DNA of 62,952 nt from Candidatus Omnitrophota bacterium (GTDB lineage: Bacteria; Omnitrophota; Gorgyraeia; Duberdicusellales; 4484-171). The translations under genes and the position numbers were made by a program. The stretch lies in contig JAQUWY010000007.1 of assembly GCA_028692655.1 (NCBI GenBank), positions 1 through 62,952 of the forward strand. The letters are read 5' to 3'. Shown piece after piece: positions 1 to 62,952 of this stretch (the stretch's first letter is position 1; each line of letters starts with the position of its first letter). The notes under the pieces were generated by a model. It made no database searches, had not been told where the DNA came from, and saw nothing but the letters and a program-made list of their open reading frames with translations.

Positions 1-61
1 AATCGTCACGAATTTATCCGGCTCTTTGCCAACATCAAATATTTCTCAAATACAGACCCTC

Positions 62-559
62 TCATCTTTTTTCAATCAAACTTCTTAGTTGTTTTCTCTT
101 TGTCCTCTTTGGAAAAACAGATGGGTAACCTAAAGCAATTACTGCCTCAAGCTCTAAATTCTTAGGAATTTTGAAATACCTGCGTAATTCATCTTTCTGA
201 TTGAGAATTTCACCCAGCCAGCAAGCACCTAACTTTTGAAAGTGAATATAAAGAAGCATGTTCTGAATACAGGCACCGATGGCCATTAAATCTTTTTCTC
301 GGTTATAAGAAGCCTTTTTATCCAAAAACACCAGGATGGCTTTATCCGCTTCTTTTATAACACTGCTGTAATGAGTAAACTCAGCCAATGAGTCTTTCTT
401 GGCCTTATCTAAAACCAGAAATTTCCAGGGTTGATTATTCAATCCTGAAGGTGCCCAGCGGCCGGCTTCTAAGATTTCATCAATTAACCTCTTGGCAATG
501 GTTTTCTTTCTAAATTTACGTATTGAGCGGCGGGTTTTGATAAGCCTTGAAACACTCAT
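62..559 (-). CDS. Nitroreductase family protein
   Basis: RRSIRKF and APSGLNNQPWKF motifs, GACWLG segment. Confidence 0.9.
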   Translation of the reverse strand: MSVSRLIKTRRSIRKFRKKTIAKRLIDEILEAGRWAPSGLNNQPWKFLVLDKAKKDSLAEFTHYSSVIKEADKAILVFLDKKASYNREKDLMAIGACIQNMLLYIHFQKLGACWLGEILNQKDELRRYFKIPKNLELEAVIALGYPSVFPKRTKRKQLRSLIEKR

Positions 560-754
560 ATCTATTAACCTCCTGGAGTTGAATGTTTATTGTATTCTAA
601 AACCGCCCGGATTTCAAACAATACTTTCGGGCTTTCTAACAAGCTTGAATTTATGTATTATTGGGGGTATATTGATAATAGCTTTATTTTAACTACATTT
701 TGCCCAATACCAAACTTTATATTGGTATTGGGTTTTTCTGGGAAAACTCCGTTA

Positions 755-773
755 GTTGATTTTTGTGTTATAG
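755..773 (+). mobile_element. Right half of attC-like (or attI-like) site; start of cassette 1
   Basis: GTTGATT-tttgt-GTTATAG; GTTATAG is the exact reverse complement of CTATAAC at 1616, as expected for the two ends of one cassette. Confidence 0.55.
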
Positions 774-800
774 GTAAATAATAAATAGGGGAAGAATAAA

Positions 801-1190
801 ATGAATTTTTGGGGAAAGATATCTAAAGTGTTATTAAGCTTTGGCGAAAGTCCGGCGGAACGAAAGATCAAAGAATCCACAATAGAAAATTGGTATCTAC
901 ATTTATCCGAAGAAGACCGAAAATTCTTCCCTGATAAGTCCGCGTTTGAAAAGGGCTTCCGTGATGTACCTGTGCGAAAAGTTGATCTGGCATTCCAAAT
1001 CTATCAAAAAGAAGCGAATGGACAGATGGAGAAAGAACCTTTATCGTCGTCTGACAAAACTCTTGTTGAGAATGCCTATCTAGCCGGTTATCATCAAGCT
1101 AAAGAAGAGTGGAAATGGTCAAAAGATGAGGCATGCAAAAGAGGTGATCAGGTCGCTTGGTTTGCATTACATATTTATAGATATTGTTAA
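801..1190 (+). CDS. Hypothetical protein (cassette 1, ORF1)
   Basis: 129-aa ORF, purine-rich RBS-like GGGGAAG upstream; no family recognised. Confidence 0.7.
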   Translation: MNFWGKISKVLLSFGESPAERKIKESTIENWYLHLSEEDRKFFPDKSAFEKGFRDVPVRKVDLAFQIYQKEANGQMEKEPLSSSDKTLVENAYLAGYHQAKEEWKWSKDEACKRGDQVAWFALHIYRYC

Positions 1191-1207
1191 TTCATAGGTA
1201 ATAAAAT

Positions 1208-1609
1208 ATGAGAAAATACATTGATGACATAACCGCAACTCTTGCCAAATTTCAATACATTGAGGAATTTCTTCGCATGTATATACAAAAAGTAAATAGC
1301 AGAATCAGAAAAACAATGAAGGGGAAAATACCCTACAAATACAGCGAAAAATGGGTTAAAAAAGATTCCTTAGGAACATTGATAGATAAATTTGAAAAAA
1401 ATAATGACAACAAAATTTTAATCAAAAGATTAAAAAGCTTAGTTCCTGAACGCAACAAAATAGCACATAAGGGGTTGTTAATCACTAGAGACCAGATTGT
1501 CAATGTTTCTTCTGTAAAATTAAAAAAAGAAAAGCTAAAAAAAATACGCATAAGTGCTGGAGTAGCACTAAATAGAATAAATGATGAAATAAGAAAAATT
1601 GAAAAATAA
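1208..1609 (+). CDS. Hypothetical helical protein with HEPN-like RNKIAH motif (cassette 1, ORF2)
   Basis: 133-aa ORF containing ERNKIAH (R-x4-H). Confidence 0.55.
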   Translation: MRKYIDDITATLAKFQYIEEFLRMYIQKVNSRIRKTMKGKIPYKYSEKWVKKDSLGTLIDKFEKNNDNKILIKRLKSLVPERNKIAHKGLLITRDQIVNVSSVKLKKEKLKKIRISAGVALNRINDEIRKIEK

Positions 1610-1615
1610 ATAAAC

Positions 1616-1845
1616 CTATAACAGCTCAATCCAGCCGACCTAAGCCGCCGGCTGGTTGAGGATATCGTAACATTGGGCCGTCGAAGTTGCTATTTTATAA
1701 AGAATTTGTGTCCGGGCGCCTGAATATCGGGTTAAATCTTACTCAACTTTGTTTCGTAACTTTTAACCCGAAGCGCCTCGGACATAGTTCAGCTAATCCC
1801 GGCCTTCGGTCGGGAAAGTTTCAATAGCTAATTTTTGTGTTAGGC
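1616..1845 (+). mobile_element. attC-like site A (unusually long)
   Basis: CTATAAC-5nt-AATCCAGC ... GCTAATT-5nt-GTTAGGC directly after a stop codon; extra C in L'' equals extrahelical G on the bottom strand. Confidence 0.6.
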
Positions 1846-1858
1846 CAACGAAATAATA

Positions 1859-2446
1859 ATGGATAAATTTCCAAAACGGAAACTGACTAGATTAAAAAAA
1901 TATGATTATTCACAAACAGGCTATTATTTTGTAACCATCTGCACACAAAACCGCAAAGAAATATTCGCATCGATTAAAAATAATCAAATAATATTAAACG
2001 AATTCGGCAGAATTGTTAAAAAATCATGGTTGCAAATACCCGAACATTTTAAAAACATCGAATTGGATAAATATATAATAATGCCCAACCATATCCATAC
2101 AATTATAAATATTGTAGGGGCGGGGTCACCCCGCCCGTTAAAAAACCACGACAATGATGATAACAAAATAATTGGGTATAGTATCGGGCGAGGAAACCTC
2201 GCCCCTACAAAATTGGGCCAGGTTATGGCATTTTTCAAATACCAGACAACAAAACAAATAAATAAATTACAAAATAGGCCAGGTATAAAAATATGGCAAC
2301 GTAGATATCATGACCACATTATCCGTAACGATAAATCATTGAATAGAATACGTGAATATATTGATAATAATCCTAAAACCTGGGATAATGATATTGAAAA
2401 CCCCATTAGGTTAGGTGCAATAGAATCGGAATTGATTAATGTATAA
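1859..2446 (+). CDS. REP-associated tyrosine transposase (RAYT, Y1 HUH family)
   Basis: RLKKYDYSQTGYYFVTICT, MPNHIH (HUH), WQRRYHDHIIR, YIDNNP. Confidence 0.9.
   Translation: MDKFPKRKLTRLKKYDYSQTGYYFVTICTQNRKEIFASIKNNQIILNEFGRIVKKSWLQIPEHFKNIELDKYIIMPNHIHTIINIVGAGSPRPLKNHDNDDNKIIGYSIGRGNLAPTKLGQVMAFFKYQTTKQINKLQNRPGIKIWQRRYHDHIIRNDKSLNRIREYIDNNPKTWDNDIENPIRLGAIESELINV
2114..2208. repeat. Inverted GTAG-type REP doublet inside the RAYT ORF
   Basis: GTAGGGGCGGGGTCACCCCGCCC (2114-2136) and reverse-oriented GGGCGAGGAAACCTCGCCCCTAC (2186-2208). Confidence 0.8.
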
Positions 2447-2614
2447 CAACTCAATCCCCGCCTTCGCGTAAAGCTATGGCGGGCAGGCAGCCGGCTCATT
2501 CGGCGCGCTCCTTGGCTTTGTCAAGTCGCTTACTCAGAGCAAGCTCCCCTGCAGCTAAAGCGGTTTACCCTGAGCGAATGAAATGAGTCGAAGGGCTGAT
2601 TTCGGGTGTCAGAA
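2441..2614 (+). mobile_element. attC-like site B carrying two palindromic insertions
   Basis: GTATAAC-aactc-AATC[31 bp insert]CAGC ... GCTGATT-6nt-GTCAGAA; overlaps RAYT stop codon. Confidence 0.6.
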
Positions 2615-2628
2615 ATAAAGAAGCGGTA

Positions 2629-3021
2629 ATGAGAAAAATAACTACAATTACTTTCTTGATAGCAATAAGTGTCTTCTTTAATAACTGCTTATTTGCCCAG
2701 CAGAAAAACACCGAATGCAAGAAGCTGAAAAAAGAGATAAAAAGCCTGATCAGTGAATGCCAAAGCTGTGAAACTGATGGAGAATGCTTTGTGGATGAGA
2801 GTTTGATTATAGGGTGCCCCTTTGGGTGTGATTTTATACGCAGCCATAAATTCGATAACAGTAAATATTTAACTTCAATTAAAATAGAAATTGAGAAATA
2901 CAGTGATGTATGCGAAAAATGCCTGTGGGATTGCGACGTTACACCCAAAAAGCAGGAAGTTGGCTGCCGCCAGGGCAAATGCGTGGATTTAAGATATTAT
3001 TCCGGGAAGAATCTGGATTAA
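2629..3021 (+). CDS. Secreted cysteine-rich hypothetical protein (cassette 3)
   Basis: Hydrophobic N-terminal signal-like segment; 11 Cys in mature region. Confidence 0.7.
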   Translation: MRKITTITFLIAISVFFNNCLFAQQKNTECKKLKKEIKSLISECQSCETDGECFVDESLIIGCPFGCDFIRSHKFDNSKYLTSIKIEIEKYSDVCEKCLWDCDVTPKKQEVGCRQGKCVDLRYYSGKNLD

Positions 3022-3028
3022 AAGATAA

Positions 3029-3457
3029 ATGAGGCTTTGGTCAATACATCCAAAATACTTAGACACAAAAGGGCTGCTTGCGCTCTGGCGGGAGGCTTTG
3101 CTGGCAAAAAAAGTGCTGCAAAATAAAACCAAAGGTTATAAAAAACACCCCCAGCTTCTGCGTTTTAAGAGTCAGAAAAACCCCGTTGGCGCTATAAATT
3201 ACTATCTTTATGAAATATTCAAAGAATCCAAAAAAAGAGGTTTTAATTTCTCCTGCCGCAAGGCCTGTTCTATATCTAAAAAGAGTTCTATTACCGTAAC
3301 AAGCGGACAAATAAAATATGAATTCAGCCATTTACTGGCTAAGTTAAGAAAAAGAGATGCGGTTAGGTATCGCTTGTTTAAAAATACTAAAAGAATAAAG
3401 GTGCATCCTATATTCAGAAAAAAGAAGGGCGAAGTAGAACCCTGGGAGAAATTGTAA
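3029..3457 (+). CDS. Pyrimidine dimer DNA glycosylase (T4 endonuclease V-like)
   Basis: MRLWSIHPKYLDTKGLLALWRE and HPQL motifs. Confidence 0.9.
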   Translation: MRLWSIHPKYLDTKGLLALWREALLAKKVLQNKTKGYKKHPQLLRFKSQKNPVGAINYYLYEIFKESKKRGFNFSCRKACSISKKSSITVTSGQIKYEFSHLLAKLRKRDAVRYRLFKNTKRIKVHPIFRKKKGEVEPWEKL

Positions 3458-3486
3458 AGCAGAAGAACGCATAGTAAATACAACCA

Positions 3487-4413
3487 CTAAACCCACCAGT
3501 AGCCTAATTCTTTCAAAATTCTTGGCCGGTGCTGCCAATCACTAAGAACCTTTACCCATATCTCAAGATATACTTTCTTATCGTAAATCTTCTCTATTTC
3601 TGAACGAGCCAAGGTGCCTATTGCTTTAAGGCCACGGCCCTGCTTGCCAATTACTATCTTTTTCTGAGAATTTCTCTGCACATATATTGTTACTTCTATA
3701 TGCACCACCTTTTTCCTGTCTTTTATGGCTGATACCTCTACTGCTACTGAATGGGGCAGTTCCCTGTCCAAGGCCAGAAAAAGCTTTTCCCTGACAATAT
3801 CGGCTATTCTAAACTGTATAGGAAAATCGGTCAGAGTATCTGTATCATAGAATGGGCCTGATTGCGGAAGATTTTCAAGTAAAGCCGCTCTAAGCTCATC
3901 TATATTCTTGCCGGTCTTGGCTGAAACCGGAATAAACTGTGCTGAAGGTTTTTTACCAACTTTTTCATCCGCCTTTTTTTGCCAAGCTTCAATGTAGCTA
4001 TTTAGATATACGGATTTTAGGTCTATTTTATTTAAAACCATGATTACAGGGATATTTTGAGTACTGATAATATCCATTAAGCGGGATTCTTCTTTGCCGA
4101 TGCGCCGAGAAACATCAACAACATACACAATAATATCGCTACCTTCTATCGAGCGTTTGGAAATAACATTGAGATGCTCAGCCAGATGGTCCTTGAAAGA
4201 GTGCATCCCGGGAGTATCCACAAATACTATTTGAGCTCCTTCTAAATTTAATATACCTCGTATCTGATGCCGGGTAGTTTGAGGAATGGGAGAAATGATA
4301 CTTACTTTCTCTCCTACTAAAGCATTCATCAAAGTAGATTTTCCTGTATTCGGCCGGCCTAACACCGCCACAAATCCTGCTTTAAATTTTTTTTCGCTTT
4401 CTTTTGTTATCAT
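3487..4413 (-). CDS. era: GTPase Era
   Basis: GRPNTGKSTL, PQTTR, DTPG, NKID, C-terminal KH domain with GKQG. Confidence 0.97.
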   Translation of the reverse strand: MITKESEKKFKAGFVAVLGRPNTGKSTLMNALVGEKVSIISPIPQTTRHQIRGILNLEGAQIVFVDTPGMHSFKDHLAEHLNVISKRSIEGSDIIVYVVDVSRRIGKEESRLMDIISTQNIPVIMVLNKIDLKSVYLNSYIEAWQKKADEKVGKKPSAQFIPVSAKTGKNIDELRAALLENLPQSGPFYDTDTLTDFPIQFRIADIVREKLFLALDRELPHSVAVEVSAIKDRKKVVHIEVTIYVQRNSQKKIVIGKQGRGLKAIGTLARSEIEKIYDKKVYLEIWVKVLSDWQHRPRILKELGYWWV

Positions 4414-6425
4414 TGACCGTTGTCCTTTACCCTTGCTAAACGGGTTTTTTCATAAAAATTATCTGTATATTCCCGGAACAAAGAAACTTCTAAAAATTCG
4501 GCTTTTAAGGGGTTATATCCATAAGAAGCCAAGAGAAAATAAGCCGTGGAAGAAAGCGAACCCGTCTTATCGCCTTTAGGTGTGCGCCAGCCGTGCCCGG
4601 TATCTATGAAAGGGCTTGTCGCATAAGGAAGACAAGGGTCCTGCTTACCCGATGCCGAAAGAGAAGTGATTATCATCTGCCCGAGCTGATCTGTATAAAA
4701 CCTGGCTTTGGTAAAATATATTTTAGACTTCGCGGGATTTATATCTTTAAAATATTCTGCCATTATCTCGAAAGATAAAATCATTTGAGATGTCCATTCT
4801 CCGGAAACAACGCCCCCCCTGGGAATATTCTTGGCTTTAGCGAAATCAAACCCCTGTATTTTAAATTCCTGCTGTCCCCGTTTGAATATAGCAGTAACCT
4901 CGCAATGTTTGACGGCAAAATCAAGAATTACCTCGGGGTCCATGTTTAATTCATAGAGCGTCTTGGGGCCGAAAGCCGCGATGGACCAGGCATAGGTATC
5001 AGTTGCTATCGTAGAATCTCCTTTGCCCCGTTTAACCGGAAGGTGAAAATCGGTATAACAATAGCGCTCAATCCACGACTTTATTTTATCCGCGGCGCGG
5101 CGGTATTCATAGTCACCGCTTAGCTCGTAGAATAATTCAAAAAAAGCGTAAGCATCAAGATTGTGCTCTGTGGAATACCAATCGTGCATAGGCCCGCCTT
5201 TAAGGCCGCATTCAGAATCCATCATCGATAACAAGAATCCTGCCACCTTTTGTGCTATAGCAATATACCTGTCATCTCCGCTTTCTTTGGTATAACATAA
5301 AGCCGCCAGGCCAATCCAGGCGTTGGGCCCGCTATGTATAACATATTCGAATACCTGGCCGTTTGAAAAATACGCGTTATAAATATCCTGGCCATGGTTA
5401 ACCCTTGCAAGGTAAAAATCAAGTATCCTGGAAGCCTCTCTCAAATGACCCTGGCAGGAAAAAACTATAGCAGCCAGCGCCTGATCGTAAGTAAAACAAG
5501 CTTCCTCTAAGCTGGCGTCTCCTTCGTAACTTATGACTAAACCGGTGGATAAATCCTGGCGGTTCCTTATCCAGCCAAACATCCCCTTTAAGATCTTTCC
5601 CGAAACAGCGCTTCTGGCTTTTTCTAACTCCCGAGCCTTGCGGCCGGCAAAAACGGCTGTTTCTTCTCTTTTTTTCTTCTGTGCTCTAAAAAAATCGTTT
5701 TCTTTCTTTAGGCGGGAAAGCTCGGATTCAAGAGAAAAAATTCTCTGTTCCAGGTCATGTGCCAGGTCAGACTTCCTGCTCTGCCTTGAAACCCGGTCAT
5801 ATTCTTCCTTCTTGCTGAGTATATTTTCATCCAGAAGCTTTATGCGGGAAGCTATTTCTTCTATACGTTCTTTATAAAATAAACTTTCTGACTGCTGATC
5901 CAGGAAGGTTTCGTCTAAAGAAGAGCTTTTTTGAATAATATCGATGTAATCACTAATCAACTCGTGGTTCTGGCGATTAAGCGAACGGGTTTCTAAAAAT
6001 AGTGCCGACGATACTATGGCCAATAGCAGTAACGAGGCTATTAAAACCCTGGGCACATATTTCTTCGCTATCGCAAAATTGAAAAGCAGTGCTGCTTTAT
6101 TTTTCGGTATATCTTTAAATTCCAAACCTGCCTTATATACTTTGTAAGAATCCTGTTGTTTCGCCTGCATCCAGGCAACGGTCGCCTGGGTTTCTATTGT
6201 CCTGTGCCCAAATGGAAGATGAATCTTCAATAGCAAACTGGACGGATCCTTGAGCCTATCCCAAAAACCCCACCATAAATCATTGGCTACCAGGCATATT
6301 CCGGCTTTGGCTATATCACGAGTAAACCCCTGCAGCCAGGGGGTAATCTGTTTACCATTCTCGTCCTGGACGACAAACTCTACCGGCAATACTGTCGATA
6401 TTCTTAAATATTTTCTCCTATTCAT
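4410..6425 (-). CDS. PilZ domain - TM helix - coiled coil - putative six-hairpin glycosidase-like domain protein
   Basis: RRKYLR and DIAKAG PilZ-like motifs; TM VLIASLLLLAIVSSALFL; coiled coil; TYDQALA / STEHNLD motifs. Start moved to MNRRK. Confidence 0.6.
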   Translation of the reverse strand: MNRRKYLRISTVLPVEFVVQDENGKQITPWLQGFTRDIAKAGICLVANDLWWGFWDRLKDPSSLLLKIHLPFGHRTIETQATVAWMQAKQQDSYKVYKAGLEFKDIPKNKAALLFNFAIAKKYVPRVLIASLLLLAIVSSALFLETRSLNRQNHELISDYIDIIQKSSSLDETFLDQQSESLFYKERIEEIASRIKLLDENILSKKEEYDRVSRQSRKSDLAHDLEQRIFSLESELSRLKKENDFFRAQKKKREETAVFAGRKARELEKARSAVSGKILKGMFGWIRNRQDLSTGLVISYEGDASLEEACFTYDQALAAIVFSCQGHLREASRILDFYLARVNHGQDIYNAYFSNGQVFEYVIHSGPNAWIGLAALCYTKESGDDRYIAIAQKVAGFLLSMMDSECGLKGGPMHDWYSTEHNLDAYAFFELFYELSGDYEYRRAADKIKSWIERYCYTDFHLPVKRGKGDSTIATDTYAWSIAAFGPKTLYELNMDPEVILDFAVKHCEVTAIFKRGQQEFKIQGFDFAKAKNIPRGGVVSGEWTSQMILSFEIMAEYFKDINPAKSKIYFTKARFYTDQLGQMIITSLSASGKQDPCLPYATSPFIDTGHGWRTPKGDKTGSLSSTAYFLLASYGYNPLKAEFLEVSLFREYTDNFYEKTRLARVKDNGQ

Positions 6426-6484
6426 AAAGCTTATCTCTATATCCTGGTTACCCAGTAAAATATGCGGGTTAGTGGGCCGGGAAA

Positions 6485-6847
6485 TCATTTACGAAGCTTA
6501 TTTAGCTTACTGAAAAATATTTTGAACTCGGTTAGTTCTCTCACTTTTTCCAAATCAGGATCCCTGAGCATATAAGAAAACTCTTCGTATCCTATCAGAA
6601 CCGCCCGTTTAAGTTCTTTTAAAGCTTCCTGAGGGCAATCGAGAAGGGAAAGGCTGCAGGCTAAATTATAATGCACAAAAGGATCATCGGGTTTAAGCTC
6701 GGCGAGTTTTCTATCAACGGCAAGGCCTTCCTGATAAAAGCCTTTGCGGGTATAGGAATCTCCCAAAGAAATCAGGACATTTACAAAATTCGGGCATTCT
6801 TTAAGTATGCTTTCATAAAATTTTATTTCGAAGTCTTTCCTTCTCAT
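6485..6847 (-). CDS. TPR-repeat protein
   Basis: LGDSYTRKG, YNLACSLS motifs; AGGAG upstream of MRRK start. Confidence 0.8.
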   Translation of the reverse strand: MRRKDFEIKFYESILKECPNFVNVLISLGDSYTRKGFYQEGLAVDRKLAELKPDDPFVHYNLACSLSLLDCPQEALKELKRAVLIGYEEFSYMLRDPDLEKVRELTEFKIFFSKLNKLRK

Positions 6848-6877
6848 TCTGTCGCTTCGCTCCTGCACGCTGATGAT

Positions 6878-6955
6878 CGCAGATTAGATACCGCAGATTG
6901 ACACAGGTATTATTCTGTGATCATCTGCGATTTTTCATCTGTGGCCATCTGCGTT
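6878..6955. repeat. CAGAT/ATCTG degenerate hairpin element, copy 1
   Basis: Tandem CGCAGATT units facing ATCTGCG/ATCTGTG units. Confidence 0.7.
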
Positions 6956-9303
6956 TTCTCTAGGATGATTTCTTCACGCAAGAGATATATCGCTTCTTCA
7001 AGATATTTTTTGAACTTTTGATAGTCTTTCTGCTCTACAATCGGCTTCTTCACAACGAATTCCTGCTTAAAATTAATAATTCCTGCGGCTTGCCGGCAGG
7101 AAACAGTAAGCTTAAACCAGGGGTTGTCTGAAATTACCTGACTTGGCAAATATTTTATAGTTACATTCTCGGGCAGCACTATATTGATATCAGCCGACTT
7201 AGTGTACAATCCTTCAAAATCTATGGGATAATTTCTTTCCTCTTTGCTTATCAATTTATAATCCAGATATACCTGATCCAAAACCGGGACTATCCGCAGT
7301 TTACCCGCCGGATTAAAAAATTTGTCGGCAAAGAAATTATAAATAAGCCTGGGGTTAGAGTCTAAACCTTCTATATTTTCAATTTTGTAATCCTTTAACT
7401 GCGAAAGAGAAGATATCTCCATCATTTTTTTCTGGATATTCTCTTTTATTATTTCAGGATGTGTATATTTTACATACCAGCGGTAAGAAGCAGCAAAAAA
7501 TCCCTCGCTTATAACACTTCTGGTAATGTCAGCGTTTTCCTCCAGTGAAATTTTTATATCCATGCCGTAACGAATAACATTATCGCTACTTTGTGGTGTA
7601 ACAAGCATTTCCCAGGTATCATCGAAAAAGACTAAAACTTTCCTGTCCTGATCTGAGGAAGGTATCCGGCCAAAAGAAGTTGTTTCGGCGGTAGGATCCA
7701 TAAATATAAGTTTACCCTCAATCTGCACAGCACAAATGGCATGATTAAAGTTTAAAGAAGGAAAACTTTCTTCTGCCGGATAAACTTGCCGGGTAGGAAT
7801 CAATACGGGATAAGCCGAAAGGCCGGCTTTTTTCAACATAGCTACCAGTAAAATAGCCTGGTCTTTGCAGTCGCCATAACGGTTAGTAAACACTTCCTGG
7901 GCCGAATGAGGTTCGTAGCCGCTGTCTCCGTATTCTATTGCCACATAGCGAATATTTTGGGCCACGAATTCATAAATGCTCTTGGCTTTTTGATAATCAT
8001 CCGCTTTGCCTTTTATCAAACCTTCTACAGCCGCTAAAGCATCTTTGCCTAAATCTAATTTCCCCTTATACAAAGATTTCCACCAGGTATAAATCTGGCC
8101 CCAAGAAGAAAAGCTTGAAACCGCAAATGCAGGATTAATCATAGACTCCGGCGGCATAGCGTATTCAGGAATGATGGATTTTACTTCCTTGAATTCCCAG
8201 CTATATATATTATTATCGGCATCCTGGCTCATAACCGGCTCAAGATTAATTTCTTTAGCATATCCCGGGTTAAAAAATTTGAATCTAGGCTGGGTTTTCT
8301 TAGGGACTATAAGCCGGAAAGAGGCTTTAAATATGGGGTAGGCTTCCCGCAAACGATAAATAAAGCTAAAGTCTTTTTCGTTGACAAGTTTAGAAGAATA
8401 AATTTTTAGTTTATACTCTATAATAGCGCCTACGTCGACTGCTGGCATAGAGACAATAAATGCCCGGGAATTACTGTATAGAGGAAAGTTAAGATACCTG
8501 CTGACATCTCTGATGTTTTCTCCTCCGGCATATACAACTTTGCCGTCTTTGGTGATAGTGCGGGCAAACTCCAATTCTACTCTCTGATAAGTAGAATCAT
8601 ACCCAACCTCAACTTCAGCAAGGCTTTTGCCCCGTTCTTTTAAAACCTTTTCTACAACATGAATTGAAGAAATAGATGTATTCTCTTCTGTTATTCTGGT
8701 TTCTTCATCCACAAGAAGCATTAGAGCAGCTTCGTCTTCTATTTTCTGAATAAATTCCTGGGAAGATTTATCCAGTTCCTCTACCTGGGGCGGGATTTTA
8801 CCCTCACTATTTGTCTTTATAAATTTTATTCTCTTTTGGGCTTTTTGTTTAAACCGGCCTTGAATTTTAGCATAGATTTTTAAAGCTTTAGGGAAAAGGT
8901 TTTTATTCTCCAAGACATCCCCGTAAAGATAAAGGTATTCTGAATCTTGCGGTTGGAGTTTAATCTGCTCAAAAAGAGCCATAGCAAAGTCGTATTCTTT
9001 TAGACGGGCGTATGTTTTAGCAAGAAGGTGGCTGGCTACAGGATTATCAAAACCAATGAGAATATCTTTTGCTTTTTGATAATCTCTAAAATTATAGTAG
9101 AACTGGGCTAGCTCGAGCCTTAATTTGGCATCATCCGGATTAAGAGCAAGCGCCTGTTGATAACTGGCGGTTAAATTCTGATAGTTCCTGCTAAAATCCG
9201 TAAGGCTTTCCTGCTGATAAAGACACCTGTTCGAAGCAGAACAGGAATAGAAACTCACCAGTAATAAAACTATTATTAATTTATGAAATGATTTTAAGCA
9301 CAC
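6910..9303 (-). CDS. Probable lipoprotein: TPR + DUF3857 + transglutaminase-like domain
   Basis: Lipobox-like FYSC; GDCKD, FNHAI, MDPT give Cys-His-Asp triad. Confidence 0.85.
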   Translation of the reverse strand: MCLKSFHKLIIVLLLVSFYSCSASNRCLYQQESLTDFSRNYQNLTASYQQALALNPDDAKLRLELAQFYYNFRDYQKAKDILIGFDNPVASHLLAKTYARLKEYDFAMALFEQIKLQPQDSEYLYLYGDVLENKNLFPKALKIYAKIQGRFKQKAQKRIKFIKTNSEGKIPPQVEELDKSSQEFIQKIEDEAALMLLVDEETRITEENTSISSIHVVEKVLKERGKSLAEVEVGYDSTYQRVELEFARTITKDGKVVYAGGENIRDVSRYLNFPLYSNSRAFIVSMPAVDVGAIIEYKLKIYSSKLVNEKDFSFIYRLREAYPIFKASFRLIVPKKTQPRFKFFNPGYAKEINLEPVMSQDADNNIYSWEFKEVKSIIPEYAMPPESMINPAFAVSSFSSWGQIYTWWKSLYKGKLDLGKDALAAVEGLIKGKADDYQKAKSIYEFVAQNIRYVAIEYGDSGYEPHSAQEVFTNRYGDCKDQAILLVAMLKKAGLSAYPVLIPTRQVYPAEESFPSLNFNHAICAVQIEGKLIFMDPTAETTSFGRIPSSDQDRKVLVFFDDTWEMLVTPQSSDNVIRYGMDIKISLEENADITRSVISEGFFAASYRWYVKYTHPEIIKENIQKKMMEISSLSQLKDYKIENIEGLDSNPRLIYNFFADKFFNPAGKLRIVPVLDQVYLDYKLISKEERNYPIDFEGLYTKSADINIVLPENVTIKYLPSQVISDNPWFKLTVSCRQAAGIINFKQEFVVKKPIVEQKDYQKFKKYLEEAIYLLREEIILEKTQMATDEKSQMITE

Positions 9304-9571
9304 TTTTAATATCCTGGCCTTCCTTTATTCCCAGGCTTTTAGCTTTACGGCTGGCTGAATACACGTTGGAACTCAAAGCCTGCTTGATGGTAGAAACACC
9401 TTTGATTAAAACCGCCGTATCTTTAAAGCTGTCGGCAGCTTTTAAGTTTAGATAGCCGCACATCACATAACCGCGCCTGCCTTTTAGAATTATCAGCTTC
9501 TTTTTCCCCAGAGGCATACAATAAGCTGCGATATTTTTTCTGCCTATCCTTATCTTTTTAGTTTGCAGCAT
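9281..9571 (-). CDS. DUF1805/YunC family protein
   Basis: GYVMCGYLN motif, 96 aa. Confidence 0.85.
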   Translation of the reverse strand: MLQTKKIRIGRKNIAAYCMPLGKKKLIILKGRRGYVMCGYLNLKAADSFKDTAVLIKGVSTIKQALSSNVYSASRKAKSLGIKEGQDIKSVLKIIS

Positions 9572-9601
9572 TTTTAAAAGATTTGCTTTTTAAGATACTA
9601 T

Positions 9602-10753
9602 CTATTTAAGAGCTTTTATAAATCTCTCTATGCGGATTATCGCTTCTTTTAAATTGTCCAGAGTGTTGGCGTAAGATATCCTTATATGCGTATCAAATTC
9701 GTCGCCAAAAGCTTTTCCCGGAACGACAGCGACTTTTTCCTGAAATAAAAGCTTCTTCGCAAAATCCAGGCAATTAACATGGAATTTTTTCAGGGAAGGG
9801 AAACAATAAAAAGCGCCTTGAGGCTTTGGAGTATAGAATCCCAGGCGGTTTAATTCCTTAACTACAAAGTCTCTTCTTCTTTTATATTGGCTCCGCATAT
9901 CCGCGACTTCTCTCTGAGCCCGCAGAGCTTCTATCGCGGCAACTTGCGAAACAATAGGGACACACATCATTGAAAAAGAATGGATTTTAGTCATGGCAGA
10001 AATAATTTCCTTGTCAGCACATACATACCCCACCCTAAACCCTGTCATCGCATACCCTTTGGAAAACCCATTAAGCAGAATCGTTTTACGTTTGGCTTTT
10101 TTATCTAAAGCAGTAAAAGGTACATGCTTAAAATCGTAGGTCAACTCATCATAAACTTCATCGCTTATAACAAGCGCCCCGCTTAAAGCTATCAGACGCC
10201 AAATCTTTGCGAGCTCCGAACCAGAATAATGAACCCCAGTCGGGTTTGAAGGATTGTTCAAGATAATAGCTTTAGGTTTTACAGATAGGGCGTTCTTTAG
10301 CTGCTTTAAATCTATCTTAAAATCACTTTTTTCGTCAGTAATTAGATACTGCACTTTTGCTCCGGCAATTTGTGCTAAAGCCGGATAAGCTACGTAATGA
10401 GGGCTTATTACTAAAACCACGTCTTTTGGCTCTACTATGGCACGCAAAGCAAGGTCAAGCCCTTCACTGACACCGGTAGTTATTAAAATTTCATTTTCCG
10501 GTTTATAGTTAAGCGAGTATTTAGAATTTAGAAATTCAGAAATCCCCTGACGAAGGCTAAGTAAACCGCTGTTAGAAGTATAAGAAGTCAAGCCTTCTTC
10601 AAGAGCAGTAATAGCTTTTTCCCTGATTCTCCAAGGGGTTATAAAATCCGGCTCGCCTACACCCAGGGAAATAACCTCCGGCATGCCCAGCACCAGGTCA
10701 AAGAATTCCCTGATTCCCGAAGGAGAAACTTTTTTTATGTGTTTAGCAATCAT
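9602..10753 (-). CDS. Class I/II PLP-dependent aminotransferase
   Basis: LGVGEPDF, NPSNPTG, SDEVY, GFSKGYAMTGFRVG; start moved to MIAK. Confidence 0.93.
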   Translation of the reverse strand: MIAKHIKKVSPSGIREFFDLVLGMPEVISLGVGEPDFITPWRIREKAITALEEGLTSYTSNSGLLSLRQGISEFLNSKYSLNYKPENEILITTGVSEGLDLALRAIVEPKDVVLVISPHYVAYPALAQIAGAKVQYLITDEKSDFKIDLKQLKNALSVKPKAIILNNPSNPTGVHYSGSELAKIWRLIALSGALVISDEVYDELTYDFKHVPFTALDKKAKRKTILLNGFSKGYAMTGFRVGYVCADKEIISAMTKIHSFSMMCVPIVSQVAAIEALRAQREVADMRSQYKRRRDFVVKELNRLGFYTPKPQGAFYCFPSLKKFHVNCLDFAKKLLFQEKVAVVPGKAFGDEFDTHIRISYANTLDNLKEAIIRIERFIKALK

Positions 10754-10762
10754 ATTATTTCT

Positions 10763-10833
10763 GTGCCTGTACACCAGCCACCAGTGCACCAGTTAATTTT
10801 TCTCACCAGTGCTATGGCGTTACTGTAACCGGC
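10763..10833. repeat. CACCAG(T/C) ~7-mer repeat tract
   Basis: caccagc-caccagt-gcaccagt ... caccagt in lrp-aminotransferase gap. Confidence 0.55.
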
Positions 10834-10839
10834 ACTCCT

Positions 10840-11322
10840 TTAATAGGTTATCGGCAATCTTTGGTTTTTGTCTTTTTTTGTTAAAATTATCCCGTCTTCT
10901 TTATATTTTTTAAGCATAAAATGTGTAGCCGTAGCTTTTACCGAACTCAAAGGAGCCAGCTTTTCGGAAACAAATCCAGCCACAGTCTGTATATCTTTGC
11001 CGGAGACCTCTAACAGCAAATCATACGTACCCGACAAAAGATAGCAATTTTTTACTTCCGGAAAACGGTAAATCCTTTCAGCGATAAGATCGAAACCTAC
11101 ATCTTTCTGCGGTGCTATTCTAACTTCTATAAGCGCTACGACGTTCTGTTCATTTTTGAGTTTTGTTTTATTAATAATAGCTTTATATTTTACGATAATT
11201 CCTTTTTTTTCGTAACTCTTTACTGCTTTTTCTATTTCTTTGATACTCTTGCCGGTTAATTTTTTCAGGTCTTCAAAAGAAATCCTGGCATTACTTTCTA
11301 AAATCTCCAAGATATCATCCAT
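10840..11322 (-). CDS. Lrp/AsnC family transcriptional regulator
   Basis: ILEILESNARIS HTH, SGTYDLLL; AAGGAGG RBS before MDDIL. Confidence 0.93.
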   Translation of the reverse strand: MDDILEILESNARISFEDLKKLTGKSIKEIEKAVKSYEKKGIIVKYKAIINKTKLKNEQNVVALIEVRIAPQKDVGFDLIAERIYRFPEVKNCYLLSGTYDLLLEVSGKDIQTVAGFVSEKLAPLSSVKATATHFMLKKYKEDGIILTKKDKNQRLPITY

Positions 11323-11606
11323 ATTATCCTCCTTGCGTAATTTTATTGGAGCTTTCATAATTTATAAATACCTTCTGCGGGTTTAATATCTCCTAATAGC
11401 TTCGCTGGCAGGCTATTGTAATCTTCCAAAATAGCCACATCTGCATCTTCATCATCCGAAACAGAAACCTGAAAGCTTAGAATATTTTAACCCCTCGCAA
11501 GATACGCCGGGCTTTAGGGCCATCTCTATGAATAGCCCGAGAGGGCTTTGCTCTTAAATTCGGCACACTCTGTATTTTACCAAATTATTCCTTTATGCAT
11601 AGAAAA

Positions 11607-12437
11607 TTATGCATCGGAAGGTTCCGTGTGTAAATTCAGGATTTGCCTTAGGCTTATCCTCAAAACTTTCGAATCCTTATCCTGATAGCACAGGTAAAAA
11701 CCTTTTTTTTCTTGTGTGACCTGCAGCGGTTTAAGCAGCGCCTCTTCAACCCTCCGCGCACAAGAAAAGCATCTTGCTTTAATTACACCTTCGGAATCAA
11801 TAACCTGACGCAAGACGCCTATTTTCTTATTTTCTTGGGCCTGAAAAATGTCATTATCTAACCCGCAAAGAGATACAAGCTCCTCTAAAGTTTCAATCCC
11901 CTTTTGCTTAAAAACATCTATAAGCTTATAGAAAATTTTAGCGGCAAAAAGAGAATCATCTATCGCCCTATGGAATCCACCACTGCAATCTAAATTAAAA
12001 TAGCGGGCAACTGACTCAAGATTATATCTGGTCAGTTCCAACAAACCTCTGGCCATCGAGAGTATGTCAACAGCCGGAACATCCGGGGCTTCATAGTTGT
12101 TTTTTTTAAGATAGTGTTTAATAAACCCTACATCAAAACCGGCATTATATGCACAGATAATGGATCCTTTTAAGAATTTAATCAGGTTATCGGCAATTTC
12201 TTTAAAAGCAGGTGCATTTTTAAGTTCTTCATCAGAAATTTTATGCACCTGGTAAGCCTCCTTGGGCATAAGTTTTCCGGGATTAACCAGGCTGTGAAAT
12301 GTCTGAATCGTCCGGCGTTTTTCCATTTTTACCGCACCTATCTCACAAATTGCATCTCCCATAACAAAATCTAAGCCGGTAGTTTCTAAATCAAGAAAAA
12401 CTAAAGTGTACTCTTCAATATTTTTTTTTAAATCCAT
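11607..12437 (-). CDS. DEDDh 3'-5' exonuclease (DNA Pol III epsilon-like) with possible WYL-like C-terminus
   Basis: DLETTG, YNAGFD, HRAIDD; start moved to MDLKK. Confidence 0.85.
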   Translation of the reverse strand: MDLKKNIEEYTLVFLDLETTGLDFVMGDAICEIGAVKMEKRRTIQTFHSLVNPGKLMPKEAYQVHKISDEELKNAPAFKEIADNLIKFLKGSIICAYNAGFDVGFIKHYLKKNNYEAPDVPAVDILSMARGLLELTRYNLESVARYFNLDCSGGFHRAIDDSLFAAKIFYKLIDVFKQKGIETLEELVSLCGLDNDIFQAQENKKIGVLRQVIDSEGVIKARCFSCARRVEEALLKPLQVTQEKKGFYLCYQDKDSKVLRISLRQILNLHTEPSDA

Positions 12438-12442
12438 ATTTT

Positions 12443-12520
12443 TCGGTTTGCGGTTAACGGCGTTCGGTTTTCGGATTTTCTTTTTTTTCGAAAACCGCAA
12501 ACCTAAAACCGACAACCGAA
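12443..12520. repeat. 7-mer repeat hairpin (TTCGGTT / AAAACCG)
   Basis: ttcggtt tgcggtt aacggcg ttcggtt ttcggat facing aaaaccg caaacct aaaaccg acaaccg. Confidence 0.7.
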
Positions 12521-12524
12521 TTAA

Positions 12525-12935
12525 TTAGATGATTATCTTAGCAACAACTGTTCTTTCTCTAGAACGTGTGTCGAAATCAACCAATACTATTTGCTGCCAG
12601 GTACCTAAATCAAGATTACTTTCAGAAACGGAAACAAAAAAATTAGTTTTTAAAAAAGTGCTGCGTAAATGCGAATGGCCATTGTCATCACTCCATGCAG
12701 CATTATGAGCATAATCTTTGCGAAAGGGCAACAGGCGCTCAAAAGACTGGCTTAGATCTTTTACCAAACCGGGCTCATATTCCATAGTAGTCAAGGCTGC
12801 AGTTGAACCTATGACTGACAGAAAAATAATCCCGCTTTCTATGTGGTTTTGGGCGATGAGAGCCTGTATTTGAGGGGTAATATTGATAATATCATCGTTC
12901 CCTTTGGTCTTTATCTTTATAAATGCTGTTATCAT
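12525..12935 (-). CDS. YjbQ family protein (paralog 1)
   Basis: DNGHSHLRS, LGTWQQIVLVDFD. Confidence 0.9.
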   Translation of the reverse strand: MITAFIKIKTKGNDDIINITPQIQALIAQNHIESGIIFLSVIGSTAALTTMEYEPGLVKDLSQSFERLLPFRKDYAHNAAWSDDNGHSHLRSTFLKTNFFVSVSESNLDLGTWQQIVLVDFDTRSRERTVVAKIII

Positions 12936-12955
12936 ACTCCCAAAATGGCCCGGAT

Positions 12956-13279
12956 TTATCCTATTTTGCTGCCGGGGTCAACTTTCTTATCGCAGGTTAA
13001 TAGTCCCAAATCATCCTTTGAGCGGGCCGCTAAAAGCATGCCTTCGGAAACTATACCCCTGAGAGTTTTCGGTTCAAGATTGGCCAGCACCACCACCTGT
13101 TTACCCAGCAAAGAATCCTGCTCATAAAAAGGCTTGATCCCAGCCACCAAAGTAACTACTTTTTCTCCAATATCAACTTTTAGAACATATAGTTTTTCCG
13201 CATCGGGATGAGGGTTTACCTCGATTACTTTGCCTATTTTTAAGTCTAATTTTGAAAAATCATCGAAACTTACCATCAA
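12956..13279 (-). CDS. Stand-alone tRNA-binding OB-fold protein (Trbp111/CsaA/MetG C-terminal-like)
   Basis: FSKLDLKIG, HPDAEKLY, NLEPKTLRGIVSEGMLL. Confidence 0.9.
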   Translation of the reverse strand: MMVSFDDFSKLDLKIGKVIEVNPHPDAEKLYVLKVDIGEKVVTLVAGIKPFYEQDSLLGKQVVVLANLEPKTLRGIVSEGMLLAARSKDDLGLLTCDKKVDPGSKIG

Positions 13280-13447
13280 ACCTCCTTCTGAATGATACCA
13301 CCGTTGAATATTGTAGAATATTTTATTTAACAGACTTTAAAATTTTCAAGCCTCATCTTTCTTGATTCTACCAACTCTTGAAATTAAAGCAATGTTTTTT
13401 GTTTTATGCCGGCAAGGAAGGCTTAACCTGTTAAGAAAGTCTATCTG

Positions 13448-13762
13448 TCAGGCCTTAAAAGCTATATCTTTTATAATTATCCAGAGCAGAACGACTATGA
13501 TAACCGTAGATACAATGTAGAAATCATGAAAATATATGAACTCTCGCAGCTTTTCTAAATTACGGTGCTGTTTTTCAGGAATATTGTATTTCTTCTTTAT
13601 CGCCGGGCGGATTTTTAGAACATCTTCCCTCCTGAAACGCAGGAATTCTCCGGCAACTTTAAAATGAGGGATAATGTTGTTGTTTGCCAAAGCGATTATT
13701 TCTTTTTCGGGGATTCCCAGGATATGCGAAGCTTCCCGGGTAGCTAAAAGTTTTTCTTTCAT
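13448..13762 (-). CDS. Excisionase-like HTH protein with C-terminal TM helix
   Basis: LLATREASHILG..IPHFKVAGEFLRF; hydrophobic YIVSTVIIVVLLWIII. Confidence 0.75.
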   Translation of the reverse strand: MKEKLLATREASHILGIPEKEIIALANNNIIPHFKVAGEFLRFRREDVLKIRPAIKKKYNIPEKQHRNLEKLREFIYFHDFYIVSTVIIVVLLWIIIKDIAFKA

Positions 13763-13915
13763 TTTTACTTCTAATACTTTTATTTCTATTACTTAATTCT
13801 TTTAAGAAAATATATTTTACAGTATTTTTATATCAAGGCAATGTTTATTTTAAGCCGCAAGCTGACTTAAAAGGCACAACAATACTCGGCGGAATAAGTT
13901 CAAGCGGTATTCTTA

Positions 13916-14410
13916 TCAAGTTCTGGTAGCTATCCACTCTTCTACTTGTTTACGGTCAAACAAGAGCTTATTGCCTTCTTTTTCAACCGGAATCTTGCCT
14001 CCGTCAACCCATTCCATGATCTTTCCCTCCTCGATTGACAGGTAATCGGAAAGCTCTGAAAGAGATATTTGAGATTCAAGCATCCGGCTCTTACCGTTAA
14101 ATACGGCACCTTCTTCAATGGAGAGCTTGGGAGCCTGGATGTCTCCAACAACTTGAGCGGTAGAAACAAGTCTTAAAATTTCGCTGGCCCTGATATTACC
14201 TTTTACGTTTCCGGCAACAGTAACTGCCTCTCCAATAATATCAGCCTTAACCTCAGCGCTGGAACCTATAATCAGATTGCCTTTGGTAGTAAGATTTCCT
14301 TCAAACTTACCGTTAATCCTCAAATTTACAGGGTCGGAAAAAACCAGGCTTCCCTGCATGGCGGCATCAACATCAAGGACTTTCTCATCCATCCTTCTTT
14401 TGGCCATCAT
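13916..14410 (-). CDS. Bactofilin fused to C-terminal excisionase-like HTH
   Basis: LRINGKFEGNL..VAGNVKGNI..LSIEEGAVFNG; LSELSDYLSI..WVDGGKIP..LLFDR. Confidence 0.85.
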   Translation of the reverse strand: MMAKRRMDEKVLDVDAAMQGSLVFSDPVNLRINGKFEGNLTTKGNLIIGSSAEVKADIIGEAVTVAGNVKGNIRASEILRLVSTAQVVGDIQAPKLSIEEGAVFNGKSRMLESQISLSELSDYLSIEEGKIMEWVDGGKIPVEKEGNKLLFDRKQVEEWIATRT

Positions 14411-14461
14411 TACACCCCCTAATATTATATCTACTGGCTATTTTTAAAACAGAAAACCATA

Positions 14462-14887
14462 TTAAAGAATATTTTTCTCTACTTTTTTTAAAACGGAAAG
14501 GGAAAGATAAGAAAGCAAGGTTACGATAATCGCTCCACTTATATACCCGCAGCCTATTGCCAGGCCTATGCCCGAGCTCACCCAAACACTTGCGGCTGTT
14601 GTCAAGCCTTTGACACCCTCCCTGCTCCTAATAATTGTTCCGGCTCCTAAAAATCCTATGCCAGTTACTACACCTGCAGCGATACGCGCAGGGTCAATAG
14701 AGCCTTGGCCCTGGTAAACGCCGTGCACATAAAGAGAGGTCAACATTATAAGAGCCGAGCCCATACACACTAATATATGAGTCCTGAAACCTGCCCCGCC
14801 GCCTTTTTTTTCGCGTTCCAGGCCTATGATGCCTCCCAAAATAAAAGCAATAATTAATCGTAAAGTAGTAGAAAGTATATTAGGCAT
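14462..14887 (-). CDS. MgtC/SapB family membrane protein
   Basis: GLERE, AGFRTH, DPARIAAGVVTGIGFLGAG. Confidence 0.92.
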   Translation of the reverse strand: MPNILSTTLRLIIAFILGGIIGLEREKKGGGAGFRTHILVCMGSALIMLTSLYVHGVYQGQGSIDPARIAAGVVTGIGFLGAGTIIRSREGVKGLTTAASVWVSSGIGLAIGCGYISGAIIVTLLSYLSLSVLKKVEKNIL

Positions 14888-15877
14888 TTAGCTGCCTCCT
14901 GCTTCTAAATTTAAACGGCTTCTGACCCCTAATGTATTATACAGGTAAAAACCCAATCCCGCAACTGCCGCGGCATTGTCCCCGGAATATTCTTTGGGAG
15001 AAATCAAGAAAGAAAGCCCTTCATCCTCTTTCTTTTTAAGCATTTTTCGTAAATAAGTGTTGGCGGCCACCCCTCCTCCTATCACCACCTTAGAAATTTT
15101 ATACTTATCGGCCGCCTCTATGATAGTCTTAGTAATGGCCTGTGCCACTGTGTGCTGGAAAGAAGAGATCAAACCGATTTTTGCTTTGTGATTAAAAGCG
15201 TTTTCCTTTTCTAAATCTCTTTTTTTATAAATTAAAGCTGTTTTGATGCCGCTAAAGCTCAAATCAAAGCCTGACTTTCCACACTTAAAGTTGAAATCTT
15301 CTCGGCAGGCATGCTGATAAAGCCTATCGATGACAGGGCCTCCCGGGTATCCTAAGCCATAATGCACGGCTATTTTATCATAAACTTCTCCGCAGGCATC
15401 ATCTTTAGTCCTGCCGATAAGCCTGGGCTTGCTAAAATCTTCAACCAGATATAAATCTGTATGCCCGCCTGAAATAACTACTCCCAGAAAAGGAAAAGTT
15501 ACAGTATTTTTGTTATTCAAAAAAGGAGCGAAAAGATGGGCATGCAGATGATCCACTCCCAGAAAAGGTTTTCTTAAAGCCAAAGACAAGGCCTTAGCGA
15601 AATTCAACCCTACCACCAAAGCTCCTATTAAGCCCGGACGATAAGTAGCAGTAATAAGATTTATTTTTTTAAGAGAGACCCCTGATTTTTTCTCTGCAGT
15701 TGAAACGATCTTATCGATATTTTTTAAATGGGCCCGGGTGGCTATCTCAGGGATAACCCCTCCATATTTCTTATGCTCGCGCAGCGATGAAAGAGTTATA
15801 TTAGCAAGGACACGATAATCTTTAAGGATAGCACAAGAGGTTTCATCACAAGAAGTTTCTATTCCAAGAGTATACAT
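14888..15877 (-). CDS. tsaD: tRNA N6-adenosine threonylcarbamoyltransferase
   Basis: GIETSCDET, HLHAH, SGGHT, GGGVAAN, DNAA. Confidence 0.96.
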   Translation of the reverse strand: MYTLGIETSCDETSCAILKDYRVLANITLSSLREHKKYGGVIPEIATRAHLKNIDKIVSTAEKKSGVSLKKINLITATYRPGLIGALVVGLNFAKALSLALRKPFLGVDHLHAHLFAPFLNNKNTVTFPFLGVVISGGHTDLYLVEDFSKPRLIGRTKDDACGEVYDKIAVHYGLGYPGGPVIDRLYQHACREDFNFKCGKSGFDLSFSGIKTALIYKKRDLEKENAFNHKAKIGLISSFQHTVAQAITKTIIEAADKYKISKVVIGGGVAANTYLRKMLKKKEDEGLSFLISPKEYSGDNAAAVAGLGFYLYNTLGVRSRLNLEAGGS

Positions 15878-16015
15878 ATAGATTCAAATTAATAACCTAT
15901 TTCTGTGTATTTCAACATAGTTCTATTATATTCCTACAGGCATTGAGATACGGTAAATATGCTTTGTAAAATAAAGCAGGAATACATTATTTAATATTTA
16001 AATTTTAGAATCACG

Positions 16016-17236
16016 CTACTTGGCTGCTTTTAACACCTGGATACCTTTAATCAAATCCAACGCTCTTACTATCTGATAATCTTTTTTATAATCAAATTCT
16101 TCTTTTTTTGCCTCCAACTCTTTAAAAACATCCTCTTTCTCTTCGTCTGAGACCTCTTTGGTGACCTCTATATCAGGGTCTATGCCTTTCTCGTGTATAC
16201 TTTTTCCGGCAGGAGTGTAATATTTAGAAGTCGTTACTCTTAGAGCTGAACCGTCAGATAAAGGTATTATTGTTTGGACCGACCCCTTGCCAAAAGTTTT
16301 TTCCCCAAGGAGGATAGCCCGGTCGTTTTCCCTCAAGGCCGCGGCAAGAATTTCACTTCCCGAAGCACTTCCTTTGTTTATAAGCACCACTATCGGAATC
16401 TGGGTATGTTTATTATTTTTGCTATCTGCGCTGTATATCTTTTCGTCTTCACTTCGGGATTTGGTTGAAACAATCACTTTCCCGGAAGGAAGAAAGATGC
16501 TGGAAACATCCACTGCGGAGCTTAAAAGCCCTCCGGGATTATTTCTAACATCGACGATTAAAGCTTTCATGCCCGCTTTATTAAGCCTAGTTAAAGCTTT
16601 GGATAAATCCTTAGCTGTGGTTTCCCTGAATTCCGATATCCTCAGATAAGCTATATCATCTTTTAGAATAACGGCTCGCTTGATATCTTCTATTTTGATT
16701 ATACCCCGGGTGATTTTTATATCTTCAATTTTTCGGGGTTTTTCTCTCAAGACTGTTATAGTGACATCTGTGCCGGGCTTGCCGCGCATTTTCTTAACTG
16801 CTTCATTAAGGGTTATTCCTCTAGTCAGCTCGCCCTCAATTTTCACTATAATGTCTCCGGCTTTAACCCCGGCCTTCCAAGCCGGAGTATCTTCTATGGG
16901 AGAAACTACGGTAAGGAGTCCATCTCTCATCGTAATCTCTATGCCTAAACCTCCGAATTTCCCCTCTGTTTCAACAAGAAGATTGGCATAATCCTCAGGG
17001 GTTAGAAACTGGCTGTAAGAATCAAGGGAAGCCATCAAACCTTCCATGGCCCCATAAATTAAATCCTGAGCTTTTTTGTCCTCTACATACTTTTCTTCTA
17101 CAACCGCTAAGCTTTCGGAAAATATTTCGAGTTCTTTGTATAGATCATCTTTTTGTTTTGCAAATGACATACCTGCTTGATAAGAAATGGCCGCTATCCC
17201 TAAAATTACGGCGAAACCAAAAAATCTTTTTCGCAT
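16016..17236 (-). CDS. Carboxy-terminal processing protease (S41 family)
   Basis: PDZ, DVRNNPGG, SASGSE, KTFGKGSVQ. Confidence 0.95.
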   Translation of the reverse strand: MRKRFFGFAVILGIAAISYQAGMSFAKQKDDLYKELEIFSESLAVVEEKYVEDKKAQDLIYGAMEGLMASLDSYSQFLTPEDYANLLVETEGKFGGLGIEITMRDGLLTVVSPIEDTPAWKAGVKAGDIIVKIEGELTRGITLNEAVKKMRGKPGTDVTITVLREKPRKIEDIKITRGIIKIEDIKRAVILKDDIAYLRISEFRETTAKDLSKALTRLNKAGMKALIVDVRNNPGGLLSSAVDVSSIFLPSGKVIVSTKSRSEDEKIYSADSKNNKHTQIPIVVLINKGSASGSEILAAALRENDRAILLGEKTFGKGSVQTIIPLSDGSALRVTTSKYYTPAGKSIHEKGIDPDIEVTKEVSDEEKEDVFKELEAKKEEFDYKKDYQIVRALDLIKGIQVLKAAK

Positions 17237-17266
17237 ATTCAGTATCCTCCTCTCTAAATATTGCCT

Positions 17267-18694
17267 CTAAGGCCTGTTATTTTTTAAAACTTCCTCCAAA
17301 AGTTCTTTGGCTATTTTCGGGTTTGCCTTGCCGCGGGTTTTTTTCATAACCTGGCCCATAAGAAACTGCAAAGATTCCTTTTTCCCCTGATAATATTCGG
17401 TTACCGCTTTTGGATTTTGCTCAATAGACTCCTTTACAAATACTGCCAATTCTTCCTGGCTTGAAACCTGGGCTAAATTTTGGCTGAGGATTATTTCATC
17501 AATATCTTCATTCGTTTCTATACTTAAAGCCAGCGCCTTCTTGGCTGTTAAATTGTTCAGCTTGCCCTCATGGAAATATTTTACTACTTTAGAAAAATTA
17601 GCGGCAGATATTTTTACCGTTTCGAAATTACTTTTCAGTGCATTAACCTGCTCCAGCAGAGGGCCTAAAACCCAGTTTGAAACTTCTCTGGGGTTAGAAT
17701 AATACCGCACAACCTCTTCAAAAAATAAAGCAAGACGGGGATTCAGCAAATATACATCAATATCTTTCTCAGTCAGCCCGTAATCTGACCGGAATCTCTT
17801 TTGTTTTTCTAATGGCATCTCCCCTACAAAAGATTTTTCTTTATCTATGCACTCATCTGAGATAAAAAAATCAACAAGATCCGGTTCAGGAAAATAACGG
17901 TAATCGTGGGCTTCTTCCTTGGTACGCATAATGGCCGAAGCCATCTTTTGGCTATCCCATAGGCGGGTTTCCTGGATAATAGCTTCTCCCCTGTTTAAAG
18001 CAGCGGTTTGCCTTTTAACCTCATATTCCAAGGCCGCTCTTACCCCTCTAAAAGTATTCATATTTTTTAATTCCACTTTCGTCCCAAACTCAGTTTGCCC
18101 GGCCGGCCGCAAAGAAATATTGGCATCACAGCGTAGGGACCCCTTTTCCATATCGCAATCAGAGGCTCCAATATATTTTAAAATCAGTTTAAGCTGGTTT
18201 AAATACTCAAACGCTTCCTGCGGACTTTTGATGTCCGGTTCGGAAACAATCTCAAGCAGCGGCATGCCGGTGCGGTTAAAATCAACCAGGGAATAACCTT
18301 CTTTGTGTATTAATTTACCAGCGTCTTCCTCCATATGAACACGGTTTATCCTTATTTCTCTGCCCTCAGGCAATGCCAGGTGCCCGCCTTGGCCCAAGGG
18401 CATTTTATACTGGGAGATTTGGTAGTTTTTGGGTAAGTCCGGATAAAAATAGTTTTTCCTTTCAAAATAAATCGTCCGGTTTATCCTGCACCCCAAAGCA
18501 ATGCTTACCCTTACGGCTAACTCTAATACTTTTTGATTAAAAACCGGCAGGACCCCCGGATACCCGCAGCATACAGGACAAATATTAGTATTGGGCGGGC
18601 TGTTAAACTCAGTCGAACAAGAACAAAATATTTTAGACTCGGTGCTTAACTGAGCATGGACTTCCAAGCCTATGATTGTCTCAAAATCATTCAT
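17267..18694 (-). CDS. gatB: Asp/Glu-tRNA amidotransferase subunit B
   Basis: IGLEVHAQL, YPDLPKNYQISQ, RYFPEPDL. Confidence 0.98.
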   Translation of the reverse strand: MNDFETIIGLEVHAQLSTESKIFCSCSTEFNSPPNTNICPVCCGYPGVLPVFNQKVLELAVRVSIALGCRINRTIYFERKNYFYPDLPKNYQISQYKMPLGQGGHLALPEGREIRINRVHMEEDAGKLIHKEGYSLVDFNRTGMPLLEIVSEPDIKSPQEAFEYLNQLKLILKYIGASDCDMEKGSLRCDANISLRPAGQTEFGTKVELKNMNTFRGVRAALEYEVKRQTAALNRGEAIIQETRLWDSQKMASAIMRTKEEAHDYRYFPEPDLVDFFISDECIDKEKSFVGEMPLEKQKRFRSDYGLTEKDIDVYLLNPRLALFFEEVVRYYSNPREVSNWVLGPLLEQVNALKSNFETVKISAANFSKVVKYFHEGKLNNLTAKKALALSIETNEDIDEIILSQNLAQVSSQEELAVFVKESIEQNPKAVTEYYQGKKESLQFLMGQVMKKTRGKANPKIAKELLEEVLKNNRP

Positions 18695-18776
18695 TGTTTT
18701 TCTCTTGTAAACAGATAATCACAGGTAAAACCTTATGTCTCCTTTTATATTTAACTTGTTCTCTGCTTTTTGTTTT

Positions 18777-20198
18777 CTACCTTAATGGTGGTACTTTTTT
18801 ATGAAAATCGGTACAGCTCTGATAAGTAGAACCCAAGCTTAGAAGTGTCTCTTCATCAAATTCTTTTCCTATAAGCTGAAAACTTATCGGTAAATTGCTT
18901 TTGGTAAAACCGCAAGGCAGAGAAACCGCGGGTATGCCGGCTAAATTAACAGAAATAGTATAAATATCGGACAAATACATACTCAAAGGGTCATCTTTTT
19001 TTTCGCCAATCTTAAAAGCCGGGGTAGGCGTAGTCGGAGTAAGAATGGCGTCTACCGACTTAAACACTTCGTTAAAATCATTCCTTATAAGGCGCCTAGC
19101 TTTAAGGGCCTTAATATAATATGCTTCGTAGTAGCCGCTGGATAAACTGTACGTTCCCAGAAAAATACGCCTTTTTACCTCATCACCAAAACCGATCTTT
19201 CTGGTCCGGCAATATAACTCTTCCAAATTTCTGGACGGCTCGCGCAGGCCGTACTTAATCCCATCAAATCTTTGCAGGTTGGAGCTCGCTTCTGAAGAAG
19301 CGATTATGTAATAGGCAGCTACGGCATATTCGGTATGGGGTAGGCTCACCTCCGCTATTTTTATGTTATTTTTTTTATACAATGAAATAACTTTTTCTAT
19401 GGCAGCGCGGATTTCTTCATTGAGGCCGGCTCCGAAATATTCCTGCGGGATTCCTATAGTGAACTTCTTCCCTTCAGAAGACAGGCTTTTGGTAAAATCA
19501 GGTACATCTTTTTTAACGCTGGTCGAATCCCGCCGGTCAAAGCCGCAGATTATATTTAAAAGATGGGCGCTATCGGCAATACTCGTAGTTATGGGGCCTA
19601 TCTGGTCAAGACTTGAACCAAAAGCAACCAGTCCATAACGGGAAACACGGCCGTAGGTAGGTTTAAACCCTACTACTCCGCAAAAAGCACAAGGCTGGCG
19701 TATGGAACCTCCTGTATCTGAACCCAGAGCAAAAGGAACCAGCCTAGCCGCTACCGCAGCGGCGGACCCGCCGGAAGAGCCGCCAGCTACTCTTGAAGTG
19801 TCCCAAGGGTTTCGGGTCGGGCCATAACAGGAATTTTCCGTAGAAGAACCGAAAGCGAATTCGTCCATGTTGGTAGTACCAAAAATTATAAGCCCTGCTT
19901 TTTTTAAGCGGCGTACAACTTCCGAATCGTAGGCAGAGACATGCGTTGACAATATCTTTGAAGCGCAAGTAATTCTTTTACCTTCAATACAGATATTATC
20001 TTTGATGGCAATTGGTAGCCCGCCTAAAGAAGAATCCCCATTGACTGGAGTAAAATTGTCATACATTTCCACAAAACTCTTTAAATAAGAATCCACTTTT
20101 TTTGCCCGGGAATGAAAAAACCTAAAGACCTCTTCTTTTGAGGTTTTTTTGCTGTAAATATTCTCTGCTATCTGCCTTGCTTCTTTATCAATATTCAT
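18777..20198 (-). CDS. gatA: Asp/Glu-tRNA amidotransferase subunit A
   Basis: IKDN, GGSSGGSAAAV, GSDTGGSIRQP. Confidence 0.98.
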   Translation of the reverse strand: MNIDKEARQIAENIYSKKTSKEEVFRFFHSRAKKVDSYLKSFVEMYDNFTPVNGDSSLGGLPIAIKDNICIEGKRITCASKILSTHVSAYDSEVVRRLKKAGLIIFGTTNMDEFAFGSSTENSCYGPTRNPWDTSRVAGGSSGGSAAAVAARLVPFALGSDTGGSIRQPCAFCGVVGFKPTYGRVSRYGLVAFGSSLDQIGPITTSIADSAHLLNIICGFDRRDSTSVKKDVPDFTKSLSSEGKKFTIGIPQEYFGAGLNEEIRAAIEKVISLYKKNNIKIAEVSLPHTEYAVAAYYIIASSEASSNLQRFDGIKYGLREPSRNLEELYCRTRKIGFGDEVKRRIFLGTYSLSSGYYEAYYIKALKARRLIRNDFNEVFKSVDAILTPTTPTPAFKIGEKKDDPLSMYLSDIYTISVNLAGIPAVSLPCGFTKSNLPISFQLIGKEFDEETLLSLGSTYQSCTDFHKKVPPLR

Positions 20199-20244
20199 TC
20201 TTAAATTCTCTTAAAAAGCATGTGTTAAAAACTAACGCCCCGGC

Positions 20245-20526
20245 CTAAATAATATTGGGAACTTTAAAATAACCGTCTTGCGAGGAAGGAGAATTTTCAA
20301 TAATTGCTTTCCGGCAAGAAGAAAGAATTGCCTTATCTTCTCTGAAAGCATTTGTTTCCGGATGCAAACCTCTCATAGGCTCTATACCATCAGTATTTAA
20401 GGTCTTTAGCTTATCGATGTATTTAATGATCTTGGTAAGCTGGCCGCCTAACGATTCTTTCTCGTCATCGGTTATCTCTATTTTCGCCAATCTCGCTACG
20501 TATTCTACATTTTTAGTATCAGCCAT
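20245..20526 (-). CDS. gatC: Asp/Glu-tRNA amidotransferase subunit C
   Basis: VARLAKI, FREDK, YFKVP; upstream of gatA. Confidence 0.95.
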   Translation of the reverse strand: MADTKNVEYVARLAKIEITDDEKESLGGQLTKIIKYIDKLKTLNTDGIEPMRGLHPETNAFREDKAILSSCRKAIIENSPSSQDGYFKVPNII

Positions 20527-20623
20527 AAATCCGCCTTTGAAATAATGATTTTTCCCAAGAAATTTTAATTATACCATCACCATTTTAAAAATCCATCAAA
20601 ACAGGGCTTTCCTAACAATTGGA

Positions 20624-22168
20624 TCAAGAAGGTTTGAATTTCCCCCTGAACATTGAGGCCTCAAGAAAACTTTGGAGCCTGCGCGAACGGCTGGGATGCC
20701 TTAACTTTTTAAGCGCTTTTGCTTCAATCTGCCTTATGCGTTCACGAGTTACTTTGAAAATGGTCCCAACCTCCTCCAAAGTCTTGGGACTGCCGTCCTC
20801 AAGCCCAAAACGTAAAGTAAGAATATTTTTTTCTCTGTCAGTCAAGCTTTCCATAGCCTGTTCAAGTTCTTCTTTTAACATAGAAAAAACTGTGGCATTA
20901 GCCGGTGAAACCGCTTTTTTGTCTTCTATGAAATCTCCGAAAGATGTGTCTCCGTCGTCCCCGATAGGAGTATGAATTGAGATGGGCTGTTGGGAAACTT
21001 TAATAATATCTTTTATTTTTACTACCGGCAGCCTTAATTCTTTGGCTAACTCTTCCGGCGTAGGCTCCTTACCTTTTTCCTGTATAAAAAGCCGCGATAT
21101 CCTTATTATTTTATTAATCGTTTCTGTCATATGCACAGGAATCCTTATGGTACGCGCCTGATCAGCTATAGCTCTGGTTATAGCCTGGCGTATCCACCAA
21201 GTAGCATAAGTAGAAAACTTATACCCTCTTTTATATTCAAACTTTTCTACAGCCTTAATCAGCCCGATATTCCCTTCCTGTATTAAATCCAGAAAGGATA
21301 GGCCACGATTCACATACTTTTTTGCTATACTGACAACCAGCCTCAGGTTTGCTTCTGCCAGCGTGCGTTTTGCTTGATTATAAGCACGGGCCTTATCCAT
21401 TGTGGCACGCATCTTGTCTTTGGGCTCCTGTTGGCCAAAACCAAGTTTTTTGACCAGTCGTTTTCTTTCCCGAGAAAGCTGCCTCCTCTGACTTTCTTTT
21501 GCTTTGCCGCGGCCTTTTATTCTATCTTCTTTTTTCTTCAGCGCTACAGCCTGACGGACGATTTCTTTAGTTTTAGCTATAATCTGCTCTATAATACCGA
21601 TTGTGAAATTAAATTCTTTTAAAGTTTTTTTCTGGCTTTCGATTTTTTTAGTACGGGACAGTTTCCCGTAAAGCTTCTGTATCCTTTTAATTTCCTTTTC
21701 TTTGTTTTTTATCTCTCCCTTTACAAAATCATCGGGGTTGAGCTCTTCGCTTATCAGTTGTTTGGATATTTTTACAAACGCGTCTTTTGATATCCCGGTA
21801 GAGAAGACTTCTTCCCGCAGGATTTCTTCGGCGTCTTCAATTTTCTTGGCAAGAGTAATTTCTTCCTCACGGGAAAGCAGAGGAATCTGGCCCATTTGTT
21901 TAAGATACATCTTCACCGGATCATCTATCGGCTGAGTGGTAGAAGTCGTTTGTTTTTTCTTCTCCTTTTCCCATTCTGAAACCTCTTTAGCTTCCAGCAC
22001 ACTTATATCTTTGCTGTCTAATTTCTCAAATATACTGTCTAAGTCCTGAGCCGTAATTACTTCTTCCGAGAGAAAGTGATTTATTTCATCATAAGTAAGA
22101 TAACCCTTCTTTTTTCCTAAATCAATTAACTGCCCAATACTTCTTTCTAAAAGTTTCTTCTTAACCAT
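20624..22168 (-). CDS. rpoD: RNA polymerase primary sigma factor
   Basis: [24 protein letters not shown], region 4 [10 protein letters not shown]. Confidence 0.97.
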
Positions 22169-22211
22169 TTTCTAATACCTCACTCTTAATTATATTAGCA
22201 AACTTCTAATA

Positions 22212-23966
22212 TCATAAACGGCTATATTCACTCAACAACTCTTTAACTCTTTCGTTATCGCCTTCTTTTTCGGCCAGGCGGATCTTCTCCTGTAAAGTTT
22301 TCTTCTCCTCCAAAGCAGCCTTTTTGCAAAGCTTTAAAATGCTTTCTTTAAACACGTTTTTGTCTAAAGGCACATCATCATCCATCAAAATTTTAGAAAC
22401 AAAGCCGCTTATGCTTTTATCGTCGATAAGCCTTAAAAAAGACTGTGGAGAAACTGCCTCTTTTTCTAATTCAAGTTTAAAAAGAAAAGCGACTGTCTTG
22501 CGAACTAGAGCTGAAGTGAAATTCTTCTCTCTCAGGTTTTTCTTAACAATAAGAAACGCTTTTGGGTTAGTAAGCATGCATTTTAGCAAAATTTTTTCAG
22601 TAAAAGGGACAAATATTTCCTGAGAAAGCCGGCTTACGGGAGCGCCGGAATCAGACCTCGAAGCTTTCCGCTGTGCGAAACGATTATCCTTAGGGAAAAA
22701 ACTGCGAAATTCAGCTATGGCGATTTCTTCTTTTATTCCTAAGGCCTGTGATAACTTTTTTATATATTCATATTTTTCGATTTCACTTTGAAGCTTGTCT
22801 ATCGTGGTTAGCATGTCTTTGGCAATTTTGGTTTTCCCCTCTATACTGGTAGAATCATGCGTTTGCTTTAAAACTTCCAGTTTGTAGGTAAAAAAATCCC
22901 GGCTCTCATCTATCACTTTTGAAAAAGTTTCTTTTCCTTTTTTAAAAGCCAGGGAATCCGGATCATGCCCGGAAGGAACACATGCCACTTCTGCTTTTAA
23001 ACCGTTTTCGAGCAACAAATCTATTGAGCGTAGAGCAGCATTTCTGCCGGCCGAATCTGAGTCATACATAAGCACAACTGAAGAAGTATAACGTTTCAGA
23101 AGTCTTATTTGTTCAACAGTAAGTGCTGTCCCCAGAGAGGCAGCTATATTCTTAACTCCCCTCATAAAGGGAACAATCATGTCCAGATAACCCTCAACCA
23201 CTATCGCCGAGCCTTTGCGGACAATTTCATCTTTTGACAGATTAAGCCCAAAAAGATTGTCTCTTTTAGCATATATGACATTTTCTAAAGAATTTATATA
23301 TTTAGGAGCTTCGGGCACATTTCGCCAGAGCCTAGCCCCAAATCCAACAACCCGGGAACGAACATCAAATACCGGAAATGTAATTCTATCGGAAAATAAG
23401 TCTTTAAATCCGTTCCTACTCCCGCGCACCAAAGCTACTTTATCCATCTCTTCCAAAGTAAAACCGAGTTTCCTCAGGTGCTGTATTAAAGAATTTCCGC
23501 CGGGAGCATAACCCAAAAGAAATGTGTCCATAGTTTCCCGGGCTATTCCTCTGCTTTTCAAATATTCAACTATTTGTTTGCATCGTGAGCCGTCTTTTAG
23601 AGTTTTATGGTAAAAAACAGCGGCTTCTTGTAAAACTTTATAAAAAGTTTCTTTACTCTTGGCTCTTGGGCCTTTTTGGTATGGTATTTCAAGGCCCAAG
23701 CGCTTGGCCAGCATTTCCACGGCTTCCGGAAAATTAACTTTTTCAATCAGGCTGAGAAATTGAAAAACGCCTCCACCTTCTGAACAGCCAAAACAATGGA
23801 ATATCTGTTTTTGAGGGCTGACCATAAAAGAGGGGGTTTTTTCTCCATGAAAAGGGCATAAGCCTTTAAAATTCCTTCCGGATTTTTTCAAGGATACATA
23901 CTCAGACACCACCTCCACGATATCTGTCCGTGACTGAACTTCTTCTATAAATTTCTGAGGAATCAT
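22212..23966 (-). CDS. dnaG: DNA primase
   Basis: CPFHGEKTPSF zinc finger, VEGYLD, YDSD TOPRIM. Confidence 0.98.
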   Translation of the reverse strand: MIPQKFIEEVQSRTDIVEVVSEYVSLKKSGRNFKGLCPFHGEKTPSFMVSPQKQIFHCFGCSEGGGVFQFLSLIEKVNFPEAVEMLAKRLGLEIPYQKGPRAKSKETFYKVLQEAAVFYHKTLKDGSRCKQIVEYLKSRGIARETMDTFLLGYAPGGNSLIQHLRKLGFTLEEMDKVALVRGSRNGFKDLFSDRITFPVFDVRSRVVGFGARLWRNVPEAPKYINSLENVIYAKRDNLFGLNLSKDEIVRKGSAIVVEGYLDMIVPFMRGVKNIAASLGTALTVEQIRLLKRYTSSVVLMYDSDSAGRNAALRSIDLLLENGLKAEVACVPSGHDPDSLAFKKGKETFSKVIDESRDFFTYKLEVLKQTHDSTSIEGKTKIAKDMLTTIDKLQSEIEKYEYIKKLSQALGIKEEIAIAEFRSFFPKDNRFAQRKASRSDSGAPVSRLSQEIFVPFTEKILLKCMLTNPKAFLIVKKNLREKNFTSALVRKTVAFLFKLELEKEAVSPQSFLRLIDDKSISGFVSKILMDDDVPLDKNVFKESILKLCKKAALEEKKTLQEKIRLAEKEGDNERVKELLSEYSRL

Positions 23967-23980
23967 TTTTCTCTTCGTAA

Positions 23981-24070
23981 ACCGCAGATTAGCGCAGATT
24001 AATACTGCAGACGAACACAGACTTCATCAGTGATCATCCACTACTTTTTATCTGTGATCATTTGCGTTTA
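23981..24070. repeat. CAGAT/ATCTG degenerate hairpin element, copy 2
   Basis: cgcagatt agcgcagatt .. acacagac facing atctgtgatcatttgcg. Confidence 0.7.
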
Positions 24071-25020
24071 TGGGTAAACCGTTTAAATCCTGAAAATTCG
24101 TAAATATGAAGTTTTTCTTTTTTCTCTAAATGATCAAGCATCAAATTGATGCCTAAATTATCTGAAGCGATATGAGAAGCAAAGATAACATTGATGTTAA
24201 ACTCTTTACACTTCTTGAAATGCTCCTCCGACTGATGCATCGCTATTATAGTGTCTACGCCTCTGGCAGAAAGTTCCTTATAGATCCCTTGCGGGCCTTC
24301 GGTCCCTCCGGTGAATTCAAGATGTATATTCTTACAGCGGGAATTTTTGCTGCCTATAGCTAATTGAGGCGGGTTATTACTTTTGGCAGCATGCTGATAC
24401 TCCGGTATTTCGTAAAGAATTTCCAGGACTTGGCCAAGAGATTGCGGTTTATTTTTGTCCAGTTCCCGGCACAAATACTGGTAGGCAAGATTGTCACACG
24501 GAGTGTGCATGCACATAAAGTTCAATCCCAGAAGCCTAGCTGCATCGACGCTTCTGGAATGATTAGCCGCGCTAACCCTTCTGGCAACCTGAGCTTTTCT
24601 CTCTTTAAGAAGGTTTTCGCAAACACTTACCGCCACGCCTTCATCCGAAAAAACATCTACTTGCAAATCCATCACTTCATAAAACCGCGCATAAGCAGCC
24701 CCCTGGGGATGATGAGAAGCTACCAGGTCAATCTTTTCCCCTTTTTCTCTAAGCCTGTCCGCGAGTACTAACTCTCCCGCGTCAACATCAACTCCTACGA
24801 TCATAGACCTTATCTGATCCTGGGGGTCTCCCCAAAGCAGGCGGCTGTCGGCAAAAGGATTAAAGAGGCTGTCCTGGTCAAAAAACTCTTTTTCTTTGGC
24901 GCAAAGTTTTTCGTACTCCTTCTCCTTTTCTTTTAGCGCTTTTTCTATAGCCGGGCGGCTGCGAACATCGGCCTCAATGCCTTTCTTTATTATTTCCTGA
25001 TAAAGACTCTTTAGCTTCAT
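24058..25020 (-). CDS. NIF3/NGG1p-interacting factor family protein
   Basis: SHHPQG, HTPCDN, HIASDNLG. Confidence 0.85.
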   Translation of the reverse strand: MKLKSLYQEIIKKGIEADVRSRPAIEKALKEKEKEYEKLCAKEKEFFDQDSLFNPFADSRLLWGDPQDQIRSMIVGVDVDAGELVLADRLREKGEKIDLVASHHPQGAAYARFYEVMDLQVDVFSDEGVAVSVCENLLKERKAQVARRVSAANHSRSVDAARLLGLNFMCMHTPCDNLAYQYLCRELDKNKPQSLGQVLEILYEIPEYQHAAKSNNPPQLAIGSKNSRCKNIHLEFTGGTEGPQGIYKELSARGVDTIIAMHQSEEHFKKCKEFNINVIFASHIASDNLGINLMLDHLEKKEKLHIYEFSGFKRFTHKRK

Positions 25021-25558
25021 AATGTGTTTCTACCTCCTTATTTAATTGCGCCTGCGGGTAAATATCCTTGTAAATCTTGCTCAAAAATAAATATACCTGG
25101 GGAGCCGCTTTTCTAAACAAATTATTTGTCATAAAAAAGCTTGTGCGCTGGGAACAAAAGGGAAGAAGAGATAAAATAAAGATTAAAATGCTCGAAAATA
25201 ATAACGCTCTTGCCGCTCCCAGAGCAAAAGAAAGCCATCTATGACTACGGGGGATCTCTTCTTTTTTAAACAAAAAACAAATAATAGCCCTTAAGGCACT
25301 GAATATTAAAACTGCCGCCGTAAAAATCAAAGAGAAAACAGCTGCGTACAGATAGCTTCCGGTTAAGAATGAAACCTGGGTTTTTATGTTGTCGGCGGCA
25401 ATGATATAATATTGAAAGGCGAAGAAACTACCAGCTAGCAAACCCAGTAGTTTAAAGAATTCACAGACAGAACCCCGAACAACAGAAATATAAAGGATTC
25501 TGACGCAAAAAATTATAAAAATTAAATCTATAAGACTCGCTCTCGCAAAGATTTCCAT
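24974..25558 (-). CDS. CvpA-family membrane protein
   Basis: IDLIF, RG..EF.L.G pattern, several TM segments. Confidence 0.75.
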   Translation of the reverse strand: MEIFARASLIDLIFIIFCVRILYISVVRGSVCEFFKLLGLLAGSFFAFQYYIIAADNIKTQVSFLTGSYLYAAVFSLIFTAAVLIFSALRAIICFLFKKEEIPRSHRWLSFALGAARALLFSSILIFILSLLPFCSQRTSFFMTNNLFRKAAPQVYLFLSKIYKDIYPQAQLNKEVETHYEAKESLSGNNKERH

Positions 25559-25577
25559 TTATTTTTAGGGTAATTAG

Positions 25578-25606
25578 TATATAGCATATAGTCACGGAAA
25601 TGTCAA
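25578..25606 (-). promoter_or_regulatory. sigma70-type promoter for cvpA-nif3-dnaG-rpoD
   Basis: TTGACA-N17-TATATA on minus strand. Confidence 0.6.
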
Positions 25607-25916
25607 GAAACTTCCTCACTGATAATGTAGGCTTTTAGCGTTATGAAATAGCGATTTTATAAATCCCCGGGCGTTTTGGCTGAATATAAATTTGGCATTA
25701 CGGCTAAAACGCCGGATATATTGATTTTAGCTACCCTTCGTGGTAAAGTGAAATAAAGAAGTTTAGCGGATATGGCTATTACATGATGGCCATTATCATC
25801 CGTATTGATTTCTTCAACTAAAGTAAAACATAGTCTTTATCAAACTAGGCAGGCTATCCTATCGCACAAGTAGAAGCTTTCGACAGCAACTAGTTTTTTA
25901 GACATACCATCTATCT

Positions 25917-27044
25917 ATGGAAAAAGATGACTTTGCAATAGCTTTCAGTAAAAGAAAATCGGAAGAAGCCGCAAAAGAGGTTTCTCTAAAAATAAAGAGC
26001 AGTTTTTCTAAAAGTATTGGTTTCCTATTCGTATTTTTTACCCCTCATTACAACCCTTCAAATATTTTAGCAACTTTAAACCTTACTTTAAAACCGGAAA
26101 AAATTTTAGGCATACAGTCTCCATTCCTTGTTTTTGAAGATACCCTTGCCCAGGAAGGAATTGTAGTTTGCTGTATGAGCGGACAAGATGTCTCATTTGA
26201 AGAAAGCTTTATGGAAGAAAAACCTTCCAAGGAAATCGAATCATTTCTCAGGCTCGCATTCAGAAAGATACGTAAAAAAAATTTCTCTCTCCTCTCTTTT
26301 CTTGGGCCGGGAATCAATCCTGTTCCATATTTAAGCGGTTTAAGGCTCTTTTTGGGAGAAATATTTACTCTCGCCGGTGGCGGCTTCACAAAAAAGTATT
26401 CTTCCAACACCTGGCAAATAGTGAACAACGACATAATAGAAGGTGCTGTAAATATTATAGTTAAAGGCTTAGACACAACATCTTTGTCTTTGGGGGGATA
26501 TCTGCCCTTGGGAAAACCTTTTGTTATAACCAAAGCCGCTCCTGCAAGAAATTTAGTTATAGAAATCAATAATGAACCGGCCATAAACATATATCGGAAG
26601 TATTTAGAGGAAAAATTCGAACAATTCCAAGATAATAAGCTATTTTCCCTTTACCCCCTGGGCATAAAAAACGGGGAAAAATTTGACGTAATAAGAGTGC
26701 TGGATTCTTTAGCAGACGGCTCTCTCGCTTGTGTAGGAAACTTAAAAGAAAAAGATACCGGCCACATAATGTTTCTTGATACCGGCCTGCTGCAAAATCA
26801 AATAGAATCTCAGCTTTCCCCCCTGGTAGCTAAAAACCAGGGATTGGTAATCATAGTAGGCTCTCTATTACAAAAAGAAATCATTAAGGATAATTCTTAT
26901 ACGGTGGTAAAATTAATAAAGAAATCGCTGGGTAAAAATTTTTCCGTTATTGGGATGTATTGCGATTATTCCATGCGTTCCTCAAGGGAAACTAACTCTA
27001 TAGGGATAGACTCAGGTAATACCTTGCTTACTTTTTGGCAATAG
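25917..27044 (+). CDS. FIST-domain sensor protein
   Basis: AGG, PLGKPFVIT, EINNEPA, YPLG FIST pattern. Confidence 0.75.
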   Translation: MEKDDFAIAFSKRKSEEAAKEVSLKIKSSFSKSIGFLFVFFTPHYNPSNILATLNLTLKPEKILGIQSPFLVFEDTLAQEGIVVCCMSGQDVSFEESFMEEKPSKEIESFLRLAFRKIRKKNFSLLSFLGPGINPVPYLSGLRLFLGEIFTLAGGGFTKKYSSNTWQIVNNDIIEGAVNIIVKGLDTTSLSLGGYLPLGKPFVITKAAPARNLVIEINNEPAINIYRKYLEEKFEQFQDNKLFSLYPLGIKNGEKFDVIRVLDSLADGSLACVGNLKEKDTGHIMFLDTGLLQNQIESQLSPLVAKNQGLVIIVGSLLQKEIIKDNSYTVVKLIKKSLGKNFSVIGMYCDYSMRSSRETNSIGIDSGNTLLTFWQ

Positions 27045-28510
27045 TTATGGAAAAAATATTTTTCTTTCTTGAACCGCTTGGCGGAACCATAGTTTTATTT
27101 TTTATTACCATACTGATGCTCGTAATGCATATAGTAAGAAAAAATAAGGCTATTTTATTCCTCACGAAAGAAAGAAATCATCTCAATGCCACAATCAACG
27201 ACCTGGATCAGCAGGCTAAATTAATAATCAAAAGCGATATGGAAGTAAAACTTTACCAGCAAGAGATAGAGAGTGAACTTAATAAACTTACTTTGGTAGA
27301 AAACCTCATTCTTTCCTCAATACATATCCTTGACAAAGACAAGCTGCTCCTTCAGGTAGATGAAAAAGTCATAGCTGCTCTTGATTTTAGAAAAAGCCTG
27401 ATACTGGACTTTAAGACCCTAGAGGAAAAAGTAAACATAGGCTTCGAGGCCGCGGAAATAGAGGCAATAAAAAGTATACTCCAGTACAAAAAGGATATCA
27501 TGAAAGATTCCCTTATCGTAAATCAAGATTCTGAAATATATAAACAACTTGCTCTCAGCAGCGGTTTAAAGAATACTCTAATAGCCCCTTTAAAAACTCA
27601 GGAAGAAGTGTACGCGATGCTTATCGTTTCTGAATTAACTAATTCAGCTGAAATAAAAAAATCTCAAAGAGAGGCTTTCCTGATAATCTGCATGTACCTG
27701 GGCCAATGCCTTGAAAATATCCGCCTTTTTGAAAACTTATATGTAGTAAAAGACGACCTGGAAAAAAAGATCAAGGAACGCACCAATGAGCTGGTAAAAA
27801 GTTTGAGGGAAATAGAGGTGATAAGCAAAGCGAAATCGGATTTTATTTCAAGCGTATCTCATGAATTAAGAACACCCCTTACCTCCGTAAAAGGTTTTTC
27901 TTCCCTGCTTGCTGACGAACGCTTCGGAAAACTGCCGCAAGAAGCAAAACAAAGATTGCTGAAAATAGATGAAAATGTAAATAAACTTATGGAAATAGTT
28001 AATACTCTTCTTGACATTTCAAGAATTGAATCAGGAAAAATGGAATTAAAAATATCTACTTTTGATATAGTAAGACTTATCAAAGAGGTAACAGACTTTC
28101 TTTCACCTCAGATAGAAGAAAAAAACCTTCAATTATCGGTAAGCCTGCCCGAAAAAATAAATGTTTTTATGGACAAGAACCTTATAGAGAGGGTATTGAT
28201 AAATATAATAAATAATGCTATAAAATTTACCCCGGAAAAAGGGAAAATTACCGTAAAATGTGAAAAGGGAGCAAATGAAACTACGGTATCTATCGCTGAT
28301 ACCGGCTATGGGATGTCGAAAGAAGATTCGGGGAAGATATTTCAGGAATTCTTCCGGGCCGCTAATCCGGAAAGCAGCAAAGTGAAGGGTACGGGCCTGG
28401 GCCTTTCTCTGGTTAAAAGAATAATTGAAACACATAAAGAGAAAATATGGGTTGAGTCTGAAATAAATAAAGGCACAGTTTTTTATTTTACATTAAAATG
28501 CGCGAATTAA
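27035..28510 (+). CDS. Membrane-anchored sensor histidine kinase
   Basis: SHELRTPL, NNAIKF, DTGYG, GTGLGL; N-terminal TM. Confidence 0.95.
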   Translation: MAIVMEKIFFFLEPLGGTIVLFFITILMLVMHIVRKNKAILFLTKERNHLNATINDLDQQAKLIIKSDMEVKLYQQEIESELNKLTLVENLILSSIHILDKDKLLLQVDEKVIAALDFRKSLILDFKTLEEKVNIGFEAAEIEAIKSILQYKKDIMKDSLIVNQDSEIYKQLALSSGLKNTLIAPLKTQEEVYAMLIVSELTNSAEIKKSQREAFLIICMYLGQCLENIRLFENLYVVKDDLEKKIKERTNELVKSLREIEVISKAKSDFISSVSHELRTPLTSVKGFSSLLADERFGKLPQEAKQRLLKIDENVNKLMEIVNTLLDISRIESGKMELKISTFDIVRLIKEVTDFLSPQIEEKNLQLSVSLPEKINVFMDKNLIERVLINIINNAIKFTPEKGKITVKCEKGANETTVSIADTGYGMSKEDSGKIFQEFFRAANPESSKVKGTGLGLSLVKRIIETHKEKIWVESEINKGTVFYFTLKCAN

Positions 28511-29424
28511 AAATTTTGGTCGTCGATGATGACCCTGACATTTTGGAACTGATAGATGCAACTCTTAAGGAGCAGTTCGAAGTTATTACGGCTTCTGACG
28601 GAAAAGAAGCTATGGAAAAACTGAGAACCGACTCTCCAAATCTTCTGGTTCTCGACTACATGCTGCCCGATATCCAGGGGCCCCAAATATGCAAGGCAAT
28701 ACGCAAAGACACCCTCCTGATGAATGTTCCGATATTGATGCTTACCGGCAAAGGAGAAATAGAAGATAAAGTTTTCGGCTTAGAATCAGGGGCAGATGAT
28801 TATATGCTTAAACCTTTTTCTCCGCAGGAGCTTATTGCCAGGGTAAGAATGTTGATACGCCGCTCCGGAGCCAATTTAGATGCTAATCCTCTGACCCGGC
28901 TGCCGGGAAACGTATCAATAAATAAAGAATTGAGCGAGCAAATAGAAAAAAATAATAAATTTTCCGTTCTCTATATCGATATAGACAACTTCAAAGCACT
29001 TAACGACCACTATGGCTTTGAACAAGGAGATACCGTCATAAAAACAACAGCCAGAATTTTAATAGATGCCATACATCTTAAAGGATCCGTAAACGATTTT
29101 ATCGGCCACATAGGGGGAGACGATTTCGTTATTATTACAAGCCTGGAGCTCGCCGAGGGCATAGCCAAAAAGATAGTTATTGATTTTGATAAAGTTTCGC
29201 CTAAATTTTTTGAAGAAGAAGAAAGGGCAAAAGGATATATAGAGTCAAAGGGAAGAGACGGACAAATTCACAAATTTAGTTTTCCTACCATATCCATAGG
29301 CATTGTTTCTAATCTTAACCGGACATTTACTCATACCGCTCAAATAAGCTCTCTTGGAGCAGAAATGAAGGGCTTAGCCAAAAAGTTTCCGGAAAGTAAG
29401 TACATTTTTGATAAACGCACCTAA
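28498..29424 (+). CDS. Response regulator with GGDEF (GGDDF) diguanylate cyclase domain
   Basis: VVDDD, LDYMLP receiver; DIDNFKALND, GGDDF. Confidence 0.92.
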   Translation: MRELKILVVDDDPDILELIDATLKEQFEVITASDGKEAMEKLRTDSPNLLVLDYMLPDIQGPQICKAIRKDTLLMNVPILMLTGKGEIEDKVFGLESGADDYMLKPFSPQELIARVRMLIRRSGANLDANPLTRLPGNVSINKELSEQIEKNNKFSVLYIDIDNFKALNDHYGFEQGDTVIKTTARILIDAIHLKGSVNDFIGHIGGDDFVIITSLELAEGIAKKIVIDFDKVSPKFFEEEERAKGYIESKGRDGQIHKFSFPTISIGIVSNLNRTFTHTAQISSLGAEMKGLAKKFPESKYIFDKRT

Positions 29425-29474
29425 TTTTAAGCACCTTTTGGGAGCCTCATTCTTATGCCGCGGGCTTTTTCCTT

Positions 29475-29503
29475 TTGCATTCCAAAGAAAAATAGAGTAT
29501 ACT
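29475..29503 (+). promoter_or_regulatory. sigma70-type promoter upstream of MITE-A and tRNA-Leu
   Basis: TTGCAT-N17-TATACT. Confidence 0.6.
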
Positions 29504-29509
29504 TTTATC

Positions 29510-29745
29510 TGTATTATTCAAAAGTTAAGTTTACAGTCTACTCTATAACCGTATCATTTACCGTTAGAGGGTTGTACCTGCCTACCGGTAGGCAGGTAGC
29601 TGGAAACGGCTGTCGTTGAACGTTAATCATCTCTATTCATAAGATTTTATTAACGCAGCCGGCAAACAAATAACGATACGAGTTACGCAACCGTATACCG
29701 TTTGCCTTTACACAAAATATATAAACACATCTCCAGAATTATACA
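29510..29745 (+). mobile_element. MITE copy A (236 bp)
   Basis: TGTATTATTC..GAATTATACA imperfect ~26-bp TIRs; TTTTATC duplicated at 29503-29509 and 29746-29752. Confidence 0.9.
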
Positions 29746-29785
29746 TTTTATCTCTGGCTAAGGTTTTTACAGCTTTATTCTTGCC

Positions 29786-29872
29786 GCGCGGGTGGTGGAA
29801 TTGGCAGACACGTTAGGTTGAGGGCCTAATGGTAGCAATATCATGGGGGTTCAAGTCCCCCCCCGCGCACCA
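29786..29872 (+). tRNA. tRNA-Leu(GAG)
   Basis: GCGCGGG/CCCGCGC acceptor, anticodon arm TTAGG-TTGAGGG-CCTAA, long variable arm, TTCAAGT, encoded CCA. Confidence 0.97.
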
Positions 29873-29914
29873 ATTAATCTAAAAAATGAGGCTACAATAA
29901 ATGCGGTTTTTAAG

Positions 29915-30631
29915 TTAGGCCAGTTCTAAATTTCCCCAAAGAAATATTTCACCTTCAAAAATAATAAGTAAACCTTCCACAAAAGGGTTTGTTGTAATGC
30001 AAGAAAACACTTCTTTTATATCTTTTCTCTGCTTGATCTGATTAGACAAAGATGTCGCTAAAGCATCAGCGACAGTTGCCCCGCTGGATAAAACCGTCAC
30101 TAAATCTGCCCTGCCGAAATTAAGGCTGTGCCCAATATGAGCCGAAGAAGAAGCAAGGCCAAAAGAACAGTCTCTGCTTTTTATTTTCAGTTTTATAACC
30201 TCCGGTTCAAAACATCTTCCGGCATAGACTCCTATTATTTTGTCCTCGTTGATCTTTAAGAATATATCTCCTCCGTTTTCTATGATTATCTCCTGAGAAA
30301 ACAAACTTAGCCTTAACCCTGTTTCTTCGGCAATAGCGCCGGCAACTGAAGCAAATGGGCCTATATTGGCAATCCTGGAAGCAGCAAGCATTTTTTGGAT
30401 GATAACCGCAGCGTTTTTATTTTCCCTAAGAGGGGAAAGGGAGGTTAAAAATTCGGGGTTGGACTTTGCATAATTTTCAATAACTTCGTAGCAATTAACG
30501 AGAACCTTCTTGGCTGACTCCTGGTCTATTTCCTCCTTTGAGCAGATAAGAAGATCGCTTTCTTGGAAACCTATCTCTAACTTATAATTTGCTTTGATTG
30601 TATCACGGTAAGACCGTTCTTCGTATGTCAT
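29915..30631 (-). CDS. UPF0280/ApbE-like protein
   Basis: GPFASVAGAIAE, ENGGDIF, GHSLNFGRAD. Confidence 0.88.
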   Translation of the reverse strand: MTYEERSYRDTIKANYKLEIGFQESDLLICSKEEIDQESAKKVLVNCYEVIENYAKSNPEFLTSLSPLRENKNAAVIIQKMLAASRIANIGPFASVAGAIAEETGLRLSLFSQEIIIENGGDIFLKINEDKIIGVYAGRCFEPEVIKLKIKSRDCSFGLASSSAHIGHSLNFGRADLVTVLSSGATVADALATSLSNQIKQRKDIKEVFSCITTNPFVEGLLIIFEGEIFLWGNLELA

Positions 30632-30715
30632 AAATGATAGCTTTTACTACTTCGGCGCTGATTTATGCAAATGTCAGTGAATACGGCCTGCTGGATTCGC
30701 CAAAACCGGGACCGG

Positions 30716-31354
30716 CTATTTTTGATAGTCTAAAACCACCACTTTTTTGAAAGTATTTACGTTTTCAGATGAAAGCTCTAAGTATCTCTCCTGCTGATAA
30801 TCTCTGCCTTTTAAGAATTCCTCGACTCCGGAAATATCAAAATCAATTTCGGGTGTCTTGTAGTGCATTGGTATTGAAATCCGGGGAGAAATATTTTCGA
30901 TTAATTTTACGGCTTCGGGGGCATCTATTGTAAAGGTTCCCCCCACAGGTACAAAAGCCACATCGATTCCTTTTAGCCTGGAATAATCTAAATCCAGAGT
31001 TCCTAGGTCTCCAAAGTGAGCAATCTTTAAGCCTTCGGCTTCGATTACAAAAATTATATTTTTCCCTCTTTGCCGGCCGCAGACCTTATCGTGATAAGAA
31101 TCAATACCTTCAACCTTTATGTTTTCTATATTATTTATACCGGCAGAGTTGATTATACATAAACATTTAAAATTTTCTATATAACAATGGTCTAAGTGGG
31201 AATGAGAAATTGTTACTATATCAGGACGAACATTTACAGGTTTATATCTTAAGGCACCGCCATAGCTGCCCGATTCATAAGGGTCGGTAATAACCTTAAA
31301 GCCTGATTTGGTTTCAATTAAAAAACAGGAGTGCCCCATCCAGCTTATTCTCAT
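30716..31354 (-). CDS. MBL-fold metallo-hydrolase
   Basis: GHSCF, SHSHLDH, HFGDLG, PMHY. Confidence 0.92.
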   Translation of the reverse strand: MRISWMGHSCFLIETKSGFKVITDPYESGSYGGALRYKPVNVRPDIVTISHSHLDHCYIENFKCLCIINSAGINNIENIKVEGIDSYHDKVCGRQRGKNIIFVIEAEGLKIAHFGDLGTLDLDYSRLKGIDVAFVPVGGTFTIDAPEAVKLIENISPRISIPMHYKTPEIDFDISGVEEFLKGRDYQQERYLELSSENVNTFKKVVVLDYQK

Positions 31355-31398
31355 TATCGCGCTTCTCCATTTTCTAAACTGGTTTTCTAAATTATCAA

Positions 31399-32082
31399 TT
31401 ATCCGTCATCAATTATTCTCTCTAGGATTTCGCGTGATACGCCAATATCCGCCACGAATATCTCGCCGCACATTTTGGGCCCCTTGTTTAAAAAAAATCC
31501 TTTCTTGGCGCCGATAAAAGTTATAGTATAATCCGCTCTGATGCTTTCCCCCTGGATAGTGCCTTCCTGAGCCGAAAGGCCGCTGGGGACATCACAGGAA
31601 ATTATTTTTTTCCCGCTTGAGTTTATTATGCCTATAACTTCCTGAGAAAATGCATCAGCCTTACCTTTGAGCCCTATTCCGAAAATACCTTCAAGAATAA
31701 AATCACAGGTATTAAGCATCTCTCTTAAAAGCCGGGTATTATCTTTTTTAATAGAGTTTATTTTTATACCACAGCCCTCAAGCGCCCGCTTCTGCCAAAA
31801 GGCTTCTTCCTTTAATGGCCTCTCTTCCAAGACAGCTATCTCTTCCTCCATGCCCCGGGAGGCCATTTTCCTGGCACAGCTTAACACGTCTGCTCCGTTG
31901 TTACCCCTTCCCGAAACAACCAAGGCTTTTTTGCCTAATCTCAGGCTCTCAATAATACAGAAAAGGTTGCTTGAAGCATTTTCTATTAGCTCTCTTTCGC
32001 TAAAACCGATTTTCTTTGCCGCACGGTCAAGTTCTTTTACCTGTTGAACATCTAATGGATATTTGCCGGAGTAATTTTTCAT
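31399..32082 (-). CDS. nnrE: NAD(P)H-hydrate epimerase (stand-alone YjeF N-terminal domain)
   Basis: LIENA, GRGNNGAD, DVPSG, VADIG. Confidence 0.88.
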   Translation of the reverse strand: MKNYSGKYPLDVQQVKELDRAAKKIGFSERELIENASSNLFCIIESLRLGKKALVVSGRGNNGADVLSCARKMASRGMEEEIAVLEERPLKEEAFWQKRALEGCGIKINSIKKDNTRLLREMLNTCDFILEGIFGIGLKGKADAFSQEVIGIINSSGKKIISCDVPSGLSAQEGTIQGESIRADYTITFIGAKKGFFLNKGPKMCGEIFVADIGVSREILERIIDDG

Positions 32083-32155
32083 TTTTAAGCAGTTTTACGC
32101 AAAACGAGGTTTTTAAAAACTGGGGAAGGATTACTTTCTAAACACAAAGCCTATA

Positions 32156-33127
32156 TTAATGAGTCTCATTTCTTCTGCCTCGTTTTTTAAACAGGCCTAA
32201 GAATTTATCCTCATACTCTTTGTATACATTCCAATGATCAAGCTCACCCTTAAGCTGATTAGCCACTCCAATATCTTTCTCAGTTTTTTTGAATAAATCC
32301 TCTATTTTTTCCCGGGCTGACTGAGGAAGCTTGGTATAGGCGGCTAGATCCTTTTTTATTTTATCTATATCCTCTTCGCTTAAGGGGCTGGGGCCGGGCT
32401 GAGGAGATTCTCCTTTAAGGTAACTTATAAGCTTATCTATCTCTTCTTCTATAAATTTGCTTCTTTGGATTATAGAGTCAAGATTCAAATTGAGCTTGAA
32501 ATATTTACTTAAAACCTGCAATATCCCGGCAGTAGCTTTGGGGTTTTCTATCTGAACCATATAAAATGGTATTTCGCCCAAAAGGCAAAATCCTGAGATT
32601 TTTTTCTTTTTTCCTACCCCAAGTATTATGCCGTTAAGGCCGCTGATTTGTCCCGAAGGTAACGTTTTCGCACCTATCTTTTCAAGCTCTGCCAAAAGGC
32701 TGCTGGTGGTGGCAGACGCCCATATTTTAGATTCACTGCGATGCTCAAGCGGTTCCGGTTTGGCAGCGAAAGTGCAGATGGTTTTAGCTTTGTATTTCTT
32801 TATAAAATTAATAATATGCAAAGAAAAGGCTTCAGCGTATTCTAAAGGGGGCTGGACCTCACCCAATAAAAGGATTATATCAGGAGAGTTTTTCCCTTTA
32901 TAATAATAGAAAAATCCTGCGGGGGCTGTAGGTATATCAAGTATTCCTTTATTAACTACAACGGCTGCCGGCTTGAAAAATTGTCCGGTCTCCAGCTTAG
33001 CAAATACTTTAAAGCTTAAGGCCTCTTTCAGAAAAAGAGCGCTTCTATATGCTACTTCACCCATTCCTGGCCAAGCAGCAATAAAAATTGGATCTTTTAG
33101 TTTTGGAGATGATATCTCTTTAATCAT
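32156..33127 (-). CDS. PAC2 family protein
   Basis: WPGMGEV, GQISGLNG, CLLGEIP. Confidence 0.85.
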   Translation of the reverse strand: MIKEISSPKLKDPIFIAAWPGMGEVAYRSALFLKEALSFKVFAKLETGQFFKPAAVVVNKGILDIPTAPAGFFYYYKGKNSPDIILLLGEVQPPLEYAEAFSLHIINFIKKYKAKTICTFAAKPEPLEHRSESKIWASATTSSLLAELEKIGAKTLPSGQISGLNGIILGVGKKKKISGFCLLGEIPFYMVQIENPKATAGILQVLSKYFKLNLNLDSIIQRSKFIEEEIDKLISYLKGESPQPGPSPLSEEDIDKIKKDLAAYTKLPQSAREKIEDLFKKTEKDIGVANQLKGELDHWNVYKEYEDKFLGLFKKRGRRNETH

Positions 33128-33215
33128 TTTTGCCTCAAATACATAGCTATTGCTTTAAACTTTACCATAATCACCATAAAAAACAAGCAAAAAACTTCTC
33201 TTGGTTTTTACCCCT

Positions 33216-34466
33216 TCACTTGGACGGCATAGCCTTATTGAGCGATTCAAGAAATTCCTTAAGTTTTTTTTCTGAACCAACGTCTTTGGGGTAATAGTAT
33301 TTCCGGCTTACACCGTAATCCTGCTTAATGAAACCTCCAAAATCATGAGGATACTTGTAATCTTTGGAGTGAGTCTTTATATGATCGGGGACTTCCTTAA
33401 CCGCTTCATCTTCTACACTGCTTAACGCTTTCTTTATAGCCAGACAAGCAGAATTAGACTTCAAGGAAGCTGCCAGATAGATAACTGTTTGGGCTAAAAT
33501 CAAGCCGGACTCGGGCATCCCGATAACCTCAACAGCCTTAAAACAGTTAGCCGCCAGCACAAGCGCAAAAGGATTGGCATTGCCGATATCTTCAGAGGCT
33601 AGAATAATCAGGCGCCGGGCAATAAACCTGGGGTCCTCACCAGCCTTAAGCATCTTTGCCAGCCAGTATAAGGCGCCATCAACATCGCTGCCTCGAATTG
33701 ATTTTATAAAGGCCGATATGGTATCATAATGGTAGCCGCCTGCCTTATCATAAAGAACTTTCTTTTGAACGCTGTTTTTTGCCAAGTCTAAGTCAAAAAC
33801 TACTCTTTCGCCAGGTAAAACCTTAGAACTTAAAACTCCTATTTCCAGGGCATTCAAAGCACTTCTGGCGTCTCCGCCGCAAACTTCAGCAATATAATTT
33901 AGAGCCTCATCTTTTATTTTGAGATCAAAACTCCCTATGCCTCGTTCCTTATCCCGGCAGGCCTTTTTGAGCAACTCTACAATATCTGCCTGGCTCAAAG
34001 GCTTAAATTGCACAACAATGGAACGGGAAATAAGAGAAGGTATCAAGTAATAGGAAGGGTTATGAATGGTCGCACCTACTAAGGTTATACTGCCGGTTTC
34101 AGTATCGGGAACCAAAGCCTCCTGCTGTAATTTATTAAACCTGTGGAATTCATCTATAAAAATAGTTGTTTTACGGCCGGTCTCGGACAAATTTTTTTTT
34201 GCTTTGGCAAGAACTTTTTTTACCTCACCCACCGAGGAAAAAGCAGCATTAAGATATTCGAAGTCGGAAGCCAGCTCTTTAGATATTACCAGGCCTAAAC
34301 TAGTTTTGCCGCTTCCTGGCGGGCCCCAGGCAATCAAAGAAGGCAGCCGGCGGGCAAAAATTGCCCTTTTCAATATTTTCCCGGTAGATAAAATATGGTT
34401 CTGGCCGACAAACTCTTCCAAGTTTTGGGGCCGCATTCGAAGGGCTAAGGGGATCTCTTTATGCAT
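33216..34466 (-). CDS. rarA: Replication-associated recombination protein A
   Basis: PLALRMRP, GPPGSGKT, SAFIKSIRGSD, ASEDIG. Confidence 0.95.
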   Translation of the reverse strand: MHKEIPLALRMRPQNLEEFVGQNHILSTGKILKRAIFARRLPSLIAWGPPGSGKTSLGLVISKELASDFEYLNAAFSSVGEVKKVLAKAKKNLSETGRKTTIFIDEFHRFNKLQQEALVPDTETGSITLVGATIHNPSYYLIPSLISRSIVVQFKPLSQADIVELLKKACRDKERGIGSFDLKIKDEALNYIAEVCGGDARSALNALEIGVLSSKVLPGERVVFDLDLAKNSVQKKVLYDKAGGYHYDTISAFIKSIRGSDVDGALYWLAKMLKAGEDPRFIARRLIILASEDIGNANPFALVLAANCFKAVEVIGMPESGLILAQTVIYLAASLKSNSACLAIKKALSSVEDEAVKEVPDHIKTHSKDYKYPHDFGGFIKQDYGVSRKYYYPKDVGSEKKLKEFLESLNKAMPSK

Positions 34467-34590
34467 ATTTCTTTAGTTTGTAAAATGAAGGGGGTTTTTC
34501 CGCAAAAGCAGAATCCCGCTGAATAAATACTTCCAAGGGCGGGAAATTCGATCTAGCATTTTTTCCGAAAAATGCTGATCTCATTAAAAT

Positions 34591-34752
34591 AAAACCCCGC
34601 CATGAGTCCGTCACAGGTTGACGCTATCAGTCCTTTCCTCATACAAGTGGGGGCTTCATCTTAACCCTTTACGGGAAAAGAGAATTCAGCTCCCTTGAGT
34701 CTGTTATTAGCTGTAGCGCTCTTACCTGCCAACGCGACAGGCAGGGTTACTT
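34591..34752 (-). ncRNA. ssrS: Probable 6S RNA
   Basis: Downstream of pheT; 5' ACCCTGCC pairs with 3' GGCGGGGT closing a ~160-nt rod; own promoter. Confidence 0.7.
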
Positions 34753-34760
34753 TCATCTTT

Positions 34761-34789
34761 ATTGTAACATTTGTTTTCTGTATTTTCAA
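34761..34789 (-). promoter_or_regulatory. sigma70-type promoter of the 6S-like RNA
   Basis: TTGAAA-N17-TACAAT. Confidence 0.65.
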
Positions 34790-34838
34790 GAAAGCCCCGG
34801 AGCACTGCGAAAACGTTTTCGCTAAACCAAACTCAACC

Positions 34839-36839
34839 TCAGCGTAGCACCACACCCTTGTAAGAGCTTAACGCCTTCCTGATATCATTATGAAAAAAAT
34901 CTACCTCCTCAGAAGAAAGGGTTTTTTCTGGAGATTGGTAAAAAATCCTTAAGGTAAACGCAGATTGATTTGAAGGTATATTTTTGTCTTTATATACATC
35001 TACAACTTGTAAATCGCTTAAATAATTTACTTTGCTGCGAATGATTTTTTCTATTTCCTTAAACCTTACATCGCGGCACAAAGCAATGCTTATATCTCGG
35101 CTCACAACAGGATAAGCGCTGAACTGTTTAAAAAACGCTTGTGAACTTTTTTTCTGTAAAGAACCTGCGTTAATTTGGCAAAAAAATACTTCCCCTTTTA
35201 GATCAAAGTCTTTTTTTACCGCTTGGTCTAACTTCCCCACAAATCCCAGAACATCTTCTCCAACGCATAGCGCTAAAGAATTGGTAAAATTATCCATCTC
35301 GGCCTCTTTGAAGTAATAGCCTTCTATATTCAAAAACTTCATTAATAATTCTACGGAACCTTTAAGCAGAAAAAAATCCTGGTTATTTCCTCCAAAAGCC
35401 AAAGCCAGCGACGGGATTTCCAAAAACCCGCTTTTTCCCAGCCCGTAGGTATCGGCTAATTCAAAAAACTTTAATTCATTCATGCCCCTGTTGAAATTAT
35501 GCCGGAGGCACCCCAGCATACCGGAAAGTAAACTTGGGCGCAGGCTGGCTTCCTGCTTGCGTAGGGGATTTATAATTCGCACAGTCGCCTCTTCTTGAAG
35601 CCGGGCGAGATCTTCTTTGGATTCAACACTGTAGGTCACTATCTCCTTAAACCCAAGCAAAGCCGCATAATCCTTTAGCTTGTTATTAAAACAATAACTC
35701 TGTTGGCCGCCGGCTTGAATTTTGGCACAAGCTGACGCTGGCAGAAATGGTATCCTGGACGGTATCTTGTCATACCCAAAAATACGGGATACTTCCTCGT
35801 AAACATCGACTTCTTTTCCAATGTCAAACCTCAACCGTGGAGGCATAATCGAAAAAACCTTGCTCGAAACTTCTCGAACCCTGCACCCCAAGGAAACAAG
35901 AATCTTTTTCACCTTTGCTTTTGGATACATAAGACCTAGATAACCTGAAAGCTTATCCAAATCCAAAATTATTTCTTTCCTTTTCGCCGCCGGTTTTTTC
36001 CCCGAAAAGCAACCGCCTGCGTAAATTCCGGAACATTTTTTTACCATAAGGAATGCGGCCTCTCGGCAAGCACACTCTAAATTGTCTGAAGACACCATTC
36101 TCTCGAACCGGTAGGAAGCTTCCGTATCAAGGCCGGCCGCACGGCGCGACCGCCGTACCGTAAGAGGAGAGAAAACAGCCGCTTCTAAAAAAACATTTTT
36201 AGTCTGGCTGGTAACTTCTGTATTTTTTGACCCCATAACTCCTGCCAAAGCAATAACTTTTTTATCATCAGCAATAACAAGATTCTGGCCGGTTAATTCT
36301 CTCTCCTTATCGTCAATGCCCAGGAATATCTCTCCTTTTCTGGCCCGTCGCACACAAACATTGCCTTCTATCTTATCTTCATCAAAAGCATGCAGGGGAT
36401 TACCCCATTTGAGCATGCAATAATTAGTTATATCTACTACATTGTTTACCGAAGTTAAACCACAATTAGCAAGAAACTGCTGCACTTTTAGGTCGCCTGG
36501 AGCAACCTTGGCCTGCCGCAGTACTTTGGCTATATAGTAAGGGCAATCCTGGCTGTCTTCTATCTTTATTGAACGAGCCTTATAAATTTTACCGGTTAAA
36601 GCAGGCGGTTCTTTGAGCTTTAATTTCTTGCCTAAAACTGCCGCTATCTCCCGGCTAATGCCCGTAATCGAAAGCCAATCGTAGCGGTTAGTAGTAACTT
36701 CTATATCAAAAACCCAGTCGCTGCCTAGTTTTTGCAAACTCTCAACTTCCATGCCAGCCATAGTCAAAACTTGAGACAGCCTTTCGGGCTCTATTTTGAT
36801 ATCTAAAAATTCTTTTATAAAATTTAAACTAAACCTCAT
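34839..36839 (-). CDS. pheT: Phenylalanyl-tRNA synthetase beta subunit (short form)
   Basis: DIEVTTNRYD, NNVVDITNY, HAFD, DVYEEV; start moved to MRFS behind AAGGAG. Confidence 0.96.
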   Translation of the reverse strand: MRFSLNFIKEFLDIKIEPERLSQVLTMAGMEVESLQKLGSDWVFDIEVTTNRYDWLSITGISREIAAVLGKKLKLKEPPALTGKIYKARSIKIEDSQDCPYYIAKVLRQAKVAPGDLKVQQFLANCGLTSVNNVVDITNYCMLKWGNPLHAFDEDKIEGNVCVRRARKGEIFLGIDDKERELTGQNLVIADDKKVIALAGVMGSKNTEVTSQTKNVFLEAAVFSPLTVRRSRRAAGLDTEASYRFERMVSSDNLECACREAAFLMVKKCSGIYAGGCFSGKKPAAKRKEIILDLDKLSGYLGLMYPKAKVKKILVSLGCRVREVSSKVFSIMPPRLRFDIGKEVDVYEEVSRIFGYDKIPSRIPFLPASACAKIQAGGQQSYCFNNKLKDYAALLGFKEIVTYSVESKEDLARLQEEATVRIINPLRKQEASLRPSLLSGMLGCLRHNFNRGMNELKFFELADTYGLGKSGFLEIPSLALAFGGNNQDFFLLKGSVELLMKFLNIEGYYFKEAEMDNFTNSLALCVGEDVLGFVGKLDQAVKKDFDLKGEVFFCQINAGSLQKKSSQAFFKQFSAYPVVSRDISIALCRDVRFKEIEKIIRSKVNYLSDLQVVDVYKDKNIPSNQSAFTLRIFYQSPEKTLSSEEVDFFHNDIRKALSSYKGVVLR

Positions 36840-36868
36840 ACGTCGCTTCCACTCCTTCACACTGATGG

Positions 36869-36952
36869 CCGCAGACAAATATTGCAGACAGCCACAGATA
36901 AAAAACAACATTTGTAATCATCGGCGTTCTTTAGTGTCTGTGAACATCTGCG
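36869..36952. repeat. CAGAT/ATCTG degenerate hairpin element, copy 3
   Basis: cgcagac..tgcagac..cacagat facing gtctgtgaacatctgcg. Confidence 0.7.
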
Positions 36953-36955
36953 ATA

Positions 36956-38035
36956 TCAAAATTGATCTAAAAACCTGACATCGTTTTCATAAAAAAGCCG
37001 TATATCGTCTACCCCGTACTTAAGCATTGCTATTCTCTCTACGCCCATGCCGAAAGCAAATCCCCGATATTTTTTGGGACTTATCCCGCAGGCTTTTAAA
37101 ACATCCGGGTGTATCATGCCGCAGCCTAAAATTTCAAGCCAGCCTTTGCCCTTACACACGCTGCATTTAGCGGTTTGCGGTTTGCGCCTGCCTGCCAGTA
37201 GGCAGGATTTATCAGTTTGCACAAATGACTTTTTATTTCTGCATATAATACAGGAAATATCCACCTCAGCCGAAGGTTCGGTGAAAGGAAAAAAATGCGG
37301 CCTGAATCTTAAGGATACATCGGGAGAAAAAAAAGTATGCGCGAACTGCAGAAGTACGCCTTTTAAATGGGAAAAATCCAGGCTTTCAGCCACAGCAAAG
37401 CCCTCTATCTGATGAAACATAAAAGAGTGCGTAGCATCAACTTCATCGGGCCTGTAGACTCTGCCGGGAGAAATTACCGCCAAGGGCGGCTTGGCATTCT
37501 TCATTACTCGAATTTGAGAAGGCGAGGTATGGCTTCTTAATAGATATTTGCCTTTTTTTGACTCCGGAATATCCAAATAAAAGGTATCAAAAGCATCCCT
37601 GGAAGGATGGTCTAAAGGTATATTTAAAGCTTCAAAATTGTGCCATTCGTCTTCAATCTCGGTTCCCTCAATAACAGAAAATCCTATATTTTCAAAAATA
37701 GAACATATCTGCCGGTTGACTTTAGTCAATACATGCAAAGAACCAGTATCAGGAATCCTGGAAGGAAAAGTTAGATCGGTCTTAGGTTCTGTCATTTGGC
37801 CAGTAGAAAGTTTTTGCTCCAATAATACAGTCATCTTGTTTTTTAAAACATTAAGGGCTTTGCCATAAACAGCCTTTTCTTCTTTAGACAAAGAAGGAAT
37901 TTGAGAAAAAAGCTTGGCCAAAGAAGACTTACGCCCCAGAAAATCGGTCTTAATTTCTTCTAGGCTCTTAGCATCATTATCGGCCTTTAGACGGTTATTA
38001 AATTCCTGGAATAATTGTTTAATTTTTTCTTCCAT
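36956..38035 (-). CDS. pheS: Phenylalanyl-tRNA synthetase alpha subunit
   Basis: HPSRDAFDTF, LRSHTS, FHQIEG, FPFTEPSAEVD, FAFGMGVER. Confidence 0.98.
   Translation of the reverse strand: MEEKIKQLFQEFNNRLKADNDAKSLEEIKTDFLGRKSSLAKLFSQIPSLSKEEKAVYGKALNVLKNKMTVLLEQKLSTGQMTEPKTDLTFPSRIPDTGSLHVLTKVNRQICSIFENIGFSVIEGTEIEDEWHNFEALNIPLDHPSRDAFDTFYLDIPESKKGKYLLRSHTSPSQIRVMKNAKPPLAVISPGRVYRPDEVDATHSFMFHQIEGFAVAESLDFSHLKGVLLQFAHTFFSPDVSLRFRPHFFPFTEPSAEVDISCIICRNKKSFVQTDKSCLLAGRRKPQTAKCSVCKGKGWLEILGCGMIHPDVLKACGISPKKYRGFAFGMGVERIAMLKYGVDDIRLFYENDVRFLDQF
37171..37206. repeat. REP-like palindrome plus 7-mer repeats in frame inside pheS
   Basis: cggtttg x2 followed by CCTGCCTGCCAGTAGGCAGG. Confidence 0.75.
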
Positions 38036-38504
38036 ATTTCTCTCTCACAATGTAAACTAAAGCGGCCGCAAGGCAGATCACAACTGCAATGCCGGAAGCT
38101 TTTATCTTAGTTAAAGAAACTGTTTCAGGGAATTTATACCCCTTCTCTATCACCTTTATGCTCTGCGCATGAATATCGGTTAATTGATGCTGCTGACATT
38201 GTTTAAAAAATTTTCCTTTTACCCGGATAACATCTCCTTTTCGGCAATATCCGCCCCAAGAGTGTATGGCTTTTATTATCTGAGGCCGTGAGAAAAAAAT
38301 TCCCATATGATACCCTGAAGAAGAAATATTCACCCATGCTCCGTCACCCTGGCTCAAAGACTCGCCGATAACCTCTCCTTCTACCTGAAGGTATTTACCG
38401 TCAAAATTCTCGGGGGTTTTAAGCAGCTCCTCCAAGGAAACTATTTTGGCTGAAACGATTGCCGGCAAAAGAAAAATTAATAGCAAAAAAATAAACTTTT
38501 TCAT
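38019..38504 (-). CDS. Exported OB-fold-like protein with C-terminal TM
   Basis: Signal-like N-terminus, VEGEVIG..GDVIRVKGKF, hydrophobic C-terminus. Confidence 0.65.
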   Translation of the reverse strand: MKKFIFLLLIFLLPAIVSAKIVSLEELLKTPENFDGKYLQVEGEVIGESLSQGDGAWVNISSSGYHMGIFFSRPQIIKAIHSWGGYCRKGDVIRVKGKFFKQCQQHQLTDIHAQSIKVIEKGYKFPETVSLTKIKASGIAVVICLAAALVYIVREKYGRKN

Positions 38505-38516
38505 AGAATATAGACG

Positions 38517-40004
38517 TTATTTCTTAAAAAGCGAAAGCAAAAACCCTATAGAAACAAATATTGATATAAATTCAAGCCTTCCTGCCCACATTTGAAAGAT
38601 ATACACTATCTTTAGAAGCAACGGCATGGTGGGATTAGTAATCCCCACTGAAAGCCCTACATTAGCAGTAGCGGAAACTGATTCAAATAAAGACAAAGAA
38701 GCAGGGTACCCCAAAACTATAGCAACCAGAGCGCCGGCCAAATAAGTAAGAAGGAAAAAGGCCGAATATATAAAAGCTTCTTTGACTCTTTTACTGGAAA
38801 AAACCAAATCCTGCAAATGATGAAACCGGTCTTTGTAAACAGACCGAAACGGCATCATCCAACGTTTTATCTCTGTAAAAAAAGTTTTAAAAATTATCCC
38901 CAGGCGCATCAATTTTATGCCTCCGGTAGTCGAACACACTCCTCCTCCCACCATCATAGCGAAAATTAGCGCCAAAACCCCCAGTATGGGAAAATGATTT
39001 AATCCTAAACTGTTAAGATTCGTAAACCCGCAGCCGGTATGTGCCGAAACCAGCTGATAAAAGCCTTTGCGAAAAAGTATTTCTCCAGTTCCACAAAAGC
39101 GTAGAGAAAAATATAAGATTCCGGTTAGGCCAAAAAGGCTTAGCATGAAAGTTTTTATTTCAAAGTTTTTGAAGATTTCTTTTTTGCTTCTGTTCCAGAG
39201 CCAAAAATGCAAGTTGAAATTTATAGCCCCCAAGACCATAAACACTACAGTTGCTGCCTCCATCAGCGGTGAATGATAATAGGCAATATTTTGCGCTTGG
39301 GGCGCAAAGCCTCCGGTATCAAAAGCAGCAAAAAAAATCCAAAGCGCGTGGAAAAAAGATTTATCCCACTTCATCCCCTGGTTATAAAGTATAGCGAAAA
39401 ATGCCGCTACCCCCAGCACCATATACACAAAACTTACTTTCCATATAAACCTAGAAGTGTCTACTACATTAGGTAAAATTTTTTCCTGCCGTGCCTCTCC
39501 TATATAAAAGCCTAAAGCTACTGAACGTGCCCTGGTTAGTATAGAAAGGCTGGCTAAAATTATACCCTGGCCTCCGATAAACATAGTTAAATGCCGCCAC
39601 ATATTGTGAGCAAATGATAAGTGGTCTAAATCCTGGATTAACACCAGCCCTGTTGTAGCGAATCCGCTCATTGACTCAAACCAAGCGTCTATATATGAAG
39701 CAAAATGCCCTGATAGATGCAAAGGCACAGCTCCCAGCAAAGAAAAAATCAGCCAGCCAAAACTGACGGTAAAAAAAGCATGAATCCATCCAGCTTCTTT
39801 TTTCATGGGAAATAAAAGCATCAGCCCAAACCCCAATGCTCCGCATATTCCAAAACCAATAAGAAAATCAAAAAAAGGGGAAACCTCACGTTTCAGGGCC
39901 GCTGTAACTAATGGTATCAGCATGAAAAAGCTTAATCCCAAAACAAGCCTGCCCAAAATATTCAGTATGGAAGAAAAATCTTTTCTGTCGGGAGAAATAA
40001 TCAT
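38517..40004 (-). CDS. trkH: Trk potassium uptake membrane protein
   Basis: FESMSGFATTG, FDTGGF, HTGCG, STTGGIK, ANVGLSVG pore motifs. Confidence 0.93.
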   Translation of the reverse strand: MIISPDRKDFSSILNILGRLVLGLSFFMLIPLVTAALKREVSPFFDFLIGFGICGALGFGLMLLFPMKKEAGWIHAFFTVSFGWLIFSLLGAVPLHLSGHFASYIDAWFESMSGFATTGLVLIQDLDHLSFAHNMWRHLTMFIGGQGIILASLSILTRARSVALGFYIGEARQEKILPNVVDTSRFIWKVSFVYMVLGVAAFFAILYNQGMKWDKSFFHALWIFFAAFDTGGFAPQAQNIAYYHSPLMEAATVVFMVLGAINFNLHFWLWNRSKKEIFKNFEIKTFMLSLFGLTGILYFSLRFCGTGEILFRKGFYQLVSAHTGCGFTNLNSLGLNHFPILGVLALIFAMMVGGGVCSTTGGIKLMRLGIIFKTFFTEIKRWMMPFRSVYKDRFHHLQDLVFSSKRVKEAFIYSAFFLLTYLAGALVAIVLGYPASLSLFESVSATANVGLSVGITNPTMPLLLKIVYIFQMWAGRLEFISIFVSIGFLLSLFKK

Positions 40005-40072
40005 TATTTTATGGATTTAGCAGCCACCGCCCTTGCTTGCGCGGATTTAAATAGCCGGCCGACACAGTGCAG

Positions 40073-40192
40073 TTAAAACACAAAAGAAAGCATATACCCA
40101 AGGCCTAAAAGAAACGCACAAAATAGAATCTCGGTAATAATCCCTAGTGTAATCTTTATCCCATTCTGGCCCAACTGGAAAGCTTTCATCAT
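40073..40192 (-). CDS. Small 39-aa single-TM protein (absent from ORF track)
   Basis: MMKAFQLGQNGIKITLGIITEILFCAFLLGLGYMLSFVF; ATGA overlap with trkA stop. Confidence 0.6.
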   Translation of the reverse strand: MMKAFQLGQNGIKITLGIITEILFCAFLLGLGYMLSFVF

Positions 40193-40854
40193 ATTTTTCC
40201 TATTAAAGCCTTAACAAGGTCTTTTTCTACATCAATAAGAGTGGCTGCGATTACTTCATCGCCGGGAAGAATAACGGTAGACCCGTAAGGAATAATAATA
40301 TCCGGCCCTCTCAGGACCGAAACTAAGACCGAATTCTGGGGCAAGGTTATATCCTTTACAGCTTTATTGGCTACCGGAGAAGCCTCTGGTATGTCCACGC
40401 GGACAATAGAAAGCCTGCCTTTTTTTATGCTGAAAAGGCTCATAACATCCGTAAAAGATGCCTCTTCTTCAACTATCCTGGCAATTATCGAAGTAGAATC
40501 TATAGGGTTATCAACCTCCATATACTTATATAAAGGTATGTGCTTGGGATCATTCACTCTGGCAACGGTCCTTTTTACTCCGAATAATTCCTTGGCGAGA
40601 TAACAAATTATGGTATTATCTTCATCATTGGAAGCCGCACTCACGCAAACGTCGGCTTTTTCTATTTTAGCTTCTTTTAGTATCTCGGGATAAGTCGCAT
40701 CTCCGCAGATAAGCATAATATTGCTCATTTCACTGGCCAGCTGATTGCATAGATTTTCATTCCGGTCTATAAGACAAACTTGGTGGTTATCTTCTCGCAG
40801 CTTTTTAGCCAGAACGCTTCCCAGCCTTCCGGCTCCAGCAATTACTACATACAT
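40189..40854 (-). CDS. trkA: TrkA/KtrA family RCK subunit (N+C domains)
   Basis: GAGRLG, GDAT, ARVND, TrkA_C LRG..IP.G. Confidence 0.92.
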   Translation of the reverse strand: MYVVIAGAGRLGSVLAKKLREDNHQVCLIDRNENLCNQLASEMSNIMLICGDATYPEILKEAKIEKADVCVSAASNDEDNTIICYLAKELFGVKRTVARVNDPKHIPLYKYMEVDNPIDSTSIIARIVEEEASFTDVMSLFSIKKGRLSIVRVDIPEASPVANKAVKDITLPQNSVLVSVLRGPDIIIPYGSTVILPGDEVIAATLIDVEKDLVKALIGKI

Positions 40855-40924
40855 TCCTTGTCTCCTCCAAACCTGCTTATAAATTTACAACTACGCACTA
40901 TCTTTCTCATAACACAGTATGCGC

Positions 40925-41320
40925 TTAAGCAATACATTTACGTAATACTTCCACAATCAGATATGTGCGATTAACAATAGTCAATCCTTCTTCCTTAAAA
41001 ATCTTCTTTTTCATAGTATCATTGACCTGCAGGATTACTTTTTTTGTGCCGTATTTTCTCTTTGTTACCTTGCCAACTACAAGATTAAGATTGTCATTGC
41101 CGGTAATAACATATACCGCATCGGCATCTTTAACCCCGGCTTTCTCCAGAGTATTGATATCTAAAGCGTCAGCCCAGATTTTTTTCCCGTTAAAATCATC
41201 TCCTAAGATGTCCAGGTTTTTTAAGCTTTTATCGACTACAACAACATTAGCATCACCGGAGAGCTCTAAAGCCAACTCTCTACCTGTTTTGCCGGAGCCA
41301 ATAATAACTATGTGCTTCAT
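40925..41320 (-). CDS. TrkA_N-only RCK protein
   Basis: GSGKTG, ADA, TGNDNLN; 131 aa. Confidence 0.85.
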   Translation of the reverse strand: MKHIVIIGSGKTGRELALELSGDANVVVVDKSLKNLDILGDDFNGKKIWADALDINTLEKAGVKDADAVYVITGNDNLNLVVGKVTKRKYGTKKVILQVNDTMKKKIFKEEGLTIVNRTYLIVEVLRKCIA

Positions 41321-41357
41321 AATAAATTTGGTTTCAGGCGCTTAAGCCGGAATTAAG

Positions 41358-41705
41358 TCACTTGGATTTAATTACTTCTACAATTTTATCAAACACCTGC
41401 GGGTGCTCGGCTCCTAATTTAGCCAGAATATCCCGCGAAAGAATGATTTTTTTCTCTTTTAGCCCGTGGATGAGCTCTCTGTAAGAAATACCTCTGGCCA
41501 TTGCGGCGGCTCCGATTCTGGTAATCCAGAGCGACCTAAACTCTCTTTTTTTTGCCCGTCTGTCCCGATAGGCATAGGAGTATGCCCGGCGCAAAGTTTC
41601 AATGGCTCTACGATATTTAGTAGACCTCTCCCCCCAAAAACCTTTGGCTTGCTCTAACACTTTCTTCTTTCTTTTTCTTGCCGCTACAGAATGCTTTGTC
41701 TTCAT
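41358..41705 (-). CDS. rplT: 50S ribosomal protein L20
   Basis: AKGFWG, YAYRDRRAKKREFRSLWITRI; AGGAG before MKTK. Confidence 0.97.
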   Translation of the reverse strand: MKTKHSVAARKRKKKVLEQAKGFWGERSTKYRRAIETLRRAYSYAYRDRRAKKREFRSLWITRIGAAAMARGISYRELIHGLKEKKIILSRDILAKLGAEHPQVFDKIVEVIKSK

Positions 41706-41767
41706 AGTTTCTCCTTGTATGTATTTTACTAAAATTGTGCCTGCTGTTTCGAAACACCTAGTCTTTC

Positions 41768-41968
41768 CTAAGCTGAGTAAGGCATCGCTTCTCTTACCAT
41801 CTTCCTCTCGGCGCTGGAAACCTGACACTGCCTGCGCAGGTCTCTTTTGCGTTTGGTTTTCTTGCAACTGAGAAGATGCCTCCTGCCGGCTTTAGACCTC
41901 ACGATTTTCTTTTTCTTTGTTATCTTTACTCTCTTAGATACAGATTTTTTTGTTTTCAGTTTTGGCAT
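41768..41968 (-). CDS. rpmI: 50S ribosomal protein L35
   Basis: MPKLKTKKSVSKR, RRHLL. Confidence 0.96.
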   Translation of the reverse strand: MPKLKTKKSVSKRVKITKKKKIVRSKAGRRHLLSCKKTKRKRDLRRQCQVSSAERKMVREAMPYSA

Positions 41969-42125
41969 ACTATCTCCTTTTTGCGCAGCTTGCGGCTTCT
42001 ATCTTCCGCAGGTTTTTGTATAATCACGGGAGGAAACCAGAATTCATATACCCTGCTGGAATTTATTTATAATTATATCACAAACTTTCTTGCTGCATTT
42101 ATTTTTTAGTCTGACAGCCTTGCTG

Positions 42126-42635
42126 TTATTTAGGGCTTAAAATGAGAACAAGGGTTTTGCCTAACATATGAGGCTCGCGGTCAACTCTTCCAACACTTTC
42201 CACATCTTTAATCATCTTATCAATAACCCTTCTGCCTATTTCTTTATGCGCTATCTCGCGCCCCCGGAAAAACATTCTTACACGCACTTTATGATGCTTG
42301 CCCAGAAATTCTTTCGCATGCTTAAGCTTTACCTCATAATCATGTTCATCAATTCTGGGGCTTATCCTCAGCTCTTTAAGCTGCAGCTGTTTCTGGTGTT
42401 TCTTTACTTCTTTTTCTCTTTTTTCCTGTTCATATTTATATTTTGAGAAGTCGATTATACGGCAAACCGGAGGATTTGCCTGAGGAGCAACTTCAACTAA
42501 ATCCAAACCTTGCTCCTCAGCTTTTTTTAAGCCTATGTCGCGAGGGAAAACCCCTAACTGTTCTCCTTCGGGGCCTATCACCCGTAAGGTCTTGGCAAGA
42601 ATCCTTTGATTCACTCTGACATATTTCACGTACAA
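42126..42635 (-). CDS. infC: Translation initiation factor IF-3
   Basis: LDLVEVAPQANPPVCRI, FRGRE. Confidence 0.97.
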   Translation of the reverse strand: MYVKYVRVNQRILAKTLRVIGPEGEQLGVFPRDIGLKKAEEQGLDLVEVAPQANPPVCRIIDFSKYKYEQEKREKEVKKHQKQLQLKELRISPRIDEHDYEVKLKHAKEFLGKHHKVRVRMFFRGREIAHKEIGRRVIDKMIKDVESVGRVDREPHMLGKTLVLILSPK

Positions 42636-42647
42636 TTACCTCCTTAT

Positions 42648-44369
42648 TTAAAGAGACTCCTTTTTGTTGCAACCCTCTTTTAGAATATGAAAAAAATCAG
42701 CCAAGCCCATAGCGCCCATATTTTTCATTCCCTGAGCGCGTAAAGAAACTTTGCCCTCGGCTTGTTCTTTTTTCCCGACAATGACCATGTAAGGTATTTT
42801 TGAAAGTTCTTTATCTCTTATTTTTTTTTGTAACGTTTCATCCCTTAAGTCAGCTTCGGCCCTATAACCTTTGTCTTCTAAAGATTGTTTTATTTTCAGG
42901 GCGTATTCTTTCTGATCCTGGGTTACGCTTAAAACACTTACCTGTACCGGAGCAAGCCATAGAGGAAACTTACCGGCATAATGCTCTATAATGGTAGCAA
43001 TAAATCTTTCCAAACTGCCCAGAATAACCCGATGGATCATTACTACCCTTTCCTGCCCCCCATCGGGAGAACGATAGGTTAAATTAAACCGCTTAGGTAT
43101 ACTATAATCCAGCTGAACAGTAGCACATTGCCATTGCCTATTCAAGGCATCTGTTAATTTAATATCAATTTTTGGCCCGTAAAAGGCCCCGTCTCCTTTG
43201 TTTATTTTGTAAGAAAAATTTTTCTTCTTTAAAACATCTTCTAATATCGACTCAGACATCTTCCAGTCTTCTTCGTCGCCAATAAACTTATCGGGCCGAG
43301 TGCTTAGTTCGGCTACAAACTCGGAAAAGCCGAACTTCTCCATTGCCGTTTTAACAAAGTCTAAAACGCCTTCTATTTCTGAATATAAATCGTCTTTGCG
43401 GCAAAAAATATGCGCGTCGTCCTGGGTAAAACCTCTCACCCGTAGTAAACCGTGCAAAACCCCGCTTTTTTCATACCTGTAAACTGTGCCTAATTCAAAA
43501 AGGCGCAGAGGAAGGTCTCTCCAGCTTCTTAATTGAGATTTGTAAATCAGTATGTGGCCGGGGCAATTCATAGGCTTCAAAATGAACTCCTGGTTATCTT
43601 TCTTGATGGGATACATATAGTCTTCGTAGTACTCCAGGTGCCCGCTTTTTACCCATAGTTTTTTATCCATAATGTGAGGTGTCGAAACCAGTTGATAACC
43701 CCTTTTCAAATGTTCTTTTATCTCCCAGTCTTCTATTATTCTTTTAAGCACTGCTCCTTTGTGGAGATAAAAAGCCAGGCCGGCACCAGCCTGGTTGTGA
43801 TAAATATCAAATAACCCCAGTTCTTTACCCAATTTGCGGTGGTCCCTTTTTTTTGCCTCCTGCAAATTATCCAGGTAAATCCTAAGCTCTTTAGCCGTTT
43901 CAAAAGCTGTGCCGTAAATACGCACCAGCTGGGCATTGCTTTCCATGCCCCGCCAGTATGCCCCCGAAGTTGATAGAATCTTAAAATGCTTAACCTTACC
44001 AGTAGAGCCAACATGCGGGCCGCGGCATAAATCAACGTAACCGGCGTGCTTATAAATAGAAACCTTTTCCTGGGCTAATTCTTTAATTAGTTCTACCTTA
44101 TAAGCTTCACCATGGCTTTTAAAAAAATCCAAGGCCTTGTCTTTAGGCCATTCTTCATGCACAAAAGGATAGTCCGCAGAAACCTCTTCTCTCATCAGTT
44201 CCTCTATCCTAGATAGATCTTCTTCCTTTACTCCTTGAGGAATATAGAAATCATAGTAAAACCCATTCTCGATAGACGGGCCAATGCCTAGTTTAGCTTC
44301 GGGGTATATTTTTTTTACTGCCGAAGCCATGATATGCGAACAAGAATGTCTTAAAGTTTCTAAATCCAT
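42648..44369 (-). CDS. thrS: Threonyl-tRNA synthetase (no N-terminal TGS domain)
   Basis: LRHSCSH, DLCRGPH, KPMNCPGH, GAFYGPKID. Confidence 0.98.
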   Translation of the reverse strand: MDLETLRHSCSHIMASAVKKIYPEAKLGIGPSIENGFYYDFYIPQGVKEEDLSRIEELMREEVSADYPFVHEEWPKDKALDFFKSHGEAYKVELIKELAQEKVSIYKHAGYVDLCRGPHVGSTGKVKHFKILSTSGAYWRGMESNAQLVRIYGTAFETAKELRIYLDNLQEAKKRDHRKLGKELGLFDIYHNQAGAGLAFYLHKGAVLKRIIEDWEIKEHLKRGYQLVSTPHIMDKKLWVKSGHLEYYEDYMYPIKKDNQEFILKPMNCPGHILIYKSQLRSWRDLPLRLFELGTVYRYEKSGVLHGLLRVRGFTQDDAHIFCRKDDLYSEIEGVLDFVKTAMEKFGFSEFVAELSTRPDKFIGDEEDWKMSESILEDVLKKKNFSYKINKGDGAFYGPKIDIKLTDALNRQWQCATVQLDYSIPKRFNLTYRSPDGGQERVVMIHRVILGSLERFIATIIEHYAGKFPLWLAPVQVSVLSVTQDQKEYALKIKQSLEDKGYRAEADLRDETLQKKIRDKELSKIPYMVIVGKKEQAEGKVSLRAQGMKNMGAMGLADFFHILKEGCNKKESL

Positions 44370-44375
44370 TTTAAA

Positions 44376-44472
44376 TTCGTATAGAGTGTATCGTATTTCG
44401 TATATCGCAATGCGATAATGCCTTTCTTAAATTCTCAATACGAAGCATTATATACGCTATACGTTATACGAA
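44376..44472. repeat. 7-mer repeat hairpin (TATACG/CGTATA) between tRNA-Val and thrS
   Basis: ttcgtatagagtgtatcgtatttcgtat facing atacgaagcattatatacgctatacgttatacgaa. Confidence 0.7.
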
Positions 44473-45219
44473 AATGGTGGGCGGTGTAGGATTTGAACCT
44501 ACGACCCTCTGAATGTAAGTCAGATGCGCTTCCGCTGCGCCAACCGCCCGTTTATTTGCCCAAATTCCAAGGCCTTTAATCCAGCCGTTAATTTTTGATC
44601 TAAGGCTTGTATCTGCTATAACAATTCTAAATGTTCCTAAAGGTAACGTATCTCTTTTATTTTTACAAACCTTGCTTACAGCAAATTGTGTTTTATGAAA
44701 CTGTTTAAGTGGTATACCACTGGCTTGTGCCCAAAATTTCCTTGCTTTGTTTTCGTCTAAATGCGGATGCAAATGAAGAGCCCCTCGAAACTTAGAGCTA
44801 GAAACACCGCAGACCTCACGAAAGAAACGCATCATTAATTTAATCATCTGGGGGTCTGAATTGCTAAAATTAACCATATTCACCCCCGCCTTATATCCTT
44901 CAGCCCAATACAATGCGCTTCCAACAATACACAATGTCTTTAAAGAACAATTCGCCGGTATTTGGGCGGCCGCATCTCGCTCAATTGCCTGTCGTTTACA
45001 TAGCCAGAATTGCTTTGGGCTGTTGGGATGATTTGCGGCTTTCGCGCGTGCCCTATCTTGATTATTACGTAGCTTTGCTATTTGAACCTCTGTAAGAGCT
45101 ACGTCTCTAACCCACCTGCTTACAGAACTTTTTGAACACCCCAACTCTTTCGTAATGGACCTAACAGACCATCCTCGCTGACGTAATTGTCTCGCTTGCT
45201 GTTTTTTGTGTTTCTTCAT
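44464..45219 (-). CDS. HTH + LAGLIDADG-like domain protein; ORF reads through tRNA-Val
   Basis: N-terminal HTH (GWSVRSITKELGCSKSSVSRW); GSALYWAEG and FSNSDPQMI motifs. Confidence 0.65.
   Translation of the reverse strand: MKKHKKQQARQLRQRGWSVRSITKELGCSKSSVSRWVRDVALTEVQIAKLRNNQDRARAKAANHPNSPKQFWLCKRQAIERDAAAQIPANCSLKTLCIVGSALYWAEGYKAGVNMVNFSNSDPQMIKLMMRFFREVCGVSSSKFRGALHLHPHLDENKARKFWAQASGIPLKQFHKTQFAVSKVCKNKRDTLPLGTFRIVIADTSLRSKINGWIKGLGIWANKRAVGAAEAHLTYIQRVVGSNPTPPTIFV
44475..44549 (-). tRNA. tRNA-Val(TAC)
   Basis: GGGCGGT/ACCGCCC acceptor, TCTGA-CTTACAT-TCAGA, GTAGG-TTCAAAT-CCTAC, CCA. Confidence 0.97.
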
Positions 45220-45250
45220 TATCGAACCTCTGTATTAGTATCAAAATAAA

Positions 45251-45279
45251 TTATAATCCAGAGGTTCCTCACTGTCAAT
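45251..45279 (-). promoter_or_regulatory. Perfect-consensus sigma70 promoter with overlapping inverted repeat
   Basis: TTGACA-N17-TATAAT; GAACCTCTG..CAGAGGTTC spans -10 and +1. Confidence 0.85.
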
Positions 45280-45301
45280 AAGCCCTTGGCGAATACGCTC
45301 A

Positions 45302-45329
45302 ATGATACCAAATTTTTTTGAAAAATCAA
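45302..45329 (-). promoter_or_regulatory. Second upstream promoter (possible ancestral tRNA-Val promoter)
   Basis: TTGATT-N16-TATCAT with TG extension. Confidence 0.45.
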
Positions 45330-45381
45330 CCCTATAACTTCGCCCGGCGGACTGGCCAGACCTGAACTCAAAGACACTAAT

Positions 45382-45822
45382 TTATCCCTTGGGCAAAGCG
45401 GTCATACAAAAAACCATAACAAACAAAGCTACAGTTTCAATTACGCCCAGAACCATGATGTAGTTTCCAAAGCCTTTACCTGTCTCAGCTAAGGCATCAG
45501 AAGCTTTTGCGGCGGCTTTACCCTGAAAAAAAGCCGAAAGCCCCATGGCAAGCCCGCCAAGACAGCCTATAATCATCTGGTAGATATATGCGTCTGAAGG
45601 AAGCTTTGCCGCTTGTATAGCGTTACGTAAAATCATCCCGTAAATGGTTTGAGACAGCGGAGCTCCCACAAAAGCTATCAAAATAAAAGGAGCCACTTTA
45701 TTCTGGATAAAGGCCTTCTTCCAGGCGCCTATCGCCGCCATACCCGCGACCCCTGTTCCCATAGCTGAGCCTATTGCCGAAAGAGTTAAAGAAAAATTCA
45801 TATCTCCTAGACCTTCTACCAT
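45382..45822 (-). CDS. V/A-type ATP synthase subunit K (proteolipid)
   Basis: Four TM helices, PLSQTIYG, IETVALF; AGGAGG RBS. Confidence 0.93.
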   Translation of the reverse strand: MVEGLGDMNFSLTLSAIGSAMGTGVAGMAAIGAWKKAFIQNKVAPFILIAFVGAPLSQTIYGMILRNAIQAAKLPSDAYIYQMIIGCLGGLAMGLSAFFQGKAAAKASDALAETGKGFGNYIMVLGVIETVALFVMVFCMTALPKG

Positions 45823-45876
45823 ATACACCTCCTGATTTATAAAATAATTTTTTGTATATAAACGATACCTCTATCC

Positions 45877-47649
45877 TTATTCTTTAAACGGCTTGTATTC
45901 TTTTCCGGACCACTCCATACCTAAATGGCCGGAAAATTCAAGCATGTTTAAACGCATTCCGTGAACAATCACCGCCATAAATCCTAAGGTTATATTTAGT
46001 GTGTGGCCCAAAACAAGAATAAGCGCGGCCATAAACCCTGCAACTACGCTATTGATACCTGAAGCCAACGCCATATTATTAAAGCTTGAGGCAACTATAG
46101 CCGAAGCATAACCTACAGCAAACAATCTTAAGTATGAAACTATATCCGAAAATGAACTTATAACGCTTAAAGGCAGGTTACCTAAAGATATTAGGGCCCC
46201 TTTGAGCATATTCTTTTGGGGATTAGAAAACAATACTGCCAGAATCAGCCCAATTGAGAGCAGCCAGAGAGAAAGCCCAGGTAGGCGGCTTCCTAAAACA
46301 AGCGAGTTGGCTACGAAAAAGACTCCCCAAAGTATACAGATCCAGCCCACCTGAGCCAGAGCTTTCAGAGAATTTATTAAAGACAGCGCTAACTTAGCGT
46401 GGGCTATTGTCAGGTGTATAACTCCTATCACAAAACAAAGCCCCATCATGAAGCTCTGGTTTGTAGTTGAGGCCGAGCTTATCTTATTAACAACTACTGC
46501 TTTAAAAACCGGCAGTTGCGCTATTTTTTCACAGCCAAACCATGTGCCGGTTATAGCACCCCAGGCAATAGTGGCTAAGCTTAACACACCTATTAAAAAA
46601 AAGGGTTCTGAAGGCGCCCTGGGAAATTTTTTTCTGGCATAAAGAGTAATAAAAAGAAAAATTATTCCGTAACCGGCATCTCCTATAAGCATAGCAAAGA
46701 AAAGACTGAAAAAGAGAAGAAACCAGAAACTTATATCAAATTCTTTATAGCCGGGAACCGTTCCCATAAACTTAAATACCGGGTCTATAATCCTCACCCA
46801 GCGGGGATTTCTTATCAATGTAGGAACCTCCTGGGGTTCATCAGGCTCCTCCACCAACAATGCCCATCCATGCTGGATAGCCGCCTCATTTATCGCGGGC
46901 ACGTCTTCGCTGGGGCAAAAACCTTTCAAACAGTAAATACCCTGTTTATTGACCATGCCAAACCGTACATGGCAAAAATCGAGCCTCTTGTGGAATTCTG
47001 TTTTTACGCGGGAGAAGTACCTGGCATAAATTCTAAAATCGTCTATCTGCTTGTCAATTTCTTTAAAGTCAGCAGCCAGTATATATATCATTTTCTGTAA
47101 TGCGTTTTTATCTATATTGGGCACATGAACTTCGGGAAGATTTAGCGCCTCTTGCGCATCTCTGGTTACCAGCGCCAGGCGAAGGCCTCCTTTCTCCCGG
47201 GACAAAACATAAACAAGTTTTCCGGTATCTATTTGTTTAAGACTGCTTTTGGGCCCGTAATAAAGCTTTATGAAAACGCCTTCTTTCTTCAGCCGCTGCA
47301 GAGCTCCGTAGGAAACATCACCCCATTCCCGGAACCAATCCAGCCTCTTTTTTAAATTTTCTATCTGAGAAGCGAGCTCTTGCCTCTGCCCGCTTAAAGC
47401 TAATATTTTTTTTGCTATCAAGACGGCTTTAGAATTATCTAAATCCTTCTGGGGAGCCTTACTGCTTCCAAGCAACGTCAGAATTTTATCAACCATGGGA
47501 ATCCTGCGGTTTAAAGTATCGATATAATCCGCATGCGGTGGCTGCATAGGCTCAACATGCACCAGGCCAAGTTTGCGCAGCCGTCCTACGGCGCTGTTAG
47601 CGTCTTTTTCAGCAACCATAACTGTTATTTTTTTCATTCTAACAATCAT
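45877..47649 (-). CDS. V/A-type ATP synthase subunit I
   Basis: GDAGYG, SYLRLFA, HGMRLNMLEF. Confidence 0.95.
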   Translation of the reverse strand: MIVRMKKITVMVAEKDANSAVGRLRKLGLVHVEPMQPPHADYIDTLNRRIPMVDKILTLLGSSKAPQKDLDNSKAVLIAKKILALSGQRQELASQIENLKKRLDWFREWGDVSYGALQRLKKEGVFIKLYYGPKSSLKQIDTGKLVYVLSREKGGLRLALVTRDAQEALNLPEVHVPNIDKNALQKMIYILAADFKEIDKQIDDFRIYARYFSRVKTEFHKRLDFCHVRFGMVNKQGIYCLKGFCPSEDVPAINEAAIQHGWALLVEEPDEPQEVPTLIRNPRWVRIIDPVFKFMGTVPGYKEFDISFWFLLFFSLFFAMLIGDAGYGIIFLFITLYARKKFPRAPSEPFFLIGVLSLATIAWGAITGTWFGCEKIAQLPVFKAVVVNKISSASTTNQSFMMGLCFVIGVIHLTIAHAKLALSLINSLKALAQVGWICILWGVFFVANSLVLGSRLPGLSLWLLSIGLILAVLFSNPQKNMLKGALISLGNLPLSVISSFSDIVSYLRLFAVGYASAIVASSFNNMALASGINSVVAGFMAALILVLGHTLNITLGFMAVIVHGMRLNMLEFSGHLGMEWSGKEYKPFKE

Positions 47650-47662
47650 CGCTATAACTAAT

Positions 47663-48277
47663 TCAAACAGGAACGGCCATTTGCTTCCTGCGGTTTATTT
47701 TAGCTTTGGCAATTTTACCCCTCACGACTTCGGCAGTCTGGAGCTCGCCTAAATATATCTGTATAACTCTGATATTTTCCTGGGCCAGAGGAATTTTTAC
47801 TTTTTCAAAAAGATTCACCCTCTGGGAAGCTATGTGTAATTCTTCTTTCAGAATTTCCAGTTGCTTATGATAAACCTCCAGCTTAGCCTTCAAAGTTATC
47901 ATCTCCTTAAGAGCTCCAATACCCGCATCCACCCAAAGAGGCATATTAAATAAGTCATATTGGGATTCTTTAAATTCGACTCCTTTAAAAACCGGCATAT
48001 CTATTCCCGCTACATTTCCGGAAATAGTATTTATCTTTTTAAGGCTGCAAAAATCAGAAAGTTTTACGTCTTCAGCAAATACGTCAACCCAGCCCACAAC
48101 TTTATTTCTGAAATTTTCTATATCCTGGGCTAATTCTTTAATCGCCTGGTGAACTTTTACTATTTCCAGCTTAAGCTGTTTTTCTTTAAGCTGCAGCATG
48201 GGAAGGTAGCGATTAAACCTTTTAAGCTCTTCCTTCTGGTGTTTTAATTCGTTTTTGGTCAGCCTGATTTTAGCCAT
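47663..48277 (-). CDS. V/A-type ATP synthase subunit D
   Basis: LPMLQLKEKQL, QRVNLFEKVKIP. Confidence 0.95.
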   Translation of the reverse strand: MAKIRLTKNELKHQKEELKRFNRYLPMLQLKEKQLKLEIVKVHQAIKELAQDIENFRNKVVGWVDVFAEDVKLSDFCSLKKINTISGNVAGIDMPVFKGVEFKESQYDLFNMPLWVDAGIGALKEMITLKAKLEVYHKQLEILKEELHIASQRVNLFEKVKIPLAQENIRVIQIYLGELQTAEVVRGKIAKAKINRRKQMAVPV

Positions 48278-48337
48278 GCTATTATTAAAAAGTCTTGCGG
48301 GAATCTCTTAGGCCATAAACCCGTGAGCTCTTCGGAT

Positions 48338-49714
48338 TCATTCTTCATAATCCTGTTCTTGAGAGGATTCACCAGAAAGGTCCTCCGAAGATTCCGCTGC
48401 TTGAGGATTGGCGCCTGGAGCCTTAGCCGGCCAGAATTCCTGGACTAAGTCAGTACGAAAGCTTGTCTCCTGAGGTAGAAAACATTCCGAGAGGATTTTC
48501 CAGCCGTTATCAAGAGCCTTTTCCAAAGAAATATTGACTGATAAATCCATCATGTGAGCTTCAAATAGCTTGCCGTACTTAAGCAATTTTTTATCCCAGG
48601 CGGTCATACGGAAGCCCATTGAACGTTTTTCTTCGGCTTCTTTATATTGGGCATACAGCTGTATCATACCATCCATTATGGCCCTGTGGTCCTTGCGGGT
48701 CTTATCATTGACCTGCTGTTTAAGACGGCTCAAAGAACCAAAAGGTTCTATCCTGGCTCCTCTTAAATAGAACTGCCCCTCGGTAATATAGCCAGTATTA
48801 TCCGGAACAGGATGCGTAACATCATCTCCGGGCATAGTAGTAACCGCTAAAATAGTTACCGAGCCGGCACCTTCAAAATCAACGGCTTTCTCGTACCTCC
48901 GGGCTAATTGGCTGTATAAATCGCCAGGATAGCCCCTGTTAGAAGGAACCTGTTCCATAGTAATGGCTATTTCCTTTAAGGCGTCCGAAAAATTTGTCAT
49001 ATCGCTTAGAAGCACCAGGACATCTTTGCCTACCAGTGCAAATTTTTCAGCTACCGCCAGGCATAAATCCGGAACCATCAAACCTTCAACTATAGGGTCT
49101 GAGGCAGTATGTACAAAAAATACGGAACGAGACAAGGCGCCGCCGTCATCTAAAGCTTTTTTAAAAAACATGTATTGGTCATATTTAAGGCCTATGCCGC
49201 CTAAGACAATCATATCAACTTCGGCCTGAAGGGCTATGCGGGCCAGAAGTTCATTGTAAGGCTCTCCGGAAATAGAAAATATCGGCAGCTTCTGGGAAAC
49301 AACCAGAGAGTTAAAAACATCTATCATCGGTATATTGGTGCGAATCATCCTTTCGGGAATAATCCTCTTGGCGGGATTAACCGAAGGCCCGGTTATCTCA
49401 ATAAGGTTTTCGCTTAAATCCGGCCCCTTATCCCGGGGCCTGCCGCTGCCGTCAAAAATTCTACCCAGCATATTTTCAGAAAAACCAACCCTCATGGGAA
49501 AACCTGAAAATGTAACTTCGTCATTGGTAGAAATGCCGCGGCTGCCGGAAAAAACTTGTAAAGATACTATGTCCGCTTCAAGTTTTATGACCTGTGCCAG
49601 GGAAGAACCTCGAGCACTTTTAACCAGGGCTAATTCTTCATAGCTTACGCCATCGGCCTTTACCGTAATAACATTTCCGTTAATGCTTAATATTTTACTG
49701 TGAACTTTCCTCAT
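48338..49714 (-). CDS. V/A-type ATP synthase subunit B
   Basis: [28 protein letters not shown]. Confidence 0.96.
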
Positions 49715-49732
49715 TTATCTCTTCGCTCCTAT

Positions 49733-49828
49733 GTGCAGATATATACAGCTCCCTATTGCAAACAATCACAGATAAAAATACTATCCGCAATTATCAGCGC
49801 CCTTTGTCCTCTGCGCTCATCTGTGTAT
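49733..49828. repeat. CAGAT/ATCTG degenerate hairpin element, copy 4
   Basis: tgcagat..cacagat facing ctctgcgctcatctgtgt. Confidence 0.65.
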
Positions 49829-51545
49829 CAAGAAATTCTTCTATCTTTCTTTCCTGTTCCTTAAACTCCTGAGATTCCCATTCTTTATAGTTCCAGTCTA
49901 CAAATAATTGACGTAGAGCGTGGAACGCCTTGCGGGCATTATCTTTTGTATCAAAATTAAGCTTTTTATTCAGAACAGAATAAATTTTGCCGAATACATA
50001 TTCCTGGCGCGCAAGGCCTGTGGCCGCATCAACCTTATCAAACCCGTTTTGCTGCAAGTAAACACTGTCTAAAAATTCGGCCTTCAAATATATTATAAAA
50101 TCATCCATTGACGTGCCTTCTTCCCCGATAACCTTCATCATCTGCCCCACTTCATTACCTTTAATCAACATTTCTCTGGCATCTTTAATCACTTCCGGAG
50201 CTATAAAACTGGGATAGCGCGACCAGCTCTCTAAAGGATCTATTGAAGGAAACCTCCTGGCGTTAGCTCTATCCCGGGAAAGCCCGTGAAAAGCACCCAC
50301 TACTTTTAAGGTAGCCTGAGTCACCGGTTCATCAAAGTTGCCGCCGGCAGGGCTCACTGTACCGCCAATAGTAAGGCTTCCCTTTTCTCCTAGGAAAAGC
50401 TCTACCAACCCTGAACGCTCGTAGAACTCGGCTATGCGGGATTCAAGATACGCCGGGTAAGCTTCTTCTCCGGGAATCTCTTCAAGCCGGCCAGAAACTT
50501 CCCTCATAGCTTGAGCCCAGCGGGAAGTGGAGTCGGCCAAGAGTAAAACATTTAATCCCATCTGGCGATAGTATTCACCCAGAGTCGCAGCGGTATAAAC
50601 AGAAGCGTCTCTTGCAGCTACCGGCATAGAGGAAGTGTTACATATTATAATTGTGCGCTCCATAAGAGATTTCCCCGTACGGGGATCATTAAGTTCGGGG
50701 AATTTACGCAAGGTCTCAACTACCTCCCCTGCCCTTTCTCCGCAGGCGGCGAGTATAACAACATCAACATCGGCATAACGGCTGGTTAGCTGCTGCAAAA
50801 CGGTCTTGCCGGCTCCAAAAGGGCCGGGTATGCAGTAGGTTCCCCCTTTTGCTACAGGGAAAAATGTATCGATAATACGTATTTTGGTAGTCAATGGTTC
50901 TTTCGGAGTAAGCTTCTGCCGGTACGCTTTTATGGGAATTTTTATCGGCCAGTCAAAGGCCATGCCAACCTTAATGTTGTTTCCCCGGGAATCCCGCAAG
51001 ATAGCTATAGTATCTTTTATGGTGTAATCGCCTTCGGAGGCAATTTTTTCAACACTATATTCTCCGGTTAAATCAAAGGGCACCATTATGTAATGCTTAA
51101 ATATGCCTTCCTGGACATACCCGAGCGGCTCTGCACTGCTTACAGTTTTCTTCCCTGTTTTGATTAGAGGGAAAAAATGCCATTTAGCCCCACTATTCAA
51201 AGCATCCAGTTGAATACCCCTGGGCAGAAAAAACCCAAATTTTTTGGCAAGTTCCGGAAGGGGATTCTGCAATCCGTCATACACCTGGCCAAGAAGGCCG
51301 GGGCCGAGCTTAACCGAAAGCATTGTTAAAGAGAACTCAATTCGGTCTCCAACCTTTACCCCTTTTGTATCTTCAAAAACCTGCATGTAAGCTGTATTAT
51401 CACTTATTCGAATGACCTCAGCCATCAGCTTCTCTTTACCGCATATAACATAACCCACTTCATTTTGAAGAACATCTTCTTCAAAATGAACAGTTATCAT
51501 GTTTCCCTGTATTGACTGGATATAACCAACACGTTCGTTCGTCAT
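49794..51545 (-). CDS. V/A-type ATP synthase subunit A
   Basis: PGPFGAGKTV, CGERAGE, DSTSRWAQA. Confidence 0.97.
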   Translation of the reverse strand: MTNERVGYIQSIQGNMITVHFEEDVLQNEVGYVICGKEKLMAEVIRISDNTAYMQVFEDTKGVKVGDRIEFSLTMLSVKLGPGLLGQVYDGLQNPLPELAKKFGFFLPRGIQLDALNSGAKWHFFPLIKTGKKTVSSAEPLGYVQEGIFKHYIMVPFDLTGEYSVEKIASEGDYTIKDTIAILRDSRGNNIKVGMAFDWPIKIPIKAYRQKLTPKEPLTTKIRIIDTFFPVAKGGTYCIPGPFGAGKTVLQQLTSRYADVDVVILAACGERAGEVVETLRKFPELNDPRTGKSLMERTIIICNTSSMPVAARDASVYTAATLGEYYRQMGLNVLLLADSTSRWAQAMREVSGRLEEIPGEEAYPAYLESRIAEFYERSGLVELFLGEKGSLTIGGTVSPAGGNFDEPVTQATLKVVGAFHGLSRDRANARRFPSIDPLESWSRYPSFIAPEVIKDAREMLIKGNEVGQMMKVIGEEGTSMDDFIIYLKAEFLDSVYLQQNGFDKVDAATGLARQEYVFGKIYSVLNKKLNFDTKDNARKAFHALRQLFVDWNYKEWESQEFKEQERKIEEFLDTQMSAEDKGR

Positions 51546-52027
51546 TTAACCTCACATAAAGAGTTGAAATTCTCTCTTCCTTTTTCCTTGTTGAAAACAA
51601 AAAACTTTTCTAAAATCTGCAGTTTCAAAAAATAATAGGTTAGATACCCCAAGTTAAAATTATTATCAGTTTGTAGATTATCCACAAAATCCCAGCGCAG
51701 CTTCAAGAGTTTCTTTTCGATTTCTAGAGGCGAAGATCCAGAAAGAGCCTCATTCAGTTGGCCTCTTAAGCGATAATCCTGAATCTTTTTTCTGAAACTA
51801 ACCAGAGCCTGGCGTAAATCCAGCTCAAACTCTTTATATTTCCTTAGATAAATGTTGTCCCGAAGGCTGGGCTCACAATCAGAAATATGAATCTGCGATA
51901 TAAAAATAAAGTCTTTGTTGCTTAACCACTTTTCGGCTTCGGACAAAAAATACTGCCTGTCTATCTGGGGAGCCTGCCCGAAAATAAGCGTGGGTAATTG
52001 TGCAATAAAATAATAGTGCTTATCCAT
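51542..52027 (-). CDS. DUF2764 family protein (putative V-ATPase subunit C)
   Basis: YYFIAQLP, FE..LR, position between subunits E and A. Confidence 0.75.
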   Translation of the reverse strand: MDKHYYFIAQLPTLIFGQAPQIDRQYFLSEAEKWLSNKDFIFISQIHISDCEPSLRDNIYLRKYKEFELDLRQALVSFRKKIQDYRLRGQLNEALSGSSPLEIEKKLLKLRWDFVDNLQTDNNFNLGYLTYYFLKLQILEKFFVFNKEKGRENFNSLCEVK

Positions 52028-52628
52028 TCTTAGAGTTTAGAATCTCTGCTATGGCAGGATTTATAAATTCTCCTAAGGCCTCCAATATACTTGCTTCAGT
52101 AAAATCATAATACACGTCTTTGCCTTTTATACCTATGCGGAATCCTTTGTCTATGTATTTATTCACTTTTATCTCTATGCCTTTTTTAAGATTTTCTTTC
52201 AGTTGAGAGGACAGAATCTTTTCTAATTCCTTTTTGTCAGCTTCGCTAACAATTACCTCGGCCGCCGGCTTTTTATCTTGTTGCCAGTTTTCGGTAGTCT
52301 TTGTGATAAGTTTAGCCATAAACTCCGGTTTCAATTCACCGGATATTTTGGTTTTAAAAACTCCGTCAAACAAAGCTTTAAGTTCATTTTTCACTGACAG
52401 CATAAGATCCCGGGCAGCTTGGCGCAGGGCATCTTGAGCGTTAGCCTTCAATTTTTCCGAATCTGTTTTTGCTTTTGCGAGAATGGCGTCCGCTTCGGCC
52501 TTAGCCTGAATTTTTATCTGGTCGGCCTGCTGTCCAGCCTGGCGCAATATGTCATCGGAAGCTTTCTTTGCCTCGTCAATACCTTCTTTCTTTATCTTAT
52601 CTATCAGGCTATCTAATTTGGCATCCAT
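52020..52628 (-). CDS. V/A-type ATP synthase subunit E
   Basis: DKIKKEGIDEA helical stalk, GFRIG; first gene of operon. Confidence 0.9.
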   Translation of the reverse strand: MDAKLDSLIDKIKKEGIDEAKKASDDILRQAGQQADQIKIQAKAEADAILAKAKTDSEKLKANAQDALRQAARDLMLSVKNELKALFDGVFKTKISGELKPEFMAKLITKTTENWQQDKKPAAEVIVSEADKKELEKILSSQLKENLKKGIEIKVNKYIDKGFRIGIKGKDVYYDFTEASILEALGEFINPAIAEILNSKNG

Positions 52629-52874
52629 AATAGTAACTCCCCCTATTTTTATTTTATATGAAGTCCCGCCGGCTTACAACGGTAACTGCTTTTTTAAAAC
52701 TTCCCTTTGGCGGAATGAAACCCCGAACCGAAAGTTATTTATCCTTGTTCTTATAGCGATAGCTTTTTGGTTCGCGGGTAAAGCAGTCAAGAAAATCAAT
52801 TATATAGCCCCACATCAAAAAATCAAATTTTATCTTTTTGGGGCCTTTTTCATAAAAACCTACCTCCAGTAAAT

Positions 52875-53540
52875 TCAGCTTGCCAGAATGCCTTTGGCCG
52901 CCTTTAAGTAATCTTTTTGGCTTATTATCGGCCGGCCCACTACTACATAATCGGCGCCTTGAGCAAACGCAAAATTAGCCGTAGCCACTCTCCTCTGGTC
53001 ACCCCTTGCTCCTTCAGGAGCGCGTATGCCGGGAGTTATCACTTTAAGCTTACAGTTTCTTTTTATTAAAGCAGCTTCTTTAGCTGAAGCGATGACTCCG
53101 TCTAAGCCACAAGCTTTAGCTGCCCGGGCTAGAGATAAAACAGATTTTCTATCGGCAGCTTCACTTGTCAGCTCAGTAACTCCCAGCACTAACGGCCTTC
53201 TAACTTTTAGTTTTCTGGCTGCCGCGGTTATTTCTTTTTTTACTTCCCTTAAGGCTTTTGGGCCAGACTTTATGTGGACGGTAAAAGCCCAGCAGCCCAT
53301 TTGCACATAGGTTTTAGAGGCCTCCTTCATTGTGTTGGGGATATCGTATAGTTTCAAATCCAAAAACACATCAATACCTTTGCCGATAATTGTTTTTACC
53401 AAAGCCGGGCCGAATTTGGTAAAAGCTATGGAGCCGATTTTAAACTTAACCCCCTTGGGGGAAAGCTTACGTACGGCATTATAGATTTTGCCTTTATCTT
53501 CTAAATCCAGAGCTACAATCAATTTTTTCCACTTAAGCAT
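52875..53540 (-). CDS. pyrF: Orotidine 5'-phosphate decarboxylase
   Basis: VALD, DLKLYDIPNT, TPGIR, VVGRPI. Confidence 0.96.
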   Translation of the reverse strand: MLKWKKLIVALDLEDKGKIYNAVRKLSPKGVKFKIGSIAFTKFGPALVKTIIGKGIDVFLDLKLYDIPNTMKEASKTYVQMGCWAFTVHIKSGPKALREVKKEITAAARKLKVRRPLVLGVTELTSEAADRKSVLSLARAAKACGLDGVIASAKEAALIKRNCKLKVITPGIRAPEGARGDQRRVATANFAFAQGADYVVVGRPIISQKDYLKAAKGILAS

Positions 53541-54438
53541 CGAGGCTGCCTCTTAGTTGGTTGATGTTGTTTATCTTTTTCTTTTTTAAATAGTTTTTTA
53601 TCCCCCTTAGGATTTTAACCGATGCTGCAGGGTCGATAAAATTAACCGTTCCCAAGCTAATGGCGGTGGCCCCAGCAATGATAAACTCCAGAGCGTCATC
53701 GGCAGTCTCTATGCCCCCGCCGCCAATAACCGGTATTTTTACGGCCCTTGAAACTTTCCATACTCTATATAAAGCCATAGGTTTAATTGCTCTTCCAGAA
53801 TAACCCCCATAGCAATTGCCCAGATATGGTGCGCCTGTCTGTATATTGACAGCCAGGCCGAAAAAAGTATTCACTGTAGAAATAGCATCTGCTCCGGCGG
53901 CGCAGGCAGCAACAGCTATTTCTTTTATGTCTGTAACTTCGGGCGTAATCTTTGCTATAAGTGTTTTTTTAGTCAGTCCGCGCAAAATCTTTATGGTTTC
54001 ATAAGTATCTTTTCTGCTTTGAGAAATTATCTTTTTGCGCTTGATATTGGGACAGGATAAATTAAGCTCAATCGCTTCAACGGCCTTCTCTTGGGAAAGC
54101 CTTTTAACCATTGTTTTGTATTCATTAATAGAAAACCCGCCGATACTCAAGATAAATTCTGTCTTTACCTTACTAAGCCTTGGCAGATCTTCGGCGATAA
54201 AGTTCTCCAGGCCTTTGCCTTCAAGGCCCACTGAATTTATAACCCCGCAACCGGTTTCATAAATTCTTGGCGGACAGTTACCCGGACAAGGATTAAGGGT
54301 TATGGTTTTAGCAGTTACCGCTCCAATGCTGGCATAATCCGCCAAACCCTTTAATTCATCTGAAGACCCAAAAGTCCCCGAAGCGCAAATTATTGGATTC
54401 CTAAGCTTTAATTTACCTATTTTTACTTTTAACTCCAT
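53533..54438 (-). CDS. pyrD: Dihydroorotate dehydrogenase B catalytic subunit
   Basis: ASGTFG, ELNLSCPN, GGYSGRAIKP, GGGGI. Confidence 0.95.
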   Translation of the reverse strand: MELKVKIGKLKLRNPIICASGTFGSSDELKGLADYASIGAVTAKTITLNPCPGNCPPRIYETGCGVINSVGLEGKGLENFIAEDLPRLSKVKTEFILSIGGFSINEYKTMVKRLSQEKAVEAIELNLSCPNIKRKKIISQSRKDTYETIKILRGLTKKTLIAKITPEVTDIKEIAVAACAAGADAISTVNTFFGLAVNIQTGAPYLGNCYGGYSGRAIKPMALYRVWKVSRAVKIPVIGGGGIETADDALEFIIAGATAISLGTVNFIDPAASVKILRGIKNYLKKKKINNINQLRGSLDA

Positions 54439-54582
54439 AGATTAATATTCTTTCCCTATAAGCTTAATACTTATTATAAATAAATGCAATAGCCAATCAA
54501 GGCGTTTTTTGAACCGGGGAAGCCTTGGCGTCTTTCTTTTACTCGGTGCGGCATTGATAAAGGTATCCTGAAATGCCTAAAA

Positions 54583-54939
54583 TTATTTGCTGAAAATAAG
54601 CTTTACAGAAATCAGCAATAGCAAACAGCCAAAAATCTTCTTTAATACGGGCTCGGGAACTTTCTGGACAATGCTTGCCCCGAGGAATCCCCCCAGAAAA
54701 AAACCCACACACATAAGCCCCGCCGCATTAACTTTAACATTGCCGGCATAGTAATACTTTAGAGCGGCCAGCAGGCCTATAGGAGGAATCATCATAGCCA
54801 AGGTTGTTCCCTGGGCCTGATGCTGGGTAAACCCGAACAGGCAAACCAAAGCCGGGATTACAAGCGCCCCGCCGCCTATGCCTAAAAACCCGCTAAAAAT
54901 TCCGGCACCGAACCCTAAAATTAAATATAAATACCACAT
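54583..54939 (-). CDS. TauE/TSUP family small membrane protein
   Basis: GFLGIGGG..P, QHQAQGTTL. Confidence 0.88.
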   Translation of the reverse strand: MWYLYLILGFGAGIFSGFLGIGGGALVIPALVCLFGFTQHQAQGTTLAMMIPPIGLLAALKYYYAGNVKVNAAGLMCVGFFLGGFLGASIVQKVPEPVLKKIFGCLLLLISVKLIFSK

Positions 54940-54960
54940 ATCCTCTCCTTATTAAATAGT

Positions 54961-55277
54961 AAAACTAAATATCTAAATTCTAAGCCCTAAATGTATTATT
55001 CGAAAGTTATGTTTACAGCCTGCTCTATAGCCGTATCATTCATCGTTAGAGAGTTGCGCCGGCCTACCGGTAGGCCGGCAGCTTGAAACGGCTGTCGTTG
55101 AACGTTAATCGTCTCCATTCCTAAGATTTTATTAACACAGCCGGCAAACGAATAACGATACGAGTTACGCAACCGTATACCGTTCGCCTTTACACAAAAT
55201 ATGTGAATATATCTTAAGAATTATACGCCCTAAACGAATTCATAGGGTTTGTTTAGGTTTTAGATTTTCGGATTTAT
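54961..55277. repeat. 7-mer repeat hairpin (CTAAAT/ATTTAG) split by MITE-B
   Basis: ctaaatatctaaattctaagccctaaa | cgaattcatagggtttgtttaggttttagattttcggattt. Confidence 0.65.
54992..55227 (+). mobile_element. MITE copy B (236 bp)
   Basis: Aligns end to end with copy A; CCCTAAA duplicated at 54985-54991 and 55228-55234. Confidence 0.9.
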
Positions 55278-55301
55278 GATTTTTCATTGGCTTAGCTGTT
55301 T

Positions 55302-56099
55302 TCAAAAGATATCTCTCAAATTAAACACCGGGCCGTCTTTGCAAACTTTTTTATATCCCTTTTTTGTCTCGATTACACAGCCGTGGCAAACTCCCAAGCC
55401 ACAGCCCATAAATTGTTCAAAAGATACCTGGCAATTTATCCCGGGATACTTTTTTATAATTTTATGGATTTCGTAAAACATTTCCTTGGGGCCGCAGGCA
55501 TATATCGTATATCGCAGGTCGCATGTCGTATGTCGTAAAATACCTTTCAGTAAGGCGACAACGGTACTTTTGTGGCCTCTGGAACCGTCTTCGGTAGCAA
55601 CATAAACCTTACAGCCTAAATCCTTAAATTCTTTCTCGCACAATACTTCCTTTTTTGTCTTTGCTCCCAGTAGTATTAAATTTTGATTTTTTGGTTTTGG
55701 GTCTTTGGTTTCCGTTAGTTTTTTTGCTAAAAAAACTAACGGCGCCACACCGAGGCCGCCGGCTATAAGAATATGTTGAACGTTAGACGCAGGACGCGGG
55801 ACGTAAAATCCTTTGCCGAGAGGGCCAATTATATCCAGAGCCGCTCCGGGCTTTAGCCTCGATAGCGCTTCCGTACCTTTACCCCTGACTCTAAAAAGAA
55901 TAAAAACATCTTTACCCTGGACTCTGTGAATACTCAAAGGGCGCCTCAAAAGAACAGGTTTTATTTTAAGGTGGAGAAACTGCCCCGGATAAGAGTTGGA
56001 ACTTATATAAGAAGATGTAAATCTTAGCAGAAACACATCGGATTTAAGCTTTTTTACTTCTTTAACCCTAGCTTTGATATTTTTGGCCGCTTGCTTCAT
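55302..56099 (-). CDS. pyrK: Dihydroorotate dehydrogenase electron transfer subunit
   Basis: RRPLSI, GPLGKG, AGGLGVAP, ACGP, CGLGVCHGC..C. Confidence 0.94.
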   Translation of the reverse strand: MKQAAKNIKARVKEVKKLKSDVFLLRFTSSYISSNSYPGQFLHLKIKPVLLRRPLSIHRVQGKDVFILFRVRGKGTEALSRLKPGAALDIIGPLGKGFYVPRPASNVQHILIAGGLGVAPLVFLAKKLTETKDPKPKNQNLILLGAKTKKEVLCEKEFKDLGCKVYVATEDGSRGHKSTVVALLKGILRHTTCDLRYTIYACGPKEMFYEIHKIIKKYPGINCQVSFEQFMGCGLGVCHGCVIETKKGYKKVCKDGPVFNLRDIF

Positions 56100-56105
56100 T
56101 ATAAC

Positions 56106-57974
56106 TCATTTTACCAGAGGCTGGTTTTTTCTCAATTTCTTTCGCAGTTCCTCATCTTTAAAATCTATCCTTGAAACTTGCCTTAAGCCCTGTACGGAAT
56201 TGCCTAAATATACCTTGTCGGCACCAAACACATCTTCGTAACGTAGCACTTTCTCTTTGGCCCGGCCAGAAAGTAAGAGGTGTTGTCTTAACACCCCGGG
56301 CAGAAGCCCGCAGGAAACAGGCGGCGTATACAAGAGGTTTGCGCAGGAAATGAAAATATTATTTATAGCTCCTTCTGTAAATTCTCCTTTTTCATTAATG
56401 AATAACGTTTCATCAAATCCTTTATTGACAGCTCTTCTTCTTTGCCCGTTATATCGGTGCCGGTAAGAGGTCTTGTGGTATAAAAAAATGTTCTCGGGAT
56501 CGATGATCTTTGAGCTTACCAAAACTCTTGCCGGTGGCTTAGCTTTAATGAAAGGTTTACTTTCTATTTTCAGGCGTCCGTCTTTGGCTATTAAAACGCG
56601 GATTTTATATCTGCCGGGTTTTATTTCTGCCCGCAGCTTTCTTGTTAACTCCTTAGAATCGTATTGAATACCAAAATACCGGCAGGATTTAGCCAGCCTC
56701 TTTAAATGTTCCTCCAGAAGCCAATACTTTCCTCTATCCAGCAGAAGGCTTTCAATCAAACAAAAACGCCTGTTGTTATCGGTAAAAAATTTCGCTTTTA
56801 GGAGAGTTTCTTCGTATTCCCGGCAAGATACAGAATCATACACTATGCCTGCGCCTACGCCCAGCTCACCGCGGCCTTTGTGTATTTCTAAAGTCCTTAT
56901 GGCCACATTAAAGCAAGCTTTACTCTCGGGAGATATGTATCCTATGGCGCCGGTATAGACACCCCGCGTTTTCCCTTCAAGCTCTCTTATTATCTCCATA
57001 GTTTTAATTTTTGGCGCTCCGGTAACCGAACCGCAGGGGAAAAGCGAGGCAAATAGCTTCTGTGTTTCTACTCTTTCGCGCAAGCTTGCGGATATAGTAG
57101 ATGTCATTTGATAAAGCGTTTTATGTTTTTCTATCTGGAAAAGGTTGGGAACGCTTACCTTGGCCGCAACTCTTCCCAGGTCATTTCTAAGCAGATCTAC
57201 TATCATAACATTCTCGGCTCTGTCCTTACCGCTTTCCAATAACTCCCTCCTATGCTGTTTGTCTTTGGAATAACTTGGCCCTCTTTTCATGGTTCCTTTC
57301 ATGGGGCGGGCCAGAAGAGTTTTTTTATCCTGACGAAAAAAGAGCTCGGGGGAAAAAGAAAGAACCTGCCGCGAGCCGGTATCTACAAAAGCGGTGTAAG
57401 CAGTTGGCTGGTTCTTTCTTAAGTCCGAATAAAGAGCTGCAGCGCATCCGGTAAAATCGAATCTAATCTTAAAGGTAAAATTTACCTGGTACGTCAGGCC
57501 TTGGCACAGGTATTTTTTTATCTGCCTTATCTTTGCAAAATATTCTCTTGGGCCGATATCCGGCTTTATGTTTTTTATCGTATACAGATTAGGCGGCGAT
57601 TTTTTCTGGCAGGCGCTGCCGAAGGAAAAACTTTTTCCGGAAAAAACCTCCGGGGCCCTAAACACCCCCAGCCAAACAAGCGGGAAATTACTCCCGCGGC
57701 AAAAAGCGCTTAAAGACTTTTCCAGAAAATAACCGAACTCATAAGTAAAGTATCCGGCCATCCAGAACCCTTTGGCTAAATAACTCTCAATTTTTTTGAA
57801 AAGCTCTTTTGGGCTGTCTCCGTTATTAAATGTCAATACGTCCAAGGGCTCATCAAACCAAAAAGATTTTTTATTCTCTTTGTCGCTTGAGAGGGTTTCT
57901 AATAAAACGCACCCTCCCCGTGCCGGCACAGATGAGGATTCAAATAAATTTTTGTATATTGAGCCTTTCTTCAT
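56106..57974 (-). CDS. pabB: Aminodeoxychorismate synthase component I fused to class IV aminotransferase (ADC lyase-like)
   Basis: YQVNFT, SPELF, KDRAENVMIVDLLRNDLG, TGAPK; C-terminal HKT, EGAINN, GLLPG. Confidence 0.9.
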   Translation of the reverse strand: MKKGSIYKNLFESSSVPARGGCVLLETLSSDKENKKSFWFDEPLDVLTFNNGDSPKELFKKIESYLAKGFWMAGYFTYEFGYFLEKSLSAFCRGSNFPLVWLGVFRAPEVFSGKSFSFGSACQKKSPPNLYTIKNIKPDIGPREYFAKIRQIKKYLCQGLTYQVNFTFKIRFDFTGCAAALYSDLRKNQPTAYTAFVDTGSRQVLSFSPELFFRQDKKTLLARPMKGTMKRGPSYSKDKQHRRELLESGKDRAENVMIVDLLRNDLGRVAAKVSVPNLFQIEKHKTLYQMTSTISASLRERVETQKLFASLFPCGSVTGAPKIKTMEIIRELEGKTRGVYTGAIGYISPESKACFNVAIRTLEIHKGRGELGVGAGIVYDSVSCREYEETLLKAKFFTDNNRRFCLIESLLLDRGKYWLLEEHLKRLAKSCRYFGIQYDSKELTRKLRAEIKPGRYKIRVLIAKDGRLKIESKPFIKAKPPARVLVSSKIIDPENIFLYHKTSYRHRYNGQRRRAVNKGFDETLFINEKGEFTEGAINNIFISCANLLYTPPVSCGLLPGVLRQHLLLSGRAKEKVLRYEDVFGADKVYLGNSVQGLRQVSRIDFKDEELRKKLRKNQPLVK

Positions 57975-57984
57975 TTGTTACGGA

Positions 57985-58788
57985 TTATTTCTGGCAGCGC
58001 GGGCAGAAATATGTACCTCGTCCGGCTAAACGGATTCGCTTGATATGGGTTTTACATCTAAGACAGGGTTCATCTTTTCTGTCATAAACTTTATGATATT
58101 TTGCGTAGCTGCCCCGGGCGCCAGAAAGCTGTAAATACTGGTCTACGGAAGAGCCTTTACATCGTATAGCTTCTTTAAGGGTTTTCTTGAGTTCGTCCAG
58201 TAACAGCTTTGTTTCTTCGGCAGACAAACTATTTGCGGGCCGTGCCGGATTAATTTTCGCACGAAACAGCGCTTCGTTAGCGTAAATATTCCCGATTCCG
58301 GAGATAAACTTTTGGTCTAACAATAAAGGCTTTATTTTTGTTTTTCTTGAGCTAACCATCTCTTTAAACTCACCCAATGATATCCCAAACGGTTCCGGGC
58401 CCAGTGTTTTGATAAATTTTAATTCTTTCCAATCGTCAACTATCCGCAATTCTGCGAACAACCTGCCGTCATTAAAATCTAATGTTTTGCCGTTAGAAAG
58501 TTTAAAGGCAATCCTTGTTGATTTAGAGCCCTTGCCCGGATAAATTAATTGCCCAGCCATTTTTAGATGAATCGTCAAAAACTTTCTGTTCGATAGTTCG
58601 ATAACCAGTAATTTTGCTTTTCTTAAAATACTTTTTATCGTTGCCCCGGTTATAGCTTTCTGAAATTTTGCGGGGGAAGGTTCTTTGATCACCTTCGGAT
58701 TAATCACAAAAACTTTTGTGATTTTTTTACCTAAAACCGCTTTTCCCAATTCACGCTTTATTGTCTCAACTTCCGGTAATTCGGGCAT
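57985..58788 (-). CDS. mutM: Formamidopyrimidine-DNA glycosylase
   Basis: MPELPEVET, HLKMAG, GIGNIYANE, C-terminal zinc finger. Confidence 0.97.
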   Translation of the reverse strand: MPELPEVETIKRELGKAVLGKKITKVFVINPKVIKEPSPAKFQKAITGATIKSILRKAKLLVIELSNRKFLTIHLKMAGQLIYPGKGSKSTRIAFKLSNGKTLDFNDGRLFAELRIVDDWKELKFIKTLGPEPFGISLGEFKEMVSSRKTKIKPLLLDQKFISGIGNIYANEALFRAKINPARPANSLSAEETKLLLDELKKTLKEAIRCKGSSVDQYLQLSGARGSYAKYHKVYDRKDEPCLRCKTHIKRIRLAGRGTYFCPRCQK

Positions 58789-58823
58789 ATCTTCTACCTT
58801 TAAACTATCTCCAGAAAAAGCTC

Positions 58824-58870
58824 TAATCTCTAAATTCTAAATCCTAAACAAATTTCAAATCTGAAACTTA
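58824..58870. repeat. 7-mer repeat tract (CTAAAT)
   Basis: tctaaat tctaaat cctaaac aaatttc aaatctg. Confidence 0.6.
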
Positions 58871-58920
58871 AAGCAATAAACTCTTTTTAAAAAATGCTGG
58901 TTCCGCAAAATTCTGTATAG

Positions 58921-59358
58921 TTATCCCCGCCTTGACAAATCTTCGGCAAAGCAGGCACGGCGGCCGGTGTCTATTGTTTTTACATAAACTTGCCTTGTTC
59001 GTGGGCCGTCAAACTCGCAGAAATAAATTCCTTGCCAAGTGCCTAGCTTAAGCTGTCCGCCTTTGATTATAACCATAAGGCTGTTTCCAAAAAGCGAACT
59101 TTTTATATGAGCGTCTGAATTACCTTCCTGATGCGAGAAATTTTTCCCGGAAGGGATTGCTTTGCCAAGATAAGCTAATATATCTTGGATAACCGCAGGG
59201 TCAGCATTTTCATTTATGGTCAAAGCCGCGGTGGTGTGAGGACAAAAAACACAACATAACCCTGATTTAGCCCCTTTCCCAGAAATTACTCTTAAGATGT
59301 CAGTGGTAATGTCTATAAACTCTGTTTTCTTTTTTGTGGAAACCTGCAGAACTTTCAT
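58921..59358 (-). CDS. YjbQ family protein (paralog 2) with C-terminal extension
   Basis: HTTAALTINENADP, NSDAHIKS, LGTWQGIYFCEFDGPR. Confidence 0.93.
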   Translation of the reverse strand: MKVLQVSTKKKTEFIDITTDILRVISGKGAKSGLCCVFCPHTTAALTINENADPAVIQDILAYLGKAIPSGKNFSHQEGNSDAHIKSSLFGNSLMVIIKGGQLKLGTWQGIYFCEFDGPRTRQVYVKTIDTGRRACFAEDLSRRG

Positions 59359-59364
59359 CTGTTT

Positions 59365-59601
59365 TTAAAGAAACAAGAGGAAAAACAAGAAAAACGATAC
59401 AACAAGAATAATGGCTGTCCATACAAACCATGCCGGCCGGGCTGAATCATTATCGTCGATAAGTTTGCCGCAATAATAACAACTTATTGCATCCTCAGGA
59501 ATCGGCTTAGAACAATAAGGGCATTTCTTCATCTTGCCAAAATCCAAGCCTTCTTGTTCTTGAGAAAAGCTTTGGTAATCGAATTTGCCTTCGGCCATCA
59601 T
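59365..59601 (-). CDS. Small zinc-ribbon protein with C-terminal TM
   Basis: CPYC..CYYC, hydrophobic tail. Confidence 0.7.
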   Translation of the reverse strand: MMAEGKFDYQSFSQEQEGLDFGKMKKCPYCSKPIPEDAISCYYCGKLIDDNDSARPAWFVWTAIILVVSFFLFFLLFL

Positions 59602-59605
59602 CCCC

Positions 59606-60121
59606 TTAAACTAAACCTTTATACACACCACTGTAACCCTGGGTTTCTTCTACCGGGAAAAACACCAGTTGAGCCAGGCGGGCATTTTCTTTTATCCTGA
59701 CACCTGCGCCATTTTCTACAATCAAAATAAATTCGCCTTTGCCCCGAAAACCCGCGTCCCAAACCCCATGCTGGGTAAATGCCCCCATGCGTAAAAGAGA
59801 AGTGCGGGTAAATGCTAAAGCAGTAAGGTCGTTGGGCAAATTAACGGTTTCATTTGTCTTTACTTTATATGCACCTTTTGGGAGTTCCCACCAGCCGTAA
59901 GAATCCGTTACAGAATCCTTCATAGGTTTAAGTTCTTTCGCGGCCGGGACTACTCTTTGAGAATTAGAAAAATCAAGCGCGCCGGATCCTTCAAACACAA
60001 AAATCCCTCCGGCAGTTAAATCAAACCCGTTGGGAGTAAGTTGTTTATCCAGAGCTATAAAATTTTCTATTAGCTTTTTATTTTCAATCAACGCACTGAT
60101 CTGTTTTTTGTTTAACATCAC
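59606..60121 (-). CDS. dUTPase / dCTP deaminase family protein
   Basis: PNGFDL, RTSLLRMG, VWDAGFRG, ARLAQLVF, YSGVY. Confidence 0.85.
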   Translation of the reverse strand: MMLNKKQISALIENKKLIENFIALDKQLTPNGFDLTAGGIFVFEGSGALDFSNSQRVVPAAKELKPMKDSVTDSYGWWELPKGAYKVKTNETVNLPNDLTALAFTRTSLLRMGAFTQHGVWDAGFRGKGEFILIVENGAGVRIKENARLAQLVFFPVEETQGYSGVYKGLV

Positions 60122-60208
60122 ACCCCTTCCCTTTTATGCTCTTGGCTTATTGCGCGCTTTGATTTTCAGTTTTCCCATTTTCCGGTTAATTCATTCAGTT
60201 CACCATAG

Positions 60209-60442
60209 TGTAAAATTGTAGAGATATGTTTACATATTTTGTATTGTCAAACGGTATACGGTTGCGTAACTCGTATCGTTATTCGTTTGCCGGCTGCGTT
60301 AATAAAATCTCATGAATAGAGACAGTTGACGTTCAACGACAGCCGTTTCAAGCTACCTGCCTACCGGTAGGCAGGCACAACCCTCTAACGATGAATGACA
60401 CGGCTATAGAGTAGGCTGTAAACATAACTTTCGAATAATACA
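60209..60442 (-). mobile_element. MITE copy C (234 bp, inverted)
   Basis: Reverse complement aligns with A and B; no target duplication visible. Confidence 0.88.
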
Positions 60443-60457
60443 TAAAGAGCTTACGGC

Positions 60458-62950
60458 TTAAAGCTTTTCTTTATTGCTCTTGTAATAATCCTGTATAGCC
60501 TTAGGCTCAAGATTCCCATTCTTAACCGCCTCTATCCCTTCAACGCTTGCCCGGGCAGCTGCCATAGTTGTGATGTAAGAAACTTTATGCTGTATGGCCA
60601 TTATCCGGATATAGCTGTCATCGTGTTTGGACATCCTGCCGGCAGGAGTGTTTATGATAAGCTGTAACTCTTTGTTTTTGATAGCATCTGCGATATTGGG
60701 CCTTCCTTCATGAATCTTTTTTATTTCGATAGTTTCAATGCCTTCCCCTTTCAGGAAAAGCCCGGTACCTGAAGTCGCGTAAATCTTAAAACCCAGGCTG
60801 TTTAACTTTTTTGCCACCGGCAAAAGGCTTTGTTTATCTTTGTCGGTAACTGTAAGCAATACATTACCCTGGGTAGGAAGTTTTAAGCCTGCTGCTTCCT
60901 GGGCTTTATAAAAAGCCAGGCCGAAGGTAGCAGCCATACCCATAACTTCCCCGGTTGCTTTCATCTCCGGTCCTAACAAAGGGTCTACTTCAGGAAACAT
61001 ATTAAAAGGAAACACTGCCTCCTTGACGCCTACATAATTAAAAGTCTGCTTTTTAAGTTGTTTGAAATCTTTTATTTTTTTACCCAGCATAATATCTGTC
61101 GCTATACGGGCAATGGGTATCCCGGTTACTTTTGAAACCAGCGGCACTGTCCGGGAAGCTCTGGGGTTTGCTTCCAATATATATACTTTATCACCGCAAA
61201 TAGCATACTGTATATTTATCAGGCCTACGGTTTCCAAAACCCTTGCTATCCTATCGGTGTATTCTTCTATAACTTCTTTATGCTTGAGGCTAAGCGTCCG
61301 AGTCGGTATTGCGCAGGCTGAATCCCCGGAATGGATACCGGCCAGCTCTATATGCTCCATGATAGAGGCCACAAAAGTTTGCTGGCCGTCACACAAAGCG
61401 TCGACTTCAACTTCAATAGCTTGTTCCAGAAATCTATCTATGAGCATGGGGTATTCCGGAGTCACGTCAATGGCTTCCTTAACATATTTAACCAGCATAC
61501 TTTCGTCGTAAACTATTTCCATGCCGCGGCCGCCTAAAACAAAGGACGGCCTTACCATCAACGGGTACCCGATTCTTGAAGCAACTGCGACTGCTTCCTC
61601 AAGCGAACGGGCAATGCCGCTTTCAGGTTGAGGTATGCCCAGCTCGGTCATTTTTTCTTTAAAATGTTCTCTGTCTTCGGCGAACCTGATACTTTCCGGG
61701 CTTGTACCTAAAATTTTTACCCCGTTATCCTTGAGCTGTTGGGCTATATTTAGAGGGGTCTGGCCGCCAAATTGCACTATTACCCCTTGAGGTTTTTCTT
61801 TTTCATAAATCGCGAGTACGTCCTCGACTGTTAAAGGCTCAAAGTAAAGTTTATCGGAAGTGTCGTAATCCGTAGAAACAGTCTCGGGATTGCAGTTGAC
61901 CATAATAGATTCATATCCATGGTCTCTAAGCGCGAAAGCTGCATGGACACAGGTGTAATCAAATTCTATACCCTGGCCTATCCTGTTAGGCCCGCCGCCT
62001 AAAATCATAACTTTTCTTTTGCTGGAAACACCTACGCAATCTTTATTATTGTAAGTCGAATAGTAATACTGGGCATTTTTAACCCCACTTACCGGCACAG
62101 CTTCATAACCGGCAGTTATACCGCAAGACAACCTTTGCTTACGAACCTGCTCTTCAGATACTTTAAAAATTCCGGCAAGGTATTTATCGGAGAAACCCCA
62201 TTGTTTTGCCTTAATCAATCTATCCTTACTAAGATTTTCGAAACCTGTTTCTATTAGTTCCTGTTCAAACTCAACCAGTTCTTTAAGCTCATTAATAAAC
62301 CATATGCCTATATGGGTTAAGCAGTGCAATTCTTGGGCCGGCATCTGCTTACGCAGCGCTTCATAGACTAAAAATATTCTTTCGCTGGAAGCAACTGCCA
62401 GGCGTTTACGCAATTCATCGAGCGAGAACTCTTTGAATTCTTCGACTCCTAAACCATACCGCTTTATTTCCAGTGAACGTATAGCTTTTTGAATAGTTTC
62501 CTTAAAGGTTTTACCTATGCTCATCACCTCGCCAACAGCCTTCATCTGAGTTCCCAGGGTGTTTTTTGCTTTAGGGAATTTTTCAAAAGCCCAACGGGCA
62601 AATTTAGATACTATATAGTCGCCGCTCGGAACATATTTTTCAAGAGTGCCGGCTTTCCAATATGGGATTTCATCCAGCGTGACCCCAACAGCAAGTTTCG
62701 CCGAAACTCTCGCGATAGGAAAACCGGTAGCTTTAGAGGCAAGCGCCGAAGAACGGGATGTGCGGGGATTTATTTCTATAACCACCAATCGCCCATCCTG
62801 TTTGTTGTGGGCAAATTGCACATTCGTCCCGCCCAGAACACCTATGGCGTCAACTATTTTATAGGAAATTTCCTGCATCCTGTTTTGCAATTCTTTGGGC
62901 ACTGTCAGCATCGGCGCCACACAAAAACTGTCGCCGGTATGCACACCCAT
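60458..62950 (-). CDS. carB: Carbamoyl-phosphate synthase large subunit (5' end outside window)
   Basis: GGGPNRIGQGIEFDY, HSGDSAC, EANPRASRTVP, MGS domain. Confidence 0.98.
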   Translation of the reverse strand: MGVHTGDSFCVAPMLTVPKELQNRMQEISYKIVDAIGVLGGTNVQFAHNKQDGRLVVIEINPRTSRSSALASKATGFPIARVSAKLAVGVTLDEIPYWKAGTLEKYVPSGDYIVSKFARWAFEKFPKAKNTLGTQMKAVGEVMSIGKTFKETIQKAIRSLEIKRYGLGVEEFKEFSLDELRKRLAVASSERIFLVYEALRKQMPAQELHCLTHIGIWFINELKELVEFEQELIETGFENLSKDRLIKAKQWGFSDKYLAGIFKVSEEQVRKQRLSCGITAGYEAVPVSGVKNAQYYYSTYNNKDCVGVSSKRKVMILGGGPNRIGQGIEFDYTCVHAAFALRDHGYESIMVNCNPETVSTDYDTSDKLYFEPLTVEDVLAIYEKEKPQGVIVQFGGQTPLNIAQQLKDNGVKILGTSPESIRFAEDREHFKEKMTELGIPQPESGIARSLEEAVAVASRIGYPLMVRPSFVLGGRGMEIVYDESMLVKYVKEAIDVTPEYPMLIDRFLEQAIEVEVDALCDGQQTFVASIMEHIELAGIHSGDSACAIPTRTLSLKHKEVIEEYTDRIARVLETVGLINIQYAICGDKVYILEANPRASRTVPLVSKVTGIPIARIATDIMLGKKIKDFKQLKKQTFNYVGVKEAVFPFNMFPEVDPLLGPEMKATGEVMGMAATFGLAFYKAQEAAGLKLPTQGNVLLTVTDKDKQSLLPVAKKLNSLGFKIYATSGTGLFLKGEGIETIEIKKIHEGRPNIADAIKNKELQLIINTPAGRMSKHDDSYIRIMAIQHKVSYITTMAAARASVEGIEAVKNGNLEPKAIQDYYKSNKEKL

Positions 62951-62952
62951 AG

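Follow-up and report, generated by a model that had tools for sequence, protein, structure and literature searches.

On the minus strand of the window (the whole stretch of DNA analysed, 62,952 nt) an ORF of 251 codons (44464..45219) extends through an entire tRNA gene. Its codons 1-223 make up the protein proper, and codons 224-248 coincide with tRNA-Val(UAC), which has an encoded CCA (44475..44549, minus strand; ARAGORN, tac; Rfam, 71.1 bits); three further codons and a TAA follow, so that codons 224-251 are translated tRNA plus these three. Downstream on the same strand lie thrS (42648-44369) and infC (42126-42635), an arrangement that an earlier note on this DNA had read correctly. The spacer between tRNA-Val and thrS (44370..44474, minus strand) contains four CGTAT and three ATACG words, which give rise to long imperfect inverted repeats; an intrinsic terminator was sought in this spacer and not found.

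The overlap between ORF and tRNA is not a chance feature, because most relatives of the protein end in 'RAVGAIG*' or 'GALSSAG*', which is the 5' end of a tRNA in translation, the stop being a TAG in the D-loop seven residues into the tRNA. The tRNA-Val of the window has a short D-loop (AGCGGAAGC) without this TAG, and unprocessed transcripts would thus be read across the entire tRNA, adding a 28-residue disordered tail (residues 224-251, with pLDDT of about 50-64 in the structure model). As the ORFs of two relatives (L080 and L081) and of several homologs of 255-276 aa likewise traverse the tRNA, it might be argued that the tail, or the coding overlap as such, has been selected as a part of the protein. 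We consider this highly improbable: the tail follows the type of the adjacent tRNA, most homologs end at the D-loop TAG, the tail is modelled at the pLDDT given above, and a relative with the same thrS-infC context and tRNA type (L023) has its own stop just upstream of the tRNA. The tail of the window protein likely has no function.

Promoters and the leader inverted repeat

Both promoters that the earlier note placed upstream of the ORF were recovered by a promoter scan of the minus strand. The nearer one (45250..45278) matches the consensus at 12 of 12 positions (TTGACA-17-TATAAT), and the farther, weaker promoter-like site (45302..45329; TTGATT-16-TATCAT, TG-extended) matches at 9 of 12 and may function as a second promoter. 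Promoter-like sites are no commoner in this region than in its shuffles (5 found against 4.7 expected); the 12/12 element is taken as real on the strength of its recurrence, at about -58, in most Omnitrophota relatives that were examined.

This promoter is interlaced with an inverted repeat, GAACCTCTG...CAGAGGTTC (45224..45267, minus strand), with 14-nt arms that are 93% complementary. The left arm includes the -10 box, with the -35 box lying just 5' of the repeat, and the right arm includes the Shine-Dalgarno sequence GAGG (45227-45230), 7 nt 5' of the ATG. Folding of the window sense RNA gives a hairpin of -16.7 kcal/mol (z -4.7). RNAalifold predicted no hairpin structure on the MAFFT alignment, in which loop gaps put the sequences out of register, and the hairpin was assessed instead by folding each sequence and by counting pairs in the named structure. 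In relatives folded one by one the mean MFE is -16.3 kcal/mol for the sense strand against -13.0 for the antisense strand (Wilcoxon p = 1.5e-4), and the mean z of the sense hairpin relative to shuffles is -4.9. Across 29 loci, 84.4% of cells are paired, a share that drops to 25-49% once the partner is slid; eight of the ten pairs have changes on both sides, and the covariation score exceeds those of all 500 shuffles. This covariation points to a sense-strand RNA structure, new here, which would hide the Shine-Dalgarno sequence in read-through transcripts. Transcripts from the 45302..45329 site or from the V-ATPase operon would include both arms of the hairpin. RNA sequencing runs were searched for the window sequence, and none contain it.

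A device of this kind is reportedly known from IS10 and IS50 (Davis, Simons and Kleckner in 1985, Krebs and Reznikoff in 1986), in which an inverted repeat is said to have its 5' arm upstream of the element's own transcription start, so that only read-through transcripts fold and hide the ribosome-binding site. The hairpin described here, as judged from covariation, may offer the same protection against outside transcription. Those elements, however, are insertion-sequence transposases, whereas here the device, with the -10 box inside it, belongs to what we take to be a homing-type cassette.

A palindrome overlapping a promoter could also be a protein operator, and this raises the possibility that the ORF encodes a domesticated helix-turn-helix (HTH) regulator, kept by the host to autoregulate the tRNA-Val unit (perhaps together with thrS-infC) by binding its own promoter palindrome. 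The nuclease-like domain discussed below would then serve for dimerisation or DNA binding alone, on the pattern of WhiA. We think this rather unlikely, in part because the mismatches in the arms are sense-strand G-U wobbles and the antisense strand folds worse, which is more readily explained by an RNA structure than by a symmetric operator.

Domains of the protein

The N-terminal HTH already recognized in the earlier note (residues 7-39; 45103..45201, minus strand) matches Pfam HTH_23 with E 2.9e-7. It is of the type found in the DNA-binding domains of IS630/Tc1 transposases (the IS630 N-terminus, and the PAI subdomain of Sleeping Beauty with E 4.4e-4), and it also matches the N-termini of IS21, IS3 and IS1 transposases. 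In the C-terminal domain of the protein (residues 93-223; 44551..44943, minus strand; model pLDDT 86, pTM 0.80) we see a putative, diverged, single LAGLIDADG-like nuclease domain. The two motifs in which the earlier note had sensed such a likeness, GSALYWAEG and FSNSDP, are indeed present, and GSALYWAEGYK together with FSNSDP constitutes the most conserved part of the family. In a profile alignment to I-DmoI, E107-G108-x-K110 of the motif ALYWAEGYK (residues 102-110; 44890..44916, minus strand) is aligned with 'AEGDK' of the second LAGLIDADG motif of that enzyme. Across 103 diverse members G108 never varies, and E107 and N120 are each kept in at least 90%.

The profile of these 103 members (alignment A3) matches the second motif of I-DmoI marginally (E 6e-4 to 2e-3, over 63 residues, I-DmoI 85-146). 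A less diverse profile of the C-domain (A4) and the window protein as a single sequence had no match among PDB sequences. The predicted topology of the C-domain, alpha-beta-beta-alpha-beta-(insert)-beta-alpha, is compatible with LAGLIDADG if a large insert is allowed; the insert comprises about 45 residues between the last two strands, and the first hairpin is shortened. The Pfam LAGLIDADG models (LAGLIDADG_1, _2, _3 and the WhiA type) have no match to the window protein at E<=10, and LAGLIDADG is absent from the 25 families listed for the 103 full-length members at E<=0.01 and from those listed for 64 C-domains at E<=1. When models of the whole protein and of the C-domain were compared with the PDB by Foldseek, no LAGLIDADG enzyme was among the best 50 matches; both models matched OmpA-like domains at TM of about 0.4, foremost YfiB (E 4e-4, TM 0.43). 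We do not read this match as a peptidoglycan-binding domain, given the different topology and the cytoplasmic nature of an HTH protein. The best fold match in BFVD, a weak one, is 'Homing endonuclease [Bodo saltans virus]' (E 0.058), and further weak BFVD matches include several LAGLIDADG or intein proteins (E 0.5-2). A GIY-YIG or HNH domain was sought with Pfam in the window protein and the 103 members, and HTH families alone were found; the single PHROG match to an 'HNH endonuclease' (E 0.037) spans residues 8-46, which is the HTH. The LAGLIDADG assignment of the earlier note is thus supported only in part, by the marginal I-DmoI match and a compatible topology; Pfam models and PDB folds do not confirm it, and membership is putative.

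The putative domain would resemble I-CreI-type enzymes and I-DmoI in having a helix that ends in Glu-Gly, followed by x-Lys, a short hairpin and a helix, with one motif per protein. I-CreI-type single-motif LAGLIDADG enzymes are homodimers, and the one motif per protein would imply the same here. The present protein differs from both in its shorter first hairpin, its insert of about 45 residues, its N-terminal HTH and its want of a Pfam or PDB fold match, and its gene lies outside any intron or intein. The combination of an HTH with a LAGLIDADG-derived domain has a precedent in the bacterial DNA-binding protein WhiA, which is inherited vertically in Gram-positive bacteria and carries its HTH at the C-terminus, along with two LAGLIDADG domains that are degenerate. 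The putative domain here, in contrast, follows an N-terminal HTH and has no match to Pfam LAGLIDADG_WhiA.

While the nuclease being unconfirmed by fold search suits the domesticated regulator, domesticated LAGLIDADG domains, such as those of WhiA and maturases, are degenerate, unlike the family domain with its putative catalytic Glu conserved in at least 90% of members. The unconfirmed fold, together with the transposase-like HTH, may also be taken to favor a minimal site-specific transposon or integrase-like element, in which the C-domain would be a new strand-transfer or nicking catalyst inserting at tRNA 5' ends or anticodon loops. We hold such an element to be improbable; the profile match that was found is to a homing endonuclease motif.

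Distribution and movement of the cassette

Relatives of the protein form an unannotated family of 5,560 clusters at 50% identity, found in Omnitrophota, Patescibacteria and large viral contigs; none was found by tblastn among 50,697 GenBank phage records, and a literature search for a description of the family yielded no paper. A tRNA lies within 150 nt of 70 of the 77 genomic copies and of 29 of the 34 copies on viral contigs (scanned with alignment A2), many of the latter within dense tRNA arrays, and in 40 of the 77 genomic loci the stop codon lies inside the tRNA. The family thus lies next to tRNA genes nearly without exception, which bears out the earlier description of a free-standing, intron-less, selfish-looking element tied to tRNAs. 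On the protein tree the label of the tRNA partner changes 13 times, with a minimum of 12, against a mean of 38.4 after shuffling (0 of 200 shuffles were as low); each protein clade keeps to one tRNA. Residence of different clades beside different tRNAs, and of some copies within phage tRNA arrays, argues against a host regulator of tRNA-Val.

Estimates of dN/dS of 0.07-0.11, including that between the window and L080 (dS 0.20), indicate a functional gene under strong purifying selection (dN/dS about 0.1), and the ORFs are intact across genomes as far apart as 35-46% identity in V-ATPase I. Both points would favor a gene kept by its host. A few copies are decayed, L028 by a TAG at codon 54 and L029 apparently by a frameshift close to its N-terminus, with one in-frame TGA besides.

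The distribution of the cassette is nonetheless sporadic, which argues against a needed host function. In an independent sample of metagenome loci with the Omnitrophota synteny (tRNA-Val-tRNA-Asp), drawn without regard to the cassette, 26 were empty and 2 carried it; in other words, about 2 in 28 are filled, and the cassette is not present vertically in all relatives. The empty alleles that the earlier note proposed to look for exist in close relatives, and L112 and L091, both empty, can be set beside the filled L003. Relative to L112, L003 has 743 nt in place of the resident 48-nt tRNA promoter and leader. The left break lies 6 nt past the stop codon of V-ATPase K and the right one exactly at tRNA +1, and the tRNA-Val is identical in the two. 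Empty L091 is 98.8% identical to L003 over the V-ATPase K gene, and there the entire promoter-tRNA segment has been replaced, tRNA type included, which fits gene conversion with co-conversion of flanks. Empty sites carry their own tRNA promoter, which speaks against the domesticated regulator. Since the cassette promoter takes the place of the resident one in L003/L112, transcription of tRNA-Val appears to have been taken over there, as the earlier note proposed; its further suggestion that the gene had lodged between a pre-existing promoter and the tRNA fails, the perfect promoter being part of the cassette. In the sub-lineage of the window (window, L080, L081 and L023) all sites are filled. 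In Logan contigs from the landfill samples of the window, V-ATPase K (~85% nucleotide identity) and the initial 28 nt of the tRNA are joined over a span of no more than 215 nt, which would suit an empty site or an old fragment alike.

Pairwise distances among eleven taxa, the only measure used in this comparison, are correlated between V-ATPase I and V-ATPase K (r = 0.83) and scarcely so between V-ATPase I and the cassette protein (r = 0.13, Mantel p = 0.20). A clear outlier is the pair L007/L010, in which the cassette proteins are 86% identical and the V-ATPase I subunits 49%. By these sequence distances, the phylogeny of the cassette is decoupled from that of the neighboring host genes. Base composition carries no signal of foreign DNA, the G+C of the cassette (0.41) being the same as that of its flanks.

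Upstream of the cassette, L007 and L009 retain remnants of the 5' half of a former tRNA-Val (36 nt, z = 10.8, and 19 nt, z = 3.5, respectively), which point to a junction within the tRNA at about position 35. However, as the tRNA-Val is identical in filled L003 and empty L112, a target wholly inside the tRNA would also be cut in genomes that bear the cassette. No significant remnant is present in the window (z = -1.1); 'GGCTTA' alone adjoins the -35 box there. The truncated tRNA halves in L007 and L009 could also be traces of a transposon-like element. Against that reading, the cassette ends in the window have no terminal inverted repeats, and a target-site duplication is seen neither in the window nor at the L003/L112 junctions. 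Moreover, the 63-kb window contains no second copy or paralog, matches in the genome collection each come from a different assembly, the sole contig seen with two copies is a viral one of 446 kb, and the replacement of the whole L003/L091 segment fits gene conversion with co-conversion of flanks.

A probable homing-type cassette beside tRNA genes

With moderate confidence we infer that the segment from about 45278 to 44550 is a small 750-base mobile cassette, probably a free-standing homing endonuclease gene with its control elements, and that cleavage is its presumed means of spread. Its parts would be the consensus promoter, the hairpin covering the ribosome-binding site and one gene, encoding the HTH and the putative LAGLIDADG-like domain, set in frame with position +1 of tRNA-Val(UAC). 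The protein, probably as a homodimer, would cut cassette-free alleles at or near the junction of promoter/leader and tRNA 5' end, or within the tRNA, and repair would copy the cassette in, often with the adjoining tRNA. Its promoter would then drive both the ORF and tRNA-Val. Transcripts from upstream would fold the hairpin and stay untranslated, whereas those from the cassette promoter, starting within the hairpin, would be translated. Finally, the RNase P cut at tRNA +1 would remove the stop codon and leave a non-stop mRNA for tmRNA, keeping nuclease levels low.

A broader proposal, which we put forward tentatively and with more doubt than belief, is that the family is an unrecognised, multi-phylum class of homing elements that colonise tRNA genes without an intron. 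Such an element would abut or rebuild the tRNA 5' end, borrow its stop from the D-loop, supply the tRNA promoter and limit itself by the hairpin and the RNase P non-stop message. Each clade would be a natural meganuclease with a single tRNA gene as its target (Val-UAC, Gln-UUG, Met, Arg-CCU and others), and tRNA arrays of jumbo phages could be its vehicles between Patescibacteria and Omnitrophota.

Free-standing homing genes among tRNA genes are already known. SegB of phage T4 is an intron-less homing endonuclease gene of this sort, and favors inheritance of itself and of the neighboring tRNA region (PMC2330249). Members of the present family also occur in phage-like tRNA arrays, as do SegB and the free-standing endonuclease genes of the T5 tRNA region. 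SegB is a GIY-YIG enzyme, however, whereas the family lacks GIY-YIG and HNH domains, is mainly found in cellular genomes (Omnitrophota, Patescibacteria) and has no member in the GenBank phage records mentioned above; its ORF in the window continues in frame into the tRNA from the 5' end, and the cassette brings its own promoter. LAGLIDADG endonucleases have also been described in insertions in rRNA genes of CPR bacteria, intervening sequences that are removed from the RNA, in a paper that does not mention tRNA (PMC11270868). The Patescibacteria hosts and the presence of a selfish gene for a nuclease (putative in our case) at a stable-RNA gene are shared with these, but here the RNA gene is uninterrupted because the cassette abuts its 5' end.

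Beyond introns and inteins, a selfish gene flush with the 5' end and seizing the promoter could be a third way to inhabit an essential stable-RNA gene. Should the protein prove to be an active nuclease, the family, with thousands of diverged members that each go with a particular tRNA gene, would offer a large and so far unexploited source of DNA endonucleases with long sites. The coding overlap furnishes a testable regulatory idea, namely that maturation of the tRNA itself brakes expression. The family is as yet without a name, and gene callers label its members, which measure 220-276 aa, as hypothetical or 'helix-turn-helix' proteins; their C-termini, which vary, are translated tRNA.

Locus organization and ties to tRNA genes

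The 251-aa ORF, which begins with ATG (44464-45219, minus strand), runs in the same direction into a tRNA-Val(tac) gene (44475-44549, minus strand) that was predicted by ARAGORN and recovered by Rfam as a full tRNA with 71.1 bits. Consensus scans place a 12/12 promoter of the form TTGACA-17-TATAAT at 45278-45250 and, farther upstream at 45329-45302, a weaker site with a TG extension, both on the minus strand. V-type ATPase subunits K and I are encoded upstream of this cassette (promoter, hairpin and ORF), and thrS and infC follow the tRNA. All the elements named in the earlier note (ORF, tRNA-Val, two promoter sites and thrS-infC) were recovered. The sequencing runs containing the window sequence are of landfill DNA only.

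The tRNA begins at the second base of codon 224 and accounts for codons 224-248, after which come three codons and TAA. In most relatives a TAG in the D-loop of the tRNA is the ORF stop, whereas the tRNA-Val of the window and of three related loci (L023, L080 and L081) has a short D-loop (AGCGGAAGC) without TAG. L023 has gained its own stop codon directly upstream of the tRNA, and in the window, L080 and L081 the entire tRNA is read through. The tRNA-encoded tail mirrors the tRNA and is modeled poorly by AlphaFold (pLDDT about 50-64); we treat it as a by-product. From what is established on RNase P and trans-translation, cutting by RNase P at tRNA +1 would remove the stop codon in every arrangement where ORF and tRNA overlap.

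These same four loci have thrS-infC after tRNA-Val, in place of the tRNA-Asp(gtc) usual in other Omnitrophota loci, and therefore display a rearrangement breakpoint directly 3' of tRNA-Val; no tRNA-Asp was found within the 63-kb window. The 105-nt spacer between tRNA-Val and thrS (44370-44474, minus strand), in which no intrinsic terminator was found, holds four CGTAT words followed by three ATACG, forming imperfect inverted repeats of 20-26 nt with 77-80% complementarity, as well as a TATAAT. L080, the 95% relative, keeps most of this spacer, which could serve as a leader or attenuator structure of thrS, or as a promoter.

A word-indexed search recovered 294 close relatives at 53-66% identity and one at 95%, most of them 230 aa long and, where the source is named, all from Candidatus Omnitrophota. 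Exhaustive profile searches yielded 5,560 family clusters at 50% identity with E≤1e-3 and 3,001 with E≤1e-10, counts in which all Omnitrophota members form one representative. The genome collection contributed 75 loci, about 30 from Omnitrophota and the remainder from Patescibacteria. With ORFs recomputed to the first in-frame stop in 77 loci, the stop codon falls inside a tRNA in 40. Adjacency to tRNA genes among homologs, which the earlier note had anticipated, is borne out in 70/77 genomic loci (tRNA no more than 150 nt away), most exceptions being contig-end cuts or broken copies, and in 29/34 relatives on IMG/VR contigs (within 150 nt). In Omnitrophota tRNA-Val(UAC) begins 670 nt, sometimes 658 nt, downstream of the ATG, and the ORF closes at the D-loop TAG with a 23-nt overlap, usually followed by tRNA-Asp. 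Patescibacteria partners vary by clade (tRNA-Gln(UUG), Met, Arg(CCU), Glu/Ser and Val(GAC)), with the gene lying upstream of tRNA-Val(UAC) in some clade; sister to the Omnitrophota clade stands a group from Patescibacteria in which tRNA-Val(UAC) flanks the gene on the opposite side. On the maximum-likelihood tree the partner changes 13 times (minimum 12), against a mean of 38.4 for shuffled labels, none of 200 shuffles being as low. Many viral-contig relatives sit in tRNA arrays of up to 23 tRNAs in 6.6 kb. Two members (L215 and L227) share a single 446-kb "viral" contig (IMGVR_UViG_3300036715_004471); several such contigs, of 260-527 kb, may come from jumbo phages or from Patescibacteria genomes that were mis-binned.

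Filled and empty sites

We lean towards regarding this unit as a mobile homing-type cassette. Metagenome contigs were scanned for a tRNA-Asp T-arm word, so that tRNA-Val sites were sampled whether or not they had the cassette, and about 58 of the 80 sampled loci had the tRNA-Val-tRNA-Asp pair. None of the 26 among these that were assigned to Omnitrophota by synteny (V-ATPase K/I upstream, tRNA_bind/CxxCxxCC/LPG_synthase genes downstream, or both) has the cassette, and only L136 and L145 in this sample bear it. At empty sites a resident promoter precedes the tRNA, 8-12 nt before position +1. Between the empty locus L112 and the filled locus L003 the tRNA-Val is identical; homology stops 6 nt past the V-ATPase K stop codon and restarts exactly at tRNA +1, with a 743-nt cassette in L003 in place of the 48-nt resident promoter and leader of L112. 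The empty locus L091 is 98.8% identical to L003 over the V-ATPase K gene and has a different tRNA-Val type, which indicates that the adjoining tRNA probably moves together with the cassette. The empty alleles sought by the earlier note thus exist (L112, L091 and the 26 Omnitrophota loci), and vertical presence in all relatives is contradicted by the 26 empty versus two filled loci of the independent sample. No proven empty allele was found in the window's own sub-lineage; Logan contigs from the window's landfill could reflect one, or an old fragment. L091 also displays, at 430-790 (Ga0074199_1000221), hairpin-like repeats CCCTCGG...CCGAGGG and, downstream of the intact tRNA-Val gene, an interrupted duplicate of its 3' end.

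Across 11 genomes with a common V-ATPase context, distances of V-ATPase I correlate with those of K (r = 0.83) versus r = 0.13 with those of the cassette protein (Mantel p = 0.20). The cassette proteins of L007 and L010 are 86% identical, their V-ATPase I only 49%. Directly upstream of the cassette L007 retains 36 nt of what was once a tRNA-Val 5' half (z = 10.8), and L009 retains 19 nt (z = 3.5); nothing significant was found at most other loci, the window included. The ends of both remnants, near tRNA position 35, argue for a possible break inside the tRNA, whereas the identical tRNAs of the filled and empty alleles L003 and L112 argue that the target may include the promoter/leader side. 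In the window, the 19 nt upstream of the -35 box (45283-45301, TGAGCGTATTCGCCAAGGG, minus strand) are 74% identical to 45386-45404, where the V-ATPase K coding sequence ends (TGACCGCTTTGCCCAAGGG), and may be a donor V-ATPase K end brought in with the cassette, or chance.

The gene is under strong purifying selection (dN/dS 0.07-0.11, including the window versus L080), and a few copies have a nonsense or frameshift change. L028 has TAG at codon 54 (4160-4162), Gln in relatives, and L029 has an unalignable N-terminus, probably frameshifted, with an in-frame TGA; the downstream tRNA-Val is intact in both.

The protein and known homing systems

The N-terminal helix-turn-helix is the sole match in Pfam, NCBIfam and PHROGs; it resembles HTH_23 (E 2.9e-7), transposase N-termini and, in PDB, the Sleeping Beauty PAI subdomain. 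No Pfam family was recovered for the C-terminal 130 residues with the window protein, 103 diverse relatives or 64 isolated C-domains. AlphaFold models the whole protein with pLDDT 84.5 and the C-domain with pLDDT 86.4 and pTM 0.80, in the order helix, short hairpin, helix, strand, insert of ~45 residues, strand, helix, a predicted topology compatible with a LAGLIDADG domain containing a large insert. The 103-member diverse profile matched the second LAGLIDADG motif of I-DmoI (E 6e-4 to 2e-3), aligning the family pattern LYWgEGsK...v.f.NsD with GLYVAEGDKTLKRLRIWNKN; in these members G108 is invariant and E107 is conserved in at least 90%, and K110 is invariant across Omnitrophota members. In BFVD the top fold match is a "Homing endonuclease" (E 0.058), followed by several LAGLIDADG, DOD or intein proteins (E 0.5-2). 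Against these stand the Pfam negatives, a narrower family profile without a PDB match, and a Foldseek search of PDB that recovered OmpA-like domains (TM about 0.43), with no LAGLIDADG enzyme among its top 50 matches. Hence we label the domain "LAGLIDADG-like", unproven, and hold a true LAGLIDADG catalytic domain to be less probable than mobility of the cassette.

The second motif of I-DmoI is the closest sequence lead; by function, T4 SegB comes nearest, a GIY-YIG endonuclease whose free-standing gene lies within a tRNA gene cluster (PMC2330249). CPR bacteria carry LAGLIDADG genes in rRNA-gene insertions, in a paper that does not mention tRNA (PMC11270868). A literature search found no paper on this tRNA-adjacent HTH-protein family.

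A promoter within an RNA hairpin

A new feature of the cassette is a promoter inside an RNA hairpin: most of the Omnitrophota loci that were examined have, at about -58, a -35/-10 pair close to consensus that lies within a long inverted repeat. The left arm (CGAACCNCUG) directly follows the -35 box, and the right arm (CAGAGGUUCG), which includes the Shine-Dalgarno GAGG, ends 5-7 nt before the ATG (45267-45259 and 45232-45224 in the window, minus strand). RNA folds of the -50 to -1 segment are far stabler than shuffles (mean z -4.9), and the sense strand is stabler than the antisense (-16.3 versus -13.0 kcal/mol; Wilcoxon p = 1.5e-4) because in the sense RNA the mismatches form G-U wobbles. Over the ten proximal pairs, pairing is seen in 84.4% of cells and falls to 25-49% if the partner column is shifted; eight of the ten have changes on both sides, and the covariation score exceeds all 500 shuffles.

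A transcript initiated at the cassette promoter would begin within the loop, without the left arm. The hairpin would form only in read-through transcripts arriving from the V-ATPase operon or the weaker promoter upstream, and its inferred role is to hide the ribosome-binding site in them. IS10 and IS50 follow the same read-through-silencing logic. An exact 11-nt copy of the right arm (TACAGAGGTTC, minus strand; original at 45224-45234) occurs inside the ORF at 45084-45094, 140 nt downstream, with about 0.1 expected by chance; it could be an alternative partner for the left arm, or chance.
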